Of a stretch of 64,000 nucleotides of DNA, positions 1-64,000 are shown piece after piece. Where the stretch lies: the NCBI GenBank assembly GCA_951813565.1, contig OX638351.1:480001-544000 (forward strand), in the 5' to 3' direction. The first letter of the stretch is position 1. Each line of letters opens with the position of its first letter. The stretch comes from an uncultured Poribacteria bacterium. Its GTDB lineage: Bacteria; Poribacteria; WGA-4E; WGA-3G. The translations under genes were made by a program, and so were the position numbers. Under the pieces are notes generated by a model. It had not been told where the DNA came from. It saw nothing but the letters and a program-made list of their open reading frames with translations, and did no database searches.

Positions 1-761
1 TCCTGACGCAGATTGGAACCAAGGGACTTGATCAACTCTTCACGGCAGTAGGTAGTTTAGATACTCCTGTCCCTGTTAAGATCAAACTAATTCGAATTAT
101 AGGGAATATAGGAGACACGTCCGCTCAGGAAAAGTTAGAATCGCTTAAAAATACAGTCTCGGATGCTGGTGTGAAGATGGAGATTAATGTTGCACTCTAT
201 CAACTCGGTAACAAAGCATACCAAAAAGACATTGAGGTAGGTCTGAGTGATAATAATGTTATGGTTCGCCGTACCGCTGCTCGGGCAGCGGAAATGCTCA
301 ATCAACCGTCCCAATCCAAAGTTGCAGATGCCCTTAAGGACCCCGACGATATAGTGCGGAGGAACGCCGCAAAAGCGTTACAAAAACATGTTTATGCGGA
401 AGCTGTAGATATTTTATTTGAGATGCTCACCAACAATTCAAGTAGCAGCACAAAACAAGTTGCTTCGAATACCTTAAATCAATACGCTGAAAATGGCATA
501 GCGGATGGATTAGCAACCCGTCTAATTGTCTTATTGACCAAAACTGAGATTGCTTACCATGAAGATAGACTTCTTATCGTCCAACTTCTTAGTAAACCCG
601 TACTGATAAAGCAAATTCAAGCAGCAGATCCCTACGATAATTTGGAACCTAAACTCTTTGAGTACTATAACACTAAGGAAACCAACAAGATGGTGAAAGA
701 CGAGCTTAACATGCTACTCCTTGAACTTGAAGAGCTTGAAAAACAGGAATCTGGAGAATAA
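1..761 (+). CDS. HEAT-repeat protein, 5'-truncated by window edge
   Basis: Frame open from base 3 (LTQIGTKGLDQLF...) into the 171..761 ORF; PBS/HEAT-like units such as LSDNNVMVRRTAARAA and LKDPDDIVRRNAAKAL. Confidence 0.75.
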   Translation, partial: LTQIGTKGLDQLFTAVGSLDTPVPVKIKLIRIIGNIGDTSAQEKLESLKNTVSDAGVKMEINVALYQLGNKAYQKDIEVGLSDNNVMVRRTAARAAEMLNQPSQSKVADALKDPDDIVRRNAAKALQKHVYAEAVDILFEMLTNNSSSSTKQVASNTLNQYAENGIADGLATRLIVLLTKTEIAYHEDRLLIVQLLSKPVLIKQIQAADPYDNLEPKLFEYYNTKETNKMVKDELNMLLLELEELEKQESGE

Positions 762-879
762 GCGGAACACTTGCTACCAAGATAAAACATCGCAGACAAT
801 CATACCACTTTTATAAGAATGACAGTGAACGGACGCACACCTCCGGTAGTTGTTTTGATTGCCAATAAGGAAAAATTCC

Positions 880-2043
880 ATGCCAAACTATCCATCACAC
901 ATCAAAATTACCAAAATTGAGCAAGTTACAGTTGAGATTGACCAGCCTGCCATCGGATGTAACTCTGGCGCGAAGGAGATAAAACAGCCAGACCCAAATG
1001 GAAAGTGGCGTGAAGGGATAACACGCATTCATACCAACGATGGCACACTCGGATGGGGACCTACCAGTTGGGGAACATCTGCTGAAGAAGCAAAATCTGC
1101 TCTAAACAAGAACCCCTTTGAACTGTTGAATCCTGAAAATGGAGTCGTTGAAGAATACCGCGGATTTGAGAACGCCTTGTGGGATACTATCGGGAAAATC
1201 CTCGGTAAACCCGCGTATGAACTTATGGGAACTGACGCTTACGGAAATGGTCTACCTGCTTATGATAGCACGATCTATTTCAACGACCTACTCTACGAAA
1301 CGAAAGCCGAAGGTCTTAAGCGGATTGAAGACGATGTTAAAAAGAGTTTAGCCGATGGATTTACAGCATGCAAGATGAAAATGGGACGTGGAAACCACCT
1401 TATGGAACGCAAAACCGGGCTACAGCGTGATATAGAACTTGTCCAACTTGCCCGAAGTACTGCTGGAGAAGGTTTTAATATCCTTGTTGATGCAAACAAC
1501 GCGTATACCTACGATGAAGTTATCACCTTCCTGAACGAGACAAGCAATTGTGATGTTTTTTGGATAGAAGAGATGTTTGAAGAGGATGTTGAGTTGTATC
1601 GCAATCTAAAATCATTTATCCAAGAAAAAGGATTGAATACGTTAATTGCCGATGGTGAAACCCGCACCCGTGCACCGCTTGAATTCTACGATCCCTTCTT
1701 TGAAGCGGGCGTAATTGATGTTATCCAACATGATATGAAGGGACTTGGTGTTACAGGTTGGCGGCGACTCTCCGATATGGCTGCTGCGCACGACGTCAAA
1801 TGTGCACCGCATAACTGGGGTTCTCTACTCGGTTTCTTTCTCAGCCTCCAATTCGCAAAGACGATCCCACATTTTCTCTACGGCGAAGTCGCAACCCTCA
1901 CCAGCGATGTAATTGATACCTCTGGGTATGGATTCACTGATGGAACGTTCATGGTGCCCGACACGCCGGGACTCGGTTTGGCACTCAATCAAGACGTTTA
2001 CGATGCGCGCTACGCTGGTAATGAGCATTGGCAAGTCTCATAG
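880..2043 (+). CDS. Mandelate racemase/muconate lactonizing enzyme (enolase superfamily)
   Basis: KMKMG, LVDANNAY, WIEE, ADGE and APHNW motifs; ATG 880 preceded by TAAGGA. Confidence 0.85.
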   Translation: MPNYPSHIKITKIEQVTVEIDQPAIGCNSGAKEIKQPDPNGKWREGITRIHTNDGTLGWGPTSWGTSAEEAKSALNKNPFELLNPENGVVEEYRGFENALWDTIGKILGKPAYELMGTDAYGNGLPAYDSTIYFNDLLYETKAEGLKRIEDDVKKSLADGFTACKMKMGRGNHLMERKTGLQRDIELVQLARSTAGEGFNILVDANNAYTYDEVITFLNETSNCDVFWIEEMFEEDVELYRNLKSFIQEKGLNTLIADGETRTRAPLEFYDPFFEAGVIDVIQHDMKGLGVTGWRRLSDMAAAHDVKCAPHNWGSLLGFFLSLQFAKTIPHFLYGEVATLTSDVIDTSGYGFTDGTFMVPDTPGLGLALNQDVYDARYAGNEHWQVS

Positions 2044-2084
2044 TAGTAGGTACACACCGTGTGCCATAACTCCCAGGTAATCCC

Positions 2085-3200
2085 ATGAAGAAAGTTCTCG
2101 TCGCAATGAGCGGTGGCGTGGATAGTTCCGTTACCGCTGCCATGATGGTTGACGCAGGTTATGATGTCACAGGAATCACGATGCGTCTCGGTGCACCCGA
2201 TACAATTGAGGTGGAACCAGAACGCCCCAATTGCTGTTCCCTTGAAGGAATTGAGGACGCGCGACGCGTTGCTACCCAACTCGGTATCCCTTTTTACGGT
2301 GTGAATTACGAGGATATTTTCAGAGAACAGATCATTGATTACTTCGTTGCAGAATATCTCATTGGTAAAACGCCGAGTCCGTGCATGGTCTGTAACCGAG
2401 AACTCAAATTCGGCAAGCTCCTTGACCTCGCGAAAACATTAGAATGTGAGGCAATTGCGACCGGGCATTATGCACGAATTGAACAACATCCTGAGACAGG
2501 ACGTTATCTTTTACGCAAAGCACTTGATGTCAGCAAGGATCAGTCCTATTTCCTTGCCGCACTTACACAGGAGCAATTGCAATGTGCTTTGATGCCTCTC
2601 GGTGAATACACGAAAACCGAGGTGCGCGATCTTGCGCGTAAGTACCAATTGCGAACTGCCGAAAAGATTGAAAGTCAGGAACTATGTTTTGTTGCTGATA
2701 CAAATTATAGACGTTTCCTTCAAGACAGGATTCCTGAAAAAATTGAAAGCGGTGATATTATTGATAAGGATGGCAAGGTTCTCGGTAAGCATCAAGGCGT
2801 TCCATTCTATACAGTAGGGCAACGGCGTGGTCTTGGTATAGCGGTAGGCAAACCGCTTTATGTTACGCAACTCAACGCATCTGATAACACCGTCGTTGTC
2901 GGAGAACAGGATGATCTACTTGAAGATACCATGTATGTTGAACGAATTAACCTCATATCCATAGATAAGTTGACAGAACCGATTCGTGCACACGTCAAAA
3001 TCCGATCCCGTGACGATGGCGGTCCCTCAACCATCTCTCCTATCAACGACACAGAAGCAATAGTCAAGTTTGACGAACCGAGGCGCGCAATCACGCCAGG
3101 GCAAGCCACCGTCTTTTATGATGGAGAATACGTCATCGGTGGCGGTTGGATTGTAGGTGCTCGCGATACCACTGTGGGAGGGGTTTATAACCCCGAATGA
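2085..3200 (+). CDS. mnmA: tRNA 2-thiouridine(34) synthase MnmA
   Basis: AMSGGVDSSV PP-loop, TPSPCMVCN, ATGHYAR, KDQSYFL, ESQELCF, TPGQ. Confidence 0.97.
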   Translation: MKKVLVAMSGGVDSSVTAAMMVDAGYDVTGITMRLGAPDTIEVEPERPNCCSLEGIEDARRVATQLGIPFYGVNYEDIFREQIIDYFVAEYLIGKTPSPCMVCNRELKFGKLLDLAKTLECEAIATGHYARIEQHPETGRYLLRKALDVSKDQSYFLAALTQEQLQCALMPLGEYTKTEVRDLARKYQLRTAEKIESQELCFVADTNYRRFLQDRIPEKIESGDIIDKDGKVLGKHQGVPFYTVGQRRGLGIAVGKPLYVTQLNASDNTVVVGEQDDLLEDTMYVERINLISIDKLTEPIRAHVKIRSRDDGGPSTISPINDTEAIVKFDEPRRAITPGQATVFYDGEYVIGGGWIVGARDTTVGGVYNPE

Positions 3201-3246
3201 CGATCTTCCCAATGCAAACCACGTTTTTTTACGTTAGCTGCCGAAA

Positions 3247-4182
3247 ATGAAGCCAAAACTCCTCTGCCTGCTCGGTCCCACAGCAGTTGGCAAAACAGAG
3301 ATAGCGATTCAACTCGCGCAACACCTTAAAGCAGAAATTGTCTCCGTTGATTCCCGACAAATCTATCAGCAGATGGACATCGGCACTGCTAAACCTACCC
3401 CCGATGAACAGCAAGCAGCACGACATCACCTCATAGACTGTGTGGACATTGCACAATCTTTCTCCGTTGCTGATTATCAATCCCTTGCAGACACAGCGAT
3501 CACTGAGATACAAAACAGAGGTAAACAGGTTTTGCTTGTAGGTGGTGCGGGTCTCTATTTTCGCGCGATTGTTGACGGTTTGTTTGAGGGACCAGCGGCA
3601 GACTTTTTGCTCCGAAAACGGCTTGAGCAAGAGGCAGCACAACACGGTGTCAAGGCACTCCATGATCGTCTCCGAACATGTGACCCAGAAGCTGCTGACC
3701 GTATTCACCCCAACAATTTAACTCGCGTTATCCGTGCGCTTGAAGTCTATGAACTGACTGGCATTCCCATATCCAAGCACCAGCAGCAGTGGCATCCTGA
3801 AAATCAACGGTATCCGTTCATCGCCTTTGGAATAACGATGCCGCGCGAACTGCTTTACCACCGTATTGGACAGCGCGTAGACGTAATGCTTGCAAATGGA
3901 TTGATAGCAGAGGTTGAATCGTTGTTATCAGCAGGATATTCACGTGATATTTTTGCCCTCCAAAGTTTCGGCTATAAAGAGTTAATAGCATTTCTGGACG
4001 GAAAATGTACGTACGTGGAAGCAATTGAGCAGTTAAAGCAGAATACACGACGATTTGCGAAACGGCAGTTAACATGGTTCCGTAAAGATACGCGGATTGA
4101 ATGGATGGATAGAGAGGCAACACCAGATGTTGTTCGGTATATCTTGAGGAATATCCGAGAAAATATCCACATTCCTTTGTAG
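3247..4182 (+). CDS. miaA: tRNA dimethylallyltransferase MiaA
   Basis: GPTAVGKT P-loop, DSRQIY..MDIGTAKP, GGAGLY, RVIRALEV, FAKRQLTWF. Confidence 0.97.
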   Translation: MKPKLLCLLGPTAVGKTEIAIQLAQHLKAEIVSVDSRQIYQQMDIGTAKPTPDEQQAARHHLIDCVDIAQSFSVADYQSLADTAITEIQNRGKQVLLVGGAGLYFRAIVDGLFEGPAADFLLRKRLEQEAAQHGVKALHDRLRTCDPEAADRIHPNNLTRVIRALEVYELTGIPISKHQQQWHPENQRYPFIAFGITMPRELLYHRIGQRVDVMLANGLIAEVESLLSAGYSRDIFALQSFGYKELIAFLDGKCTYVEAIEQLKQNTRRFAKRQLTWFRKDTRIEWMDREATPDVVRYILRNIRENIHIPL

Positions 4183-4874
4183 GCACGGTTTGAAACTGCC
4201 CAAAACACGTTCCTTGATTTCACCAAGCAAAACTGATAAAATAATTCATTAAAGTGAAATCTAAAATTACTTTACAGTTCTTTATAACCTACATTCCGCA
4301 GTTACGGATCTGGAAAATAAACTTTTTTGACTTCTATACCTAATATGTTGATAATTTGAGACTTTATCACTGTTATGTTCACGATAGTGTGTTGTATATG
4401 ACCGTTTTGTTCTATCAATAGGACATCAATACCCTCAAACATTTGAAAGATGCGTCGGCGTGTTGGGTTCTGCGTTGACTTACCAACTTGGTTGGGTATC
4501 GTTTGTTCTTGTTTGACCAACTCGGTTTGAACCCATCGTTCCGCAAGCGCATAAACAAGCAGCGAAAGTCCCATCACCATCAGCAATGCCATGATGCGTT
4601 GGTTGTTTTTTAGATATAGACTGGCGGCAAAGAATAAAGGGTCTTTCAAAAAGCGAAAACTGCGTTCTACAGAGATGTTCTGTGCTTTATACACATCAAG
4701 TAAAGTGGCATCGTCAAGTAAAGTTGTGTCTAACTCATTCGTGGCGAGCACAAATCTGCCTTTGCTGCGCTTGAGTTTTTCAATCGCTTCCACATTCGCA
4801 ACGACTTTACCCTCAATCCGATAACGGAAGTGTGTCGGTTTATCCGTTTTGTTAGGTCGTCCCGGAGTTGTATA

Positions 4875-6030
4875 ATACCATATTAATATGATTGTTCTTG
4901 CATTTATTTTTTGGATGTGTTATTGTGATCAGATGAAAAATAAAAAACATGGGGTTTCCCCTCACTTTTCAGTAGAAGTTCTGAAACAAAGGTATCTTGA
5001 ATGTGAATGTCCTATTGAACGGACGCACTGGCATATTATTTGGCTTCTTGCTGATACCACACATCCGCGAACACCTCGCGAAGTTGCTGAGATTGTAGGA
5101 TGCACGCCGGACTGGGTTCGGAAGTTGCTCAAACGCTACAACGCTGAAGGCGAAGCAGCTATGCGAGACAAACGCAAAAACAATGGACGCAAGCGTATTT
5201 TGGATGAAACACAGCAAGCAGCCCTTGAAGCTGCACTTTCTTCGCCTCCTGCTGATGGCGGTCTGTGGACAGGTCCGAAGGTGGCTGCGTGGATATCCGA
5301 GACACTCAAGCGTCCTGTCAGTAATGTGTCAGGTTGGAAATATCTCAAGCGTCTCGGTTATACTTTACAAACACCTCGTCCTCAACATCAGTCAGCTGCA
5401 ACACCAGATGAGCAGCAAGCATTAAAAAAAAAAACTTAGGGAGCGGGTAGCTGAGCTTGAAGGTCAGCACCCGGAGAAATCGGTAGAAGTCTGGGCAGAA
5501 GACGAGGCACGCGTGGGATTATTGCCGGCTCATCGGCGTGTCTGGGCGAAGCAAGGTGAAAGACCGACAGCCTCGGTGTGTCCGTCATATAAATGGCTTT
5601 ATGGTTTCGGTTTTGTCCGTCCACAGACGGGTGAGACCTATTGGCTTCTGATGCCGAGTGTGAGTGTTGAAGTGATGAACCTTGCGTTGGCAGAGTTTGC
5701 TCGGGATGTAAACCCGGAAGGCAAGAAACAGATAATCCTCTTATTAGATCGTGCCGGTTTTCACACGGGTAAGGATTTAGATGTCCCACAAGGTATTGAG
5801 TTATTTTTTTTACCGCCGTATACACCGGAACTTCAACCTGCCGAACGGCTGTGGCCTCTGTTGCGAGAGGTGGTTGCCAATAAAGTTTTTAGAACGCTAT
5901 CAGACCTTGAAGAAGTGCTTGTGAAAAGGTGTCAGTGGTTTTCCAAAAACAAAAAGAAGGTACAAGAACATGTCGGTTTTCAGTGGATTTGCAAAATGGA
6001 AAACACAATATGACTCTCGTTAATTTGGTA
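4875..6030 (+). mobile_element. IS630-family insertion sequence
   Basis: Flanked by TA (4873-74, 6031-32); imperfect IRs ataccatattaa / ttaatttggta; removing it plus one TA restores the IS1634 frame. Confidence 0.88.
4933..6013 (+). CDS. IS630 transposase: HTH orfA (4933-5439) and DDE orfB joined across an A11 tract (5424-5434)
   Basis: orfA winged HTH (WTGPKVAAWI, LKRLGYTLQTPRP); orfB WAEDEAR, LDRAGFH, LPPYTPELQPAERLW. Confidence 0.88.
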
Positions 6031-7235
6031 TAATGTGGAACAGAGATGATGGTGGCACAAGGTTGATGATACTTCCACGATTTGGATATATCTGCCACAG
6101 CGGCTTCAGCAGCTGAATAGGTGTCAAACGTTTTATGCTGCAATCGCTTGAAGGATGTCTCGGCAACCCCCTGTGCTTTGGCAATCTTTTTTTCCAAAGT
6201 CGCCACTTCACGATGGGACGCTGCATCGGAATAAACAACTAACCACCTTTGAGGAACACCGCCATAGGTGCTATCAACCGAAAGATAGCGATACCCATCA
6301 AGTAGTGCCGGCTGCATCGCTTCAGTGGAGATAGTTTGATAGAGGGCTTTGACAGCTTTGATCGTCTCAGGCACACGCGTAATAAAACGCACATCACAGA
6401 GCGTCGTAATGTTATGGGCGGTATAGAGCGCACTATCCGCTACAAAATAAGGCGGTTCACTGCCACGCAGTTGCGCCAGATATGCGCGGATCGTGTCTGG
6501 GAAACTTGTTTTATCAGCCTTATTTCCATCAAGTGCTTTGAACTATACCGGGAACTGAGACCGATAAGAACAAATGAGTTGGACAACCACCTGTTTGAGG
6601 TCCGGACGCTGATCCCGACTATATCCGTGGGTGATGTGAATGGCGTGTTCATCGTCCGTTTCGGTATCATAGTCTCCATGCAAACTAAACGTGCTACTAT
6701 CCAGATGGACAAAACGATGGGCTATGTCAAATGTTGATAATGCCTTGGACGCAACTATCGCAAAAAGTTCGGTAACTCCGTTTTCATAAAGAGTATCTAA
6801 AGCACGCCCAAGACTATCGTCCGAAAAATCGGCAGCACAGCGGTGAGACCGGACCAACAAGTCCACGGGTTTATTTGAAAAAAACTCAGGTGTCAAGTAG
6901 AGAGGGCGTGAGACAAAGCCTAAAGCATTCAAGACCATTGCCATCACAGCTTCACCCACTGAGACTTTCCGTTTCGTTAGACCAATAAAGGTATCAATCG
7001 TGTCAATCAAGTCAATACGATCACATACACCAGCAACAATGCCAAGATGATCTAAGCGTAGGGTTGTAAAAGTAGGTTCAGTTATGGTATCATCTCCTAT
7101 TATTCAAGATATAACAGTATAACATAAATACTTAAAATCTGATTTAACAACTGCGGAATGTAGGCTATTTCATTTCAAAAGAGACAATAACTCATAGAAT
7201 TGGTATTACTCCACTTTTCCACCTTACAGATAATG

Positions 7236-7278
7236 AAAAATGCAATGTCCACTTAGTATTGATAGACATCGCATCTTC
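7236..7278 (-). terminator. Probable intrinsic terminator after LamG gene; paralogous copy at about 8665-8706
   Basis: tgcaatgtc...gacatcgca stem with A-run on + (U-run on -); near-identical copy behind the second LamG paralogue. Confidence 0.5.
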
Positions 7279-7393
7279 AATTTACTTCGTATTTATAGTA
7301 GATTTTAGAATGAATTGGACATTGTGATGCGGTTAGGAAACCGCACCTACCGAGCTGGAATCTTTAGTTTAGCATGTCTCTATCAAGAGAGTT

Positions 7394-8245
7394 CTATCTT
7401 GCTGATTTAAGTTTACCCCAGGTGGTAGTCGTTTTACCTGCTGCATCAACTGCAAAAACACCTTCAATTCCATTGCGGAGTGACTTAACTTCATCCTCGG
7501 AAAGTGGCACATTAAAGATGACAATTTCGTCAATGATACCACTCCAATGACACCTTCCGTTAGGTTCATTACATCCCGCATCTGCACCGATGTAAACCGC
7601 TTCAAAAGAATCCCAAGGTTGTCCTACTGCGTCTGCACTGCCCTGTAGTTCACCATTAACGTAGATATGGATTTTCGTTCCATCCCATACACCCACAAGA
7701 TGAACCCACTCATTTTCGGGAAGTGGTTCACCGAGTGCTTCAAATCTCTCCGGCGCGCTCCTCGTCCGAAAATGAAACGAAGCTTGGTCAATTTTCCCAC
7801 CGACATTTTCATGGGCACCGGTTCCAAGTAGATACTGGGACCAACTTGAACAACCTTTTCCTTTCCATATAACACATTTGCCATTGGGTGGTGCTGTTGC
7901 AAATACCCATGCATGGATCGAGAAACCTTTGGAGTCCTTAAAATTCAAGGCTGCCAAAGTAGCTGGTTCACCTTCCTTCCCAATACGAACATAGTTTTGT
8001 GCCACTTCACCGCTAAATTCTATTCCACCGCCGAATTTGGCATCTACCCATTTGATATCACCAACAAATTCACCATCGCTACCTTTTCCAGAAAGATCTT
8101 TAACGGTTTTGCCTTTACCTTCTTCAAAGGTCCACATTCCTTGAATTGTGTTTTTACCGAATCTTGCATCAGACACATTTACATACCACATAGCAGTAAG
8201 TAATGAACTGATAATACAGATCACTTTTATATTTTTGGAAAACAT
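7394..8245 (-). CDS. Secreted LamG/concanavalin-like domain protein
   Basis: Signal peptide; WTFEEGKGKTVKDLSG, WVHLVGVWDG, IDEIVIFN; C-terminal AVDAAGKTTTTWGKLK. Confidence 0.88.
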   Translation of the reverse strand: MFSKNIKVICIISSLLTAMWYVNVSDARFGKNTIQGMWTFEEGKGKTVKDLSGKGSDGEFVGDIKWVDAKFGGGIEFSGEVAQNYVRIGKEGEPATLAALNFKDSKGFSIHAWVFATAPPNGKCVIWKGKGCSSWSQYLLGTGAHENVGGKIDQASFHFRTRSAPERFEALGEPLPENEWVHLVGVWDGTKIHIYVNGELQGSADAVGQPWDSFEAVYIGADAGCNEPNGRCHWSGIIDEIVIFNVPLSEDEVKSLRNGIEGVFAVDAAGKTTTTWGKLKSAR

Positions 8246-8400
8246 TTTATTCCTCCTTTATTCTGAAACCCATCAAGATTTACATATCCATCAGTAAGAC
8301 ACCCTATTAAAATTAGGTTCGGGTAACCAGATGGATACGGGCAAAATTGCCTATTAAGGAGATCGCGACTATAAGGACACCAGCCATTTTTAGTAACATA

Positions 8401-8559
8401 ACGTGAGTTTGATAAATAGTTAGGATTTCTACATTTCCTCTTAAAGTCCTCTGATAAGGGGGATTTAGGGGTTAAAAACACCAAAATAACGATTTTTTCA
8501 GCAAATATGCCCGTTCTCTGTTCAATTTTTGCCTGTCCAGTTAATTATCAAACTCACGT
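8401..8559. mobile_element. IS982-derived MITE (159 bp)
   Basis: IRs acgtgagtttgataa / ttatcaaactcacgt identical to the IS982 at 31575; 7-bp direct repeat taacata (8394-8400, 8560-8566). Confidence 0.9.
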
Positions 8560-8730
8560 TAACATAATCACATTTATAAAATTTGTCAAGAATTTGTTTT
8601 AAGATAGTTTTCTTTACAGCAAGTATGACATCACTACATCTCAGTAGTAATATGGAAGATAAATAAAAATGCGATGTCCACTTTTCGTTCATAGACATCG
8701 CACTTCATAGTATAAGATAGCAAGTTATTT

Positions 8731-8863
8731 TATAGTAGATTTTAGAATTACTTGCACACTTTTGAACTGTAGGAGGGAACTCCGATTCCCGACATTCGCA
8801 AAGGTCTCGATTCGGAGATCGCTCCTACAAAAGACGTGTAAACTTATTTTATATTCTACTATA
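8731..8863. repeat. MITE-like inverted-repeat element enclosing a GTAG-type REP doublet
   Basis: Ends tatagtag / ctactata; internal gtaggagggaactccgattcccga ... tcggagatcgctcctac, also found at 53776-53833; related ends at about 7294 and 59844. Confidence 0.7.
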
Positions 8864-8873
8864 AAATATAATC

Positions 8874-9736
8874 CTATTTAGCAGATTTAAATTTACCCCA
8901 GGTGGTAGTGGTTTTACCTGCTGTATCAACAGAAGTTAAAACTCCTTCAATACCATCAGCGAGTGACTTAACTTCACCCTCGGAAAGTGGCACATTAAAG
9001 ATGACAATTTCGTCGATGATACCACTCCAATGACACCTGCCCTTGCCAGCATTACAACCTGCATCTGCACCGATGTAAACCGCTTCAGGAGAGTCCCAAG
9101 GTTGTCCTACTGCGTCTGTGCTGTTCTGTAATTCACCATTAACGTAGACATGGATTTTTGTTCCATCCCAAACACCAACAAGGTGAACCCACTCATTTTC
9201 GGGAAGTGGGTCTCCAAGTGCTTCAAATTTATCAGGGGAACTCCTTGTCCGAAAATGAAACGAAGCTTGGTTAACTCTCCCACCGGGATTTTCATGTGCC
9301 CCGGTTCCGAGTAGATACTGTGACCAGCTTGAACATCCAAGCCCTTTCCATATAACACATTTTCCATTGGGTGGTGCCGTTGCAAATACCCATGCATGGA
9401 TCGAGAAACCTTGGCGTCCTTAAAATTTAAGGCTGCCAAACTATCGGAATCGCCTTTCGTACCGATACGAACATAGTTTTGTGCCTCAACACCGCTGAGT
9501 TCTATTCCGCCACCGAATTTGGCTTTTGCCCATTTGACATCACCAACAAATTCGCCGTCGCTACCGTTTTCGGAAAGATCTGTAACGGTTTTACCTTCAC
9601 CTTCTTCAAAGGTCCACATTCCTTGAATTGTGTTTTCATCAAATTTCGCTTCGCCTGTCTCTATCATCGCGAAACTGAGCACGATAATAGCAAGTGTAGT
9701 CAGCATGTAATTCAGATACCGTTTTGTCAAAAACAT
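8874..9736 (-). pseudogene. LamG protein, tandem paralogue of 7394..8245, with a 1-bp frameshift
   Basis: Colinear with the neighbour; agaaacc-tt-ggc at about 9411 versus agaaacc-ttt-gga in the intact copy; the shifted frame ends SVDTAGKTTTTWGKFKSAK*. Confidence 0.85.
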
Positions 9737-9745
9737 GTTTCCTCC

Positions 9746-9993
9746 GGGTGTGTAAAGTTTTTGTAGAAATCCGCACAACTCCTATTGTAGGGGCGGGTCC
9801 CCGTGCCTGCCCGTTGCATAGCACGTCCTGCGCAGTGGCGGGGCACCAAATCAAGAAATCAACGGTATGAATAACATTTAGTTATTCACCGGGTATGAAT
9901 GCCTTTTGGCATTCACCGGGACCCCGCCCTACAGTGGGAAACGCCGCGTAATCATTGCAAATTGAACCTATGTAACCAAATATTTACACACCC
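9746..9993. mobile_element. MITE with gggtgtgtaaa/tttacacaccc ends (IS256-like termini), carrying a REP doublet
   Basis: Near-identical copy at 47325-47687; lies directly against the RBS of the 8874..9736 gene; no target duplication at this copy. Confidence 0.8.
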
Positions 9994-10061
9994 AATACCT
10001 TAAGGCATTCATACCGTTGATGCCCTCCTACAAGAGAGGACACACTACTTCGAATGGTTGC

Positions 10062-11303
10062 TTAATCATGACGCAATGCTTCTGTAGGCGTGAGACTTGC
10101 GGCCTTGTTTGCTGGATAAATTCCAAAAAATATGCCAATAAATGCTGAAACACAAAAAGCAATCACTGCTGCCTGAACAGATACAACGGCAGGCCAAGCA
10201 GCATCTTTAATTAGGAATTTTGAGATAACCCAACCTGAACCGGTAGCGAGCGTACTACCGATAAAGATACCGATAAGTCCACCACATACGCTTAAGACAA
10301 TCGATTCAATCAGAAATTGTATGAGGATGTCGGTGCGTCTTGCTCCGATAGCTTTCCGTAAACCGATTTCGCGAGTTCTTTCTGTTACAGAAACTAACAT
10401 GATATTCATGATACCGATACCACCCACAAACAAGGCAATACTGGCGACAGCACCAAGGAGTATCTGAACAATCCGACTGACATTTCCTACCTGCTTTATT
10501 ATTTCCTTAGCGGTAAAAAAGTCAAAGTATTTTTCATCGCCGTGTTGTTGTCTGAAGGCGACTTTGATTTCGGCGACAGCTTGTTCAACTTTTTCATAAC
10601 TCTCCGCTTGCGCAAACAGCATTATCGAGCCTTTCCGTTTGCCGATAAAATGTGTTCCCATTGTAGAGAGCGGTATAATCACTCGATTATCCCACCCTTC
10701 GCTTGCCATCTTGTTACCTTTTGCTTCCATGACTCCGACGACGGTGAGACGTTTCTTATCAATTCTCAACTCACGACCAATCGGATCTTCCATCTGAAAT
10801 AGGTCTTTATGTACTTCAGAACCAATAACACAGATAGGGTCCCCGCGTTCCATGTCGTCCTCCGTAAAAAAACGCCCCGTTTCAACGTGCCAGTTATTGA
10901 CATCTTGGAAATAAGGGGTAACACCATGAACTTGGAGGGACTGGTTGACGTGTCTGTGTGATACGCGACGTACCATTCCGGATTGCGCTGCAGCAGTTTT
11001 AAGAGAGGGACAATTTTCAAGAATAAAGGCGAGGTCTTGATACTCAATATATTCCGGATGCTTATTTTCTGTATACGAACCGTCCGCTCTACGAATATGT
11101 TCCTTCCGGAAGCAGACGATCATGCCTGCACCACCGACCCGTTCCATTTCTATCAAGATTAAGTGTTCCGCACCACCACCGACTGAGACAACTGCAACAA
11201 CAGCTGCAATGCCGATGATGATTCCCAACGTCGTAAGCACGGAACGTAACTTATTACGCCGTATTGCTGCTAAGCCAACGCTAATGCCTTGTGTAATCTG
11301 CAT
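10062..11303 (-). CDS. MacB/FtsX-family ABC transporter permease
   Basis: RSVLTTLGIIIGIAAV, GGIGIMNIMLVSVTERTREIGLRKAIGA, YPANKAASL. Confidence 0.93.
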   Translation of the reverse strand: MQITQGISVGLAAIRRNKLRSVLTTLGIIIGIAAVVAVVSVGGGAEHLILIEMERVGGAGMIVCFRKEHIRRADGSYTENKHPEYIEYQDLAFILENCPSLKTAAAQSGMVRRVSHRHVNQSLQVHGVTPYFQDVNNWHVETGRFFTEDDMERGDPICVIGSEVHKDLFQMEDPIGRELRIDKKRLTVVGVMEAKGNKMASEGWDNRVIIPLSTMGTHFIGKRKGSIMLFAQAESYEKVEQAVAEIKVAFRQQHGDEKYFDFFTAKEIIKQVGNVSRIVQILLGAVASIALFVGGIGIMNIMLVSVTERTREIGLRKAIGARRTDILIQFLIESIVLSVCGGLIGIFIGSTLATGSGWVISKFLIKDAAWPAVVSVQAAVIAFCVSAFIGIFFGIYPANKAASLTPTEALRHD

Positions 11304-11327
11304 GGTTTCTAAATTCTCAAGATAATA

Positions 11328-12395
11328 CTATTCAGGTTTCATGGATTCCCCGCGTAACAAAAACGCTCGAATGTCATATCTACCGGGGCGTTCAACAGGC
11401 AAATCACCACTTTCAATCATCAAATCCAATGGGTTCGCATGTGTCCGCAGCGGTAATTGCACCACTTCGTGCATACGCGCGGATTCATAAATTGCCATGA
11501 TGATTTCAACAGCAGCACGTCCATGTTTTGCTTCTCCACGATGTTCCGGCCCATTATCAATCCATTCAACTAATTCTTTTCCTTGTGCAACGTGCTGGTT
11601 AGTTCCATCGGAAGGACGTTCTTCCCAATCTGTAGATTTATTATTTAGAAGGCGAACGCGTCCCTCGGTCACATCTGCGATGCCATCTGTGCCGTAGACA
11701 ATTCCACCTTGATAGTTCGGTCTACCGATCTCCTGTAATAACATACCGATGCATCCATTTGAAAACCCGACAATTCCCGCGCTCCGGTCCTCAATTTGAA
11801 TATCGCGTTCATAGCGCTCCGTTTTGCGTTCAACATTTCCGATAACCCAATGGGCATCAGGGTCACCAAGCACATACCGCATCATGTCAAAGAGGTGTGA
11901 GCAGTCATTTAACAATCCCTGTCCGCCGTGGCAGACAATCTGTCGTGGTTCACCAATAGCACCCTCAGCGATGAGATTGCGTGCATCTGTCCAAGCGGAA
12001 TTAAACCGACGTTGATGACCTATTACGAGCTTAACGCTGTTCCGGTTCGCAGCAATTACCATCTCATCGCACTCCCCAAGATTTACACCCATCGGTTTTT
12101 CACAAAGAACAGCTTTCGGGCTTCTGGCACACGCTGCAATTGTCATCGGTGCATGAAGTTTGTGCCATGTAGCAATACTCACAATATCAAGATTTTCGTT
12201 ATCCAGCATCTCCCGCGGATCCAAATAGCAGTTTTCAGCGGATACGTCGTAGGTGTTTGCGAATTTGTCAAGCGCAGCTTGGACAGGATCAGCAAGCGCA
12301 ACAATTTCTGTTTGTTCAACACCTTCATAACCGCGAGCATGGGCATTGGCAATTCCACCACATCCAATAATACCGACCCGATATTTTGATGCCAT
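11328..12395 (-). CDS. Gfo/Idh/MocA family oxidoreductase
   Basis: GIIGCGGIA, CEKPM, GHQRRF; ATG 12395 after GGAG. Confidence 0.9.
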   Translation of the reverse strand: MASKYRVGIIGCGGIANAHARGYEGVEQTEIVALADPVQAALDKFANTYDVSAENCYLDPREMLDNENLDIVSIATWHKLHAPMTIAACARSPKAVLCEKPMGVNLGECDEMVIAANRNSVKLVIGHQRRFNSAWTDARNLIAEGAIGEPRQIVCHGGQGLLNDCSHLFDMMRYVLGDPDAHWVIGNVERKTERYERDIQIEDRSAGIVGFSNGCIGMLLQEIGRPNYQGGIVYGTDGIADVTEGRVRLLNNKSTDWEERPSDGTNQHVAQGKELVEWIDNGPEHRGEAKHGRAAVEIIMAIYESARMHEVVQLPLRTHANPLDLMIESGDLPVERPGRYDIRAFLLRGESMKPE

Positions 12396-12448
12396 TTTCT
12401 TCTCCATAAGGATAGGCACGCTAAGAAACGCGCCTATCGGATTATTAC

Positions 12449-12700
12449 TATAGTGAACTTTGAAATTATTGGGACACAATGGACAATAGAAGTTGTAGCA
12501 CAAACTAAATGAAGATTAAGAAAATATTTCGGTAATTCTAATTTTTCCCAAACCCGGTAGGTGCGGTTTCCCAACCGCACTGGATCTTTCTCCAAAATTA
12601 CCGAATTAATAAATTAAACTTCATTTAGTTTGTGCCTTATGAGACGCAAACTAAAAGTTTGCGCTACAGAAGTGTCCCATTAATTATAGGTTTTACTATA
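12449..12700. repeat. Nested inverted-repeat composite (MITE / REP / MITE / REP)
   Basis: Outer tatagtgaac..gggacac / gtgtccc..ttttactata; inner cacaaactaaatgaag / cttcatttagtttgtg; ttcggtaatt / aattaccgaa; core gtaggtgcggtttcccaaccgcac. Confidence 0.75.
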
Positions 12701-12708
12701 AATTGAAA

Positions 12709-15700
12709 CTACTGATTCGCTTGGACAATTTCCGCTTGTGTTTTACCAAAATAGGAGGCTACCTGAACAAGGTCAAGAATATTCACCTGTCCATCCATGT
12801 TCACATCGCCAGCGAGTCCTACGCCAGATTCACCAAATTGATTGGCAACCTGAACCAAATCCAAGACATTTACCGTGCCATCAGCATTGAGATCCCAGGG
12901 CACAGGGGCTATCGTAGTTTTGGTACTGATTTCAGCAGTTTTTGTGCTATCTCCTTGCGAAGTTGCCGTAACTTTGATTTCATATTCACCCGGTTTTGTG
13001 AAGAAATCACCTGCTGTGGTAAATGTAACATCAGTAGATGCGCCAGGGGCAAGCATAATCTCTAACTGACTTGTGGGAAATTCTTGATCGCTTGATGTTG
13101 TGAACGATCCTAAGACGCTACCTTCAATCCCGACCTCTGCTGAAGAGCCAAGCATTATCGTATCATCTGTATTGCCGGTGTTTGTGACAGTGAGTGTATA
13201 GCTGACACCTGCAACCATATCCATCGTTGCCCCTTTGAGTTCACCTTCACCTACTAATGTAACGCCGTAAACAGGCAGAATAGTTGTCGTTGTTGAAACC
13301 TCTGCAGTTTCTGAATTATCGCCTTGCGAGGTGGCAGTAACCTTGACTTCGTAAGCACCTGCTTTTGCAAGAACATCAGCGGAAATAGACAACGTCACTT
13401 CTGTTGAAGCGCCAGAAGCAAGCGATACTGAGGATTCACTTAACGTAGCAGTAGCATCACCCGATGTTGCTAAATCTATGACATCATTCGTGTTACCGGT
13501 GTTCGTAATTGTAAGTGTATAACTCACACCTTCAGTTGCATCTGCTGTTTCAGTTGTCAACTCACCTACAGCTGCCAACGTGACATCATAGACTGGTAGA
13601 ATAGTTGTAGTCGTTGAAACCTCTGCAGTTTCTGAATTATCGCCTTGCGAGGTGGCAGTAACCTTGACTTCGTAATCTCCGGCAGTTGCGAGCGCATCAG
13701 CGGAAATAGACAATGTCACTTCTGTTGAAGCGCCAGAAGCAAGTGATACTGAGGACTCACTTAACATAGCAGTAGCATCCCCCGTTATTGCTAAATCTAT
13801 GACATCATCCGTGTTACCGGCATTCGTAATTGTGAGTGTATAACTCACACCTTCCGCTGCGTTTGCTGTTTCGGTTATCAAATCGCCTACAGCTGCCAAC
13901 GTGACATCATAAACAGGCAGAATAGTTGTAGTGGTTGCTACTTCAGCAGATTTCGTGTTGTCACCTTGTGAAGTCGCTGTAACTTTGATTTTATACTCAC
14001 CTGATTTTGTAAGGAGATCGCCTGTTGCTGTAAATATAACTTCGGTAGAAGCACCAGGAGCAAGTGTGATCTTCAACTGGCTGGTTGAAAGTTCTTGATC
14101 TTTAGATTTTCTGAACGAGCCGAGAACGCTCCCTCCAATTCCAACCTCCGCAGAAGAACCGAGAATAATCGTATCATCTGTATTGCCGGTGTTTGTGACA
14201 GTGAGTGTATAGCTGACACCTGCAACCATATCCATCGTTGCCCCTTTGAGTTCACCTTCACCTACTAATGTAACGCCGTAAACAGGCAGAATAGTTGTCG
14301 TTGTTGAAACCTCTGCAGTTTCTGAATTATCGCCTTGCGAGGTGGCAGTAACCTTGACTTCGTAAGCACCTGCTTTTGCAAGCGCATCAGCGGAAATAGT
14401 CAATGTCACTTCAGCAGAAGCACCAGTGGCAAGCGATACAAATGTCTGACTCAAGGAGGCATCATCGTCTGATGTTGCTAAATCTATGACATCATCCGTG
14501 TTACCGGTGTTTGTGATTGTGAGTGTATAACTCACACCTTCAGTTGCATCTGCTGTTTCAGTTGTCAACTCACCTACAGCTGCCAACGTGACATCATAGA
14601 CTGGTAGAATAGTTGTAGTCGTTGAAACCTCTGCAGTTTCTGAATTATCGCCTTGCGAGGTGGCAGTAACCTTGACTTCGTAATCTCCGGCAGTTGCGAG
14701 CGCATCAGCGGAAATAGACAATGTCACTTCTGTTGAAGCGCCAGAAGCAAGTGATACTGAGGACTCACTTAACATAGCAGTAGCATCCCCCGTTATTGCT
14801 AAATCTATGACATCATCCGTGTTACCGGCATTCGTAATTGTGAGTGTATAACTCACACCTTCCGCTGCGTTTGCTGTTTCGGTTATCAAATCGCCTACAG
14901 CTGCCAACGTGACATCATAAACAGGCAGAATAGTTGTAGTGGTTGCTACTTCAGCAGATTTCGTGTTGTCACCTTGTGAAATCGCTGTAACTTTGATTTT
15001 ATACTCACCTGATTTTGTAAGAAGATCGCCCGTTGCTGTAAATATAACTTCGGTAGAAGCACCAGGAGCAAGTGTAATCTTCAACTGGCTGGTTGAAAGT
15101 TCTTGATCTTTAGATTTTCTGAACGAGCCGAGAACGCTCCCTCCAATTCCAACCTCTGCCGAAGAGCTAAGCACTATTGTATCATCTGTATTGCCGATGT
15201 TTGTGACTCGTAGGGCATAACTGACACCCGCGTTCGCAAATTTGGTTTGCTTTGTTAGGTTGTCACCTGCCAACGTAACACCATAAACAGGCAGAATAGT
15301 GGTAGTCGTTGAAACCTCTGCTGTTTTTGTGCTATCCCCTTGTGATGTTGCTGTAACCTTTACTTCATAATCCCCCGCAGTCACAAGTGAATCACCGGAA
15401 ATAGTCAATGTCACTTCAGTAGAAGCACCCGATGTAAGCGATACAAATGTCTGACTCAAGGTGGCATCATCGTCTGATGTTGCTAAATCTATGATATCAT
15501 CCGTGTTACCGGTGTTTGTGATTGTGAGTGTATAACTCACACCTTCACTTGCATCTGCTGTTTCGGTTGTCAAATCACCTACACCTACTAACGCGACACC
15601 GTAAACAGGCAAAATAGTTGTAGTGGTTGCTACTTCAGCAGATTTCGTGTTGTCACCTTGTGAAGTCGCTGTAACTTTAACTACATACTCGCCTGCTGTT

Positions 15701-17763
15701 GCTAAAGCAGTGCCAGGAATTGCCAAAGTTACGTTTGTAGAAGCACCCGATGTAAGCGATACAAATGTCTGACTCAAGGAAGCATCATCGTCTGATGTTG
15801 CTAAATCTATGACATCATCCGTGTTACCGGTGTTTGTGATTGTGAGTGTATAACTGATGCCTTCACTTGCATCTGCTGTTTCAGTTGTCAAATCACCTAC
15901 ACCTGCCAACGTGACATCATAGACTGGTAGAATAGTTGTAGTGGTTGCTACTTCAGCGGATTTCGTGCTGTCACCTTGTGAGGTAGCCGTAACTTTAACT
16001 ACATACTCGCTTGCTGTTGCTAAAGCAGTGCCAGGAATTGCCAAAGTTACGTTTGTAGAAGCACCCGATGCAAGCGATACAAATGTCTGACTCAAGGTGG
16101 CATCATCGTCTGATGTTGCTAAATCTATGACATCATCCGTGTTACCGGTGTTTGTGATTGTGAGTGTATAGCTGATGCCTTCACTTGCATCTGCTGTTTC
16201 AGTTTCCAATTCGCCTACGCCTACTAACGTGACACCGTAAACCGGCAAAATAGTCGTAGTCGTTGAGACCTCTGCTGTTTTTGTGTTATCTCCTTGCGAA
16301 GTTGCTGTAACTTTCACAGCATAATCACCAGCAGTTTCTAACGCAGTACCAGGAATTGACACTGACACTGTTGAAGAAGCACCAGGGGCAAGGGATATCA
16401 CGGTCCGACTTACTGTAGCAGTGGCATCACCTGACGTTGCTAAACGGATCGTATCATTTGTGTTGGCAGTATTTGTTACGCGGAGTGTATAACTGACACC
16501 TTCACTTGCATCTGCTGTTTCGGTTGTCAAGTTGCCAACTCCAGCCAACGTAACGCCGTAAACAGGAAGGATAGTTGTAGTCGTTGATATCGCTGCGGTT
16601 TTTGTAGTATTTCCCTGTGAGGTGGCAGTGACTTTCACCGCATAATCACCCGCTTTAGCAAGGGAAGCACCAGAAACTCTTAACGTCACTGTGCGTGAAG
16701 CACCCTGGTTAAGGAATACAGAAGTCGGACTTACTGTAGCAGTGGCATCACCTGACGTTGCTAAACGGATCGTATCATTTGTGTTGGCGGTATTTGTTAC
16801 GCGGAGTGTATAACTGACACCTGCGCTTGCATCCGTTGTTTCCTTTGTTAAGTTGCCTATACCCACCAACGTAACGCCGTAAATTGGCAGCATAGTTGTC
16901 GTTGTGGTGATTTCAGCAGTTTTTGTGCTATCTCCTTGCGAAGTTGCTGTAACTTTCACCGCGTAATTACCTGCAGTTGTTAAAGCACTTCCAGGAATCG
17001 TTAAAGTTACGTTCGTAGAAGCACCCGCTGCAAGTGATATGGAGGTTCGACTTAGCGTTGCATTCACACTGCCTGATGATGACAAACGAATCACATCATC
17101 TGTGTTACCGGTGTTTGTTACCCGAAGTGTATAAGTAACACCGGTGCTCGCGTCCGCTGTACTTTTAGCCAAATTACCTACACCTGTTAACGTAACGCCG
17201 TAAACGGGTGGGACATCTGATGTTGCTTCTTCAGTATAGATATAATCACCTGCAGCGCTAAAATCGGCATTGGCGGCGTTTCCCGCTGCATAGAACGTAA
17301 TCGGTCCAACATCGGTAGATGGGGCAGTCCATTTAAATGTCCAACTGTTGGCATCTTTTTTACCAGTTGCAGTGCCAGCAAAAGTATGTTTAATGTATTG
17401 TTTACTGTTTTCTTCTGATAACTGCGTATTTCCATCCCTGGGGGCAAAGGTGCCAGCGCGTGCACCATTACCGTTCAGCGCGGTCATCTCAAATCCCCAT
17501 TTACTTTGTCCCGTTCGAGATAAATTGATAGCAATATCGTATACCTCACCCGGTAAATAGTTTTCAGGCACTGTCAACATCAGTGAACCACCCGCAGCGT
17601 CCAGAGCGTTGCCTGCGTGGCATTGCATACAATTGTTTTCACTGGGTGCTCCAGTTAATCCATTTGGTGGACCACCAGAAAAAGCAAATACATTACTGTT
17701 GCTGGCAACAAAAAGAAGCAGAAGCACTGCAGAAATAGAAAAAATCTTTTTCATATAATTCAA
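12709..17763 (-). CDS. Large secreted protein: Reeler-like (choice-of-anchor V type) domain with CxxCH, 13 tandem Ig-like repeats, C-terminal dockerin
   Basis: Signal peptide; GLTGAPSENNCMQCH, WTFKWTAPS..GPITFYAAG; 13 units starting PVY(G/D)VTL; duplicated EF-hand dockerin DLNADGTVNVLDL / DVNMDGQVNILDL; start TTG 17763 or ATG 17754. Confidence 0.85.
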   Translation of the reverse strand: MNYMKKIFSISAVLLLLFVASNSNVFAFSGGPPNGLTGAPSENNCMQCHAGNALDAAGGSLMLTVPENYLPGEVYDIAINLSRTGQSKWGFEMTALNGNGARAGTFAPRDGNTQLSEENSKQYIKHTFAGTATGKKDANSWTFKWTAPSTDVGPITFYAAGNAANADFSAAGDYIYTEEATSDVPPVYGVTLTGVGNLAKSTADASTGVTYTLRVTNTGNTDDVIRLSSSGSVNATLSRTSISLAAGASTNVTLTIPGSALTTAGNYAVKVTATSQGDSTKTAEITTTTTMLPIYGVTLVGIGNLTKETTDASAGVSYTLRVTNTANTNDTIRLATSGDATATVSPTSVFLNQGASRTVTLRVSGASLAKAGDYAVKVTATSQGNTTKTAAISTTTTILPVYGVTLAGVGNLTTETADASEGVSYTLRVTNTANTNDTIRLATSGDATATVSRTVISLAPGASSTVSVSIPGTALETAGDYAVKVTATSQGDNTKTAEVSTTTTILPVYGVTLVGVGELETETADASEGISYTLTITNTGNTDDVIDLATSDDDATLSQTFVSLASGASTNVTLAIPGTALATASEYVVKVTATSQGDSTKSAEVATTTTILPVYDVTLAGVGDLTTETADASEGISYTLTITNTGNTDDVIDLATSDDDASLSQTFVSLTSGASTNVTLAIPGTALATAGEYVVKVTATSQGDNTKSAEVATTTTILPVYGVALVGVGDLTTETADASEGVSYTLTITNTGNTDDIIDLATSDDDATLSQTFVSLTSGASTEVTLTISGDSLVTAGDYEVKVTATSQGDSTKTAEVSTTTTILPVYGVTLAGDNLTKQTKFANAGVSYALRVTNIGNTDDTIVLSSSAEVGIGGSVLGSFRKSKDQELSTSQLKITLAPGASTEVIFTATGDLLTKSGEYKIKVTAISQGDNTKSAEVATTTTILPVYDVTLAAVGDLITETANAAEGVSYTLTITNAGNTDDVIDLAITGDATAMLSESSVSLASGASTEVTLSISADALATAGDYEVKVTATSQGDNSETAEVSTTTTILPVYDVTLAAVGELTTETADATEGVSYTLTITNTGNTDDVIDLATSDDDASLSQTFVSLATGASAEVTLTISADALAKAGAYEVKVTATSQGDNSETAEVSTTTTILPVYGVTLVGEGELKGATMDMVAGVSYTLTVTNTGNTDDTIILGSSAEVGIGGSVLGSFRKSKDQELSTSQLKITLAPGASTEVIFTATGDLLTKSGEYKIKVTATSQGDNTKSAEVATTTTILPVYDVTLAAVGDLITETANAAEGVSYTLTITNAGNTDDVIDLAITGDATAMLSESSVSLASGASTEVTLSISADALATAGDYEVKVTATSQGDNSETAEVSTTTTILPVYDVTLAAVGELTTETADATEGVSYTLTITNTGNTNDVIDLATSGDATATLSESSVSLASGASTEVTLSISADVLAKAGAYEVKVTATSQGDNSETAEVSTTTTILPVYGVTLVGEGELKGATMDMVAGVSYTLTVTNTGNTDDTIMLGSSAEVGIEGSVLGSFTTSSDQEFPTSQLEIMLAPGASTDVTFTTAGDFFTKPGEYEIKVTATSQGDSTKTAEISTKTTIAPVPWDLNADGTVNVLDLVQVANQFGESGVGLAGDVNMDGQVNILDLVQVASYFGKTQAEIVQANQ

Positions 17764-17786
17764 AAAGCCTCCTTCACATATACGCG

Positions 17787-17858
17787 AAAAAACGCCCCAC
17801 CGCCGACGCTAATCAGGATTGATTCGCGGTCGGATAAACCGGCAGTCGGGGCGTCTTT
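17787..17858 (-). terminator. GC-rich intergenic stem-loop with U-tail on minus strand
   Basis: Minus strand acgccccga...ggggcgtttttt. Confidence 0.65.
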
Positions 17859-17882
17859 GTTATTGCGTTTTAGTTGCGAAAC

Positions 17883-20666
17883 CTACTTGAGGATAACCAT
17901 CTTACGGGTAGCAGTGAAATTCGCTGTCTGGAGTGAATAGAAATAGATACCACTCGCAACAGGTTCACCCGTGTTGTTTTTACCATCCCAATAGGCAGCA
18001 CTTGAGGTTGTCATGTACGAACCAACTGACTTATGTCCTAAATCCAGCGTCCGCACCAAACTACCAGAGGCACCAAAAATCTGAATCATTACGTTGGAAT
18101 CACGACTCAGTTGATAAGGTATCCAAGTTTCTGGGTTGAAGGGGTTCGGGAAGTTTTGTCCCAGAATTGTTTCCTTAGGACGCACATCGCCAACTCGCAT
18201 CTGCACACTTAGGTATGCGTTGTTAATATCCGAAGTTTGGACTGTGCGTTGGAATGGACCGGACACAACCGTGCCATTTTCGTCAATGAGTGCGATCTCA
18301 ACTTTATCGCCAGCTTCAACGACGTCTTTACGATTCAAGTCTGCCCATACAGCAGAGACGCGTTCGTTGTCGCTATCGACTTTTTGTGTTGCCACAACGC
18401 CTGTGCGGAGGTTTTTGGCAACCACAGTGTAAGACGCACCAGCTTGCATGTCTTGCAAACCGCTTGTAACGACAAACGCCCAAGCACCTTTAGAAGTGGA
18501 AAGTTTCGGTGCAGCCGCTGCTTCTTCCGCAGCCATTTCCATTTCTGCATCCATTTCCATTTCTGCTGGTGGATTTGCCCATGCTGTACCACTGAACGTT
18601 ACCGTTCCACCTGCAGGTGTATTGACGATATATCCTTTTCCACCTTCAATACCGAAATCATAGCCACCTTCAACACCAGCAACATATCCTACAAACTCTT
18701 GTGTCGCTGCATTAAGTTTGATAACAACTGTTGAACTTAACATATCAGCAAGAGATTGCGCAGTATAAGGTTCTGTTGGCATCAGTGGGACAGAAATCAT
18801 GTTCAATCCCGCTGCAAGTGTGACATCGTATGTAGGAAGAGGTGGTGGAGGCACAACGGGTTCTGGTTCCGGTTCTGGGACATAAGGTGCAACCGTTAGC
18901 ATTGCTGTCGGTTCTGTCCAAGCAAAATCTTCACCTACCTGACCAACACCAAGGATACCAGGGTGCGGTGTGATTACGCCACCTTCTGTGGGAACACGAT
19001 TATTCAAATCATCAAGATCACCCACATAGGCTGGACCGGGAATATCGGATGCGCGCTCAGTATTTTGCTCACTACCTGCATCATAAGCCGTCAAATTCAG
19101 CGTTGTTGAAATGGGCATACCGGCTTCATCAAAGAGGGCTAAGTCTGCAACTCCAACAAATGCGTCATTTGTTGAGACTAACATTGTCGCGAGGGAGAGC
19201 GAAGAGTTCATCGCATCGGCTGTCAGTACTACGGAAACAGATCCACCGGGGACAACAAACCCTTCTTGGGGTTTTAGAGCTTCAACGTTTGCGCCTGCAA
19301 CGGTTGCGAGTGCGGCGAGTCCTGAGCTATCTCCATTTTCAGCAAGGAGGACAAGCGCCTGACTGGCAGGTTTACCGACTTCGTAGACTTCGATAATACC
19401 AGCAGTGTGTGTTGCAAAGATCGGTGGTGAGAAGATTTGTCCACCCATACCCGGTTCACCAGTGGTGAGGTTAGTCAGGGTAATCTTGAACATTGTGCTT
19501 TCGGGAACAACGGTATCGGTGTCTGTATCAGTATCGGTATCAGTATCCGTGTCTGTATCGGTATCAGTATCGGTGTCTGTATCAGTATCGGTGTCTGTAT
19601 CAGTATCGGTGTCTGTATCAGTATCGGTATCGGTATCTGTATCAGTATCCGTGTCTGTATCGGTATCGGTGTCTGTATCGGTATCGGTGTCTGTATCAGT
19701 ATCCGTGTCTGTATCAGTATCGGTATCGGTATCGGTGTCTGTATCAGTATCGGTATCTGTATCAGTATCCGTGTCTGTATCAGTATCGGTGTCTGTATCA
19801 GTATCGGTATCGGTGTCTGTATCAGTATCGGTATCGGTGTCTGTATCAGTATCTGTATCAGTATCCGTGTCTGTATCAGTATCGGTGTCTGTATCAGTAT
19901 CCGTGTCTGTATCAGTATCGGTGTCTGTATCAGTATCCGTGTCTGTATCAGTATCGGTATCGGTGTCTGTATCAGTATCCGTGTCTGTATCAGTATCGGT
20001 ATCGGTGTCTGTATCAGTATCGGTGTCTGTATCAGTATCCGTGTCTGTATCGGTGTCTGTATCAGTATCCGTGTCTGTATCGGTATCAGTATCGGTGTCT
20101 GTATCAGTATCGGTGTCTGTATCAGTATCGGTGTCTGTATCGGTATCAGTATCTTCTTCCGCAGTGGGAACAGTAACCGAACCGTCTGCGGATGTGACTT
20201 CCAACTCTGTACCAATGGCATCAGAAATAAGAACATCTGTCAAGGTAATAGCGGACGCTTTTACCTCAACGACTTCAAATGTTACAGTAGCAAGCGTGCC
20301 ATCACCATCCACAGGAACCACCGGGTTGAAGGTAGTTGCTCCGATCGTAACACGGTCACCTGAAGCAGCTGGTGTAACTACAGGAAGGATAGTCGTGCCT
20401 GCTGTGGGTAGGTAGCTAGCGTTCGCAGCAGAAACATAACTGAGCGCAGTTGAATCAAAATTTACGTCTACTTGGTAACCGGCAACACCTGCGCCTCCAG
20501 CGATATTAATATTTACTGTGAGTTGTTCCCCGACTGCCGGGGATTCAATTGTAGCGGGATCAACAGAAACGGTAGCTGCACCGTAACTCATCGCAGTCCA
20601 TCCCAAACACATTACAACAGCCATCAAGGAAAGAAACATTTTCCTGTTAAAAAGCTGATTATTCAT
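17883..20666 (-). CDS. Secreted protein: cohesin domain, (DT)107 tract, Spondin_N domain, C-terminal FlgD-Ig/secretion-tail-like domain
   Basis: Cohesin-like VAGYQVDVNFDSTALSY and GDGTLATVTFEV; spondin-like FSPPIFATH, LAENGD, SLATMLVSTNDAFVG, AYDAGSEQN; tail QNFPNPFNPETWIPY...WDGKN..GEPVASGIYFY. Confidence 0.85.
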   Translation of the reverse strand: MNNQLFNRKMFLSLMAVVMCLGWTAMSYGAATVSVDPATIESPAVGEQLTVNINIAGGAGVAGYQVDVNFDSTALSYVSAANASYLPTAGTTILPVVTPAASGDRVTIGATTFNPVVPVDGDGTLATVTFEVVEVKASAITLTDVLISDAIGTELEVTSADGSVTVPTAEEDTDTDTDTDTDTDTDTDTDTDTDTDTDTDTDTDTDTDTDTDTDTDTDTDTDTDTDTDTDTDTDTDTDTDTDTDTDTDTDTDTDTDTDTDTDTDTDTDTDTDTDTDTDTDTDTDTDTDTDTDTDTDTDTDTDTDTDTDTDTDTDTDTDTDTDTDTDTDTDTDTDTDTDTDTDTDTDTDTDTDTDTDTDTDTDTDTDTDTDTDTDTDTDTDTDTDTVVPESTMFKITLTNLTTGEPGMGGQIFSPPIFATHTAGIIEVYEVGKPASQALVLLAENGDSSGLAALATVAGANVEALKPQEGFVVPGGSVSVVLTADAMNSSLSLATMLVSTNDAFVGVADLALFDEAGMPISTTLNLTAYDAGSEQNTERASDIPGPAYVGDLDDLNNRVPTEGGVITPHPGILGVGQVGEDFAWTEPTAMLTVAPYVPEPEPEPVVPPPPLPTYDVTLAAGLNMISVPLMPTEPYTAQSLADMLSSTVVIKLNAATQEFVGYVAGVEGGYDFGIEGGKGYIVNTPAGGTVTFSGTAWANPPAEMEMDAEMEMAAEEAAAAPKLSTSKGAWAFVVTSGLQDMQAGASYTVVAKNLRTGVVATQKVDSDNERVSAVWADLNRKDVVEAGDKVEIALIDENGTVVSGPFQRTVQTSDINNAYLSVQMRVGDVRPKETILGQNFPNPFNPETWIPYQLSRDSNVMIQIFGASGSLVRTLDLGHKSVGSYMTTSSAAYWDGKNNTGEPVASGIYFYSLQTANFTATRKMVILK
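19512..20153 (-). repeat. Coding tandem repeat: 107 Asp-Thr dipeptides, dominant 18-bp unit GATACTGATACAGACAC(C/G)
   Basis: 642 bp of GAYACN hexamers read directly. Confidence 0.97.
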
Positions 20667-20856
20667 ATAAACACTCCTTACAAAATTTGTTTACTATATT
20701 GTGACGTTCTCTCTACCTTTCGGCAAAGGTTTAATTTATCGTTTGAGGAGAGGGTTTATTGGAAACCTAAGGGGCATAATTGATATCTAACGTACCGCCA
20801 CTATATGCACAAAGGCGAATCGCTCAAACGTAGTTATATACTTAACAGATAAGTTT

Positions 20857-20885
20857 ATTCTAACTTAAAAACGTTGTCAAGTCAA
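20857..20885 (-). promoter_or_regulatory. Sigma70-type promoter for the cohesin/spondin gene
   Basis: TTGACT-17 bp-TAGAAT on minus strand, about 190 bp upstream of ATG 20666. Confidence 0.6.
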
Positions 20886-20971
20886 ATTAGATTTCAAATA
20901 GAACAATTCGGTAAATTAGAACAATCTATTTTAATTATACACAAATAACAAAAACAAAGCAAATTAAAAAG

Positions 20972-21360
20972 CAGGGTTATTTAGTTTTCGGTTTTTCTGC
21001 TATATTTTTCACATTTTAATATAACTAATACGTATGCAAAGTAGTAGGCACACGCCGTGTGCCGTACACCCAAAAATGTAAAGCGGACGGCACGCGGAGC
21101 GTGCCTACTATCTTTAAATCAACGCTAAGTGATACATAAGGGTAGAGCACAAGCGAAACCCGACGGACGATATAAACTAATACCAATTCCAATAAAGAAA
21201 CTCCCATTTATGAGATTGTGTAACAAATTTTTAGATGAATGTCCGAGGCGCAATAAATTGCGCGACTACAAACGCATTTTTGTTAATGAGAAGTTATTAT
21301 TTAGAAATGGTATAACAGTAATATTCATTAACTAAAAATTCTTAAAACTAAATAACCCTG
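20972..21360. mobile_element. MITE with CAGGG termini (ISAs1-like), 389 bp
   Basis: 17-bp perfect IR cagggttatttagtttt / aaaactaaataaccctg; 9-bp direct repeat attaaaaag (20963-20971, 21361-21369); contains REP doublet 21041-21110. Confidence 0.85.
21180..21312. mobile_element. IS630-type MITE nested in the 20972 element
   Basis: TA-atacca...tggta-TA, same terminal pattern as the IS630 at 4875-6030. Confidence 0.65.
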
Positions 21361-21375
21361 ATTAAAAAGTTCCTT

Positions 21376-22008
21376 TTATTCAGGCACGCGCGGCGCAAGT
21401 TGATTCCAAACATTACCTAATTCTGAAACGGCTTTATAAACAGGATAGAGTGCCTCCCACATTGCCTTACGCGCTGCAATAGCAGTGTGTTCATCACCTT
21501 CGGTAATGGCGGTTGTGAGTTGATGCCCTATCTCCTCTTGAGCCACTGCACACGTCTGTGTTAGTTCCGCAAGTCGCTGCGCCGCGTGTATTTGTTGGGT
21601 CACCAGTTCCGAAGCGGATATCTGCATATCAGGTTCTACATCATAAGCACTTGCGGGGGCAAAATTATGAGGTAACCTTTCACCGTCCGCTGTTCGTGGC
21701 GTATGTGTTGGGTGGATATGCGGCGTGACGGACAGATACATCGTCATCGGTGTGTCGCCGAGTACACGCACCTTGTGTGGTTGATCGGCTAAAGCGATAC
21801 ACATCTGCCCCGGCCCTAATTCTTCCGTTTCACCGTCAATTTCAAATTCGACGCGGCCTTCTAAAATCAGGAAGATTTCGTGTCCAAGGTCATGACTATG
21901 CAGTTGTGCACTCTGTCCGGGTTCCATCCTTAAGAAGCGGGAGCGAATCTGTGATGTTACCAGAACATTTCGAACATCTGTGCGATAATCGTAGACTGGA
22001 AATCCCAT
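21376..22008 (-). CDS. Cupin domain protein
   Basis: LHSHDLGHEIFLILEG and DQPH cupin metal motifs; ATG 22008 after GGAG. Confidence 0.85.
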   Translation of the reverse strand: MGFPVYDYRTDVRNVLVTSQIRSRFLRMEPGQSAQLHSHDLGHEIFLILEGRVEFEIDGETEELGPGQMCIALADQPHKVRVLGDTPMTMYLSVTPHIHPTHTPRTADGERLPHNFAPASAYDVEPDMQISASELVTQQIHAAQRLAELTQTCAVAQEEIGHQLTTAITEGDEHTAIAARKAMWEALYPVYKAVSELGNVWNQLAPRVPE

Positions 22009-22096
22009 TGTGCTCTCCAAATTTGCTTTTGACGTAAATTTGCCATATTTCTAAAAAAATGTCAAGTAAAATTTGACTTATGCCTTTAGATAGTAT

Positions 22097-22738
22097 TGTA
22101 GGTTGAATTTCGCAAGCTCTAACCATAGGCGTCAATTTAGTGGGCAATCTCGTCACACATTGTAGGACGGGGTCCCCGGGGAATGCCATAAGGCATTCAT
22201 ACCTGGTGAATGACTAAAGACGAATGCGCTTGGTAGAATACGCTTTTGGTATTCTACATGATTCGCCATGATTCATACTGTTGATTTCTTGATTTGGCGC
22301 ATGCTGCGTTGATTTGGCTGAATCATGCGGAATACCAAAAGCGTATTCCGCCAAAAGGCATTCATAGCGTTGATTTATGGGTTTCACAAGCTCTACCCAT
22401 AAGTGTAAACTTTAGGATACACCTTCTTGTGGGAGTGAATCAACGCAGCATGCCATACGCGCATGCTGCGTTGATTTGGATGAATGCCATACGGGGAATG
22501 CCATAAGGCATTCATACCGTTGATTTGGCGCCATTCAGCGTTGATTTGGATTAAATAGGTTGAGCCTCACAATATCGGGCTTTCAAGGTTTCCCTCCCAC
22601 AAGAGGCAATCTGGTAATTATGTGCTTAAGTTTACACCTATAAGGTTTCACAAGCTCTACCCAACCTAACAGTCTCTTCTTGTAGGAGCGAGCTCCAGCT
22701 CGCGACCGTTCGTAATATATCGCGAGCTCGCTCCTACA
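22097..22738. repeat. Composite REP/MITE region with mosaic gaatgcc/ggcattc/cgttgatttgg modules
   Basis: Several GTAG REPs (22097, 22161, 22681-22738), a 20-bp direct repeat, and short palindromic modules shared with 9846-9920, 47575-47615 and 53415-53650. Confidence 0.8.
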
Positions 22739-22803
22739 GGAAGAGGTTTTTCAAAAAGAATTTATTGGAAAACTGAATGGCTTTGTCCCTTCGGTAAATA
22801 AAT

Positions 22804-22832
22804 TTGACTTATGTTTTTAGATGATGTATAAT
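22804..22832 (+). promoter_or_regulatory. Sigma70-type promoter of the his leader/operon
   Basis: TTGACT-17 bp-TATAAT. Confidence 0.75.
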
Positions 22833-22849
22833 ATATCAGAAAATAATTT

Positions 22850-22912
22850 ATGCTTGGAAATGTTATGTCAATGCGATTTTTCTGTATTCATCATCATTCA
22901 ATCCATTCCTGA
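22850..22912 (+). CDS. Histidine leader peptide (MLGNV)MSMRFFCIHHHSIHS; alternative ATGs at 22865 and 22871
   Basis: CAT CAT CAT TCA ATC CAT near the 3' end of a short ORF directly upstream of his genes. Confidence 0.8.
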   Translation: MLGNVMSMRFFCIHHHSIHS

Positions 22913-22982
22913 GTAGGGCGGATTAGAATGGTCTGATGTTATCCCATATATCATAGTGGACACGAAGCAAGGCAACTTGCTT

Positions 22983-23066
22983 GAACCCAGTAAACTAACC
23001 GCTCTCCTCAATGCCGACTTGTCGTGCGTTGAGATTAAGGAGTTATCTGTTTACGGGTTTTTTTGT
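22983..23066 (+). terminator. Attenuator terminator hairpin of the his leader
   Basis: aaccc(a)gtaaac ... gtttacgggtt followed by a T-run, about 65 bp before ATG 23130. Confidence 0.7.
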
Positions 23067-23129
23067 TTATATGACATGTTGTGAAAACGGATAGCGAAAT
23101 CCGTTCACATTTTATTAGGAGGAACGCCT

Positions 23130-24569
23130 ATGGAAAAGTTTACCAAACCCGCTGGAACGAACGATTTTCTACCTGAACAGATGGTTCAGCGAAACTTTGT
23201 TGAAAATATCGTTCGTGAGACCTTTGAAAGCTACGGATATGCACAGATTCAGACACCGCTTTTTGAATCCTTTGCGCTTTTATCCGCGCAATCCGGTGAA
23301 GAGATACGGCACAAAATGTTTACGTTTGTCGGACCAGATCGTGTAGACTACGCGCTGAGACCTGAACTTACCGCACCTGTATGTAGAATTATTGCGAATG
23401 GAGACTTACAACATCTCCCTTATCCGTATAAGCTGTACTATATCGGACAGTGCGTACGGCAGGAACCGAAAACCGACAATCCAGAGGTTAGACGCGAATT
23501 CCGACAAGCAGGAGTAGAACTAATTGGTCCAGCATCAACGCTGGCAGATGCAGAGATTATTACAATTCCTGTCAGAATTCTTGAAAAACTCAATATTTCG
23601 AAAACGAAGTTGAAAATCGGTAATACGGGTGTATTTCGTGAAATTTTTAAACAGGTTGCGCTTGATCCGAAAGATCATAGTGAAGTTATATTGGATATTG
23701 ATCACCTTGCACGGTTACGGGTAGAAAGCCAACATTTGGGTCTGGAGACCCTTCGCGATGAACTGAATATGTTGCGGCGTTCACAAGGAACTGATTATCA
23801 AGGTGAACACAAGATAGAAATTGCCACAGTTCAAGCGTTAACAGAAAGCAACATAGCTACTTGGACAGAGAAGTTACCGATAATTGCTGAGGAAACCTAT
23901 AAAGCGAGATGGAACCGATATTTCGATATTTCTGAAGAGGTCGCACAACGTTGTATTGACGTTTCAAAGATTAGCGGTAATAAGGATAAGGTCATGGCAG
24001 CGTGGGAAAAAAGTCTCGGTGATACCGCACAGGAAGTTCGTCAAGAATTGCAGACGCTTTGCGAATGTTTGGGAAACAACAAAATTACCGACTTTGAAAT
24101 TAATTTGGGTATTACGCGCGGATTCGATTTCTATACTGGAACGGTTTTTCAGATTGAACTGTTGAAGAAAAACTTACCGATTTGCGGTGGTGGAAGATAC
24201 GATAGGTTAATTGAAAACTTTGGCGGACCATCGCTTCCAGGGGCAGGTTTCGCATTCCAATTTGATTCGCTCATAGAGGCGTTTGCTGAAGCGCAGCGCG
24301 AACCTATTCAAGCGAAAAGGGATTACTTTATTGCAGCAACATCTGCTGATCTTATCCCTGAAGCACAGCGCCTTGCTCAAACATTAAGGCATTCTGGCAA
24401 AACTGTGGAGGTAGATTTGATGGAACGCGACCTACAAGCACAGGAGGACTATGCTGCCGAAACAAATTACGATTATGTGATTAACTTAATCCCGGATCAA
24501 CCGATGCAGCGTATCGATTTGAAAACTAAAAACACAGAGGCAGTCACCCTCAAAGACCTTGATAAATGA
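23130..24569 (+). CDS. hisZ: HisRS paralogue, probably ATP phosphoribosyltransferase regulatory subunit HisZ
   Basis: LRPELTAPV, REFRQAGVELIG, RGFDFYTG, GGGRYD; lacks ERPQKGR; lies directly upstream of a short hisG, with a canonical hisS downstream. Confidence 0.75.
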   Translation: MEKFTKPAGTNDFLPEQMVQRNFVENIVRETFESYGYAQIQTPLFESFALLSAQSGEEIRHKMFTFVGPDRVDYALRPELTAPVCRIIANGDLQHLPYPYKLYYIGQCVRQEPKTDNPEVRREFRQAGVELIGPASTLADAEIITIPVRILEKLNISKTKLKIGNTGVFREIFKQVALDPKDHSEVILDIDHLARLRVESQHLGLETLRDELNMLRRSQGTDYQGEHKIEIATVQALTESNIATWTEKLPIIAEETYKARWNRYFDISEEVAQRCIDVSKISGNKDKVMAAWEKSLGDTAQEVRQELQTLCECLGNNKITDFEINLGITRGFDFYTGTVFQIELLKKNLPICGGGRYDRLIENFGGPSLPGAGFAFQFDSLIEAFAEAQREPIQAKRDYFIAATSADLIPEAQRLAQTLRHSGKTVEVDLMERDLQAQEDYAAETNYDYVINLIPDQPMQRIDLKTKNTEAVTLKDLDK

Positions 24570-24623
24570 TTATAAACGGATACGGAAAACTACGCCATAT
24601 CTTTAGAATTGAGGAAACTAATT

Positions 24624-25394
24624 ATGCAAGCAGAAAGAATATTGAATCTACTTTTGCCGAAAGGTACAATACAGTCTGAAACGCTTGAGATGTTTCAGCG
24701 TGCAGGCTATGAAATAAACGGTTACAAGTCTACTGACCGATCTTATCGTGCGACCTTTGCTAACGATAGCGGATTTCAGATAAAAATTTCACGCCCCCAA
24801 GAAATACCGGTCTATGTTGGGATGGACGATTTTTATGATTTGGGAATTACTGGGCAGGATTGGGTTGAAGAGACAGATGCCGATGTTGAGGAGATTTTGC
24901 CGTTGGAATATGGATATGTTAGTATCATCCTTGCGGTTCGCGAAGAACGGGAGGACATCAATACATTCACAGACTTGGTGAACCTCGCAGATAGAAACAT
25001 TCGTATCTCTACGGAATATCTGAACATAGCGGAGAAATATATTCTTGAAAAAACTGAAAACCGCGTGGCGCCAGCCATATTAACCCCGTGGAAACGGCTG
25101 AACACACGTGGCACTTATCAATCACCTATCATTCTTATGTTGTCTTTCGGTGCAACAGAAGGGAAACCACCTGAAGAAGCTGATGCTATCATTGATAACT
25201 GTAGCTCCGCACGTACGCTCAAGGCAAATCATCTCAAAATTATTGAAGTGCTACGAGAATCTGAATCTACGTTAATCGCGAACCCGAAGTCACTTAAGGA
25301 TCCGTGGAAACGCGAAAAGATTGATGAGTTAAAACAAACGTTAGAGAAAGGCTTACGAAGACGGAGAAGTCAGGCACTTCCCGGACACATTTAA
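24624..25394 (+). CDS. hisG: ATP phosphoribosyltransferase, short form without C-terminal regulatory domain
   Basis: LPKG, RPQEIPVYV, DLGITGQDW, ISTEY, SFGATE, DAIID; ATG 24624 after GAGGA. Confidence 0.9.
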   Translation: MQAERILNLLLPKGTIQSETLEMFQRAGYEINGYKSTDRSYRATFANDSGFQIKISRPQEIPVYVGMDDFYDLGITGQDWVEETDADVEEILPLEYGYVSIILAVREEREDINTFTDLVNLADRNIRISTEYLNIAEKYILEKTENRVAPAILTPWKRLNTRGTYQSPIILMLSFGATEGKPPEEADAIIDNCSSARTLKANHLKIIEVLRESESTLIANPKSLKDPWKREKIDELKQTLEKGLRRRRSQALPGHI

Positions 25395-25404
25395 GGAGTA
25401 AAAT

Positions 25405-26754
25405 ATGGCATCCTTTATTAAACCGCGCGTTCCGCGCGGCATGCGCGACATTTTACCTGAACAGATGATTCGTAGGCAATATGTCATAGATGTTATTCGT
25501 GATGTGTTTGAAGAGTTTGGGTTTGAACCGTTACAGACCCCTGCGATGGAATTATCTGAAGTGCTTACAGGAAAATATGGACCAGATGCAGAAAAACTGA
25601 TATATCAAGCAGGACATACGGGTGGCAAGGAGGATATTTCACTCCGCTACGACCTTTCTGTACCGCTCTGCCGAGTTGTTGCGATGTATCCACAACTGCC
25701 GAAACCTTTCAAACGCTACCAAATTGATCCTGTGTGGCGCGCAGAACGTCCGCAAAAAGGGCGCTACCGTCAATTTTTTCAGTGTGATGCAGATACCGTT
25801 GGAAGTGATAGTATGTTAGCGGACGCGGAAAATGTAAATCTCATTTATCAAGTCCTCTCACGACTCGGTTTCAAGCAATTTGAGATTAATATCAACGATA
25901 GAAAACTGATTTCAGGAATTGGGTTGTTCTCAGGTGTTCCTACAGCACAGCTTGGTGGACTCTATCGTTCTATTGATAAGCTGGATAAGATCGGGTTAGA
26001 AGGTGTCACTACAGAATTACGAGAAAATGAGATACCGGAAGATGTTATTGAAAAGTTGCTTGCGCTGCTGCAAATTGAAGGTGATGCGGCGACGGTACTC
26101 AATGAACTCAGTGTACAACTTAGGGATTTGGAGATTGCTCATGAAGGCATAACTGAATTGAAAGAATTAATCGGTTTTCTTACGACGCTTGGGGTTCCTG
26201 AAGAATGCTATAAAGTGAATGTTGCTATGGTGCGTGGATTGGAATACTATACGGGACCGATTTATGAAACGGTTGTTGAAAAGCCTAAAATCGGCAGCAT
26301 TACCGGGGGTGGTCGGTATGACGAACTCATCGGAAGTTTTAGCAAACAGAGTTTTCCCGCAACAGGTACGAGTTTTGGAATAGAGCGGATTATCGACGTT
26401 ATGGAAGAATTTGATATGTTTCCGTCTACTGTGGGGAGAACGGTAACACAAGTCCTAATGACCGTTTTTGATGACGAGTTGATGACAGAGTCACTCAAAT
26501 TGGCTACACAGCTACGTCAAGGCGGTATCCGAACAGAAGTTTATTTCCGTCCAACTAAACTCAGCACACAGATGAAATATGCCGATACGAAAGGAATACC
26601 TTATGCAGTCATCCTTGGATCAGATGAGTTAGCTGCAGATAATGCTGCTGTTCGAGATTTGGCAACCAGAGAACAAGAAAATGTTCCATTGGATAAAGTC
26701 GTTGAACGGATTAAGCAACTGATAAAACATGAAAAGAGAGGTGACGCACTTTAA
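25405..26754 (+). CDS. hisS: Histidine--tRNA ligase
   Basis: PRGMRD, LRYDLSVP, WRAERPQKGRYRQFFQCD, RGLEYYTG, GGGRYD, GIERI, anticodon-binding domain. Confidence 0.96.
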   Translation: MASFIKPRVPRGMRDILPEQMIRRQYVIDVIRDVFEEFGFEPLQTPAMELSEVLTGKYGPDAEKLIYQAGHTGGKEDISLRYDLSVPLCRVVAMYPQLPKPFKRYQIDPVWRAERPQKGRYRQFFQCDADTVGSDSMLADAENVNLIYQVLSRLGFKQFEININDRKLISGIGLFSGVPTAQLGGLYRSIDKLDKIGLEGVTTELRENEIPEDVIEKLLALLQIEGDAATVLNELSVQLRDLEIAHEGITELKELIGFLTTLGVPEECYKVNVAMVRGLEYYTGPIYETVVEKPKIGSITGGGRYDELIGSFSKQSFPATGTSFGIERIIDVMEEFDMFPSTVGRTVTQVLMTVFDDELMTESLKLATQLRQGGIRTEVYFRPTKLSTQMKYADTKGIPYAVILGSDELAADNAAVRDLATREQENVPLDKVVERIKQLIKHEKRGDAL

Positions 26755-28355
26755 ACAGATGAAGGTTGCTCTTGTATCACAGGAATAACGTAACTCCGAA
26801 TAGTAAAACCGTCCAATGTCTCTGTTTCTGCGCGAGGTTCAGGAACTGTGCGATGGTCAAAGACAACATAATACCCTTCCACAGCACCTTCCGATTTGAG
26901 ATACGCAGCGAGCTGCCGTTTGCCAGACTGATAACGACGGTCGCCTTCCCAAATCTTAGTTTCGACGATGTATTTGTGTGTGTTATGGAGGATAAGTAAG
27001 TCTATCCTGCCTCGTCCGGTTTGGACTTCAAGATACATTGCTCCGCGCACGATTCGGACAAACTGATCAAGGTAAGCATAGAGAAGATATTGTCCAACAA
27101 ACTCTTTTGGGGTATCTGGAACGTGTAAAATTTTAAATCCTACACGGGCAATAAAATCCTGAAAATTATCAAGCAGTGGTTCCATCTCAATTTTTCCATC
27201 AGACGTAAGGTAATCAATGAAATCCGTGTCTGTATTTTCGGGGAAATAATCCCCTTCGAGTCCGTTAATTAAGGGTTGGAGTGCCTGAATAATGCAATGC
27301 TGATAAATCGGATTGACTATTTTACACATACCATCGGCGCCTTTTGCAATAACACCGTAAGTTGTGAGTTGATTGATAAGATCGTTACGTTGGTTATACT
27401 GCCTGCCTTTGTCGTAAGAAACAATTTTCATGAGTAGACTTTCAAAACGAGGGTCTCTACGGATATTCGTAAGTAAATGTCTAATATTAACGTTGTCTTC
27501 CCCAAGTAGTAATGTTAGTCCATTAGCAAAATGTGACATCGTAATCGTTTCAGTTTTGGGGATGTCCAATTCCTCAGTAAGGATTTGCGCGAATCGATTC
27601 ACGAGGAAAGGTTGACCAGCAGTCTGTTTGTGGAGTCCTTCAATGACTTCAGGTGCAAAGGATTGACCAGTTTCATCTGTATACTGTGTGAATAATTCTT
27701 GTACCTGATTAAGGGAGAAATTCGGTAAGTAAAACTCATCTTGAATATTGAATGGGGAAACGGACCTATCATAGTTAAGTTGTGCAATACTCTTGACCCC
27801 CACGATGCCGACACTGTGAGGGCAGCGCGTTTCATCGGACAAATAGATATTGCGAAGTGAATGCAGAAAATCGCTTAGAACAAGTTGAGGGATTCCGTCA
27901 AACTCATCTATAATAACAACAACTTTCTGATTATTATATTGGCTATTCAGAACACTTGAAAGTTGTTCAAAGAACTCTATCATTGAAATGTGATTTGTAA
28001 TCTTAGCGTTTTCAAGGAATTGTGTGAGTACGTCAGAAGGGACGTGTCCGCGTTTTTCAAAAACTTGTTCAATTTCTTTACAAACCCTTTTGCAGAAGTC
28101 TTCGTAAAAATCGGAGGGGGAGAGGTTTTTATACATTTCAAAATTGAGCTGAATTGGAAAAAAGTTTGACGACTCAGTAGCGAGTGCGTCAAGTGCCATT
28201 CGGAAAAAGGTTGTCTTGCCAGTCTGACGCGGCGCAAAGAGAACGATGTACCGTCCCTCTTCAACACGTGCAAGAAAATCGGAAATTTCCTTGCTTCGAG
28301 AAACAACATAATGTTGTCCTGGATAGACACGACCCTGAGTCCAAAAACGTCTCAT
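26751..28355 (-). CDS. AAA-like ATPase with C-terminal PD-(D/E)XK nuclease-like domain
   Basis: APRQTGKTT Walker A, IIDEFD Walker B, SPFNI, EVQTGRGRIDL..IVETK, QLAAYL. Confidence 0.8.
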   Translation of the reverse strand: MRRFWTQGRVYPGQHYVVSRSKEISDFLARVEEGRYIVLFAPRQTGKTTFFRMALDALATESSNFFPIQLNFEMYKNLSPSDFYEDFCKRVCKEIEQVFEKRGHVPSDVLTQFLENAKITNHISMIEFFEQLSSVLNSQYNNQKVVVIIDEFDGIPQLVLSDFLHSLRNIYLSDETRCPHSVGIVGVKSIAQLNYDRSVSPFNIQDEFYLPNFSLNQVQELFTQYTDETGQSFAPEVIEGLHKQTAGQPFLVNRFAQILTEELDIPKTETITMSHFANGLTLLLGEDNVNIRHLLTNIRRDPRFESLLMKIVSYDKGRQYNQRNDLINQLTTYGVIAKGADGMCKIVNPIYQHCIIQALQPLINGLEGDYFPENTDTDFIDYLTSDGKIEMEPLLDNFQDFIARVGFKILHVPDTPKEFVGQYLLYAYLDQFVRIVRGAMYLEVQTGRGRIDLLILHNTHKYIVETKIWEGDRRYQSGKRQLAAYLKSEGAVEGYYVVFDHRTVPEPRAETETLDGFTIRSYVIPVIQEQPSSV

Positions 28356-28570
28356 ATTTCGCCTCGTTTCGTAAAACCCTCAATGGTTTATTGTATCACA
28401 TCATTTTTTAAAAATCTATAGTAACTTGATGGTCATTGCTGGGCAGTCAGTTATAGGTTAAAGAGTTTTGATAGATCAGAATTCCTTTTAACTAACAATC
28501 GAATTTAAACATAACTGAATCGTGCCGCTAAACTATATTTCTCAAAATAGAATACAAGGAGAGAAAGATA

Positions 28571-29743
28571 ATGCTACTTCATAAACGTTCACGCATCTTT
28601 TGGAGTGTTTTTTTCATCGGTTTCATTGTTCAGGTGGGGCTACTAATAATTATAGGGTGTAGCCATATCTCGCCTTACTATCATCCTGATATACCTACCA
28701 ACGCAAAACAGGATATTGTAACGGACGATACGCTACACTATCGCATCTTGTTACTTGGAGACGGAGGACAACCAAAACCGGACGAACCCGTACTAAAAAC
28801 GCTATTAGCATGGGCACAAAAAATGCCTGAGAAGACCAGCATCATTTTTTTAGGGGATAATATGTACCCTGATGGGATGACAGAACAAAAACAGCACGAA
28901 GCGTCTACGAGACTCGGTCCACAAATAGAGGTTGTTAAATCTACCAATACGCACGGTCTATTTATTCCGGGTAATCACGATTGGACGAACGGCAGCGAGG
29001 AAGGATATCGTGCGCTTCTTGCCCAAGAAAAATATATTAACGACGCACTATCTCGTCCACCAAAATTCCTCCCGAAAGAAGGCTTTCCAGGACCGGAGGT
29101 CGTTGAGTTTCCAGAATCGGCACCTGTTGTACGGGTTATTGTACTCGATACACAGTGGTGGCTGCACAAGTACAAGAAACCTCAAAAATCTCCGAAAACA
29201 GTTATAGATGAACTCAAAGCCGAATTAGATAGTGAACTGCCAATCGTCGTTGTTGGACACCATCCATTGCAAAGTTACGGGGTACACGGTGGTTTCTATG
29301 ACTGGAAGGCACATCTTTTTCCGTTCAGAGTTGCGAAAAAATGGCTTTGGGTCCCAGTGCCAATCGTCGGTTCTCTCTATCCGTTGGCGCGGTGGCATGT
29401 GATAAAATCAGATCAGGACCTCAACAGTACACGTAACAAAGACATGGTGGCACAACTCAATACTGGGCTTTCAACTGCGAAAAAGACACCTCTTTTAATA
29501 TATGCCTCTGGACATGACCATTCTCTTCAGGTTTTAAGAGGGGATGTTACGAATTACTTACTTGTCAGCGGCCTTGCCTCAAGTGAAAAGGCAACGGAAG
29601 TTAGCCATAGGGATAATACGTTGTTTGCACACCAACACGCCGGTTTTATGGCGATAGACTTTCTTACAGATGGAAAGGTTTTGTTGCGAGTAGTTGAACC
29701 TGGTGGGAAAGATGTCCTGTTCCATCATTGGTTAAAGAGATAA
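28571..29743 (+). CDS. Calcineurin-like metallophosphoesterase, probable lipoprotein
   Basis: LLGDGG, GDNMY, PGNHDW, GHHP, SGHDH; IIGC lipobox-like. Confidence 0.85.
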   Translation: MLLHKRSRIFWSVFFIGFIVQVGLLIIIGCSHISPYYHPDIPTNAKQDIVTDDTLHYRILLLGDGGQPKPDEPVLKTLLAWAQKMPEKTSIIFLGDNMYPDGMTEQKQHEASTRLGPQIEVVKSTNTHGLFIPGNHDWTNGSEEGYRALLAQEKYINDALSRPPKFLPKEGFPGPEVVEFPESAPVVRVIVLDTQWWLHKYKKPQKSPKTVIDELKAELDSELPIVVVGHHPLQSYGVHGGFYDWKAHLFPFRVAKKWLWVPVPIVGSLYPLARWHVIKSDQDLNSTRNKDMVAQLNTGLSTAKKTPLLIYASGHDHSLQVLRGDVTNYLLVSGLASSEKATEVSHRDNTLFAHQHAGFMAIDFLTDGKVLLRVVEPGGKDVLFHHWLKR

Positions 29744-29875
29744 AACATCGTAGACTCCATTCCTAATGTTTTGTAGACAGTGAGAAGTAGGAATTTCATT
29801 AAACCTTTTAATCCAAAGGGTAGTCTTAAACAGAAACTTTATGATGTATTGTAGAATACAGATTGAGGAATAGGT

Positions 29876-30649
29876 ATGCTTACGCAAAAACAGAAGTTAG
29901 AATTCTATGAAAATGGTTATATTAAAGTCCCTGGTGTCGTGCCGAAGTTAATGATAGATGCTGCTCGTAAGATGATTAACCATTCTATCGGTGCTGTAGG
30001 ACTGCACGAAGGCGACTTAGAAAAGTTTCGGGCACAATCGTATTGCAACGAAATCCGAAACGCTCCGCAAATTGTAGATATTTTCCGTAAAACACCTATC
30101 CAAAACATTGCCGAATCGATGATAGGTGAAGGAAACGTCCAGGTACCGGGTTCAGCGCAGGTAGCACTCCGTTTCCCTATGCCGTTGGGGCGTGATGCGA
30201 AAGAACCTGGCGGGCATCTGGATGGATTAGGAAGTGGTACAAACGGAATGGCAAAAGGTGTATACCGTCGCGGTTTTACCGCATTAGCAGTTGTGTATCT
30301 TGCAGACGTGCCAGAGCCGTATAGTGGGAACTTCACGGTATGGCCCAAAACACACAGTTTTTTCGCCGATTATTTTAAAAAGGAAGGACATGAAGTTCTT
30401 GCAAACGGAATGCCACGTCCGGAATTTCCTGAAGAACCAACGCAAATTGTCGGCAAGGCTGGAGACGTGGTGCTGACACATCATCAGATTGTCCACTCAG
30501 CAGCACCAAACGCCTCTTCAGACATCCGTTACGCGGTTATCTTCCGTGTGCGCCATGTTGATTGTGAGAAAAATGGTTACGACAGTTACACCGACATTTG
30601 GCGTGAATGGCCAGGTATACAAGAAGCGATAGAAAACGGTAATTCCTAA
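29876..30649 (+). CDS. Phytanoyl-CoA dioxygenase (PhyH) family protein
   Basis: FYENGYIKV, HLD, GNFTVWPKTH, AGDVVLTH..IVHSAAPN. Confidence 0.88.
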   Translation: MLTQKQKLEFYENGYIKVPGVVPKLMIDAARKMINHSIGAVGLHEGDLEKFRAQSYCNEIRNAPQIVDIFRKTPIQNIAESMIGEGNVQVPGSAQVALRFPMPLGRDAKEPGGHLDGLGSGTNGMAKGVYRRGFTALAVVYLADVPEPYSGNFTVWPKTHSFFADYFKKEGHEVLANGMPRPEFPEEPTQIVGKAGDVVLTHHQIVHSAAPNASSDIRYAVIFRVRHVDCEKNGYDSYTDIWREWPGIQEAIENGNS

Positions 30650-30664
30650 AAAGTGAAAATTAAG

Positions 30665-30695
30665 AAACGGGTGATTCAATGGAATCACCCATTTT
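30665..30695. terminator. Bidirectional terminator between convergent genes
   Basis: gggtgattc-aatg-gaatcaccc flanked by A and T runs. Confidence 0.7.
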
Positions 30696-30699
30696 GCTT

Positions 30700-31515
30700 T
30701 TATATTATGCTCTTGATCTGTGCCCATGTAATGCTCAATTTGTCCGCAGGTTCGACTGCAAAGGGATACCCATTGGATTTATAAAGACTTTCCACTTCAT
30801 CTTCAGAAAGTGATCGGTGGAACATTAAGAACTCATCCATCAAGCCTTTGAATGTCCACGTGGGACTCGCGTTGCCATTAAATTCTGCTGCTTCCGAACC
30901 AATGCCGATAAATCCGTACCGTTGTGCTTTCGGTCCGATCATATTATTACCAGTGGCAGCTTCAACATCCACTTTACCATCAACATAGATCCGTTTCCTA
31001 TCTCCATCAAAAGTTGCAGCGACATGATGCCATTTGTCATCGCTAACTTTTATTTTTCCGTGCCAATCCTCAATAGGGCAACATATATCAAAAGCAACAA
31101 AGTCCGTATGAGCGATTGCAGCATCTCCAGCTGCAAAGCGAAAATAATCGCTCCGATCCCATGAGGCAATCATTCCTCTTTGTGTTGTCTTAATCCATAC
31201 CGCAAGCGTCAGTTCCGGTATGCCTTCGGTATAATTCAGATTGCGCACTGCAATATATTCGGTGGCACCACCAGGAAATTCCATACACTCGTTAACTTTG
31301 CCATCATTCACAATCTTGAGGTTGTTACCGTTGAGAAACCCGTCATTCCCATTTCCGGACCCATCTAAGATATCGTCCCCCTTAAGGGAGGCAGCGTCAA
31401 AACTATAATAGATGACCAGCTCTTTATCGCTGATACCTCCTGCTTGGACAGTCAATGCAGGTCCTGTTAGAAATAGCATTAGCGTCAAGAGTCGTAAAAT
31501 AAAAGAGGCTTTCAT
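30700..31515 (-). CDS. Secreted LamG domain protein
   Basis: YYSFD, WHHVAATFDG, MDEFLMF; tail AVEPADKLSITWAQIK. Confidence 0.88.
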   Translation of the reverse strand: MKASFILRLLTLMLFLTGPALTVQAGGISDKELVIYYSFDAASLKGDDILDGSGNGNDGFLNGNNLKIVNDGKVNECMEFPGGATEYIAVRNLNYTEGIPELTLAVWIKTTQRGMIASWDRSDYFRFAAGDAAIAHTDFVAFDICCPIEDWHGKIKVSDDKWHHVAATFDGDRKRIYVDGKVDVEAATGNNMIGPKAQRYGFIGIGSEAAEFNGNASPTWTFKGLMDEFLMFHRSLSEDEVESLYKSNGYPFAVEPADKLSITWAQIKSII

Positions 31516-31519
31516 TTTA

Positions 31520-31574
31520 CCTACATTCCGCAGTTACGGATCTGGAAAATAAACTTTTTTGACTTCTATACCTA
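31520..31574 (-). mobile_element. Isolated terminal fragment of the IS1634 element
   Basis: Identical to 4288-4342 (cctacattccgcagttacggatctgg...ctataccta), cut off by the IS982. Confidence 0.9.
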
Positions 31575-32588
31575 ACGTGAGTTTGATAAATAGTTTTAGT
31601 TGTTACATGTCATTGGAAACGGATAATTAATTTCCTTGAGTTCTTTGCGTTTGAGTGAGGGTTTTTTCTTCAAATAGGTCCAAGCGATCAAGGCAGCAAC
31701 TGTATTGACTTGGAAGTTAGCATAACTTCTATGCCGTGTGTGTTGGATCTCTGTCTGAGTTTTGAGTTCTTTATTCACCGGCTCAATGAGCATCCGTTTT
31801 TTCAGGAGTTCTGCGTCAGCATCAGATAAGGGTTCGGGTTTCATGTTCTTGCGCACTTTGTAAACAAGTGACACACCCCCTTCCCGCAGTTTATCCCGCA
31901 GCTTTTTGTTGATATACCCTTTATCGGCATAAAGTTTGCCAAATAGCCCTTTGGTCAACTGTGGCACAGGTTTCCGGTCATCTGTGTTTCCGGGTGTCAC
32001 CATAGCAGACAACAACTCACCTTGATCGTTGATGACGAGATGCAGTTTGAACCCGTAGAACCATCCCATAGAGGTTTTGGATCGTTCTGCCCCATCAGCG
32101 AAGACACGATGCGCTGAAATCCGACGATTATGGCAAACTGGAAGTGGCGTTGAGTCAATGAAGGAAGTCCCATTACATTCACCGAAACGGGTGTTTAGAA
32201 GAATAGACAACGGCATCAAAACCTCTTGGGCAAGCTGCACAAACCGACTATAGCTGACAAGGTTTGGAAACGCCCAACGGAGGTTGCCACAGACATGCTC
32301 TTGATAATAGCTTTTGAAGTTTTTACACTTATGTTGATGAAAATAAATAAGTATTGTCATAACTTCGCTCGGATGAAGACACCTAAGTCTGCCACGGGTA
32401 TTGCTTGTTCCGGATATTTCTGGCAACTGGTGTTGTGCTTGATATTGTTCATACAAAAGAAAAAAGTCGTCAATTTTACAGAAAAGTGTTATGATATCCA
32501 TCAGAGAACTCCTTATGTAAGTATTTGGTATACTTCATAATAACAAAGGGGTTCTCTATTTACCAGTTTTTAATTATCAAACTCACGT
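31575..32588 (-). mobile_element. IS982-family insertion sequence
   Basis: 15-bp IRs acgtgagtttgataa / ttatcaaactcacgt enclosing one transposase; no matching target duplication. Confidence 0.92.
31596..32501 (-). CDS. IS982-family transposase
   Basis: LFCKIDDF, FIDSTPLPVCHNRRI, GWFYGFKLHL, ADKGY, KRMLIE. Confidence 0.93.
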   Translation of the reverse strand: MDIITLFCKIDDFFLLYEQYQAQHQLPEISGTSNTRGRLRCLHPSEVMTILIYFHQHKCKNFKSYYQEHVCGNLRWAFPNLVSYSRFVQLAQEVLMPLSILLNTRFGECNGTSFIDSTPLPVCHNRRISAHRVFADGAERSKTSMGWFYGFKLHLVINDQGELLSAMVTPGNTDDRKPVPQLTKGLFGKLYADKGYINKKLRDKLREGGVSLVYKVRKNMKPEPLSDADAELLKKRMLIEPVNKELKTQTEIQHTRHRSYANFQVNTVAALIAWTYLKKKPSLKRKELKEINYPFPMTCNN

Positions 32589-32709
32589 TAATTGTTGCTA
32601 TTTCTACGGAAATGTTCACGGTGTTTTCGGTTGGAATCTATCCTCTGAACATGTTATCATTTTCATATCACATTTGTGAACATGTCTATTGTAGAGGAAA
32701 CTTGTCATT

Positions 32710-33850
32710 ATGATTATCAATCGACTTATTGCCAAAAACTGGCGAAATTTTCAACAGATAAATGTGTCTCTGAGGGAACGGCAGTTTATCGTCGGTCCGA
32801 ATGCATCGGGCAAATCAAATTTGCTGGATATTTTTCGTTTCCTCCGTGATATTGCCAAAGTGGATGGTGGTGGATTTCAGAAAGTCGTTAAGGATCGAGA
32901 TGGTGTTTCCAAAATCCGGTGTTTAGCAGCACGGCAAGTACCCGAAGTTTCGATTGAGATTCACATAGCGGATACTCCAGATGTGCCCGCAACATGGCGA
33001 TATGCCTTGGGATTTACTCAAGAACCTCGTGGACACCGTAGGGCTTTCCTTACCTATGAACGTGTGTGGCAAGAGGGAAAACTGATTCTTGATAGACCCA
33101 ATTTGGACGACAATGAGGATCCTGATCGTCTCACTCAAACCGCTCTTGAACAGAGTGCAACTAATGCTAAGTTTAGTGAAATTGGCAAATTTCTCAGAAA
33201 TGTCACATATCTTCATTTGGTGCCGCAATTTATTCGATATGCGGATGCGATTCAAGGTAAAATAATTGAAGACGATCCCTTTGGACAGGGATTTCTTGAA
33301 AGGGTTGCGAGTGTGCATCCGAGCACCCGTCGTTCCCGCCTCAAAAAGATTGAACATGCGCTTAAAATCGCAGTGCCACAGTTAGAAAAATTGGAATTTG
33401 TTCGTGACAAAAACACTGGAAACCCACATTTACAGGCACGTTATTCGCACTGGGTTTCAAGTGAAGAGACACATCAAGAAGATCAATTTTCGGATGGAAT
33501 GCTTCGACTTATTGGGCTACTGTGGACCCTTCTTGAAAACGACTCAGTAGTTTTGTTAGAAGAACCCGAACTTTCATTAAACCTTGGAATAGTCTCTCAA
33601 CTTGCCCCTTTAATTTCTCGGATGCGGAGAAATAGGCGATGTCAGGTGTTAGTTAGTACGCAAAGTGATGCTCTTCTCACAGAACAAGGCATTGATGGGA
33701 CGGAAGTGCTAATGCTCACACCTGGCAAAGAAGGGACTGTAGTTAAACCTTCCTCTGATTATGATGATGTGTGTGCTCCTTAGGAACGGATTTACAGTGG
33801 GGGAAATTGCACTCGCCAGACATGCAGAACAATTGGATTTATTGGAATGA
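32710..33850 (+). pseudogene. ABC/AAA_21-type ATPase with C-terminal frameshift
   Basis: GPNASGKSN, FSDGMLRL, LLEEPE; frame stops at 33783, while the shifted frame after the tgtgtgtg run reads LLRNGFTVGEIAL...LLE* and ends at 33850, overlapping the next ATG. Confidence 0.75.
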
Positions 33851-34099
33851 GATTAAATAGCGTAATTCTCGCTGTTGAGGATAGGTTAAGCGATGCAAAG
33901 GAGTAAAAATAAAAGACTACGCGAAGCATTAGTGTCAGCCCACGGCACAACACGCAGTGTGGGAGATGAATATAATACGCGTTTGAGCCAGTTTGTCCGT
34001 GACCATTGGAATTTAGAACGTGCTGCCTCCGTATCTCCAAGTCTAAAACGAACATTAGACCGACTCAGTAAAGAAAGTGATATAGGTGTTGACTCGTGA
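33847..34099 (+). pseudogene. Internally deleted partner gene (DUF4276/TOPRIM-like)
   Basis: N-terminal MRLNSVILAVEDRLSDA joined out of frame to C-terminal RSKNKRLREAL...YNTRLSQFVRDHW...SPSLKRTLDRL. Confidence 0.6.
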
Positions 34100-34392
34100 A
34101 CAAAAAATTTCAACGCCACATTGAAGATTTTACATGCGGAAATTGCGGTGTATTCGTGAAGGGAGATGGCTACACCAATCACTGTCCGGAATGCCTCTGG
34201 AGTCAGCATGTAGATGTCAATCCGGGCGATCGCGGTGAGACTTGTCGTGGATTGATGGAGCCAGTGGGATTTACCATGAAACAGGGTGATTATATCCTTA
34301 TTCACCGTTGCACAGTATGCGGTATCACAAAAAAGAATAAGGCATCAAAAAACGATAGGTTTGATGCTATACTCAACCTACAAGGAGAATAA
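34096..34392 (+). CDS. RNHCP domain zinc-binding protein
   Basis: FTCGNCG, YTNHCPECLWSQHVD..PGDR, HRCTVCG. Confidence 0.88.
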   Translation: MNKKFQRHIEDFTCGNCGVFVKGDGYTNHCPECLWSQHVDVNPGDRGETCRGLMEPVGFTMKQGDYILIHRCTVCGITKKNKASKNDRFDAILNLQGE

Positions 34393-34393
34393 C

Positions 34394-35290
34394 ATGGGCA
34401 CAAAAGGAATAATTGCAATCATATCTATAGTCGTTGCTGTTATTGCAGCTATTGTTCTGGGAGTTCTGCTTTATTCGACTTCTGACAAACTCAAACAGAC
34501 GGAAGCGGCTCTATCTACCACAAAAACAACGCTGCAAGCAACTGAAACAGCAAAAACTGGGTTGGAAAAGAAGTTAACGGAAACTGAGAAAACACTAAAA
34601 GAGACGCAGACAGAACTGAATCAAACAAAAGAAATATTGGAAAATGCGAGCGAAGCGGCGCGAAAAATCGCTGCTGAACGGAACAAACTCCAGCAGGATA
34701 AAACTAATCTTGAACGCGAAAAGGAAAGTCTCCGATCAAAATTGACCGAGATTGAATCGGAATTACAACGGATTCGCGAGCAGTCACAACGTTCAATTGC
34801 AGCTATCCAGGAAAGATTTAAAGATTCAGTTGGAGCGGTGTTAGATGAAGCAGGACGGTTGACACTTGATGTCAAAGGCAAAATTCTGTTTGAAACAGGT
34901 AGTGCAACCCTTAGTAAAGAGGGAAAAGCACTCCTTGACGCAATTGCGGAAGAGGTACTGTTAAACCCAGATTATTCAGATTATGCGATCCGCATTGAAG
35001 GGCATACGGACAACAACCCGATCGCGGGTTCGGCTTTACGGAATTGGGACCTCTCTACAGACCGATCAATCTCCGCAGTGAAGTATTTGCAGGAAAATGC
35101 TGGGATTGATCCAAAACGTTTATCGGGAACGGGATATGCTTTCTACCAACCGATAGACACGGCAGAAACAGACGAAGCGAAGGCAAAAAATCGCCGGATT
35201 GAAATTATCCTTGTGCCACCGCAAGATTTCTCTTCGGAATTGCTCAAGTCATTACAAAGTGTGATGGAATCTATTGATGCAAACCAATAG
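34394..35290 (+). CDS. OmpA/MotB family protein with TM anchor and coiled coil
   Basis: ILFETGSA, IEGHTDN, NWDLSTDRS, NRRIEI; ATG 34394 after AGGAG. Confidence 0.88.
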   Translation: MGTKGIIAIISIVVAVIAAIVLGVLLYSTSDKLKQTEAALSTTKTTLQATETAKTGLEKKLTETEKTLKETQTELNQTKEILENASEAARKIAAERNKLQQDKTNLEREKESLRSKLTEIESELQRIREQSQRSIAAIQERFKDSVGAVLDEAGRLTLDVKGKILFETGSATLSKEGKALLDAIAEEVLLNPDYSDYAIRIEGHTDNNPIAGSALRNWDLSTDRSISAVKYLQENAGIDPKRLSGTGYAFYQPIDTAETDEAKAKNRRIEIILVPPQDFSSELLKSLQSVMESIDANQ

Positions 35291-35302
35291 ATTAGAAAAA
35301 TG

Positions 35303-36127
35303 TTACTCTTCTGACTTCCTGTCTTCTTTCGTTGGTTTGCTCTTTGTCTGACTTGCGAGTTTCGCTGCTTGCCGTGCAAGTCGTTTTGCAGCATCAATCT
35401 GTTCCATCATCTGTGCATTCGTCCATGAGATTGAAACGAGATAGCGCGTATCTTCAGGTTTGTTCAAAGTTTCAACACCGAGAGCGATCTGAAGTCCGCT
35501 GTCGGCAGTATGTCGCACACCGGCGTTTATTCCCGTCCCATCAAATTCCAGACTAATACCAATATCACCTCTTGCGAAAGCGGGATGAAGTTGTGTACTT
35601 AGACCCGCGAATAGTCCGATTGGACTCTCATCAAACGTGAAACGGTGATTGCCGATACCGAAATGCCCCGAAATAAGGTGAATTCGCGGCAGATTAAAAG
35701 TCTTACTGATTACAAGATATGTTGAATTAGCATGATAGGTATTCCACTCTTGTCCAACATTATCCCCGAGATTGTCAACACCGATTGCTACATTCGGTAT
35801 TTTTCCAGTTTCATTTAAAAGTTGTGCTTTTACGTGTCCTAAGAAGGAACGCGAGGCATCATTGTCCTGCGGGAGTATGTGTGATGCGCCAAACTCAATT
35901 CTATCAAACATCCCGAAGTTGACACGGAACGCAACAGGATACCGTTTGAAATATTTTATATTTTGGAAAGGGGCATATACCCCTACTCCGAATATACCGT
36001 GTTTTAGTACCTCACCTGTTGGGATATCTACCAATCCACTGTCCGTAAAAATCTCGCCGCTAACATGACTGGAAAACGTGAGCAATATAGAAAGTAGTAA
36101 ACAGAAAAAGATTAGATGTCGGTTCAT
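35303..36127 (-). CDS. YjbH-like outer-membrane beta-barrel protein
   Basis: Signal peptide, GLVDIPTGEVL, YLVISK, amphipathic beta-strands. Confidence 0.6.
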   Translation of the reverse strand: MNRHLIFFCLLLSILLTFSSHVSGEIFTDSGLVDIPTGEVLKHGIFGVGVYAPFQNIKYFKRYPVAFRVNFGMFDRIEFGASHILPQDNDASRSFLGHVKAQLLNETGKIPNVAIGVDNLGDNVGQEWNTYHANSTYLVISKTFNLPRIHLISGHFGIGNHRFTFDESPIGLFAGLSTQLHPAFARGDIGISLEFDGTGINAGVRHTADSGLQIALGVETLNKPEDTRYLVSISWTNAQMMEQIDAAKRLARQAAKLASQTKSKPTKEDRKSEE

Positions 36128-36132
36128 TGATG

Positions 36133-36807
36133 CTACTCCATGTATTTGATACCAGAAGACGTGCCGATGATAACTTTATCAGCACGATCCACAAAAATAC
36201 CGTTCTCAACGACACCGGGGATGTTGTTCAGTTGCAACTCAACCTTTTCGGGTTCAGAGATTCCATCAAAATGGCAGTCCAAAATATAGTTGCCGTTATC
36301 CGTAATCAGTGGGTTTTCAATTCCGCCTCGGACATCTGATCTCCCACAGATTTTATCAACTTCGCGCTGTGTTGCCTCCCATCCGAACCGCACAATTTCC
36401 ACTGGTAGCGCGAACGAAGTACCAAGCACACGAGAAACCTTGTTTTCATCAACGACAATCAGGATTCGTTTAGAGGTATTGGCAATAATTTTTTCTCTAA
36501 CCAGTGCTGCACCTCCTCCCTTAATTAAGTTTAGGTGTACATCTACTTCGTCAGCACCATCAATTGTCAATTCTATTGTGGAGTGAACTGCAAGTGTTGA
36601 AAGCGGAATATCTTGCTCTTTGGCAATTTTCTCTGTGCCATCGGAGGTAGGAATTCCAACGATGTTGAGTCCATCGCGAACCATCTTTCCGAGTTTCAAG
36701 AGCGCGTAGTAGACGGTGGAACCGGTCCCTAATCCGACAACCATACCGTTTCGGACTTCCTCTGTAGCTTTTTCTGCGGCAATTTTTTTGAGGTGTTCTA
36801 TATTCAT
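36133..36807 (-). CDS. rpiA: Ribose-5-phosphate isomerase A
   Basis: GLGTGSTV, IDGADEVD, IKGGGAAL.REK, TDNGNYILD, PGVVENGIF. Confidence 0.97.
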   Translation of the reverse strand: MNIEHLKKIAAEKATEEVRNGMVVGLGTGSTVYYALLKLGKMVRDGLNIVGIPTSDGTEKIAKEQDIPLSTLAVHSTIELTIDGADEVDVHLNLIKGGGAALVREKIIANTSKRILIVVDENKVSRVLGTSFALPVEIVRFGWEATQREVDKICGRSDVRGGIENPLITDNGNYILDCHFDGISEPEKVELQLNNIPGVVENGIFVDRADKVIIGTSSGIKYME

Positions 36808-37782
36808 TTACAATTCAATTCGTCTATTTTCTCGGATTGACTGTGCCGAAGCAAGGCTTATCCGAATTGCGGAAAGTGCTACCTCAGCATCTACTAAGCA
36901 GGGAGCATGCTGTGTTGCGTTTTGAATCTCTAATAACCATAATTCCTGAAGCGTAGGTTGAGGTGTTTTTGGAATTGTCAACTCTGTTACCTCTGTTAGT
37001 GTTGAACATTGCCAACCGCTTCCATCATTGCTTAATGTGCCTTCCGTGAGAACATATCGCGCATGCTGTTCGGAGGCGTTGATAGCAATACCACCCGCCC
37101 AACTCCACTGCCCGATGCCGCCACGTTTGAACTCAATGGTAACAGTGTTGACAAAACGGTTGTATTGTCCAGAGTCGGTTAAGCCTTCGTAGCATGCAGC
37201 ACCTTCCACCCACGCAGCCTCACCGAACAGATCAACGATCGGATAAATATGATAGATAAAGAAATGGGCAGGCGTTCCCGATACAGGTAGGTTGAAAAGG
37301 ATTTCAGGACGCGCACCACGACCGGGAGTTAAGCGCACAAATGAGGTAAGCAATAATTCACTTAATTCACCTATTTTCTGCTTGAGTGCAGCGTGGGTAT
37401 TAGATACTACCTCTGGATGGGAAACCCGAAGGACACGATGACGTGTTTTGGCAAGATGTAAAGCCTCCTCACCTTCGTTAACATCGTTAGCGAGTGGATA
37501 TTCCACAAAGGCATGTTTATCGGTTTGCAACGCTGTAATCGCAATTTCGCCGTGGCTATTATTATGAGTGCAAATGATTACGCCGTCTATATCATCTCGT
37601 TTTATCAATTGTTTCCAATCGGAGATAAATGTTGCAGCATGTTCAGTCGCGAGTTGGTTGCCTGTTTGCTCGTTTCTGGAGGCAATGGCTACGACTTCAG
37701 CAGTTTCTATTGATGAAAACCGCTCAGCGTGATGCCGCGCCATGCCTCCTGAACCGATAATGCCGATTTTTATGTTCCTCAT
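36808..37782 (-). CDS. Gfo/Idh/MocA family oxidoreductase
   Basis: [22 protein letters not shown]. Confidence 0.85.
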
Positions 37783-38993
37783 GCCCAGCCTTGGCTTTCA
37801 CCACCGACGCGTGCTTTACTAATCTTCTCGTAGTAGCCGCTCTTTCGGTATGCTGTCAATGGATGCGGGTCTCGCTCCATCTCCAAACGTACCTGCTCAA
37901 GTAGTGGATTCACATCTGTTTCATACGCGCGTTGGAGGATACTTTCTGCTTCAACCAAGTCCGCTGCGTCTTGTGCTGCTGCTAACGCATCTCGGTCAAC
38001 CAACAGTGCCTTTGCATACGCTTTTTGTAAGTTGCATACCGACTGGATGCTCGCTTCAACCTTCGGTTTCAAATTATGGCTCTGGTCAATCATATAGGCG
38101 ATGTCGGTTTCCGTTACAGGATCAAGTTCTGCGGCGACAAGTTCGGTATAGATTAGGAAGAGTTCTTGTGGATTGATAGAACCCACCGTTAGGTCGTCAT
38201 CTGCATATTTTCGGCAATTGAAGTGGAATCCGCCGAGTTTGCCTTCGTCAATTAGGTATGCGACAATGAATTCAATATTTGTGCCTTGCGGATGGTGTCC
38301 CAGATCAATGAGGACTTGCGCTTTCGCCCCCAATTTCATTGCCATCAGATAAGCAGTGCCCCAATCCGCTAAATCGGTGTGATAGAATGCTGGTTCAAAG
38401 AACTTGTATTCTATCAGCATGCGGGTGGCATCAGGGAGCGCATCGTAGACCTCACCTAACGCTTCTGTCATCCACTGCTTACGTTTTCTGAAATTGGCTT
38501 GCCCAGGAAAGTTCGTGCCATCGGCAAACCACAAACTGATTAAATCTGACCCTGTTTTCTCCATGATGTCAACACATTCTAACATGTGTTCAATCGCGAG
38601 GCGGCGGATCTCTGCGTTCGGGTTGCAGACACTACCGAGTTTATACACTTGGTCTTGAAAAACATTCGGGTTAATAGCGCCGATTCCGATGCCAACATCT
38701 GCAGCATATTGTTTCAATGTTTCCCAATCATCGGTTTTATCCCATGGAATGTGAAGTGCTACAGTAGGCGCGATACCTGTGAATCTGTGTACAGTAGCCG
38801 CATCTTCCAAACGTTCTGCGGCGTTTCTTGCAGCGCCGGGTTGTTCAAACACGCCGAATCGGGTGCCAGAATTACCGTAACCCCAAGAAGGTGTTTCAAT
38901 ATGTTGCTGTTTGAGGTGTGCTTTAACTGTCTCTACCTGAATTCCCTGCTCCTCTAATGTTTCAGCTAACAGGTCATAAGCTGGACTGCTCAT
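37779..38993 (-). CDS. rhaI: L-rhamnose isomerase (Streptomyces/Thermotoga-type RhaI)
   Basis: [55 protein letters not shown] 38993 after AGGAG. Confidence 0.92.
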
Positions 38994-39092
38994 ATATGTT
39001 TTCTCCTGATTGCAGTTCATGTTTTGGGAATAATTATAGCATATATCCGATTTTTATGTAAATATTGTCATGAAATTGGGGTGTGTTAATTT

Positions 39093-39141
39093 GTCTGAAT
39101 CACAGATTATACGGATTTCGCAGATTACGCGGATTTTGGGA
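39093..39141. repeat. Short repeat of 9-bp gattNNNC(a/g) units; second copy at 58583-58631
   Basis: tctgaatcacagattatacggatttcgcagattacgcggattttggga versus tctgaatcacggattatgcagattgcacagattgcacggattttggga. Confidence 0.7.
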
Positions 39142-39248
39142 TTTTCTATGTGTTCAACGTTTTTGATAGTATCAAAGAAACCTTCATCATGATCGGCGGA
39201 CAAAGCCCTCCCACAAGAGAAAGGGACAGAATTTTAGATTTGACTATA

Positions 39249-39304
39249 AAAAATAGGCAGATGAGATGAACGGATCTGAGTATCCGCCTATCCTCACCTG
39301 CCTT
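39249..39304 (-). terminator. Probable terminator after the DUF1553 gene
   Basis: aggcag(a)tgag ... ctcacctgcct stem with A-run on + strand. Confidence 0.55.
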
Positions 39305-39326
39305 AAAGGTTAATGTTTAGGCACAT

Positions 39327-41585
39327 TTACCGATTGAAAAGGAAGGAACGGGATGAAATAAGTGCCCAAAGCAGGTCTTCTGTGTCATCACGTCTTGTAT
39401 CATTATCGGCAAGATATGTCTTAGCCTTTTCAAGTTCCACTTCTGTGGGATGACGACTCAGGGTCATTAGATACAACTCAGTAGCCAATTCTGCCGGTTG
39501 TAGCTTTTCTCCAGTCTTCGGTTCAAGAAGTTGAGTAATTGTACCATTGCGGGTTTTCAACTTCTGGTTCACATAACGGGAGTTAATAATGTGAAGTGCC
39601 TGGGTGAGTGTCGGTTCAAGTAGAGGGTCTAAGTTGCCCAAGAACTCCCTATCGGAACGTCCGAAAAGGTCGAGAAAGGCTGAACGCACTGGCAGCGGTA
39701 ATTCAATAGCGCGCGTGCCCTCCGGATACCTTCCGTATTTCTGCGATGATCCCGTAACATCGTTTAGCACATCAAGCAACACTTGTGCCATCAAGGGGCG
39801 CGGCATGAATCGAGAGAAGAATCTATCATCTAATTTATTCGTTTCATTTGGTTCTGCGGAAAGTTGATAGGTCCGAGAGTTAAGAATCAACTTGATAATA
39901 TGCTTGGTATCATATCCACTTCGAACAAACTCTTCCGCCAATGCTTCTAAGAGACCTTCAACACTTGCCGGAGTTGTAGCACGCATATCGTCAACCGGGT
40001 CAACAATCCCTCTACCGAAATAGTAACTCCACAAACGGTTGACAGTCGCTTTTGCGAAGTATGGATTTGAATCGGCAGTAATCCAGTCTGAGAGATGTTT
40101 TATTGCATCCGCTCTATACGCCTCTGGCAGCGTTTCTCCTCCAAGGAATGTAGGTTGCGCGATCTGCCCACGGTTGCCCTGCACAGATTGGTTAATTACG
40201 CGCCCCGCGGGGTTGTGATAGACGACCAATTCTTGGTACAGTCCACCTCCACGTGCGTTAACCTTACCTGTGAATGCAGCAAAGTTCCAATAATCATCTG
40301 TTGTCCACTCGTCAAAAGGATGTTTATGGCAACGCGCACAACTGAGCCGGATGCCGAGGAATACTTGTGCGGTGGTTTCAGCCCTGCCTGAAGGTTGCCT
40401 TTCAATCCGATAATAGTTAGTTGGTCCATGCTGATATGTGCTGCCGGTGGCTTCCAAAACTTCACGTACAAACTTATCATACGATTTATTTTCGGCAACA
40501 GAATCTCGAATAAACTCATGGAATAGCGTGGCACCGCGTTCACCAAATTCGCCGTTCCCTAACCGCCGTGGATGCACGCGTAACATATCTGCCAATTTCA
40601 ATGTCCGCAGGTCAATCCACTCCTCCGTTTCCATCAACGTATCAATCAGGTGTGAACGTTTTTCTGGGTTTGAATCAGCGAGAAATTCCTTAACCTCATC
40701 AGATGTGGGTAGCTTTCCGACAGTATCCAGATAGACTCTTCGGATGAACTCGGAATCTGATGTAAGTTCGGACGGGCGCACATTCAATTTTTTGAGTTTC
40801 GCCGCAACGAATTCATCAATAAAATTGTTTGTTAGAATTTGTGGGAAGGATTCCCTGTCAGATTCTCTCGGAACAGTGATGAAAGAAGAGGAGACAACTC
40901 CTAAGTATCTTGCTAAAATAGCCGTTCCACCCCAACGTTCACTTGTTACCAAGCCAGATTCTGTGACAGACGCTACTGGTTCATCTTTAGATTCATAAAC
41001 AGCTTGATCTGTAACATCTTCCACTGACCCGTCAGTAAAATGTGCGAGTACCTTTAGCTGCGTCGTTTCACCAACAGCGGTAAACGCAGCTTCACTTGGT
41101 TCAATTTCAAGTTTTTCCAAACGTGGTTCATCGGGTGAGAAGGGAGCGCCAGCGGAAATCCACTCAAGAATGGTTTCCGCTTCATCAGAATTAGCACCAA
41201 ACCTCACGCCACCTGCATGTGAAATCTGTCCGGTTGGTTTTAGAAAAAGGAGACTCTGTTCAGGTTCAAGTAGGTTGATACGCCGTCCCCGGTTATGATG
41301 CACAATGGGTTCATAATCACTTTCTGGGTTCAGCGTAAGTAAGGATAGATTTAAACCGCCTTGTCCACCGAATTTCCCATGGCAAAGCCCCGCGGAACAC
41401 CCTTGTTTATCAAGGATAGGTGCGATATCTTTCAAAAAAAGCGGCGCACGTTCTTTTGTCTCGTTATCAAGTTGTACATTGTCTGTATTTCCCCAACAGG
41501 TTGAAGTAGTTAACATGGTTATACATACAGTAATGGCACATACTATGAGGAAAGGAACTATACTGTTCCATCTAATGCTATTCAT
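39327..41585 (-). CDS. DUF1549/DUF1553 (Planctomycete PSD1-type) protein with Ig-like domain
   Basis: GCSAGLCHG, NFIDEFV, FIRRVYLD, CARCHKHPF, NPYFAKATVNRLW..GRGIVDPVDD, LLWALISS. Confidence 0.9.
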   Translation of the reverse strand: MNSIRWNSIVPFLIVCAITVCITMLTTSTCWGNTDNVQLDNETKERAPLFLKDIAPILDKQGCSAGLCHGKFGGQGGLNLSLLTLNPESDYEPIVHHNRGRRINLLEPEQSLLFLKPTGQISHAGGVRFGANSDEAETILEWISAGAPFSPDEPRLEKLEIEPSEAAFTAVGETTQLKVLAHFTDGSVEDVTDQAVYESKDEPVASVTESGLVTSERWGGTAILARYLGVVSSSFITVPRESDRESFPQILTNNFIDEFVAAKLKKLNVRPSELTSDSEFIRRVYLDTVGKLPTSDEVKEFLADSNPEKRSHLIDTLMETEEWIDLRTLKLADMLRVHPRRLGNGEFGERGATLFHEFIRDSVAENKSYDKFVREVLEATGSTYQHGPTNYYRIERQPSGRAETTAQVFLGIRLSCARCHKHPFDEWTTDDYWNFAAFTGKVNARGGGLYQELVVYHNPAGRVINQSVQGNRGQIAQPTFLGGETLPEAYRADAIKHLSDWITADSNPYFAKATVNRLWSYYFGRGIVDPVDDMRATTPASVEGLLEALAEEFVRSGYDTKHIIKLILNSRTYQLSAEPNETNKLDDRFFSRFMPRPLMAQVLLDVLNDVTGSSQKYGRYPEGTRAIELPLPVRSAFLDLFGRSDREFLGNLDPLLEPTLTQALHIINSRYVNQKLKTRNGTITQLLEPKTGEKLQPAELATELYLMTLSRHPTEVELEKAKTYLADNDTRRDDTEDLLWALISSRSFLFNR

Positions 41586-41924
41586 GTCATGTCTCCTTAC
41601 CTTTACAAGGAATTCACGATCTTATGCTCGCCAATTTAACGAGGCTATCTGACACCTCAGGCGTTCAATGTTGCAATTCTACACTACTGTGAGGTCAATT
41701 GTCAACCTTTTCTTAGAAATCTGCCAGAGGCATTCAATTGTCGAGTTTTCTAATCTAATATTTAAAAAACGTTTCCAAAGAAAAAAGAGGCGCAATGAAT
41801 TGCGCATGGTGAATGTGCGTCCGACATTCACATTAAACGCTTTTGTTGTTAAATCGGGCGGACAAAGCCCTCGGACAAGAGTGCTTCGCGACAATTGAAT
41901 GGCTCTGAGAAATCTTTCTATAAG

Positions 41925-44369
41925 TTATACAAACACCTCAGAAAAGACGTCGGTCATATTTTCAACAAAGAGGAATGCAAGTCCTTCTTGGATATCTTCA
42001 GGAATTTCAACAAAATCTTTTTGGTTGCCCTGTGGGACAATAATTTTCTTAATACCTGCTTGCTTAGCGGCGAGTATCTTCTCTTTGACACCACCAATGG
42101 GCAGTACTCTACCTCTTAAGGTCAATTCACCCGTCATAGCGACTTCAGGATCAATACCACGTTTCGTTGCAATGGAAGCGAGGGCAGCGGCAATTGTGAT
42201 ACCCGCAGAGGGACCATCCTTTGGAATACCTCCCGCTGGTACATGAATATGGATATCGTCTTGGAGTGCAAGTGTGTCAAATTCCAAGGAAGAGGCTTGA
42301 GATTTGACATAAGTGAGTGCTGTTTGTGCCGATTCCTGCATCACTTCACCTATTTGTCCAGTGACAAGGAGTTCCCCCTTTCCACTCTGTTTTTGGGAGG
42401 CAGTCGCCTCAATAAAGAGTATTTCACCTCCCGCCGGTGTAACTGAGAGACCGGTAGCAACACCGACATCAGCCGTTCTGCCAGCAATTTCGGAATCGAA
42501 CTTCGGAGGACCAAGATAATTCGGTATTTCTTTAATTCCGATTTTGGTGCGATCGTTTTGTCCTTCCGCTACACGGCGCGCAGATTTACGGCATAACGTG
42601 CCAAGTTCGCGCTCCAGATTCCGAACACCTGCCTCTCGGGTGTATTCATTGATTACTTTTCCAATTGCTGCAGCAGAGATCCCCAATTGTTTCTTCGTAA
42701 TACCGTTTTCCTTAAGTTGACGCGGGATAAGATACTGTTTTGCAATCTGTTTCTTCTCGTTTGAGGTGTAGCCAGGCAGCTCAATTGTTTCCATTCGGTC
42801 ACGAAGCGGGGGTGGAATTGTGTGGAGTTGGTTTGCCGTTGTGATGAACATAATCTGTGACAGATCAAATGGGACATCCAAATAGTTATCAGTGAATGCA
42901 TGGTTTTGTTCAGGATCCAGTACTTCAAGCAGTGCTGCTGCTGGATCACCTCTGAAATCGGAACCAAGCTTATCAATTTCATCAAGCATAAAGACAGGAT
43001 TATTAGATTCTGCCTGCCGTACCCCTTTAATAATACGACCAGGCATTGAACCGATGTAGGTGCGTCGATGCCCACGAATTTCGGCTTCGTCGTGCATACC
43101 GCCAAGGGAGATACGGGCAAATTTTCTACCAATAGCACGAGCGATAGACTTACCGAGAGATGTTTTTCCCACCCCCGGCGGACCTACGAAGCAAAAGATA
43201 GGACCCTTCATGTCAGATTTAAGAATTCGGACAGCGAGATGTTCAACAATACGTTCTTTTACTTTCGTTAAATTGTAGTGGTCTGCATCAAGAATTTTCA
43301 TTGCCTTTGTAAGGTCAATAGCGTCCTCTGTATGGACTGCCCACGGTAAATTGAGAAGCCAATCCAAATAATTTCGTGAAACGGTTGATTCCGGTGAAAA
43401 AGACTGCATTTTGGAAAGACGATTAAGTTCCTTGATAGCCGCTTTGTGTGCTTTTGGCGGTAAATTGGCATCTTTCAACTGTTCACGCATTTCGTTGATA
43501 TCAGAAGCTAAATCATCTGACTCACCGAGTTCCGTCTGAATTGCTTTAAGCTGCTCACGTAGGAAGTACTCACGTTGTCCTTTATTGATAACGGCTTGTG
43601 CGTTGGACTGAATTTTGCTTTCCAACTCATGCAGGTCAACCTCTTTTGCAAGGATAACAGCAAGTTTATTAAGCCGCTCAGGAATAGAGACTGCCTCAAG
43701 GACTTGCTGCTTCTCTTGAGGTTTGAGGTCTAAGACAGCGGCAATATAATCGGCTAACCTCCCAGGTTCATCAATGTTTTTGGTCATGATCCCATGTTCT
43801 TCTTGATAACGTGAGGAAAGTTGGACAATGCGCTGGAACATTTCATCAGTGCTTCGAACGAGCGCTTCAATCTCTAAGTCATCATCATCAACCTGTTCTT
43901 CAATATCCTCTTCATCTTCTATAAGGCGGACGCGTGCTTTCAAAAAAGGTTCATTGTGCAGTATTTCTTCAATTTGAACCCGTGCGCGGCCATTTGCGAG
44001 AAACAGCACATCTTCATCATCTTTTTTCGCGCGAAGAATGTGAATTAGGCTGCCGATGGGGCTTAATTCTTCCAAAGTCATATCTTTGACTGCGCGCGGG
44101 TCTATGTCTAAACTGCGACCCGAATTAGTTTGGAAAATACAGAGCACCCGTTCACCGTTTAACATCGCATCGTCAACAGCATCCATGACCATTTTCCCCG
44201 AAAGCGCAACATGATGTGGTGGAAAAGGCGGTACCGGTGGCATATAAGGAAAGATGACAAGATCATTCACCGGAAGTATCGGTAGCTCCGCCGTCTCTAA
44301 GATTTCTTCAGCATCCTCATGTTCTTCAGAATTTTCATCTTCATTAATAGTTTCGTGTTCGTTTTCCAT
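41925..44369 (-). CDS. lon: Endopeptidase La
   Basis: GPPGVGKTS, EIRGHRRTYIG, DEIDK, PKDGPSAG, GGVKEK. Confidence 0.97.
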   Translation of the reverse strand: MENEHETINEDENSEEHEDAEEILETAELPILPVNDLVIFPYMPPVPPFPPHHVALSGKMVMDAVDDAMLNGERVLCIFQTNSGRSLDIDPRAVKDMTLEELSPIGSLIHILRAKKDDEDVLFLANGRARVQIEEILHNEPFLKARVRLIEDEEDIEEQVDDDDLEIEALVRSTDEMFQRIVQLSSRYQEEHGIMTKNIDEPGRLADYIAAVLDLKPQEKQQVLEAVSIPERLNKLAVILAKEVDLHELESKIQSNAQAVINKGQREYFLREQLKAIQTELGESDDLASDINEMREQLKDANLPPKAHKAAIKELNRLSKMQSFSPESTVSRNYLDWLLNLPWAVHTEDAIDLTKAMKILDADHYNLTKVKERIVEHLAVRILKSDMKGPIFCFVGPPGVGKTSLGKSIARAIGRKFARISLGGMHDEAEIRGHRRTYIGSMPGRIIKGVRQAESNNPVFMLDEIDKLGSDFRGDPAAALLEVLDPEQNHAFTDNYLDVPFDLSQIMFITTANQLHTIPPPLRDRMETIELPGYTSNEKKQIAKQYLIPRQLKENGITKKQLGISAAAIGKVINEYTREAGVRNLERELGTLCRKSARRVAEGQNDRTKIGIKEIPNYLGPPKFDSEIAGRTADVGVATGLSVTPAGGEILFIEATASQKQSGKGELLVTGQIGEVMQESAQTALTYVKSQASSLEFDTLALQDDIHIHVPAGGIPKDGPSAGITIAAALASIATKRGIDPEVAMTGELTLRGRVLPIGGVKEKILAAKQAGIKKIIVPQGNQKDFVEIPEDIQEGLAFLFVENMTDVFSEVFV

Positions 44370-44479
44370 TGCTATCTATTCTCCTTTCCATATTTCTCTT
44401 TTTCTTTAAGTACATCGCTAACATCTTTGGATGGTGTCACTGTTGAAGACGCTCCGACAGGTGCCCTTTCAAAACATTC

Positions 44480-45595
44480 CTACTCGGATTTATGGACACT
44501 GTTAATCCATCCACGTTCTCCTTCAATAATTACCTCTGTTTTAAGTGCAGCGCACCGTTTTTGATACTCTTGCAGCGCCTCTATTGCAGATTCCTCTAAA
44601 TTTTTATCAGTAGTCTCTGTGGCAGAACCTTTAGCTTTAAGGAGACTCGGTTGCGGAATTGACTCACCCAGTTTATCTACCAAAATCGGAATCAATTCAA
44701 TAGATTTGAGTGCTCCTTCTACAAAAGTTACTTTAGGAATAATTGTGCGCGCATACTGTAATGAATAGGTATCATAGATGAAGTCTGCGAGACTATAGAC
44801 AATAGGTTTTTCTTTATAGAGTTCAATACCCCCAAGTGTATGGAGTTGTTGACATAAAACCAGATCAGCGCCGGCATCAATAAGTGCTTGTGCAAAAATG
44901 CGTTGCCGTCCGATACTCGCTTGTTGTGCCATCAGTTCTGCGTCCTTTCTACCCCAATGCAACCAGACGATGACAAGTTCTGCATTATCATTTACCTGCC
45001 TAACCGCATGCGTCATTTGGCTATAGGCAGCAGAGGCAACAACGTCTAACGATGCCATATTGAATTCATTTCCACGCAAATAAGCGTACAATGCAATTTT
45101 TTTAGCGTTAACTTCTAACCATGCAGGCGCATTTGCTGCTGCAGGTGAAATTCCCGCACCTATTGATTTAACGTTGTACCATTCCAAATTGGTTACCGTA
45201 TCTTCAAGTGCTTCGATTCCAAAATCCATGATGTGCGGTGTCGCTAAGGAAACTGCATCAAATCCGGCATTTGCGAGTGCTCGTGCGAGTCCGGGAGCAG
45301 CACGGAAACGCAATTCTCGACTTGGATCTGGCTCTCCTCTGTCTGAAATGCTCGTGTTGAGGGATACTGTGGCAACATCCGCTGACTGAATGACAGCTGC
45401 CGTGCCTTCAAAAAATACACCTGCACCCTGTCGTTCAATGAGTGGCGTAAAGTTGCTTCCTATTGTTATATCGCCAACAGCAACGATGGAAATTTCTTCG
45501 GAGTCTAAGTCCGACGCGAGAGATGATGCTTCTAATGTAATACCACACGGTATAAGCAGAAACACAGAAATGAGAAAAAATGTTGTGTTTTTCAT
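44480..45595 (-). CDS. CapA (PGA_cap) family metallophosphatase-fold protein, divergent
   Basis: AVGDI, GFDAVSLATPHIMDFG, LHWG, LIDAGADLV, PIVYSL. Confidence 0.8.
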   Translation of the reverse strand: MKNTTFFLISVFLLIPCGITLEASSLASDLDSEEISIVAVGDITIGSNFTPLIERQGAGVFFEGTAAVIQSADVATVSLNTSISDRGEPDPSRELRFRAAPGLARALANAGFDAVSLATPHIMDFGIEALEDTVTNLEWYNVKSIGAGISPAAANAPAWLEVNAKKIALYAYLRGNEFNMASLDVVASAAYSQMTHAVRQVNDNAELVIVWLHWGRKDAELMAQQASIGRQRIFAQALIDAGADLVLCQQLHTLGGIELYKEKPIVYSLADFIYDTYSLQYARTIIPKVTFVEGALKSIELIPILVDKLGESIPQPSLLKAKGSATETTDKNLEESAIEALQEYQKRCAALKTEVIIEGERGWINSVHKSE

Positions 45596-46062
45596 GATTC
45601 TTTTTTTAATTGTGTGCCAATTGTTATCAAAGCATTCGCGAGCGCTTGCCGGTCAGACTGTCCATCATTTTGGAGTTTTTGTGTTTCTGTGCGAAGTCCA
45701 TCAATTTGTGTCTGAAAATCAGTTGCGAATTCATTAATGAGCATTGACAATTTTTCAAGATCGTTCTCACTACGGCTAATAAGTTCGTCAATACGATTAT
45801 CAACGCGCTGCGCTATGTTATCTGGTATGTCCCCGTATTGCGCTTTAACAGTCGCGACCTCCTTCAACAATCTTGTTTCCATTTCAACAATACTCTGTTG
45901 GGCATTTTCAAGTTCTTGGGTCAATTTCTCAATTTTCTCATTGTAATTACGAAAATCATCTCCAAATATACTGTCCCTGATATAGGCTTCTAAGTTTTGC
46001 GGTTTTGTCTGTTGTGATTCTGCTGTCCCTTCAATCATAGGTGGCTGCTGTGTTTCTTTCAT
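45592..46062 (-). CDS. Hypothetical coiled-coil protein
   Basis: ATG 46062 after AAGGAG; heptad-like helical sequence; stop overlaps the next ATG. Confidence 0.7.
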   Translation of the reverse strand: MKETQQPPMIEGTAESQQTKPQNLEAYIRDSIFGDDFRNYNEKIEKLTQELENAQQSIVEMETRLLKEVATVKAQYGDIPDNIAQRVDNRIDELISRSENDLEKLSMLINEFATDFQTQIDGLRTETQKLQNDGQSDRQALANALITIGTQLKKES

Positions 46063-46146
46063 AAAATATCTCCTTCGCAAATCTTAGTATCTAACATGAC
46101 GCGTCCTATCTAATATAGCGCGAAATTGCCTTACGGTTTAAGAACA

Positions 46147-47226
46147 TTATGGATAGTTATATAGGTTTTCTGGTGCCAGATCCTCTTGTTCAATGTCTAA
46201 TGGCACTGTGGGGTCATTTTGTTCTACAGTTTCATCTGTAGGCTGCGTGCGACTGGCGTTAAATTCGCGGAGGATACAGTTAACAATTTCTTCGCTATAT
46301 GCTTCTGCTGAGACTTGTCTCTGATTTGCTTCCCATGCCATTCGAGCTACCGCTTCAAAGTACTCTGCGTGTTTGTAAGCATCTAAAAGGTCTATCCCGC
46401 GTGAAAAAGTGCCGTGTCCAACCCAATAAAGGATATGGCGCATCGGTGCGGAACCGTTTTCAAAAAGTCGTAAACTCTCATAAGATAATTCAGGTATCCC
46501 TGGCACCCGTTCTTGAACAAACCCAATCCCACCAGATGCATCATAAATAATCGGAGTTTCCGGTTCATATCCTTTAAGGAAACTATAAAAACGATCAGGG
46601 TGACCGTGTTCTGTACGCGAAATTAGGTTTAGAAACTTCGGTTGCAAGTGAACTAACGCTTGAAATCCGTGTTTTTCAAGTTGCTCAAAAATCAAGAGAT
46701 AATGAAACATCTCACTCGTAGGCACACAAGACTGTGAGGCATTTTCCGACTCTGTAGAATTATCTATCTCAACCTGTGTTTGCGTGCCAAAGCGCATTCG
46801 ATAATGTGTTCCATCCGGTTCTACTTCAATGACCGTAAGATTTAGCGCGGGGTGCTCTATACCTACCATGTCCAACCGTGAACCCGATTTGGTTAAAAGC
46901 ACATGTCTACCCGCTAACCCTTTCACGACAATTGCTGCAGGCAACGCGTATCGTGGTGACTCCTCATAAGCGATAAGGCATTTTGCATCTACCGGTTCTG
47001 ATAGTATAACCCCCATATTGCCTGCTGAAGCCCATAGGTAGTCATGAGCGTGCGCATGTGCACCTACCCACCCCATTTGACCAATACATGTGCCTAATTC
47101 GCTATCAGGTGAAATGGGTTGAAGACCCGGTTGATAACCCCTCATACACCACTGTCGGTATAGGTAACTATGTGCTGGTGGCGGTTGCTGGTGCGTCAAG
47201 TAAGGATTGACTAATGTTAATTTCAC
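46147..47226 (-). CDS. Class II aldolase/adducin-fold protein, rhamnulose-1-phosphate aldolase-like, divergent
   Basis: WASAGNMGV, PTSEMFHYL, LVHLQP, PG.PEL, WVGHGTFSRG. Confidence 0.6.
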   Translation of the reverse strand: MKLTLVNPYLTHQQPPPAHSYLYRQWCMRGYQPGLQPISPDSELGTCIGQMGWVGAHAHAHDYLWASAGNMGVILSEPVDAKCLIAYEESPRYALPAAIVVKGLAGRHVLLTKSGSRLDMVGIEHPALNLTVIEVEPDGTHYRMRFGTQTQVEIDNSTESENASQSCVPTSEMFHYLLIFEQLEKHGFQALVHLQPKFLNLISRTEHGHPDRFYSFLKGYEPETPIIYDASGGIGFVQERVPGIPELSYESLRLFENGSAPMRHILYWVGHGTFSRGIDLLDAYKHAEYFEAVARMAWEANQRQVSAEAYSEEIVNCILREFNASRTQPTDETVEQNDPTVPLDIEQEDLAPENLYNYP

Positions 47227-47324
47227 TTGTACCTTTTGGTATAAATTTCTATTCCAAATACTTTATCTTAAAATATACCATGTTTTAAGGGCTTTAGCAA
47301 GTTAAAACGTTGAATCACACTATT

Positions 47325-47687
47325 GGGTGTGTAAAGTTTTTGTAGAAATCCGCACAACTCCTATTGTAGGGGCGGGTTTCCGTGCCTGCCTGTTGCATGG
47401 CACGTCCTGCGCAGTGGCGGGGCACAGAGACCCCGCCCATAGGCGTCAATTTAAGCACACAATTACCAAATTGCCTCTTGTGGGAGGGCTTTATAAGCCC
47501 GATTTATATGTATTTATCGGGGTTGAAAACCCCTCCCACAAGAGGGTATATCCTTAAATTGACGGCTATGGGGCACCAAATCAACGGTATGAATGCCTTA
47601 TCGCATTCCCCGGGACCCCGCCCTACAGTGGAAAACGCCGCGTAATCATTGCAAATTGAACCTATGTAACCAAATATTTACACACCC
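47325..47687. mobile_element. MITE (IS256-like ends) with a nested element at about 47436-47572
   Basis: IR gggtgtgtaaa / tttacacaccc; 9-bp direct repeat cacactatt (47316-47324, 47688-47696); second copy at 9746-9993. Confidence 0.88.
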
Positions 47688-47814
47688 CACACTATTTCTT
47701 TTCTTGAATTAATAGCGCTTTTCTGGTATCCTGTTGCACAGTGAAACACTCCAAACTAAACGACAACCCCAGAAAATCAGCAGCCATAAGGAAAGAACCG
47801 GTGAAACTCAATAA

Positions 47815-48018
47815 GCATATCCCAATTCACTTGCCCATCGCACATTGAAAGATCTATCGCCAAAAGAATTATACGTCTTGATGAGCATTTCCAAAACCCA
47901 TGATTTCTCAAATATTTTGAACTTTTACCAGAACTTTTAGAGTTTTGCGGTGTTTTCAACAATATCTATGAAGAAGAATTGGTTTACGAAAGAACAGAGA
48001 GAAATGCTAAGCAAATTG
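47815..48018 (+). pseudogene. Collapsed relic of an MNT-HEPN locus paralogous to 49087..49982
   Basis: 47815-47897 aligns with the MNT 5' end (cccatcgcaca..gaaaga(t/c)ctatc..cttga(t/c)gagcatttcc); 47898-48018 aligns with the HEPN 3' end (gaagaa(t/c)tggtttacg..aatgctaagcaaattg). Confidence 0.75.
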
Positions 48019-48030
48019 AAACACACCCAC

Positions 48031-48125
48031 AAACCCTTGTGGAGCAGACGTCCGACGCTTCTTCGGAAACGCTGACTGCTACGAAGCACAGGTTTTCCCA
48101 CGCTTTAGCGTGTAAGTACTATGAC
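48031..48125 (+). mobile_element. IS200/IS605-type (tnpB) right-end remnant, candidate omegaRNA scaffold
   Basis: Layout typical of tnpB 3' ends: cc(t)tgtggag ... gaagca ... terminal hairpin cacgct-tt-agcgtg (48099-48112) ... TGAC; no tnpB ORF present. Confidence 0.55.
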
Positions 48126-48257
48126 TCTTGTAAATCACCCTAAATCTGGCAATAGGAGAGTTGAACATGCGACCACTAACGATCTCACTACCAGATTATC
48201 TCTATGAGAAATTGATACAACAAGCACAAGCGTCCGAAACTTCTCTTGCAATTTAAC

Positions 48258-48286
48258 TTGCAAGCGGTTTTGAAATATGTTAAGAT
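48258..48286 (+). promoter_or_regulatory. Promoter of the mazEF-like operon
   Basis: TTGCAA-17 bp-TAAGAT with TGn extension. Confidence 0.55.
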
Positions 48287-48350
48287 CATAATAGCACAAA
48301 CAGAAAATCAGAGAATTAAATTTCATTGCTGAAAAATAAGGAGTTACCTT

Positions 48351-48601
48351 ATGCCAAAACCGAGTGCCTCCTCAAAAAAAATATATCGAAATTCACAAAA
48401 CCTGATATGTCTGACCAGGACAACACATTAGCAGATACTGATGCGCCACTTCCCAAAAAAGAGGGAGGACCTGTCCCAGCACCAAAATATACGCTTGAAC
48501 AACTTCTTGCAAACATACCAGAACCAGATCTTAAAGTGCTGAAGTCTAATTCTTCCGAAGAAGTGAATACAGGAAAACCGATAGGCAAGGAGGCATGGTA
48601 A
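48351..48601 (+). CDS. MazE-like antitoxin; RBS-linked ATG 48351 needs a -1 shift at A8 (48374-48381); alternative in-frame ATG 48407
   Basis: C-terminus YTLEQLLANI...EEVNTGKPIGKEAW is MazE-like; sits directly upstream of mazF. Confidence 0.7.
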
Positions 48602-48608
48602 ATTCGCC

Positions 48609-49046
48609 ATGTATATTCCACGACGTGGTGATATAGTGTGGATTAACTTTGATCCTCAAGCGGGACATGAACAAGCAAATGTGCGTCCTGCTCTTGTGCT
48701 TTCAGATGAACAGTATAATCGTAGGTTACGTCTTGCAATAATGTGTCCAATTACGACCCGCCGTGCTTCCTATCGAAGATATCTTGATGTCTCTATCCCT
48801 CCAGAAGTAACAATTCAAAACAAAGACTCTACAGGTTTAATCAAACTCACTGGCGTAATTCAGGCTGATCATATCAAAAGTCTTGATTGGTTAGAAAGAG
48901 ATGCAAAGTACGCGGGTGATATGCCCAATGATGCAGTAAATCAGGTTCTGCAAATAGTTGGAACACTCGTTAAAAATTTGGGATGTACAATAATTCAATT
49001 GCCTATGGCTGTTGAAAAGGCGTTGTTGTCCACCTTACGAGCATAG
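48609..49046 (+). CDS. mazF: MazF/PemK endoribonuclease toxin
   Basis: YIPRRGDIVWINFDPQAGHEQA..RPALVLS, CPITT, DHIKSLDW. Confidence 0.93.
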   Translation: MYIPRRGDIVWINFDPQAGHEQANVRPALVLSDEQYNRRLRLAIMCPITTRRASYRRYLDVSIPPEVTIQNKDSTGLIKLTGVIQADHIKSLDWLERDAKYAGDMPNDAVNQVLQIVGTLVKNLGCTIIQLPMAVEKALLSTLRA

Positions 49047-49086
49047 AAACTACATATCCGTATACATTTTCTAAGGAGATAGCGAT

Positions 49087-49554
49087 ATGTCTCAATCCAC
49101 AGACACCCATCGCACAGCGAAAGACCTATCACCTGAAGAATTAGCAGAATACAGCCGCCGCCTTGACGAGCATTTCCGAAATCGAAAGGTAGATGAGGAA
49201 TTGCTGCAACGCGCATGGCACACCGCGCATCGGATTGCAGCAGTGCTCTATGAAGACTTCGGGGCAACACAAGTCGCAGTATTCGGGTCGCTTACCGAAC
49301 AGGATTCGTTTTCAAAATGGTCGGATATAGATATTGCTGTCTGGGGAATTTCAGATGACGAGTATTTTCTGGCAGTATCAAAAGCAATGGATATTAGTGG
49401 ATTATTCAAAGTTGATTTGGTCGATTTTGAAAGTTCTAAAGGACTGTTTCGTGAAAGGATTCAGAGTCAATTAATTACTATCGAAAAAGGATTCACCTAC
49501 AAAGTGGACAGAAACGTGCTGATTCAGCGTATTTCTGATGAACGAAAAAAATAG
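49087..49554 (+). CDS. Minimal nucleotidyltransferase (MNT) antitoxin, 5' part of an apparent MNT-HEPN fusion
   Basis: VFGSL..FSKWSDIDIAVWG, VDLVD. Confidence 0.88.
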   Translation: MSQSTDTHRTAKDLSPEELAEYSRRLDEHFRNRKVDEELLQRAWHTAHRIAAVLYEDFGATQVAVFGSLTEQDSFSKWSDIDIAVWGISDDEYFLAVSKAMDISGLFKVDLVDFESSKGLFRERIQSQLITIEKGFTYKVDRNVLIQRISDERKK

Positions 49555-49982
49555 AGGAAACTGTAGGAAAAATTGCAGAAAGATTAGAAAAGATTAAGAC
49601 CGCCCCCGTTGAGTATAGAGAAGAGATAGAAACGACAATTGCCAAAAATCTTGTTGATTGTTATCGGGGTATGGAGAATATCTTTAGACGAATTGCGCTT
49701 GATGTTGACTTACGCATGCCCGATGGAAGTAGGTGGCATAAAGAATTGCTTGCACAGATGGTAGCATCACAGGTTGAACGACAACCAGTGATTTCTCAAG
49801 AGACGTTTGAACTGCTGCAGGAGCTTTTGGAATTTCGCCACGTTTTCAATAATATTTATGGAGAAGAACTGGTTTACGCAAGAATAGAAAAAAATGCTAA
49901 GCAAATTGGTGAGTTGTTTTATGTCCTCTCCAAAGAACTGGATGTCTTGATTGCTTTTTTAAATACACAAGAAAATGACTGA
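49551..49982 (+). CDS. HEPN (HepT-like) domain in the -1 frame after the A7 tract; first in-frame ATG 49671
   Basis: Frame open from IEETVGKI.. through YRGMENIFRRIA, WHKELLAQM, FRHVFNNIY. Confidence 0.8.
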   Translation: MEETVGKIAERLEKIKTAPVEYREEIETTIAKNLVDCYRGMENIFRRIALDVDLRMPDGSRWHKELLAQMVASQVERQPVISQETFELLQELLEFRHVFNNIYGEELVYARIEKNAKQIGELFYVLSKELDVLIAFLNTQEND

Positions 49983-51135
49983 ACATACGCTTATCCAACA
50001 AATTACCGACTTCTGCCGATTGCTCCGGCAGATGGGCGTTAATGTTACAACAACTAATCAACTCAGTTGGTGCAAGAGCCTTGAGTTGATTGACATTAGC
50101 GAACGGGAAACGTTTTATCATACAGCACGAACAAATTTGATTGCGAACCAAGCAAACAAAGAGACATTTGACTTGGCTTTCAATCTGTTTTGGCGGTATC
50201 CACGCCCCGAATTCCAAACTGTTGATACGGAAGGTGAAGAACCTGAGCCTTCTGCACTGCAAGACCTCTACGATGCTGACAACGAAGAGAATGTTATTGA
50301 TCAGTGGTTGGATTTTGAGCAGGAAAACGATGAGGAGGAAGGACAGGAAGACGACCCTATCGCTTATAGTATGGAAGATGTCCTGACCCGAAAGGATTTT
50401 AGTGAGTTTACTACGGAGGATATGGAGAAGGCACAGGATATTGTTGCAAAATTAGCAGCGATATTAGCAACAAAACTGAGTAGACGAAAGGTTATTAGCA
50501 AAAAGGGAAAGATCATTGACTTCCGGAGAAGTTGGCGTAGGAGTCTTGCACATGGCGGTGAACCGCTTGAATTAATGCGGAAACAACAGAAAATCAAAAA
50601 GACAAAAATTTTGCTCCTCTGTGATGTGAGTGGGTCTATGGATTGTTATGCGAAATTCCTAATCCAATTTATCTACGGCATGCAACAGGAATTGAGAGAA
50701 GTTGAGGTCGCTGTCTTCAGCACACATCTAACAAACATTACAGGACTGCTTCGGCGGAAAGGTTTGGCAGAAGGGCTGAATGAAGTTGCAAACGTCGTCC
50801 CAGACTGGTCAGGTGGCACAAAGATTGGGGAGAGTCTGTTAGAATTCTATCGGCAGTTTGCCACGTCTTTTTCTGCATATCGTTCAGTGGTAATCCTCAT
50901 CAGTGATGGTTGGGATAGAGGAGAAGCAGATCTGCTGCGCCGATCTATGGAGATGCTACATCGGCATGCGTATAAACTCATTTGGCTCAATCCGTTGCTC
51001 GGTAGCGACACCTATCAACCGATTTGTAGAGGTATTCGTACCGCATTACCTTATGTAGATTATTTCCTTCCCGCACACAATTTGGAGAGTTTGGCACAGT
51101 TGACAAAAGTATTGATTCCGCTCTGGGCAAAATGA
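49975..51135 (+). CDS. VWA domain protein (CoxE-like)
   Basis: LCDVSGSM MIDAS, WSGGTKIGESL, ISDGWDRG, IWLNPL. Confidence 0.92.
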   Translation: MTEHTLIQQITDFCRLLRQMGVNVTTTNQLSWCKSLELIDISERETFYHTARTNLIANQANKETFDLAFNLFWRYPRPEFQTVDTEGEEPEPSALQDLYDADNEENVIDQWLDFEQENDEEEGQEDDPIAYSMEDVLTRKDFSEFTTEDMEKAQDIVAKLAAILATKLSRRKVISKKGKIIDFRRSWRRSLAHGGEPLELMRKQQKIKKTKILLLCDVSGSMDCYAKFLIQFIYGMQQELREVEVAVFSTHLTNITGLLRRKGLAEGLNEVANVVPDWSGGTKIGESLLEFYRQFATSFSAYRSVVILISDGWDRGEADLLRRSMEMLHRHAYKLIWLNPLLGSDTYQPICRGIRTALPYVDYFLPAHNLESLAQLTKVLIPLWAK

Positions 51136-51178
51136 GTGGTGTCTGTAAACTATAGAAAATAAACAAGGAATTCTAACT

Positions 51179-52303
51179 ATGCAAGTTCAAGCAGCGGTGA
51201 TGCTCCAACCGGGACAGATAGAAATCCGCGAATTTGACAAACCGACACCTGCAGATGATTCCCTTCTGCTACAAGTTGACAAAGTCGGTATTTGTGGTAG
51301 TGATAAGCACATGTATCTCGGACACACAGCCCTGAAGTTTCCTGTCATTCCTGGGCATGAAGTTGTCGGTACAGTCTCCGAAATCGGCAAAAATGCTAAT
51401 CAAGTTATGAATGTGATGGGCGGTCCCATTAAAGCAGGTGATCGTATCACCGTGGTACCCGGATCAAAAAACTGCGGTAGATGCTACTACTGTTTACATG
51501 TCCCTGGACGTCCAACTTTATGTTCTGGACGGACTATTTATGGGTTTAGCAACAGTGAAACACCTCCGTATCTGAACGGAGAATTCTCTGAATATACTTA
51601 TATTCACGGCAACTCTTGGGTTTACAAAATACCTAAGGATATTCCCGAGGAAATATCTGTCCTGACAGAACCAGTAGCGGTAGCGACACGTGCTGTTGAA
51701 CGCGCATGTGCACCTGGATTGCCGCAGGTAGGCGATGGCTACAGCATTGGAAGCAGCGTTGCCGTGCTTGGGTGTGGTCCAATCGGTCTCCTTGTCATCG
51801 CTGTGTTACGGGATAGTGGGGCAGGGACTATCATTGCTACCGACCTTGTAGATAGTCGTTTAGAGATGGCAGAACAGATGGGAGCAGATGTCGTTATAAA
51901 TGTTGGGAATACCACGCCAGAAGAACGGGTTGAACAGATTCAATCTCTCACAAATGGTGTTGGTGTAGACATAGCAATTGAGTGTGCAGGGATACCTGCT
52001 GTTTTCTCTGAAGCATTAGATGTTGTGAGACGTGGCGGGAAGGTTATTGAAGTCGGGCACTACACCGATTCGGGTGAAACCCAAGTAAGACCGCATCAAA
52101 TTTGTAACAAGGACTTAGATGTCTGTGGGGTATGGGCATATCCACAAATCCAATTTCAAACAGCGTTGGATTTTCTTCAACGAACACGCGCACCATTGCA
52201 CAAACTGATAACACATCACCTTCCATTGAATCAATTGGAAATAGGCATTGATATGCTTGGCAAAGAAGGTGTTTACAAAATTGTGATTGAACCTCAATCC
52301 TAA
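51179..52303 (+). CDS. Zinc-dependent alcohol dehydrogenase family protein
   Basis: GICGSD, GHE, CGRCYYC..C, GCGPIG. Confidence 0.92.
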   Translation: MQVQAAVMLQPGQIEIREFDKPTPADDSLLLQVDKVGICGSDKHMYLGHTALKFPVIPGHEVVGTVSEIGKNANQVMNVMGGPIKAGDRITVVPGSKNCGRCYYCLHVPGRPTLCSGRTIYGFSNSETPPYLNGEFSEYTYIHGNSWVYKIPKDIPEEISVLTEPVAVATRAVERACAPGLPQVGDGYSIGSSVAVLGCGPIGLLVIAVLRDSGAGTIIATDLVDSRLEMAEQMGADVVINVGNTTPEERVEQIQSLTNGVGVDIAIECAGIPAVFSEALDVVRRGGKVIEVGHYTDSGETQVRPHQICNKDLDVCGVWAYPQIQFQTALDFLQRTRAPLHKLITHHLPLNQLEIGIDMLGKEGVYKIVIEPQS

Positions 52304-52358
52304 GAATATTCAACAAATATGCTGAATTATCATCAAACCACTAAATGAAATCCAATAT

Positions 52359-53360
52359 ATGGGTGAAAAAATGAAAAATCAAAAACGTATATTCATTTTA
52401 CTATGTTATTATCCTTTGTCGTTATGTTTCTTTAGTCTTGGTATAATAAAAACCTTTGCTGCTGGCGACCCACCTAAGAGACCGAAAGAATCTTCACTTT
52501 ACAGAACAATCGAAAACGCGAAAGCCTATGTCGTGAAGAACCAAAATAAAGATGGAGGCTGGCCACTAATATCGGGTGAAAAAAGTGATGCGGAAATCAC
52601 TGCTCTTGCCATCTGGGCTTTAACTGAAACGGGTTGGGGAACCGGATCGCGTGTTATTCGCAATGGCGTTAGATATTTGAAGAAAACACAGCGTGAAGAT
52701 GGTAGTTGGAACAACAATACCGCTCACACCGCCTTCGCTCTCATCGCCTTGGCAAACGCAAAGGCGGATGCCGACATACGATTTGATGGACTTCAATGGC
52801 TCAAGAACGCACAGAATCCCAGTGGAAGTTGGGGACGCAAAGACAAAAGTCCTGGACACCTTCTCTATACTTCCGCCACGCTTGTCGGATTTAAAAAACT
52901 TGGCTTCACATGGACGCGTTTCAAACCTGTTCTTACCGGCATGGAGTGGCTCGGTAATGGAGAACGAGTTAATTTTGAGAATGTTTGGCATCTGCCAGGT
53001 GGAACTCAGTCGGATATTTTTGTAACATCTTGGGCACTGCAGGGTTTATTGCCTGACTACGATCTTGATGAACAGATCGCTTGGTTAAAGCAATTCCAGC
53101 ATGAAGATGGTGGATTCCCCAGATTCAAGGGCAAACCGAGTGATCCAGAGGTGACTGCTGCCGTTATTATGGCACTTGCAGCTGGAAATGACCCACTCAA
53201 TACGCGACGCATTGCTATATCCTACTTCACAAAAGCACAAGAACCTGATGGAGGCTTTGTGAGTGATATTCCAATAGAACTCAAGACACCTACCGCGAAC
53301 TTACAATCTACTTGTTTCGCGCTGATCGCTATCCATGCAAAAACAGACAGTGACCGCTAA
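52359..53360 (+). CDS. Secreted prenyltransferase/squalene-cyclase repeat protein
   Basis: Repeated QW motifs QNKDGGW, QREDGSW, QNPSGSW, QHEDGGF, QEPDGGF. Confidence 0.82.
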   Translation: MGEKMKNQKRIFILLCYYPLSLCFFSLGIIKTFAAGDPPKRPKESSLYRTIENAKAYVVKNQNKDGGWPLISGEKSDAEITALAIWALTETGWGTGSRVIRNGVRYLKKTQREDGSWNNNTAHTAFALIALANAKADADIRFDGLQWLKNAQNPSGSWGRKDKSPGHLLYTSATLVGFKKLGFTWTRFKPVLTGMEWLGNGERVNFENVWHLPGGTQSDIFVTSWALQGLLPDYDLDEQIAWLKQFQHEDGGFPRFKGKPSDPEVTAAVIMALAAGNDPLNTRRIAISYFTKAQEPDGGFVSDIPIELKTPTANLQSTCFALIAIHAKTDSDR

Positions 53361-53392
53361 ATTATTTAAGAAAGAAATTGCTGAATTTTCTC

Positions 53393-53833
53393 TGTGGGAG
53401 GGGTTTTCAACCCCGCAGCATGCCATACGCGCATGCTGCGTTGATTTGGATGAATGCCTACACGCGCATTCAGCGTTGATTTGGCAGCATGCTACGGGGA
53501 ATGCCATAAGGCATTCGGACCCGGTGAATGACTAAAGACGAATGCGCCAAATCAACGGTATGAATGCCCTTTGGCATTCCCCGTATGGCATTCGCCATGG
53601 TTCATACCGTTGATTTCTTGATTTGGCGCATTCATCGTTGATTTGGATTTTATAGGTTTAGGTTCACAAATCGGGCGGACAAGGTTTCCCTCCCACAAGA
53701 GGTAATCCGGTAATTATGTGCTTAAATTGACACTTACTGGGTTAAGCGTAAGCAAAACCTATGGTCATCATTTTTGTAGGAGGGAACTCCGATTCCCGAC
53801 TAAAATGGATCCCGATTCGGAGATCGCTCCTAC
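53393..53833. repeat. Composite REP / mosaic-module region between convergent genes
   Basis: tgtgggagggg...ccctcccaca frame enclosing gaatgcc/ggcattc/cgttgatttgg modules, then a REP doublet at 53776-53833. Confidence 0.8.
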
Positions 53834-53890
53834 TAAAGAGGCGTCTGTTAAACCTAATCCATAAGCTAAAATGACACCTACTCGCGTCAA

Positions 53891-55420
53891 TCAAAATTCA
53901 ACCAGTAGCTGTGGGATAATTGCCGCACTTCGCGTAGGTTTTTCAACGTTATTTACTTGATACACAAGTCGCGCTAAAGCACCTTCCGTGAAATGCCAGG
54001 TCAACGCACCACCCAGTGTTGACCAAACCTGTTCATCAGGTTCTTGGTTAAATGCAAACGTGCTAAATTTCTCCATATTCGGATTCCATACATCATACTT
54101 CAACCGAACATCTAAAGTTTCTGTCAAAGGTAACTCAGCGTGGAGATAATATCCTTCCACCGTTGCGTTGCGATCTTCCGATGGAATTGGAATGTATAGA
54201 TATTTCAAGAGTTGTGTATCTTGTCCACGAACCCATTCTGCGGCAAGATCAAATCGCCACAACTTGAAACTTGTCGCCAGACCGACACGGCGTTTATAGA
54301 GCAACGTTGACGGGTTAACATCACCGTTTATAGGATTAAACGGATAACTATTGCCATCAAAATAGGATGCACCAAGCCAAATCCGCTTTCCAAAAACAGG
54401 AAGAGTGCCATTCACATGAACAAACAACGGCGGACTGTTATTTCGGATCGGTTTAAGAACACCGCCCCCACTCCCGTGCGGGCCGATTCGGATGCCTGTT
54501 CCCACCGTTCCCTCCGTGACAGTGCGGAGTGAATCTGGACCATCCGCAAGCGATAGCACATACGAGACGGGACCTACGAAACCGTTTAGTTGAAATCCGC
54601 GGTCAGAAATAAAACCGATGTTCTTTCGAACCAGATTATATAGAGGATTCGCCGCAGCGTCAGACTTCGTATCAATACCGAAACCGTGTCGAAACCGACC
54701 GATTTTCATAGACGCACCCTTTGGTAAAACGGGTAATCCTGTCAGGATAGCGTAAACAAATCCGTGGTCGTCTGCAACCTGTGTTCCTAACGGAGAAGTC
54801 GTCAGTAGCTGCTCACCTAATATGCTAACATGATCGCCGACATTCGTTGTTACCACAAATTCAGCAACGTGAATAAGCGTAGTACCACTGTTCCAATTGT
54901 CTCTATCAGGTATCAAATCCTGTCCGCGAGTTGGACGGCGGATATCCAATGCGCCGCCGAATATAAGGTCTCCAAACACACCACCGAGAAAATCAGAGCT
55001 ACCAGTATCCTCGGTTGCATCAGCGTCATCAAAACTAAAAACGTCTCCGTCATCAATATCTAACGCTTCATCCGATGCAGAGAGAACGTTTGAAGGTTCA
55101 ACATTTTCAGGTGTACTGGCAGCATCACCTGGGTAGGAACGGGCAAGAAGTTCAGCGATATTGCTAAATCCATCTTTATCTGAATCCGTCTCTTCAATAC
55201 GAAGGAAAGTTGACTGATTCATACCGTTGTGTAGGAATGCTCTGCCGTAGGGATTAGGCGAATCCCCACCCTTCTTTGAAAAATGGCATACGTTACAACC
55301 GCCTGTCCATTTATATTTAGCCTTGAACATTTTATAAAACGCTGGCAGAGCAAATACTGACTGCCCTGCGATCATAGCCCAAAAGAGAGCCATCGCGCAG
55401 AAGAGCAAAATTTTGCGCAT
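53891..55420 (-). CDS. Monoheme cytochrome c fused to an outer-membrane beta-barrel (Cyc2-like architecture)
   Basis: Signal peptide; LPAF...CNVCH (55297-55283)...NPYGRAFLHNG; DSDKDGFSNIAE loop; acidic linker; porin-like strands (KIGRFRHGFG, GYYLHAEL, RLKYD) and terminal Phe. Confidence 0.7.
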   Translation of the reverse strand: MRKILLFCAMALFWAMIAGQSVFALPAFYKMFKAKYKWTGGCNVCHFSKKGGDSPNPYGRAFLHNGMNQSTFLRIEETDSDKDGFSNIAELLARSYPGDAASTPENVEPSNVLSASDEALDIDDGDVFSFDDADATEDTGSSDFLGGVFGDLIFGGALDIRRPTRGQDLIPDRDNWNSGTTLIHVAEFVVTTNVGDHVSILGEQLLTTSPLGTQVADDHGFVYAILTGLPVLPKGASMKIGRFRHGFGIDTKSDAAANPLYNLVRKNIGFISDRGFQLNGFVGPVSYVLSLADGPDSLRTVTEGTVGTGIRIGPHGSGGGVLKPIRNNSPPLFVHVNGTLPVFGKRIWLGASYFDGNSYPFNPINGDVNPSTLLYKRRVGLATSFKLWRFDLAAEWVRGQDTQLLKYLYIPIPSEDRNATVEGYYLHAELPLTETLDVRLKYDVWNPNMEKFSTFAFNQEPDEQVWSTLGGALTWHFTEGALARLVYQVNNVEKPTRSAAIIPQLLVEF

Positions 55421-55480
55421 GATAAATTCCTTTTAATGAATGTAGAGCGAACTTGGAATCCGCCCTATGAGGTATAAGGT

Positions 55481-56458
55481 TTAATACGCCTCAAGGTCAA
55501 TCTCTTCTTCGCTAAACCGGATGTGCGCTTGTTTTATTAACGCTTCTATTTCATCCCACTGCTTACGCGTCTCGTCAGAAATTCCTTTTTCATTAAGTGC
55601 TTTAGCAAATTCAGTGAGCGTTTTGCTAAACTTATCTTGCATCTCGACGTACTCTTCCTTCTGATCAGCATTTTTCGGCGGTTCAAAATCGGAAATACCT
55701 TTGGCGTATAAAGCAAGTTTTTTAGCAGCGGCTACCGCTTCTGCTTTTCCCTCGCCTTTGTCAAAGTAGTCAAAGATTTCAAAATAGGCATCCACCATTA
55801 AAATCATGAGTTCCTTCAAGTCCTCAACTTCAGGCATCTCCTCAGGTGATTCTTCCGGTGGTGGTGTCTTTTCCGCATCCGATTTTGGCTTGCGTTTTAG
55901 AAATAGCGCATAGCTCATGACCAGTGTTTTTTTCGGGATCAAAGCGACAGCTTTTGATGCCTCTTCATGCCCTTTAACGGCTTCAATATCCTTACCGACC
56001 TTGAAAGCATCGTCTATTCCCTTGCCAACAAATTGCTTGAGAAATTTCGCTGATGCAATCGCATCCGATTCCTTGTGTTCATAGACCGCTACTTTCACGA
56101 TCTTTCCCTTCATGTTAAGTCCAACGGCACCGTCAATAGTACCACGCGGGCCTTTCACATCAACGAACAGTACCAAACCGATCGGTTTCTTTTGATCACT
56201 AATCGGAATATAGAAGATCGGTTTTTGGTCTTCTTGCCGAAGTTTAGCCCCTAATTCTTTCTCAATAGATGCGATTTTGTCTGGCTTGAGTATAACAGTT
56301 CGTTGAACAAATTTTTTCGCTTTTGGGAAGATAGCAGCGAGTTTCTCACCTGGCCACTCCGTTTCATGCGCGTCACTGAGTAGTGGGGTAATTACCATCA
56401 AGGAAACTAACATAAGCAGCATGCCCGTATGAGACGGACGGTATATTTGGGAATTCAT
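55481..56458 (-). CDS. Secreted FMN-bind-like domain plus C-terminal helical bundle
   Basis: VGLNMKGKIVKVAVYEHKE..FLKQFVGK..DIEAV fits the FMN_bind fold; C-terminal helices LKELMILM...IKQAHIRF. Confidence 0.65.
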   Translation of the reverse strand: MNSQIYRPSHTGMLLMLVSLMVITPLLSDAHETEWPGEKLAAIFPKAKKFVQRTVILKPDKIASIEKELGAKLRQEDQKPIFYIPISDQKKPIGLVLFVDVKGPRGTIDGAVGLNMKGKIVKVAVYEHKESDAIASAKFLKQFVGKGIDDAFKVGKDIEAVKGHEEASKAVALIPKKTLVMSYALFLKRKPKSDAEKTPPPEESPEEMPEVEDLKELMILMVDAYFEIFDYFDKGEGKAEAVAAAKKLALYAKGISDFEPPKNADQKEEYVEMQDKFSKTLTEFAKALNEKGISDETRKQWDEIEALIKQAHIRFSEEEIDLEAY

Positions 56459-56474
56459 CTTTTTCTCCTTATTT

Positions 56475-56510
56475 TGGAATTATAGGGTGGGTGCCCACCC
56501 TATAATTCCA
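56475..56510. promoter_or_regulatory. Perfect 17-bp-arm intergenic palindrome
   Basis: tggaattatagggtggg-tg-cccaccctataattcca. Confidence 0.7.
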
Positions 56511-56516
56511 CGTGAT

Positions 56517-57533
56517 TTAGTCTGACTCCTCAACTTTGACCATGAAAGTAGGAAACAGAATTTGATCGGTGTGCTTAAGCTGACCGAAAATCTGATAGAC
56601 TCCAGCTTTCGGAAATGTAGTCATGAGCATTACAGCTGGGCCGAATTTCTCTGGCGTTGTACCTTGATGCTGATGTCCGGTTGCAGGAGGCTTTTTCATT
56701 TTATGTCCGGCATGCGGATCTTTCTTCATCATCTTGTCTGTCCGTTCATTCATAGGAACTGTACCATGCGTATGCAGTATACCATCTAAACGGGTACTTA
56801 CGATAGCAAAATGCATTGGTGCATCTAAAAATGGAACGAGATCAGTAATCGGTTTTCCATCGCGCGAAAAATGATAGGTGATATGAACCATCTCACCTGC
56901 CTTGATTTGTTCTGGCACTTTTATTTTTACGTGATATTTGGATGTCCCTTTACCATCAATGATAGAAACAGCTTTTGTAAACCGATCTCCGCCCTCTTCT
57001 GTATAACCAAAAACAACTTTTTCCCGCTGAAAATCATCAGAAATATCTGCCATTTTCTTATCACCTTCAACATCTACATACAGATATTTCGCGAATTCGG
57101 CATCTGCAGTCATCACATCAAGTGCAAGAATATATCTACCAGCAACAGGGAAAGTAAAGTGCACTGTATAAGTGCCTTCAAGTTCCGCCATCATGTCCCG
57201 TGACTCAAAATCTTCGGGATGAATATGTCCGATGATCTGTAGGTTCTCACCGACTATTAGCACATGCAGAATCCGGTCATGATGTATCATAAGGTCTGTA
57301 AAAGGTTCTCCCTTCGCATCAGTAAGATGAAACATCAGGGCTGCAGATACACCAGCCTGAATCTTTTGCGGCTCAGTGTGAAGCTTAACATTTAAGTCAG
57401 CAGTTTTATCTGCCTTATGTGTGCTGTGCTTCTCATGTTGCTCGGTAAAACCGAAGTCTACAAAAAACAGTGTAGTTACAACTATTGCTATAGCAAAACG
57501 AAAAATGAAAAACGTGGAAATTCGGGATAGCAT
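56517..57533 (-). CDS. His/Met-rich secreted putative heavy-metal-binding protein with two Ig/YtkA-like domains
   Basis: HHDRILHV..GHIHP, PFLDAPMHF..LHTHG, HAGHKM, HQHQ, FP.AG.Y twice; ATG 57533 after GGAGG. Confidence 0.7.
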   Translation of the reverse strand: MLSRISTFFIFRFAIAIVVTTLFFVDFGFTEQHEKHSTHKADKTADLNVKLHTEPQKIQAGVSAALMFHLTDAKGEPFTDLMIHHDRILHVLIVGENLQIIGHIHPEDFESRDMMAELEGTYTVHFTFPVAGRYILALDVMTADAEFAKYLYVDVEGDKKMADISDDFQREKVVFGYTEEGGDRFTKAVSIIDGKGTSKYHVKIKVPEQIKAGEMVHITYHFSRDGKPITDLVPFLDAPMHFAIVSTRLDGILHTHGTVPMNERTDKMMKKDPHAGHKMKKPPATGHQHQGTTPEKFGPAVMLMTTFPKAGVYQIFGQLKHTDQILFPTFMVKVEESD

Positions 57534-57652
57534 TTTAATTCCTCCATACATTTAACCCGTAAATTAAGTATAAATTCAAATAGATCAATTTCCCGTTGCC
57601 TCACACAAAGGTAGGGAAAGGAAATCGTTCAAATTATTTGTAAAAGTTACTT

Positions 57653-58087
57653 TTAAGAAGGGGTGTACGGAGGGCCGCGACGGGATATGTCGCTATTTAA
57701 AAGAGAGGTAAATAGCTTAGATGGGGATGGGAGATGAAGCAATATCTCCTGATCAGTAGGTAAAGTCGCAGAGAACGGAACAATAGAAACGATTTGGTGT
57801 GTTAACGATTCACGGATAACGTCTCCATTATGTGAATCGCTGGGGAGAATAAGTTCTAAGCTATTTAAACAGCAAGCAGTCTCACTTTCTGATGGTGTTT
57901 CAGATTCACTTGCGGCATCTGTTTTATGGCAACAGGACGAACTTGTTTCAGCATATTCCATCTGTATTTTTTCAGATAAGCCACTACACAAGATTTGTCC
58001 AAAAGCCGCACAGAATAGTGGGCATACAGAATAAACGCAGACCAATACTGCAAGTAAGATGGGAAATTGCCAATGTTTTCGCAACAT
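57653..58087 (-). CDS. Cys-rich DUF2946/CutF/CruR-like leader ORF with C-terminal RGPP motif
   Basis: ATG 58087 after GGAG; hydrophobic N-terminus with CPLFC, two CC pairs, Pro-rich tail ending RRGPPYTPS. Confidence 0.75.
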   Translation of the reverse strand: MLRKHWQFPILLAVLVCVYSVCPLFCAAFGQILCSGLSEKIQMEYAETSSSCCHKTDAASESETPSESETACCLNSLELILPSDSHNGDVIRESLTHQIVSIVPFSATLPTDQEILLHLPSPSKLFTSLLNSDISRRGPPYTPS

Positions 58088-58144
58088 TTCTAAATTACTC
58101 CACTGTTTCGTATAAAAATAAAACGAATTAAACGCTTCAAAGAT

Positions 58145-58174
58145 ATTATACACCAAAATTCAAAAAAGTTGCAA
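58145..58174 (-). promoter_or_regulatory. Sigma70-type promoter of the RGPP-leader operon
   Basis: TTGCAA-18 bp-TATAAT on minus strand. Confidence 0.6.
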
Positions 58175-58240
58175 GAAAAAATTAGAAGACGGGTATAAAA
58201 AATTTTGCCACATAGATTGGATTGAGAGGTATTAAGAGTA

Positions 58241-58561
58241 ACGTGAGTTTGATAAAAGGATTCAATTTTGAATGTTGTGTTTCGTTTACGTTCATCTTGG
58301 CACCGAAATCAGAACAAGTGCCTTTGCTCCGTGAATCAACGCCAAATGCGCGTTTGGCATTTGGCGGGTGCGGTATGTCCGTTGAAGCCACATAGCACTC
58401 CTACGGAGCGCAAGAACTTGAAAACCTAACTTCTATAAACATAGCACGCCGCTGGCGTGCTGCAACATATTCGGCATCAAATTTGGATAGCCATGATATC
58501 GTGTTGGATTCCTCTAAATCATTGAGTCAAACTTACGTTAATATTATTATCAAACTCACGT
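58241..58561. mobile_element. IS982-derived MITE (321 bp)
   Basis: Same IRs as the IS982; 8-bp direct repeat taagagta (58233-58240, 58562-58569); extra degenerate internal IR near 58527-58538. Confidence 0.9.
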
Positions 58562-58744
58562 TAAGAGTAGATTTTTTATTTTTCTGAATCACGGATTATG
58601 CAGATTGCACAGATTGCACGGATTTTGGGACAACCTGCTGTCAAATCAACGTCAATATATCGGGTTAAAAACCCCTCCTACAAGAAAGAAGGAGTGATAA
58701 TGCCAAAAATCTTACACATCCTTAGAGGACAGTTATAAAAAGGA

Positions 58745-58773
58745 TTGCACTTCGGACAGAAAACCTGTATAAT
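58745..58773 (+). promoter_or_regulatory. Sigma70-type promoter of msrP
   Basis: TTGCAC-17 bp-TATAAT. Confidence 0.65.
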
Positions 58774-58852
58774 TTGAATAATAAAAAAGAAACCGATAAA
58801 TACTCCACAGTTTCAAACTGAAAACCCAAACCCCTATGGTAAGGAGATCCCA

Positions 58853-59812
58853 ATGGCAAATATAAAAATCCCCAAGGGATGGGAAATCCCAGAAAATCAA
58901 GTAACTCCTGAATCAGCCTATATTAACCGTAGAAAGTTTATCAAAGACCTCGGCATTGCAGGTGCTGGCGCGTTGTCGCTTTTCGGCACAAGTGCTTGTG
59001 CGCAAGAAAGCAAGGTTGCGAAACAACTTGAACCCTATCGCATGCAGACTCTTGAGGCTAAAAAGAACAAAGAATTCACTGTTAAACGGGAACAAACTGA
59101 TGAAATTGTCGCAGCAACTTACAACAACTTCTATGAGTTTACCAGTTCAAAAAGCACTGTTTGGAAACGGGTTGAAAGGTTTAAAACGCGTCCGTGGGAG
59201 ATTGAAATATCCGGGCTCGTTGAAAAACCGATGACCTTAGATGTAGATGACCTAATTAAACAGATGCCCCTTGAAGAACGTATCTATCGTTTTCGTTGTG
59301 TTGAAACTTGGGCAATGGTTGTTCCCTGGATCGGTTTCCCAATGAAAGCGTTGCTTGAAAAAGTTCAACCAAAGTCTGAAGCGAAATACGTAAAGATGGT
59401 CACATTTATGGATCCTGACGTTGCACCGCATCAAAACAATTTTGGTTTGCCGTGGCCTTATGTTGAAGGGTTAACACTCGCGGAAGCCATGAACGACCTA
59501 ACGTTAATGGTTGTCGGTGTCTATGGACATATCTTACCGCCACAGCACGGAGCACCCATTCGGTTGATTGCGCCATGGAAATACGGGTTTAAAAGTATCA
59601 AATCTATTGTTAGCATTGAACTAACCGACAAGAAACCTCGAACCTTTTGGAACGTCATACTTCCGAGAGAATACGGCTTTGAAGCAAACGTTAATCCGAA
59701 CGTTCCGCATCCGCGTTGGTCGCAAGCCACTGAATGGATGATTGGCTCAATGGAGAGACATCCAACAGTGATATACAACGGTTACGGCGAATCTGTGGCG
59801 CATCTTTACTAA
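58853..59812 (+). CDS. msrP: Protein-methionine-sulfoxide reductase catalytic subunit MsrP
   Basis: Tat motif [45 protein letters not shown]. Confidence 0.95.
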
Positions 59813-59843
59813 AGGCAACTTCCAAGTCGCAAATTACAAATGA

Positions 59844-59943
59844 TGGTAGATTTTAGGATTACTTGGACATCTTGCACCAGCGAGGTTAGGAAACCTCGCC
59901 TACCGGGGACAAAAGTGTCCATTACTTTTTATGATTCATCATA
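59844..59943. repeat. MITE-like IR element with REP core
   Basis: ggtagattttaggattacttggacat...gtgtccattac with core gcgaggttaggaaacctcgcctacc; related to about 7294-7352 and 8731. Confidence 0.6.
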
Positions 59944-59958
59944 AGATGGAGAAAGCAA

Positions 59959-61218
59959 ATGAATAGCAAACAAACATTCAGAAAAACCGCGTTGGGTTCA
60001 ATGCTTCTCGTTTTTCTGTTATTTATTGGGTGTTTTGAGTCTGTTATTGACACACTAAACCAAGAGAAAGACGAATCTATTGTTGCTCCAGTTGATTCAG
60101 GCGTTCCCATGGCGAACACCAAATTCGGCTTTAATCTGTTTAATGCGATCTGGGAAACTGAACAGAATCAGAATATCTTTATCTCACCGTTCAGCGTTTC
60201 TACTGCCTTAACGATGACGTTAAACGGCGCAGCTGGTGAAACAGAACAGGCAATGGTTGACACGCTTCAACTACAAGGTATAGACTCCGATTCCATCAAT
60301 TCCAGTTACGCTCAATTGCAACAGACACTTCAAACAGCGGACTCGAAAGTGACACTTACAATTGCAAACTCGCTTTGGGGCAACGAAGGGTTCTCATTCA
60401 AATCTGATTTTCTGCAGCGCAACACTCAATTTTTCAAAGCTGAAATCTCAATACTTGATTTTTTGGACCCAAATTCTCTAACAAGAATTAATCAGTGGGT
60501 AAATGACAATACAAATGGCAAAATCCCAAAAATTCTTGATGAAATAGACGCGAATGCGGTGTTATTCCTAATTAATGCGATCTATTTCAAGGGTGCATGG
60601 CAAACAGAATTCGACCCTATGCATACGCGCGATGGGACGTTTCATCTCATAAACGGGAGCACAAAGCAGGTGCCGATGATGTTTAGATCAGGGCGTTATT
60701 CCCATTACCGTGGAGATGCTTTCCAAGCCGTTAACCTCCCTTATGGCGATGGGCGGATAAGTATGTATATTTTTCTTCCCGCCCGCGATTCCAACCTGAA
60801 TACCTTTTTAGAAACTTTAACCCCGGAGAATTGGGAAAATTGGATATCACAGTTCCGCGAACAGGAACTGTCCCTCAGAATCCCTAAATTCAAACTGGAA
60901 TATGGAACAAAAGAACTTAATGACGCGCTTACAGCACACGGTATGGGTATAGCATTTGATGCAAATCGGGCGGATTTTAGCCGGATGGTGTCTTTAGAAG
61001 ATTTAGGGGCAAATCTATATATTGATAAAGTTTCCCATAAAACTTTTATTGAAGTTAATGAAGAAGGTACAGAAGCTGCTGCTGTAACTGTTGTTGGGAT
61101 CGTAAAAACCAGTCTGCCACCAGAATTCACTGCTGATCGACCATTTTTCTTTGCAATTCGTGATAACCAAACAGGAACGGTGCTATTTATAGGTACTGTT
61201 GTAGACCCTCAGCCATAA
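59959..61218 (+). CDS. Serpin family lipoprotein
   Basis: FIGC lipobox, NIFISPFSV, NAIYFKGAW, hinge EEGTEAAAVT, FTADRPFFFAIRD. Confidence 0.95.
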   Translation: MNSKQTFRKTALGSMLLVFLLFIGCFESVIDTLNQEKDESIVAPVDSGVPMANTKFGFNLFNAIWETEQNQNIFISPFSVSTALTMTLNGAAGETEQAMVDTLQLQGIDSDSINSSYAQLQQTLQTADSKVTLTIANSLWGNEGFSFKSDFLQRNTQFFKAEISILDFLDPNSLTRINQWVNDNTNGKIPKILDEIDANAVLFLINAIYFKGAWQTEFDPMHTRDGTFHLINGSTKQVPMMFRSGRYSHYRGDAFQAVNLPYGDGRISMYIFLPARDSNLNTFLETLTPENWENWISQFREQELSLRIPKFKLEYGTKELNDALTAHGMGIAFDANRADFSRMVSLEDLGANLYIDKVSHKTFIEVNEEGTEAAAVTVVGIVKTSLPPEFTADRPFFFAIRDNQTGTVLFIGTVVDPQP

Positions 61219-61221
61219 TAT

Positions 61222-62142
61222 GTGATGATCCAGATAAAAAGCGTTGTTTTACTTTTCTTACTTCTGCCTATATTTTCTACAGCTGCCACATGGGAATCGT
61301 CAGAAAGCACACATTTCCGCGTTTACTACCGAGAAGACACGGCGGATCCAGCGTTAATTCTTCAAATTGCCGAAAAATTCTATGATGAGTTACCACGGAT
61401 AACACGACACATCCCAGATGCAACAATTAAAATCTGGGTTTGTGATACGCAAAAAGCGTTTCAAGCCTCAGTCCATGCACCGATTCAGGATTGGGCGGTT
61501 GGATGTGCGTTTCCGTTGAGTCGGCGCATCATTATCCAAAATCCAAGCCAGATAATGGCGGCAGAACTCCAGTTAGCACAAGTACTTCGTCACGAAATAG
61601 CACATGTCCTTTTTGGACAATATACGCGAAAAGCCGTCAAAGGAATTCCATTATGGTTTGTGGAAGGAATCGCAATCTATTTCTCAAAGGAGTGGGTGCC
61701 GGGGCGCCACGAAACTTTGCTCAAAAAAGTTTTCTCAAAATCTATCATGCCGCTTCACGAATTAACAGAAAAATTCCCAGTTTCATCAAAAGGCGCAGAT
61801 TTGGCTTATGCCCAAAGCCAGGACGCACTCCGTTGGTTCGTTGAAGTCAATGGTAGCGAAGCACTATGGGCAGTTATTGATAAACTGCATACTGGAATGA
61901 ATCTCAACGCTGCTTTTGGAGCAGTTCTTGGTTATAATCTTGATACCTTTGATAAACTTTGGCGAGAATCTTTGCCGCAACGTTATCCTTGGGCAGCCCT
62001 TTTGTCCAGTTCCTATGTTTTTTGGGGCGGTGTCGGGGGATTATTCCTTCTTACTTATCTCGTCTGCTGGAATCGTAGGCGAAAACAACTCAATAAACTT
62101 GCACAGCAAGAAGATATGGTAGATCCATTCTTCAGAGAGTAA
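61222..62142 (+). CDS. Peptidase MA-like zinc metallopeptidase with C-terminal TM helix
   Basis: HEIAH, PLWFVEGIA, AYAQS. Confidence 0.85.
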   Translation: MMIQIKSVVLLFLLLPIFSTAATWESSESTHFRVYYREDTADPALILQIAEKFYDELPRITRHIPDATIKIWVCDTQKAFQASVHAPIQDWAVGCAFPLSRRIIIQNPSQIMAAELQLAQVLRHEIAHVLFGQYTRKAVKGIPLWFVEGIAIYFSKEWVPGRHETLLKKVFSKSIMPLHELTEKFPVSSKGADLAYAQSQDALRWFVEVNGSEALWAVIDKLHTGMNLNAAFGAVLGYNLDTFDKLWRESLPQRYPWAALLSSSYVFWGGVGGLFLLTYLVCWNRRRKQLNKLAQQEDMVDPFFRE

Positions 62143-62146
62143 ACCA

Positions 62147-63124
62147 ATGAATAGTACCCTAATTCACACGCTGCTTTTGCTTGTCTGTTTTACTATGGCA
62201 GCAACTGCACAACCCAAACATGTTTCACAATATCCTAATCAACTTACACGTGACGGACACGTCATTGTTCTACCCGACCGCGGCGCCGTCTATATTGTTT
62301 CTGATCTACATGCACACTGGAACGATTTTAATCAATGGTTACAACAAACCCAACTTATTGAACGGATTAAAGCAGGTGATGATGTTTACGGCATAATGCT
62401 CGGAGATTCGATTGACTATAAACCCGATGAAGAACCTAAGCCTCCTTATGGCGATGTACAAATAGTTAACCGCGTCATTGAAATACAACGGCAGCTTGGG
62501 GATAAAGGTAAAAGATTAATCTATATTAGAGGCAATCATGAATTAGCTGCGGCAAATACTTACGCCATGATGAAAAGTCACGGAATGACTAATCAAAATC
62601 GTCCAGTATTTATTCGGAAATTGTACAACGGTATAAATGGAAGTTATTATAAACAGTTTAATTTTATTGAGCGCATGACCGACGAGCATTTTGAATTCCT
62701 CATCAATCTCCCAACAGTCGTCATCGGCAAAAACGGTTTTGTCGCCATTCACGCCGGACCAGCACGTTCTATTATCAGTTTAGAGGATCTCATAGACCCT
62801 GGTCCCAAAACGCTTGACGAGTTGTTGTGGGACAGACCAGATACCGTCCTTGGTGGTGGGTATACATTTAAACACACCGAAAAATTTCTCAAAGCACTCA
62901 GTGCGAATTTTCTTATTGTTGGACATACACCTATCGGTTATTTTCCACCAAAATATATCAAGGACGGAGTCGCCCGACTCGATGGAAAACAACTGATTTT
63001 TTCTACTGGTTACGGCGGACTCCGCGGCGGACAAACCTATATTGAAATTGACTTGGCAAAAACTTATACCTCTGTTGAGGAATTAAAATCAGGTGTCAAC
63101 ATCCATCCCCTCTATCCAAAATAA
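62147..63124 (+). CDS. Secreted metallophosphoesterase
   Basis: SDLH, GDSID, RGNHE, HAGP, LLWDRP, VGHTP. Confidence 0.85.
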   Translation: MNSTLIHTLLLLVCFTMAATAQPKHVSQYPNQLTRDGHVIVLPDRGAVYIVSDLHAHWNDFNQWLQQTQLIERIKAGDDVYGIMLGDSIDYKPDEEPKPPYGDVQIVNRVIEIQRQLGDKGKRLIYIRGNHELAAANTYAMMKSHGMTNQNRPVFIRKLYNGINGSYYKQFNFIERMTDEHFEFLINLPTVVIGKNGFVAIHAGPARSIISLEDLIDPGPKTLDELLWDRPDTVLGGGYTFKHTEKFLKALSANFLIVGHTPIGYFPPKYIKDGVARLDGKQLIFSTGYGGLRGGQTYIEIDLAKTYTSVEELKSGVNIHPLYPK

Positions 63125-63141
63125 TATAAGAGTGTCATAAT

Positions 63142-64000
63142 ATGCGAGCGTTGATTTACATTATGACCCCTGTCCTGATTTTGACTGTTTTTCTTGCATC
63201 GCGCTTTGTTACATGGGAAAAACTGAAAGGTGTAGACAACAAAGCACTAAAACATCTGACTGCTGGCACTCAATTTCTTAGAAAAGGGAAAAACTATCAA
63301 GCCATAACAGCACTTACACAGGCAATTGAGGTTGAGCCAAAATATGCTGAGGCTTATGTCAAACGTGGACTTGCTTATTATCAACTTGCACGTTACAAAG
63401 ACGCAATTGCTGATTATACCCAAACCCTATCTCTCAATCAGTATTCTGCCGATGCTTACGCAAGTCGCGGAGATGCCTATCGTGCTTTAGGTGATGTTCC
63501 GCGCACAATTACTGACTACACCGCCTCCCTTAAAAAAAGAAAGGATGCATGGGTAATATCAAAACGGGCGGAAGTTTATCTTGAAATCGGTAAAATCGAT
63601 GAGGCGATTAATGATTATTCTTATATTGTTAAACACCGTCCCTCTGCAATTGCTTTTTACAACCGCGGCAGAGCATACTACGAACAGTTTCTACTTTCAA
63701 ACAAGCAGAATGAAATATTAAAACTTGCCTTAGCGGATTTCGACAAATCTATCGAGATGCAACCGAGTTTTGCTATAGCGTATCTTAATCGAGGCGACAT
63801 TTATGCGTATTTGAAACAGCAAGAATCGAAAGAAACCGACTATTCACAGGCTATCAATCTACTAACCGATGCTATTCAAAACTGGCAAAATGAAGCACAT
63901 GAACTAATTCCGATATATCTTTGGCGCGCAGTCGCTTATAAAAAAGGTAACCACGTTGACAAAGTGATAAATGATATAGAAAAGGTTTATGAGTTTTTCG
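63142..64000 (+). CDS. TPR-repeat protein, 3'-truncated by window edge
   Basis: ATG 63142; N-terminal TM; AIEVEPKYAEAYVKRGLAYY, AIADYTQ, AYASRGDAY repeats; frame open to the end. Confidence 0.88.
   Translation, partial: MRALIYIMTPVLILTVFLASRFVTWEKLKGVDNKALKHLTAGTQFLRKGKNYQAITALTQAIEVEPKYAEAYVKRGLAYYQLARYKDAIADYTQTLSLNQYSADAYASRGDAYRALGDVPRTITDYTASLKKRKDAWVISKRAEVYLEIGKIDEAINDYSYIVKHRPSAIAFYNRGRAYYEQFLLSNKQNEILKLALADFDKSIEMQPSFAIAYLNRGDIYAYLKQQESKETDYSQAINLLTDAIQNWQNEAHELIPIYLWRAVAYKKGNHVDKVINDIEKVYEFF

Follow-up and report, generated by a model that had tools for sequence, protein, structure and literature searches.

In animals, F-spondin joins a Reeler and a Spondin_N domain in one extracellular-matrix protein, and cohesin–dockerin pairs assemble cellulosomes. 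Both CX2CH and CX4CH spacings occur among haem-c proteins; in one of these, cytochrome f, the sixth haem ligand is the α-amino group of the N terminus. Passages of PMC7908018 describe an iron-coordinating tyrosine and a β-sheet fold for cytochrome f, and name the CXXCH motif as the only feature that it shares with cytochrome c1. Passages of PMC3117680 give the FS domain of F-spondin three disulfides and leave any synergy of its Reeler and FS domains ‘to be explored’.

Here we describe a locus whose proteins resemble parts of F-spondin, cellulosome connectors and, in predicted fold, cytochrome f, in a 64,000-nucleotide stretch of the genome of an uncultured Poribacteria bacterium (the window, to which all coordinates refer; all features given lie on its minus strand). 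Two genes, transcribed in the order B then A, were found where the initial annotation had placed two adjacent, co-oriented secreted proteins. Gene B (17883..20666) encodes a secreted scaffold of 927 amino acids, with a signal peptide, a cohesin, a (DT)107 linker, a Spondin_N domain, two small domains and a T9SS-type tail. Gene A (12709..17754) encodes a secreted stalk protein without a T9SS-like tail, of 1,681 amino acids from its ATG (1,684 from an alternative TTG at 17763), which consists of a signal peptide, a Reeler-like head, 13 Ig repeats and a dockerin. Profile searches bore out the domain make-up given in that annotation, as Reeler, dockerin and cohesin score above their family cut-offs and Spondin_N matches its family profiles. 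B and A are a real, lineage-specific and conserved two-gene module. The explanation that we favour, at about an even chance, is that A is a c-type haem protein which carries its head on a stalk and docks on B as a non-cellulosomal scaffold, with both binding and haem predicted from sequences and models. The pair is undescribed in the literature that we found, which excludes most subscription journals and all supplements.

Two sponge metagenomes from two studies contain 88–89% of the sampled words, matching the sponge association proposed for this DNA, and one contig crosses the B–A junction with 13 differences. Among 29 related loci, 26 are labelled Candidatus Poribacteria, two uncultured bacterium and one, a weak match, Myxococcales. 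Two RNA or possibly-RNA contig sets, each with a small share of the sequence, match only short pieces of B and are uninformative on transcription or co-transcription. Upstream of B, two overlapping 10/12 matches (20852..20885) resemble a sigma-70 promoter; such matches are no commoner than in shuffled sequences and are candidates only.

The scaffold begins with a signal peptide of about residues 1–29, read from the sequence (20580..20666), followed by a cohesin (20166..20579) whose chain contains no dockerin. This cohesin scored 41.2 bits against PF00963 (cut-off 24.1) in a six-frame search of the genome, unlike in a whole-protein Pfam scan, which did not list it. Its closest solved relatives are the Acetivibrio cellulolyticus ScaB cohesins (A. 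cellulolyticus; E = 1e-13) and the Clostridium perfringens NagJ cohesin (C. perfringens; E = 5e-7). The part that varies most across orthologues is the middle of the domain, which is where the binding face of cohesins lies, a point against the favoured explanation. The acidic linker that follows (19512..20153) counts exactly 107 DT pairs; orthologues have another acidic low-complexity run or one or two A-type Ig repeats in its place, and its length in the genus of the window ranges from 17 to 497 amino acids. An MSCRAMM (Sdr/Clf) identity for B was considered and rejected, because the matches come from the DT run only and fall far below the cut-off.

The bacterial Spondin_N domain (18879..19502) scores 37.4 bits against Spond_N PF06468 and 130 bits against NF038123. 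Its motifs STND and YDAGSE are invariant and align to PSPDW and DAGTD of mindin and F-spondin. In our preferred reading this domain would bind surfaces in a calcium-dependent way, as a module in its own right on an older scaffold. Two small β-domains joined by an acidic linker, M1 and M2 (18177..18833), follow: M2 is a generic β-sandwich (best Z 8.3), and M1, which the comparison barely covered, gave no clear structural match. The T9SS type-A-like, FlgD-Ig C-terminal tail (17886..18173) scores 28.7 bits against TIGR04183 (cut-off 23). Such tails are common to about 29 proteins of the genome, which also has a PorV-like gene above its cut-off, an SprA-like gene below its family cut-off and three C25 peptidases.

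In A, a signal peptide with a V-F-A cleavage-type site (17683..17754) was read from the sequence, with the pattern tallied over homologues, and the mature chain likely starts at Phe25. Repeat analysis divides the stalk (12913..17208) into 13 tandem Ig-like repeats of 106–123 amino acids each. At the C terminus, a dockerin (12727..12906; PF00404, 32.9 bits, cut-off 22.9) has two intact calcium loops in near-symmetric halves, and the Asp/Asn positions of the loops are invariant in both repeats across 70 of 70 sequences. Its best solved relative is the Cel48 dockerin of B. cellulosolvens (2y3n, E = 2e-11).

To place the pair within the phylum we used a sample of 151 genomes. The head occurs in 97 of 99 genomes of the family of the window, in 2 of 4 of another family and in none of the 10 and 26 genomes of two more; for the Spondin domain the counts are 90 of the 99, and 3 of 10 and 18 of 26 genomes in the two head-less families. 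At least 80 of 100 V-domain hits have a Spondin hit no more than 6 kb upstream on the same strand (37/37 in the genus of the window, at least 43/63 elsewhere), and the adjacency of B and A is far beyond chance. Many V hits without an upstream Spondin sit at contig ends.

Eighty of the 100 head loci, partly chosen away from contig ends, were fetched and annotated with profiles built for this analysis; setting aside four at contig ends and one from another family leaves 75 informative loci. The proposed conservation of the gene pair held throughout these, with a gene for a cohesin followed by M1, M2 and tail upstream of A in 75/75, either as its direct neighbour or with one paralogue in between. 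Nearly all genomes have one copy of A, and B has one cohesin at all loci. The arrangement initially described, with B contributing a free cohesin and a tail-less A ending in its dockerin, is fixed across the family: 77 of 79 A proteins have this terminal dockerin, contig ends truncate the other two, and the tail is absent from all. At the locus from the other family (L091), the head is followed by a dockerin and a tail of its own, and B is absent upstream. The upstream cohesin gene includes Spondin at 72 of the 75 loci and lacks it at three (L092, L097 and L098). Because Spondin is lost there while the cohesin stays, it is the cohesin scaffold, and not Spondin as such, that is conserved with A. 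From the two head-less families, 14 loci of the B type were retrieved, and 12 of these have the order cohesin–Spondin–M1–M2–tail; given this presence of B in families without the head, B appears to be older than the B–A pair.

The 131-base spacer between the two genes folds better than its shuffles (z −3.3), and orthologous spacers reach z ≤ −2 in 30/30 and 42/45 cases. Folding and alignment locate a conserved structured RNA element in it (17786..17858), a terminator-like three-way junction in which two small hairpins are enclosed by a GC-rich base stem with a U tract after it. A strict motif pattern recovers the element in 68 of 80 loci, visible variants occur in eight of the 12 misses, and the element is single-copy in the genome. 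Across 61 aligned copies, 98.7% of cells pair, compared with 25–57% when the partners are slid; both partners change in only 2 of 22 pairs, which is thin covariation support. Matches in an Rfam search of the intergenic region were at chance level, and the element was not among the hits of a consensus terminator scan. Beside B at three loci of a head-less family, there is a plain hairpin with the same base stem. RNA elements have similar roles in cellulosome operons, and this one is likely to be a leaky terminator or stabiliser that sets the ratio of A to B.

The genome has six cohesins and about 27 dockerins, and 16 of its dockerin proteins are tail-less. Four of the cohesins lie beside a dockerin in the same chain and a fifth is free in a tail-less protein; B is the only protein of the genome with both a dockerin-free cohesin and a tail. 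Given this architecture and the linkage of the genes, docking of A on B is likely. A need not be specific for B, because the recognition helices of its dockerin and of the other dockerins of the genome are alike, and each of 41 genomes of the order encodes cohesins (2–32 per genome). A predicted complex of the B cohesin, the A dockerin and two calcium ions scored 0.10 against a mark of 0.32 and, being without folded controls, counts neither way. Mirror-tree and partial correlations over 70 paired loci were inconsistent between groups, at 0.06 and 0.37 for cohesin–dockerin and 0.52 and 0.16 for head–Spondin.

The same observations leave some room, although we think it rather improbable, for a general docking network in which B is a one-site scaffold for any tail-less dockerin protein, and A is a co-transcribed cargo that may equally bind other cohesins and is not a dedicated partner. 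Besides the many dockerins with similar helices, this explanation draws on the distribution that has B predating A, and on a second type of locus (L157–L160), in which a cohesin/Spondin scaffold lies beside DUF3108-like dockerin genes. Yet nearly every genome has a single A, which stands beside a cohesin-bearing B in 75/75 loci, and the intergenic RNA element is common to B–A loci. The network would be compatible with a haem-bearing head and differs from our preferred reading in specificity only.

The head of A (17215..17682) is choice-of-anchor V or Reeler-like by profile (NF041895, 113 bits, cut-off 42; Reeler PF02014, 25.8 bits, cut-off 21) and cytochrome-f-like in its predicted fold; PF02014 matches 62 of 70 head members at E ≤ 10. 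It includes a CMQCH motif of the haem-c attachment type (17617..17631), recognized from the sequence and from homologue alignment. Cys-Cys-His is kept in 81 of 81 homologues, as CX2CH in 47 and as CX4CH in 34, and in 141 distant relatives both cysteines and the histidine are 99–100% conserved, whereas a second histidine is kept in only 83%. Axial ligation by Met and His through a conserved methionine was rejected, as the methionine occurs in just 11% of these relatives. As in c-type cytochromes, the conserved CXnCH lies in an exported domain and a maturation system is encoded in the genome (CcmE and CcmF/C-family genes). With cleavage sites assigned by pattern, the first cysteine falls at mature position 16–21 in 80 of 81 homologues, and an aromatic residue, Phe or Tyr, opens the mature chain in 67 of 80.

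The AlphaFold model of the head (pLDDT 93.8) was compared with known structures by two routes. For an exhaustive structural aligner the top match is cytochrome f (Z 11.3, r.m.s.d. 3.0, 139 residues aligned), with residues 1–156 of the head superposed on residues 1–244 of the cytochrome f chain, residue 1 on residue 1. Next come a second cytochrome f chain (Z 10.8), cohesin (9.9) and the F-spondin Reeler (9.5), so that the margin of cytochrome f over the cohesin and Reeler folds is only 1.4–1.8. Foldseek ranks F-spondin Reeler chains first (E = 2.6e-7, TM 0.52), and cytochrome f is absent from the matches listed for the model. By sequence, the V-head profile reaches the F-spondin Reeler (E = 3.5e-5), no profile of the head (A1, A5) reached cytochrome f in the PDB or Pfam, and an ESM Atlas search with the head returned only Reeler-labelled or unnamed bacterial clusters. 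The fixed distance from the N terminus to the first cysteine, together with the superposition of residue 1 on residue 1, fits N-terminal ligation of the cytochrome f type. Our preferred interpretation of the head is a c-type haem domain folded like cytochrome f, a point that the initial annotation missed.

Reeler homology by sequence and in Foldseek is also what would be expected if the head held no haem, its cysteines formed a disulfide and it served, at the tip of a fibrillar stalk, as a Reeler-type adhesin for metals or glycans; the dockerin might then be just a calcium-binding module for surface retention. Long, variable Ig stalks such as those of A are typical of fibrillar adhesins, and the four genome proteins in which a single chain has adjacent cohesin and dockerin domains agree with such a use of the dockerin. 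We nevertheless consider this improbable: the histidine right after the second cysteine is invariant under both spacings, the cytochrome f match runs from residue 1 and includes the N-terminal segment, whereas cohesin matches start only at residues 23–29, and the Ccm system is present.

The head family extends well beyond Poribacteria, to 7,150 clusters at E ≤ 0.001, with varied C-terminal anchors. Outside Poribacteria the C-terminal anchor of the heads is either a tail or a dockerin, the two being interchangeable; a script counted 10 with a tail and 7 with a dockerin among 80 metagenome head loci. Only 2 of these 80 loci have a Spondin or cohesin neighbour, both Poribacteria-like, and with Poribacteria-trained profiles a Spondin or cohesin gene was found in 0 of 77 V loci that are not Poribacteria-like (about 40 with at least 2.5 kb upstream). 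The same profiles placed neither Spondin nor cohesin in the same protein as the head in any of the 150 best head representatives, and a head–Spondin fusion is absent from 150/150 representatives and 80/80 metagenome loci. One distant head (1/80 scanned) is fused to a glucose/sorbosone dehydrogenase.

These distributions bear on the purpose that the initial annotation gave to the pair, a split F-spondin in which docking unites the Reeler-like head with Spondin as one host-matrix-mimicking adhesin. Both domains are true sequence relatives of animal ones (E = 3.5e-5 for the head; E = 1e-4 for the bacterial Spondin profile against mindin), head and Spondin are adjacent in 72/75 loci, the DNA is present in sponge metagenomes, and proximity of the two domains is possible in the other genera of the family, where the stalk has just one or two Ig repeats (6–24 in the genus of the window). 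That purpose is nonetheless unlikely, because Spondin is gone from 3/75 loci, two families have B but no A, the lengths of stalk and linker are uncorrelated, the head is widespread in bacteria without Spondin or cohesin (the 0/77 above), and the bacterial Spondin domain is cysteine-free, compared with the three disulfides of the F-spondin FS domain. As they leave any synergy to be explored, the passages on F-spondin in PMC3117680 offer no evidence of a Reeler–Spondin interface to mimic. Spearman coefficients for stalk against linker length are 0.13 in the genus of the window (P = 0.51, n = 28) and −0.20 in a second set (n = 42), and in some genomes 15 Ig repeats go with a linker of only 50 residues. 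We infer that uncoupled spacers of this kind fit a head projected from the cell better than a head that meets Spondin.

Under the haem-protein reading, both proteins would cross the inner membrane by means of their signal peptides, and Ccm would, with high probability, attach haem to the CX2CH or CX4CH motif of A. The new N terminus left by signal cleavage would then supply the sixth iron ligand as in cytochrome f, a step that we place slightly above an even chance. B would be exported and anchored at the surface through its T9SS-type tail, and the tail-less A would, fairly probably, be anchored on B through its dockerin, where it probably competes with the other tail-less dockerin proteins. 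The intergenic RNA element would let only part of the transcripts continue into A. With the Ig stalk holding the cytochrome-f-like head out from the cell, and because a stalk without cofactors cannot be a wire, the head would most likely act as a tethered one-electron shuttle or as a redox contact with partners outside the cell; this role has somewhat less than an even chance of being right. Tail-less, folded and of 170 kDa, A would need some route through the outer membrane and could instead remain periplasmic. A bolder and doubtful version holds that V heads are haem-c proteins with their own N-terminal ligand and the missing link between the cytochrome f of oxygenic photosynthesis and the animal Reeler. 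In that version, Poribacteria would adjust the length of the stalk, clip the stalked head to a cohesin scaffold exported by T9SS, and balance the two parts through a dedicated RNA element.

If the haem-protein reading is true, an abundant lineage of sponge symbionts displays a redox protein, not enzymes, through cellulosome-type connectors, which would hint at extracellular electron exchange in sponge tissue. A small, soluble and widespread bacterial domain with a cytochrome-f-like fold and a Reeler-like sequence would, moreover, make both origins directly testable on one 156-residue protein.

Compared with F-spondin (Spondin-1) and mindin (Spondin-2), the pair has Reeler- and Spondin_N-related domains and the two conserved Spondin motifs. 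It differs in having two chains, with Reeler and Spondin_N in separate genes, no thrombospondin repeats (no TSR match in A or B), no disulfides in the Spondin domain of B and a haem-type motif in the Reeler-like domain, and the two domains occur independently of each other. With the soluble domain of cytochrome f (PetA), the head has in common a β-sheet c-type haem fold, as predicted, and a Cys-Cys-His near an aromatic mature N terminus. The head is, however, shorter (156 versus about 245 residues), with 14% identity and no profile match, has CX4CH in 34/81 cases, and is part of a protein without a transmembrane helix or b6f complex that continues into Ig repeats and a dockerin. Among choice-of-anchor V proteins (NF041895; PF02014) it is a member, alike in its N-terminal position and its swappable C-terminal anchors; what sets A apart is the mounting on 1–24 Ig repeats, the dockerin end and the genetic tie to a cohesin scaffold. 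Among the metagenome loci scanned, this tie was seen in Poribacteria-like loci only.

Cellulosomes provide the best solved relatives of both connectors (A. cellulolyticus ScaB and the B. cellulosolvens Cel48 dockerin 2y3n). Unlike them, B has a single cohesin and belongs to a diderm host with a T9SS-like anchor; there is no cellulose-binding module or glycoside hydrolase, and profile scans of A and B detected neither a multi-cohesin scaffoldin nor an enzyme family. Also close are the non-cellulosomal pairs, such as the C. perfringens NagJ cohesin (2jh2/2ozn) with its hyaluronidase dockerin and the Archaeoglobus fulgidus cohesin (2xdh), in which one cohesin and one dockerin likewise sit on separate secreted proteins outside cellulose degradation. 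In place of a detected enzyme domain, A presents as cargo a predicted haem head at the end of its Ig stalk, and B combines its cohesin with Spondin and a T9SS-type tail. The A–B pair would be a new variant of non-cellulosomal cohesin–dockerin display.

Gene B, the secreted cohesin–Spondin_N scaffold upstream of the dockerin-bearing gene A, varies in its modules among the related loci that carry both genes. In four of these (L072, L085, L086 and L090), one or two copies of the Ig repeat of A stand in place of the acidic linker of B, showing that modules have been exchanged between the two genes. Additional paralogues of B occur in tandem with it in L092, L094, L100 and L108; these are pared down to a signal peptide, an acidic run, the two small beta domains M1 and M2, and the T9SS type-A-like C-terminal domain (tail). 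At L098, the B that adjoins A is without Spondin; the intergenic RNA element is absent at A, and promoter-like sequence lies upstream of A instead.

In a family without A, the gene downstream of B encodes an M36 metallopeptidase with a dockerin, a cohesin and a tail (L147, L150 and L151). More distant lineages have Spondin scaffolds without a cohesin (L141 and L156), that of L141 with four CHRD domains. A second type of scaffold locus (L157–L160), from the same family as the genome of the window (G000), encodes a DUF3108-like domain, with or without a cohesin, followed by Spondin, M1, M2 and the tail, and is flanked by DUF3108-like dockerin genes. G000 itself has related genes without Spondin near C1:1793809-1797002 and C1:3416833-3417633. 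Choice-of-anchor V heads, the type found in A, are encoded in tandem in other bacteria, in at most three consecutive genes (L200, L208, L220, L226, L239, L245 and L250).

Elsewhere in the window, two frames (4888-5439 and 5513-6013) encode an IS630-like transposase. Overlapping it on the opposite strand are pieces of another, seemingly broken transposase (4888-7010 overall); these labels come from translations read by eye. Two paralogous secreted LamG-type genes follow on the reverse strand (7394-9778). The first matches Laminin_G_3 in a Pfam scan; the second (9107-9778) stays in frame for only about 120 residues and seems to carry a frameshift.

Among the dockerins of G000 nearest to that of A is one in a 116-amino-acid secreted protein that is barely more than a dockerin (G000:C1:4948339-4948689). 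This Poribacteria genome also encodes a PorV-like protein, a SprA-like protein (2167 amino acids; match below the family cut-off) and three tail-bearing C25 peptidases, which together suggest that a T9SS-like system exists outside Bacteroidota.

Follow-up and report, generated by a model that had tools for sequence, protein, structure and literature searches.

A possible copper-induced envelope relay with an arrest-type leader and a cytochrome b562-like carrier in Poribacteria

A four-gene locus of an uncultured Poribacteria bacterium, lying in a window of 64,000 nucleotides (the whole stretch of DNA analyzed), may encode a copper-induced envelope relay in which quinol electrons passing through a Rieske/cytochrome b complex would reduce periplasmic Cu(II) at an outer-membrane haem-porin. 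This is the reading we prefer, and we hold it tentatively. The features on which it rests are as follows.

58145-58174, minus strand: predicted sigma-70-type promoter, TTGCAA-18-TATAAT (consensus scan, 10/12 matches)
57653-58087, minus strand: leader, 144 aa, 8 Cys, C-terminus RRGPPYTPS
57668-57679, minus strand: RGPP codons, overlapping the anti-Shine-Dalgarno arm at 57664-57673 (combined 57664-57679)
57541-57550, minus strand: 3' arm of the stem with the GGAGG Shine-Dalgarno (SD) of the His/Met gene (predicted pairing)
56517-57533, minus strand: His/Met protein, 338 aa, counted from the SD-backed ATG
55481-56458, minus strand: P0003, FMN_bind-like plus helical protein, 325 aa, putative two-domain periplasmic carrier
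55895-56368, minus strand: flavin-less RnfG/NqrC-fold domain of P0003 (VIA Z 15.2 to RnfG)
55502-55831, minus strand: cytochrome b562/c'-like four-helix bundle of P0003 (Met218, His312, no CxxCH)
53891-55420, minus strand: P0004, CxxCH-barrel, a monohaem cytochrome c-porin fusion, 509 aa
55283-55297, minus strand: CNVCH haem-c motif in a temptin/GEGP-like N-terminal domain (weak matches: Temptin_C, diheme_GEGP)
55028-55042, minus strand: VFSFD motif of the acidic linker, a candidate docking site of the flavin-less domain (predicted complex, weak)
53894-54973, minus strand: OprP-like outer-membrane beta-barrel (VIA Z 25.0, rmsd 4.4, 318 aligned to OprP 2o4v)
53872-53889, minus strand: terminator-like hairpin directly 3' of the last stop codon (consensus match only)

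All four ORFs are on the minus strand, with gaps of 119, 58, and 60 nt, and the export-like N-termini of their products were judged by eye. The co-orientation claimed in an earlier note on this DNA is confirmed, and in the gene-neighborhood survey of homologues that the note had proposed as a check the order is intact in 34/36 genus relatives. The promoter it predicted likewise gains from comparison: a TTG-type -35 and a TATAAT-type -10 precede 34 of 50 homologous leaders, while the scan taken by itself does not exceed chance, with 10 promoter-like sites versus 13.4 in shuffles. For the His/Met gene, the ORF caller places the start 6 codons earlier than the SD-backed ATG. Only some genus loci have the divergent MsrP-serpin genes next to the operon, and these are therefore treated as synteny; a functional tie to them was dropped.

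The leader combines a hydrophobic N-terminus (recognized by eye), a CPxxC, two CC pairs, and a C-terminal RGPP. RGPP is present in 35/35 genus leaders, and among homologous leaders CPxxC is found in 50/50, the two CC pairs in 49/50, and a distance of 61 to 65 residues from the last CC to R[AG]PP in 49/49. Within the 5.43-Mb genome it is the sole Cys-rich ORF of 60 to 250 aa ending in R[AG]PP; two short RSPP-ending ORFs also matched in the genome-wide search for leader-like ORFs, and RGPP occurs in 0/2732 ORFs of at least 250 aa. Pfam and NCBIfam give no match for the window leader (Pfam none at E <= 1), and a family-f3 leader has no Pfam family at 0.01. DUF2946 (CruR) leaders carry a CXXC ~45 residues ahead of RAPP (PMC9426467). 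The DUF2946 assignment made earlier had to be given up, with no profile match, a CXXC in 1/50 leaders, and the longer spacing just given. The rules for CutF-like leaders are fewer than 150 aa, a CxxxC, and PP within 15 residues of the C-terminus (PMC9973294), and here the leader has 144 aa, CPxxC, and RGPP 4 residues from the end; its CxxxC, located where the hydrophobic segment ends, may itself be part of the signal peptide. Together with the invariant RGPP and a predicted SD-masking stem, this agrees with the arrest-type leader originally suggested.

An anti-SD contained in the RGPP codons is predicted to pair with, and mask, the SD of the His/Met gene. By RNA folding prediction, the unpaired probability of that SD is 0.00 in the free mRNA versus 0.70 with the footprint of a stalled ribosome blocked, and the leader stem has a folding z of -2.99. 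The first Pro codon of RGPP is CCT in 47/51 leaders versus 28% genome-wide, and there are some compensatory pairs in the anti-SD:SD stem across leaders. For the stem comparison, 8/51 leaders that had no GGAGG at the expected distance were excluded and merging of duplicates left 36, so the SD side of the stem is conserved by construction. Gene 2 is the only gene that the stem would gate directly, and gene 3 carries an SD-like sequence of its own. We propose that the Cys pairs would bind Cu while the leader is leaving SecY, and that a ribosome pausing on RGPP would melt the CCUCC:GGAGG stem and turn on the His/Met gene. The leader likely senses copper and switches on the porin, chaperone, and carrier genes. 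The same leader family heads DUF3347, TolC-like, and multicopper oxidase genes in 7 family-f3 loci.

The His/Met protein consists of two YtkA/FixH-like halves (Pfam YtkA, E 1e-7) and has 22 His and 16 Met, a combined content of 11.2% that ranks 3rd among the 2732 ORFs of at least 250 aa. It is likely a periplasmic Cu(I) chaperone.

P0003, modeled by AF2 with a mean pLDDT of 79.8, was described earlier as an FMN-bind-like/helical protein. Fold (all fold evidence is from VIA-align) and Pfam FMN_bind (PF04205, 23.5 bits, cut-off 22) uphold this, but flavinylation does not follow: the flavinylation motif [S/T]GA[S/T] (PMC8238504) is found in 0/75 homologues, and the position aligned to TGAT reads KGHE/KGQE. 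ApbE was sought with PF02424 and had no match in the 95%-complete, single-contig genome, a search whose positive controls were detected in 8/14 cases. With the motif lost and no ApbE found, P0003 cannot be flavinylated, and flavin-based electron transfer was ruled out. The domain instead starts with His31, the predicted residue 1 of the mature chain (His1), where Cu may be held. A His follows AxA in 16/16 stand-alone homologues from other phyla, and His1 tracks the cytochrome-porin, being present in 43/44 loci with the porin and absent from this position in 25/27 without it.

The C-terminal bundle resembles a b562-like haem domain in its predicted structure. It gives VIA Z scores of 11.4 to 12.6 to cytochromes c', c556, and b562, and residues 211-316 of the model align to b562 1-106 (Z 11.9, rmsd 2.1); unrelated helical bundles can also attain Z values of 11 to 13. 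The Met and the His are each conserved in 75/75 homologues, and M218 and H312 are invariant in 109 sequences. The C-terminal CxxCH that marks cytochrome c' and class II c is found in 0/75.

The acceptor role of bc complexes is filled by class I c-type cytochromes and cytochrome f, and we know of no b562 in that role in Rieske/cytochrome b complexes. In 15 Poribacteria genomes the b562-like domain lies upstream of Rieske plus cytochrome b, in 6/6 g6 loci examined it lies upstream of Rieske alone, and in 4 genomes (the g10/g12 fusions) it is fused to cytochrome b. This fusion and adjacency tie the domain to Rieske/cytochrome b, a likely electron source. In the genome studied here the Rieske/cytochrome b pair is encoded elsewhere, not adjacent to P0003 and with no neighboring cytochrome c. 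The domain and this cytochrome b co-occur in 129/151 genomes and are both unfound in 16, counts in which related genomes are not independent. A low-sensitivity search for stand-alone b562-like domains gave 5 close relatives (62-72%) among 19 candidates. In our reading the bundle, with haem presumed at its Met and His, would serve the Rieske/cytochrome b pair as acceptor subunit, probably on the periplasmic side.

P0003 has matches in 136/151 phylum genomes. In each of the 55/151 genomes with full-length gene 4, gene 3 lies between genes 2 and 4, and P0003 is retained in ~80 genomes without genes 2 and 4, which argues that its main function does not depend on the porin.

The barrel of P0004 falls into Atlas Porin_O_P clusters at 0.96; a PDB sequence search with the porin alignment returned nothing at E <= 10. 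The C, C, and H of its haem-c motif are invariant. The earlier note had called it a Cyc2-like cytochrome-porin fusion, and the monohaem-porin architecture is there. Cyc2, however, is marked by AXPXFAR[Q/K][T/Y], followed 5 aa later by CXXCH and then by PXL (10.1101/228056); the P0004 N-terminus matches the AXPXF part only, with longer spacing and no PXL, and membership was rejected. The monohaem joined to an OprP-like barrel, and the fact that not all CutF-like leaders are Cu-specific (PMC9973294), could still suggest a Cyc2-type Fe(II) oxidase or service to another metal such as Ni, Co, or Ag, but the missing Cyc2 motifs and the copper-type gene context in Poribacteria and other phyla make this highly improbable. 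Nothing found points to iron, the other metal that the note had entertained.

That copper context, in contrast, upholds the proposed copper association. In other phyla the same domains recur, reshuffled: the haem domain is present in 23 of 27 barrel loci, a His-bearing membrane protein in 20, and copper-type homeostasis genes in 19, with P1B ATPase in 12/27, RND in 6/27, multicopper oxidases in 8/27, and CsoR among the neighbors; in 8/27 there is no copper gene in the DNA examined. This genome gave no match to the membrane partner of these phyla. Several loci without the leader have CusB/CusA-type genes ahead of gene 3.

A short acidic F-x-F motif, defined with the sequences already in view, is common to the cytochrome b tail and the porin linker. 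F-D-F is on 31/32 unfused cytochrome b tails and in none of the linkers of the 4 fusions, and a looser form is in 49/52 barrel linkers (7/59 barrel rows could not be parsed and were left out) and 21/21 membrane proteins, versus chance rates of 1 to 17%. The P0003 C-terminus has a similar [IV]-[DE]-[LF]-[DE] motif in 67/75 homologues, which the fusions keep too. Complex prediction of the porin linker with P0003 scores 0.32 versus 0.02 for the best control, a weak class in which most predictions are wrong unless the interaction was already likely; the runs agree in at least 53% of contacts, with a partner pLDDT of 44. The flavin-less domain may be a docking hub for the acidic F-x-F that cytochrome b tail and porin linker each carry.

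Might the parts share a locus without forming a relay? P0003 would then be a housekeeping acceptor of Rieske/cytochrome b, flanked by a leader-controlled Cu pore and chaperone that exchange no electrons with the respiratory chain. Such an arrangement would explain why P0003 and cytochrome b are near-universal in families f1-f3 with genes 2 and 4 in 55/151 genomes only, and why the upstream copper genes differ between genera. We consider it rather unlikely, given that the regular neighbors of the porin in other phyla are homologues of the FMN-like domain (37% to the His1 type), that His1 is lost where the porin is lost, and that porin linker and cytochrome b tail have a rare motif in common.

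In the preferred copper-reducing relay, electrons would pass from quinol through Rieske to the b562-like haem and on to the porin haem c or His1-bound Cu, a direction that we infer; Cu(II) would become Cu(I), to be captured by the His/Met protein for export or delivery. A fuller version, which we regard as doubtful, has the flavin fold repurposed as a peptide-docking, Cu-binding hub that F-x-F would plug alternately into Rieske/cytochrome b, with its non-covalent b562-type acceptor, and into the haem-porin. The result would be a respiratory-chain-driven trans-periplasmic copper reductase, reshuffled in Bdellovibrionota, Myxococcota, Nitrospirota, and Margulisbacteria.

Detoxification usually proceeds by oxidizing Cu(I) in the periplasm, and electrons running the opposite way would fit this: the porin haem would oxidize Cu(I) as a substitute for a multicopper oxidase, and P0003 would collect porin and Rieske electrons for a haem-copper oxidase, which is present in this genome. 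The shared motif could then mark electron donors to P0003, and the architecture fits Cyc2, an oxidase (10.1101/228056). Multicopper oxidases are, however, already present in 8/27 distant loci, and a quinol-oxidizing complex, a better fit as electron source, seems to take the place here of the membrane partner that other phyla have, so that we find this direction unlikely.

Acidithiobacillus has a Cyc2-rusticyanin-cytochrome-bc1 chain, and by likeness to it the locus could encode a respiratory wire that contains copper and leads to a donor or acceptor outside the cell, with the leader ensuring assembly when Cu is available and the His/Met protein loading the His1 site. CutF-like leaders do also precede cuproenzyme genes such as nos (PMC9973294). 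But the neighbors in other phyla are export and detoxification genes, not respiratory genes, and one haem on the periplasmic side cannot bridge the outer membrane, leaving the wire improbable.

No description of the operon was found in the literature, where the supplementary CutF-like lists of PMC9973294 were outside the search and may contain these leaders, nor was a b562-type bc acceptor; a search for 'Poribacteria' in 10 supplementary files of PMC12992588, one file excepted, gave no match. If our reading is true, a Rieske/cytochrome b complex with a b562-type acceptor would be an arrangement not found in print, and the porin/haem/flavin-less-domain module an undescribed one in copper islands of several phyla, offering a testable answer to how Gram-negative cells set periplasmic copper redox state. 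The leader would add a compact design in which arrest codons double as an anti-Shine-Dalgarno.

Among known systems, the leader, putatively exported, is closest to CutF of Rhodobacter capsulatus and CruR of Bordetella pertussis, which are also small, exported, Cys-containing uORFs with a C-terminal RAPP-like motif before copper genes. Its predicted stem would cover the SD of the following gene, as one does in cutF-cutO (PMC9973294, PMC9426467, 10.1101/2025.02.05.636593). Unlike CutF and CruR, it has no Pfam match, carries CPxxC and two CC pairs instead of CXXC, spaces Cys and motif by ~63 rather than 45 residues, and has its anti-SD built into the arrest codons, pairing across a 119-nt intergenic region.

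The N-terminal domain of P0003 has the fold of the ApbE-flavinylated RnfG, NqrC, and NosR, with FMN_bind above cut-off, but differs in lacking the flavinylation motif (75/75), in its N-terminal His, and in its fusion to a haem-type bundle. That four-helix bundle is like b562, c', and c556, with Met and His in the b562 Met7/His102 register as read from range ends rather than residue pairs; unlike c' and c556 it has no CxxCH, and unlike b562 it is found beside or fused to cytochrome b of a Rieske/cytochrome b complex. In b6f-like complexes such as Bacillus QcrC, a cytochrome is fused after subunit IV. The g10/g12 fusions are similar, with Rieske and a fused b6/subunit IV bearing a C-terminal periplasmic redox domain, whereas the domain added here is a four-helix bundle of predicted non-covalent Met/His type, and in most genomes it forms a protein by itself that a short peptide motif may tether. 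Finally, P0004 is like Cyc2 in its single N-terminal CxxCH, its OprP-like barrel, and its length above 365 aa, and unlike Cyc2 in its ~45-residue acidic linker, in a context of copper rather than iron, and in that most of its distant relatives keep the haem domain on a separate FMN_bind-like protein.

The four open reading frames on the minus strand agree in orientation, spacing, promoter-like site and terminator-like hairpin with the description in the earlier note. They belong to a 5.43-Mb genome, a single contig that is 95% complete, in which all four genes are single-copy. Proteins closely related to the gene 4 product bear the name Candidatus Poribacteria. The genes are conserved together: the cytochrome-porin is matched in all 36 genus relatives, and the order of leader, His/Met-rich protein, FMN-like protein and cytochrome-porin is unbroken in 34 of them. 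The exceptions are G007, which has lost the leader, and G029, in which leader and gene 2 are missing at the operon locus and the porin is frameshifted. Across the phylum, 55 of 151 genomes have a full-length gene 4, with genes 2 and 3 adjoining in every case. No description of the operon was found in open-licence literature text. Elsewhere in the window, a divergent MsrP gene is followed by a serpin gene instead of an MsrQ-like gene (58853-61218), the serpin gene being duplicated in several relatives, and 48326-49982 holds what we take, from the translations, to be a MazE/MazF-type pair and a nucleotidyltransferase/HEPN-type pair.

Gene 3 encodes P0003, whose residues 33-188 align in the structural model with the RnfG fold (Z 15.2). 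Though FMN-bind-like, as the earlier note says, the protein is no flavoprotein. ApbE requires an [S/T]GA[S/T] site, as stated in the available text of PMC8238504; the corresponding position in P0003 reads KGHE, the motif is present in 0 of 75 homologues, and a search of the genome found no ApbE, so the flavoprotein reading was rejected. From the sequence, the mature protein is predicted to start with His (His31 of the precursor, here His1). The same residue directly follows the AxA site in 16/16 stand-alone homologues of other phyla and is present in 43 of 44 Poribacteria loci possessing the porin, the sole exception being G029 with its broken porin, while 25 of the 27 loci that have no porin lack it there. 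N-terminal His residues often serve as Cu(II) ligands, and the predicted His1 is a candidate Cu(II) site. In the G037 copy of P0003 (L080), the two domains are separated by an additional one of ~150 residues.

For the helical residues 210-319 of the P0003 model, cytochromes c', c556 and b562 head the match list with Z 11.4-12.6, scores that helical bundles can reach by chance. Met218 and His312, both invariant, fall in the register of b562 Met7 and His102, and CxxCH is missing from the domain, which may bind haem in a b562-like manner. Genomic context is evidence independent of the fold match. The gene of a P0003 homologue lies directly upstream of Rieske and cytochrome b genes in 10/10 genomes of family f2 and in five of family f3, and upstream of Rieske alone in 6/6 loci retrieved from genus g6; in four genomes the b562-like domain is fused to the cytochrome b C-terminus. 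In 129 of the 151 phylum genomes the domain and this cytochrome b occur together; 16 have neither, five have the domain only and one the cytochrome b only, all six mismatches being multi-contig drafts. The genome studied here has the orthologous pair:

C1:1468312-1469981, Rieske and cytochrome b genes (62% and 68%)

No cytochrome c gene adjoins this pair. Another Rieske/cytochrome b complex, which includes multihaem subunits (C1:331359-349459), adjoins the sole haem-copper oxidase subunit I gene that was detected. The f2 homologues of P0003 (L076-L079, L092) are lipoprotein-like, with a Cys after a hydrophobic stretch, which fits a membrane-anchored bc subunit. In g6 the bc operon is split: Rieske stays behind the P0003 homologue (L068, L071, L074, L089-L091), and no Rieske gene was found within the 5 kb retrieved around the cytochrome b gene (L152-L157).

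The gene 4 product, P0004, had been likened to Cyc2. The modelled barrel supports this in part, being OprP-like (Z 25.0; pLDDT 72, with haem domain and linker less certain) as is that of Cyc2, but P0004 does not match the Cyc2 motifs given in the accessible part of 10.1101/228056. The porin family is small, with 25 representatives (E <= 1e-30) among 1.84 billion. We compared 27 distant loci, from Bdellovibrionota, Myxococcota, Nitrospirota, Margulisbacteria and Omnitrophota plus one Pseudomonadota record, and these hold the same components in other arrangements: a barrel on its own, the haem domain (23/27, in most cases joined with a second FMN-like domain), an FMN-like protein of the His1 type and a membrane protein that bears His (20/27), the last of which was not found in this genome. 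Copper-type or related genes (P1B ATPase, multicopper oxidase, CusA-type RND, CsoR, HMA, DUF305, DUF3347 or His/Met-type) occur in 19 of the 27, and in 15 of the 18 loci of at least 11 kb.

Several variants of these parts were seen. In five loci (L061, L062, L066, L083, L093) the operon includes an outer-membrane barrel gene with an in-frame TGA inside a CxxU/UxxU-like N-terminal motif, likely encoding a selenoprotein, and two copies lie elsewhere in this genome (C1:2495432-2496412 and 4586043-4586984). Another probable cytochrome-porin, carrying a pair of CxxCH motifs (C1:2937484-2938707, L129), has just faint similarity to P0004. A related cassette of porin, FMN-like protein, small protein and ABC permease is headed by a RAPP leader in L088 (G065), whereas on the Massilia putida plasmid NZ_CP019036 (L137) it is headed by an ArsR regulator, the upstream gene being annotated merely as hypothetical. 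In two Bdellovibrionota loci, small His-rich ORFs with an RPP ending (L111:12742-13167, L124:14236-14658) precede HupE/UreJ-type genes close to the porin module; these ORFs are candidate leaders serving a different metal.

The tails of unfused cytochrome b end in an acidic F-D-F stretch in 31 of 32 cases, frequently as tandem copies; the linkers of all four fusions lack it. F-S-F or a near variant is found in 49 of 52 parsed porin linkers, and a looser form in 21/21 membrane protein N-termini; by chance, F[DS]F would be expected at 1-2% per window and the loose forms at 7-17%. A strict pattern, chosen post hoc, hits 4 of 6073 genome ORFs, and two of these hits are the tail of cytochrome b and the linker of the porin. 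Co-folding of the FMN-like domain with the porin linker (0.32, best control 0.02) lends weak support to docking; the runs share at least 53% of contacts, with a partner pLDDT of 44. Of 157 solved pairs, 116 attain the docking mark, as do 2 of 215 mismatched ones; at <= 0.60, however, it is attained by just 18 solved pairs and both mismatches. A similar motif on P0003's own tail (67/75) complicates this picture.

We tentatively favor a reading in which the operon reduces Cu(II) with quinol-derived electrons, because a quinol-oxidising complex with the same motif seems to replace the inner-membrane partner of other phyla, and because gene 2 is rich in Met and His, which bind Cu(I). The direction of electron flow is one that we infer from these features. 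A coincidental neighbourhood of the genes and, slightly behind it, the reverse flow through the same parts are less likely readings, but both deserve to be kept in view.

The leader would control the expression of gene 2. Its two Pro codons form CCUCC, the complement of the gene 2 GGAGG. In the predicted fold of the window segment the stem is closed (z -2.99; equal stability in 1 of 200 shuffles), and the computed unpaired probability of the gene 2 Shine-Dalgarno sequence is 0.00 in free mRNA versus 0.70 with the RGPP ribosome footprint blocked; most homologues have a lower predicted gain, in many cases 0.2-0.5, and in f3 it is about 0.1. As a footprint on RGPP would open the stem, a ribosome stalling there would switch gene 2 on. 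CCT encodes the first Pro in 47/51 leaders, compared to 28% of Pro codons genome-wide, and CCT is used at a control Pro of the same leaders in 3/49. The 5-bp core is fully kept in 35 of 36 distinct anchored pairs, and the five positions beyond it are 58-72% paired, including swaps of the A-U/U-A and A-U/G-C kind, before pairing falls to 3-6%; the swaps are largely clade-level, so they represent few independent events. Copper would be the cause of the stall, as in seven f3 loci the same leader family heads copper-type genes, namely DUF3347 together with those for a TolC-like protein and for a multicopper oxidase.

The leader is the most divergent operon product (31-82% identity), while RGPP is unchanged in 35/35 genus leaders. 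CPxxC occurs in 50/50 leaders and two CC pairs in 49/50, the last CC lying 61-65 residues ahead of R[AG]PP in all 49. Among RAPP-like motifs, RGPP supports the strongest arrest according to the available text of PMC12992588. Membership in DUF2946, proposed earlier, does not survive, because Pfam gave no match and because CruR-type proteins, in the part of PMC9426467 available, have a CXXC 45 residues ahead of RAPP, a spacing unlike that of the leader. The leader fits the looser CutF-like rule set, as excerpted from PMC9973294. A spacing of ~63 residues would put the Cys pair just past the ribosome tunnel and SecY channel, a placement that would fit the periplasmic sensing described for CutF in the available text of 10.1101/2025.02.05.636593.

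Follow-up and report, generated by a model that had tools for sequence, protein, structure and literature searches.

The stretch of DNA analysed here (the window, 64,000 nucleotides) likely carries a stall-operated translation switch. The Pro-Pro codons of a leader with RGPP near its C-terminus would mask the GGAGG Shine-Dalgarno (SD) sequence of the next gene, and a ribosome stalled at the motif would strip them off (probability about 0.75). That the two arms are complementary, that the motif is conserved and that codon choice is constrained is established at the level of sequence, whereas formation of the helix on free mRNA and the block of initiation at ATG 57533 are predicted by folding. 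The mechanism itself is known from systems of the CutF, SecM and uDF_RQH type; what appears to be new is an anti-SD made of the arrest site's own codons. Such an arrangement had been proposed in a first-pass annotation of this DNA, and the RNA part of that interpretation is backed by folding, by a locked CCU wobble, by covariation of the flanking pairs and by a pairing-free contrast group among the relatives.

Table 1. Leader, helix and target operon: positions in the window
Feature	Position	Strand	Remark or basis
Leader ORF, 144 aa	57653..58087	(-)	Hydrophobic N-terminal segment (likely export signal), 7 Cys, C-terminal RGPP
RGPP codons CGC GGC CCU CCG, residues 137-140, predicted arrest site	57668..57679	(-)	Sequence; arrest from PMC12992588
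CPLFC, residues 22-26, closing the hydrophobic segment	58010..58024	(-)	CPxxC in 127/130 homologues
Other conserved cysteines C34, C52-C53, C72-C73	57869..57988	(-)	Homologue comparison
Small local hairpin GCGAC/GUCGC within the leader, over Arg-Arg codons	57677..57693	(-)	Fold
Candidate sigma70-like promoter 5' of the leader, TTGCAA-18-TATAAT, 10/12	58145..58174	(-)	Consensus match alone
Anti-SD arm CCUCCGUACA, Pro-Pro-Tyr codons + one base (Pro139-Pro140-Tyr141)	57664..57673	(-)	Fold and relatives
SD arm UGUAUGGAGG, GGAGG at 57545-57541	57541..57550	(-)	Sequence; GGAGG invariant in alignments A1-A3
Second short helix 57664-57661/57555-57558 and AU-rich inner stems 57652-57566, joining the arms	57555..57664	(-)	P 0.37-0.99
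First target gene, 338 aa: N-terminal helix, His-rich linkers, two predicted Ig-like beta-sandwich domains, YtkA-like hit	56517..57533	(-)	Function inferred
Second gene, 325 aa, FMN_bind-like domain	55481..56458	(-)	
Third gene, 509 aa, CxxCH motif and beta-barrel-like C-terminus, weak match NF041762	53891..55420	(-)	

Leader, target operon and signal

The leader ends in RRGPPYTPS and the stop codon, with RGPP four codons from the stop and the Pro-Pro pair at residues 139-140 of 144. Judged by hydropathy only, its N-terminus consists of a basic start followed by a hydrophobic segment; mean hydropathy before CPxxC is 1.7-2.9 in 127 loci. Homologues of the leader were found in 109 of the 111 genomes of the family (E<=2e-14), and weak matches (E<=1) in 43 genomes outside it. 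Of the 130 loci fetched, one is the window's own, 109 come from the family genomes and two are second copies; the other 18 belong to the 43 weak matches and were picked among the best-scoring matches listed. All 130 carry R[GAS]PP near the stop (111 RGPP, 18 RAPP and 1 RSPP), 0-7 codons away from it, and the motif is still kept where leader identity falls to 25-40%. None of 2,721 long ORFs of this genome contains RGPP, in agreement with the depletion reported in the available text of PMC12992588. Seven cysteines, putatively metal-binding, are present in 108 of the 127 CPxxC-bearing leaders. No Pfam or NCBIfam family was found for the leader. Among 13 aligned leader homologues no HMM match to DUF2946 was obtained at E<=10, and one showed a weak match to DUF6769 (E 0.068); look-alikes in the ESM Atlas were unnamed clusters and one DUF6769 set at 0.95. 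The promoter consensus scan returned 10 sites, against 11.3 expected by chance. Upstream of the leader, msrP is transcribed divergently (58853-59812, +), and GC-richer palindromic stretches lie between the two genes, in 58182-58470.

Comparable leaders have been described, and we draw here on the available portions of the cited papers. In the CutF-cutO system of Rhodobacter capsulatus the ribosome stalls at PPP and melts an intergenic stem-loop that contains the anti-SD (PMC9973294; bioRxiv 10.1101/2025.02.05.636593). Like CutF, our leader is short, Cys-bearing and putatively exported, with a C-terminal proline motif, and its proposed stall would unmask the SD of the next, putatively metal-related gene. 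Unlike CutF, it uses RGPP, has the Pro-Pro codons themselves as anti-SD, with 119 nt between the two arms, and does not match DUF2946. The properties by which CutF-like leaders were filtered (PMC9973294) recur here: a length below 150 aa (144 aa), Pro-Pro within the last 15 residues (139-140 of 144), the gap to the next gene (119 nt) and a Cys/His metal motif (CPxxC in 127 of the 130 loci). CruR of Bordetella pertussis (Bp2923, DUF2946) has about 145 aa, a Cys motif and RAPP a few residues before the stop, and heads a metal operon (PMC9426467). The two leaders are alike in size, Cys motif and R[AG]PP near the stop; they differ in that ours has a predicted SD-masking helix, which does not appear in the available text on CruR (PMC9426467), and lacks a DUF2946 HMM match. 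CruR works via Rho-dependent termination, and copper relieves its stall (PMC9426467). Moreover, RAPP/RGPP uORFs before metal-homeostasis genes encode small exported or membrane proteins with conserved Cys/His (PMC12992588); the leaders studied here share with them the C-terminal RAPP or RGPP (129 of 130 loci) and conserved Cys. In the available text of that paper 'stem-loop' and 'secondary structure' are absent, and the output mechanism is left open.

The three-gene target run opens at ATG 57533 and ends at 53891 (-), with a terminator-like hairpin behind it (53889-53872). Invariant His and Met residues are found in the predicted domains of the first target. Foldseek searches with its structure model (pLDDT 69, 26 sequences) gave just generic Ig-fold matches at 8-13% identity, so the structure names no metal. 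Close homologues of this protein (54-86% identity) are Poribacteria records and two 'uncultured bacterium' records. No leader ending in R[AGS][PG]P was found upstream of target homologues outside Poribacteria (18 loci, up to 1.5 kb of flank) or upstream of three copies of the target gene in families f1 and f3. The operons of relatives contain outer-membrane efflux proteins, a multicopper oxidase and a YHS protein.

We propose that the ribosome would arrest with Pro139 in the P site and cover the entire 5' arm, as the known RAPP/RGPP peptides suggest; this geometry fits the arrest shown for CruR, in which the P site holds the first Pro and the A site the next one (PMC12992588). As in CutF, the leader would be exported during synthesis, and its cysteines, at least 66 residues from the stall site, would reach the periplasm. 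The last Cys precedes the first motif Pro by a median of 66 residues in the homologues, roughly the length that ribosome tunnel and translocon together would hold, so the cysteines could be periplasmic during the stall. By analogy with CutF, the operon would be turned on when a soft metal, in all likelihood copper, prolongs the stall; the efflux and multicopper oxidase genes in the operons of relatives fit this direction. Without the signal, export would pull the chain free, the ribosome would terminate five codons later and the helix would re-form.

The probability given above includes a version that we consider rather unlikely, in which the same RNA switch works in the other direction or on another signal; the RNA mechanism is common to both. 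Either the stall would be the default and be relieved by metal, which would switch the operon off as with CruR, or the seven cysteines would report periplasmic disulfide or redox state or export stress rather than a metal. For such a version speak the relief of the CruR stall by copper (PMC9426467), the disulfides invoked in the CutF model itself (bioRxiv 2025.02.05.636593), the position of CPLFC at the end of the hydrophobic segment, with which it may be cleaved off, the divergent msrP at 58853, and the FMN_bind-like and CxxCH proteins among the targets. However, the efflux-type outer-membrane proteins and the multicopper oxidase of the relatives suit induction by excess metal, as in CutF, and the first target is rich in His and Met.

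Helix and codon choice

The leader stop and ATG 57533 are separated by 119 nt, in which a consensus scan found no internal promoter or terminator. Folding of 57525-57700 (-) yielded -43.1 kcal/mol (z -3.39), a stability reached by 0 of 200 shuffles; over the wider region 57500-57740 the helix was kept (z -2.02, 4 of 200 shuffles). The stem expected in the first-pass annotation is therefore predicted on the minus strand. The claimed complementarity of CCUCCGUACA (57673-57664) to the SD-bearing UGUAUGGAGG (57550-57541) was recovered as nine pairs (57673-57665 with 57541-57549, one G-U) with P 0.99-1.0, the tenth base, A57664, being shared (P 0.37 with U57555 of the second short helix). Two of the inner pairings named there, AAGUA/UACUU (P 0.74-0.93) and CAAAUA/UAUUUG (P 0.94-0.97), were also predicted, but the register UUUCCC/GGGAAA was not the preferred one; instead, GGAAAU pairs with AUUUCC immediately upstream. 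The idea that the RGPP codons act as the anti-SD applies to the Pro-Pro and later codons, whereas Arg-Gly takes no part; the Gly wobble base, unpaired at this locus, is paired in 42 of 58 relatives. Genome-wide, 5,357 ORFs of at least 100 aa have 141 Pro-Pro dipeptides within their last 12 codons, and this is the only one with CCUCC in frame and GGAGG-ATG within 200 nt. A search of Rfam returned no curated family, only lysM-TM7 at 20.5 bits against a cut-off of 61.5 and on the opposite strand. A start at ATG 57551 was rejected, as this codon lies inside the helix and is missing in most relatives.

Across the relatives, the next gene opens with GGAGG-ATG in 58 of the 130 loci and without GGAGG in 72. 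In genera g1, g2 and g5 the first downstream gene encodes a YtkA-like protein (c1). Families f2 and f3 have a DUF3347-like protein (c7) in its place, with genes for an efflux protein and a multicopper oxidase behind it, and g6, g3 and g4 have either a barrel protein (c0) or a YHS protein (c3). The same helix closes on both c1 and c7, which BLAST does not group together. Its pairing probability (CCUCC:GGAGG) exceeds 0.5 in 49 of the 58 GGAGG loci, with a median of 0.99, and it is the only consensus helix of g1 and g2; five of the nine loci below 0.5 have longer gaps of 144-249 nt. A conserved stem, which had been anticipated, is predicted as the closing helix, but the inner stems have no conserved register. 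We rejected a conserved inner structure, since consensus folds show just the closing helix in g1 and g2 and little more in f2 and f3. The inner region alone has a median z of -0.9 (16 of 50 loci below -1.64), and the counterpart of the second short helix is 63% paired in 35 loci and absent from the consensus folds. The inner stems are lineage-specific and turn over between lineages.

A Pro-Pro dipeptide and a consensus SD alone dictate four of the five core pairs, and therefore the free positions carry the test. In the GGAGG group the first Pro wobble is nearly always U (55 of 58 loci; the others have A twice and G once, and C is absent), compared with 49 U, 22 C and a single G among the 72 loci of the other group. 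As a baseline, CCU makes up 18% of the first codons of Pro-Pro in this genome, 30% of the other leader Pro codons (100/332) and 1 of 58 codons for the invariant Pro of CPxxC. When each of the 50 loci with gaps <135 nt was compared with the average of 12 synonymous recodings, the codons present in nature held the SD more firmly in 48 (median 10.1 vs 6.1 kcal/mol). For 47 folded g6 loci led by c0 (gap <215 nt) no start-region partner of the Pro codons was predicted.

These loci bear on an unlikely alternative, in which the stall chiefly affects transcription or the survival of the mRNA, through Rho access like CruR, and the helix is secondary or incidental. Since RGPP is kept in the 47 loci where the Pro codons are unpaired, a helix-free output exists in the leader family; the leader is kept in all 72 loci without a GGAGG-led next gene, which implies another output there. 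In addition, the first 90 nt past the stop are U-rich with more C than G in both groups (C 0.18-0.23, G 0.14). Nevertheless, such an output leaves both the 55 of 58 CCU codons without any CCC and the covarying flanks (see below) unexplained, the gap has no terminator-like site, and the two outputs can coexist.

Two further loci are of note. In the one g1 genome without a leader match (L205:1280-1501, genome G100), the target gene, GGAGG and a remnant of the gap sequence are kept, with TTGACA about 80 nt upstream; the switch has possibly been lost there. The RSPP leader (L152, genome G060) precedes a c7 gene with an AGGAGA start, and its Ser-Pro codons UCUCC could pair with GGAGA in a shifted register.

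Modelling of the stalled ribosome

Stalled ribosomes that prevent an SD-sequestering stem-loop, described as intergenic, are known from SecM-secA, MifM-yidC2 and VemP-secDF2 (PMC10987492, PMC7897499). Computationally, our locus has what characterizes SecM-type control: an SD-masking helix with one arm beneath the predicted stalled ribosome. The targets of SecM, MifM and VemP are translocation machinery, unlike those of our loci, where no sec or yidC gene was found downstream and the targets are YtkA-like, DUF3347-like, YHS and barrel proteins. For uDF_RQH of Alteromonas, located upstream of secDF2, reporters revealed that stalling at RGPP disrupts an SD-masking stem-loop (PMC10987492). Both systems combine an RGPP leader with a stem masking the downstream SD, stalling being predicted in our case, but uDF_RQH monitors secretion and not metal. 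Its stem-loop 2 was compared by the text description; whether it takes in the RGPP codons is shown in Fig. 5a of that paper. According to the available text of PMC7897499, no SD-masking hairpin is predicted for ApcA, ApdA or ApdP. The anti-SD likeness of CCN codons is noted in PMC12697547, in its available text without a tie to arrest peptides. Our literature search, with figures and subscription papers outside its coverage, found no paper stating that arrest codons double as anti-SD, and a search on the secM repressor helix gave no match.

With an assumed footprint of 30 nt (-15 to +15 around Pro139), the modelled ribosome spans the whole 5' arm and lowers the SD opening cost from 10.9 to 3.8 kcal/mol, whereas footprints at codons 127-134 cause no drop. 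For the binding site, the stalled model gives an opening cost of 6.6 instead of 13.3 kcal/mol here and a median of 8.0 instead of 11.9 over the 58 loci, with a drop of more than 2 kcal/mol in only 41 of them. The SD of the stalled model is mostly paired to weak alternatives (unpaired probability 0.25 here, median 0.17).

The helix might also be real and merely couple translation, any ribosome that finishes the leader opening it briefly without a regulated stall. Such coupling would agree with the footprints at codons 136-145, stop included, all of which cut the SD opening cost to 3.3-6.1 kcal/mol, and with passing ribosomes that transiently opened the stem of an arrest-dead RGPP leader (PMC10987492). 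We regard it as improbable, because the motif is retained in all 130 loci even though leader identity falls to 25-40% and RGPP is absent from the 2,721 long ORFs of the genome, and because all seven Streptomyces RAPP/RGPP proteins tested caused arrest (PMC12992588).

Flanking pairs and tree-aware tests

Beyond the core, 225 of 348 cells at six free flanking positions are Watson-Crick, compared with 62-117 in slid registers. Pairs are swapped at the Gly/Ala wobble (U-A to A-U; 26 and 13 loci), at the second Pro wobble (A-U to G-C; 12 and 18 loci) and in the codon after the second Pro (A-U to U-A; 21 and 20 loci). In 31 aligned loci, chosen for diversity from 50 with gaps <135 nt, paired cells amount to 86.5% vs 76.0 +/- 1.4 after shuffling, and cells changed on both sides number 41 vs 16.7; neither value was reached in 500 shuffles. 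Flanks match within clades (3.5/6 in g1, 4-5/6 in f2 and f3) and not across them (1.5-2.1/6). Within g1 the excess over row permutation is small (106 vs 97.6 +/- 3.5; 75.7% vs 73.9%, 18/500), and much of the flank covariation is a split between clades. Furthermore, in 16 loci where c1 lies 1.25-1.5 kb from the leader, 50 of 96 flank cells are still complementary (52% vs 65% in adjacent loci), and therefore part of the flank signal is inherited.

We built a quick tree of all 130 leaders, with the sequences cut before the motif, and counted changes by parsimony. In the GGAGG group the first-Pro wobble changes 3 times, compared with 12 for the control Pro, while the 69 non-GGAGG loci with CPxxC show 13 changes at the first Pro and 11 at the control Pro (Fisher p 0.049). 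Tree-aware tests of independent pairs, underpowered with 1-4 pairs per position, were not significant. The covariation that the first-pass annotation suggested looking for in orthologues is thus present against shuffling but does not reach significance once the tree is considered.

In all 69 non-GGAGG loci with CPxxC, CCU or CCC encodes the first Pro, while 62 of them use CCA or CCG for the control Pro. This points to some pyrimidine preference independent of the helix, due perhaps to ancestry or to the tRNA favoured at the stall site, and is unexplained by the helix. That the pairing is due to chance altogether, Pro-Pro codons always being anti-SD-like and CCU being kept through ancestry or tRNA preference, is very improbable despite this preference and the non-significant tree-aware tests, since a tRNA or ancestry effect permits CCC, which occurs in 22 of 72 loci without GGAGG and 0 of 58 with it, and since the flanks match within clades and not across them.

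Implications and further leaders

The stall-operated switch would have a wider meaning if RAPP/RGPP carries a second code, which we put forward tentatively. As Pro-Pro codons read CCN-CC, one synonymous choice, CCU, gives a perfect anti-SD, and this choice would turn the stall site into a plug-in switch for any GGAGG-led gene behind it. As part of this tentative reading, the second code would be engaged in the present leader family on two unrelated targets and released, with CCC returning, before a selenoprotein gene without GGAGG. Small RAPP/RGPP proteins that precede metal or redox genes number in the tens of thousands, and the control of the next gene is mostly open according to the available text of PMC12992588; if general, the second code would be a standard output for many RAPP/RGPP leaders whose mechanism is open. 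It offers a one-codon test for any such leader, with CCU locked where GGAGG follows and free where it does not. The occurrence of both states, GGAGG-led and non-GGAGG, within one lineage provides a within-family contrast that makes the dual coding testable. Caution is required with standard arrest mutants, as Pro-to-Ala exchanges or recoding can damage the RNA switch along with the stall.

In the g6 loci L058-L140 (for example L067:2258-3298, -), and also in L141, L142 and L148, the first gene encodes a signal-bearing barrel-like protein with a weak match to PF13557. In 59 g6 loci this gene contains an in-frame TGA read as C-P-A-U (the search pattern required TGA), followed by a short hairpin that is SECIS-like by eye; the barrel gene behind the leader is likely a selenoprotein. 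When read through, it has no match in NCBIfam, and in the available text of a 2026 selenoproteome review no such barrel is listed. Two barrel homologues in this genome, L161 (G000:C1:2495435-2496385, -) and L162 (G000:C1:4586046-4586978, -), carry U-G-A-U, that is two in-frame TGA codons, after the signal peptide, and the genome has selB and tRNA-Sec.

A second leader-like ORF is located at G000:C1:1054500-1054881 (+), about 940 nt before a 755-aa ORF. It is His-rich, contains CAAC and ends with a C-terminal RAPP; its first Pro codon is CCA, so that no CCUCC is formed. The ORFs near it encode what we take to be ZnuA-type and COG0523-type proteins.
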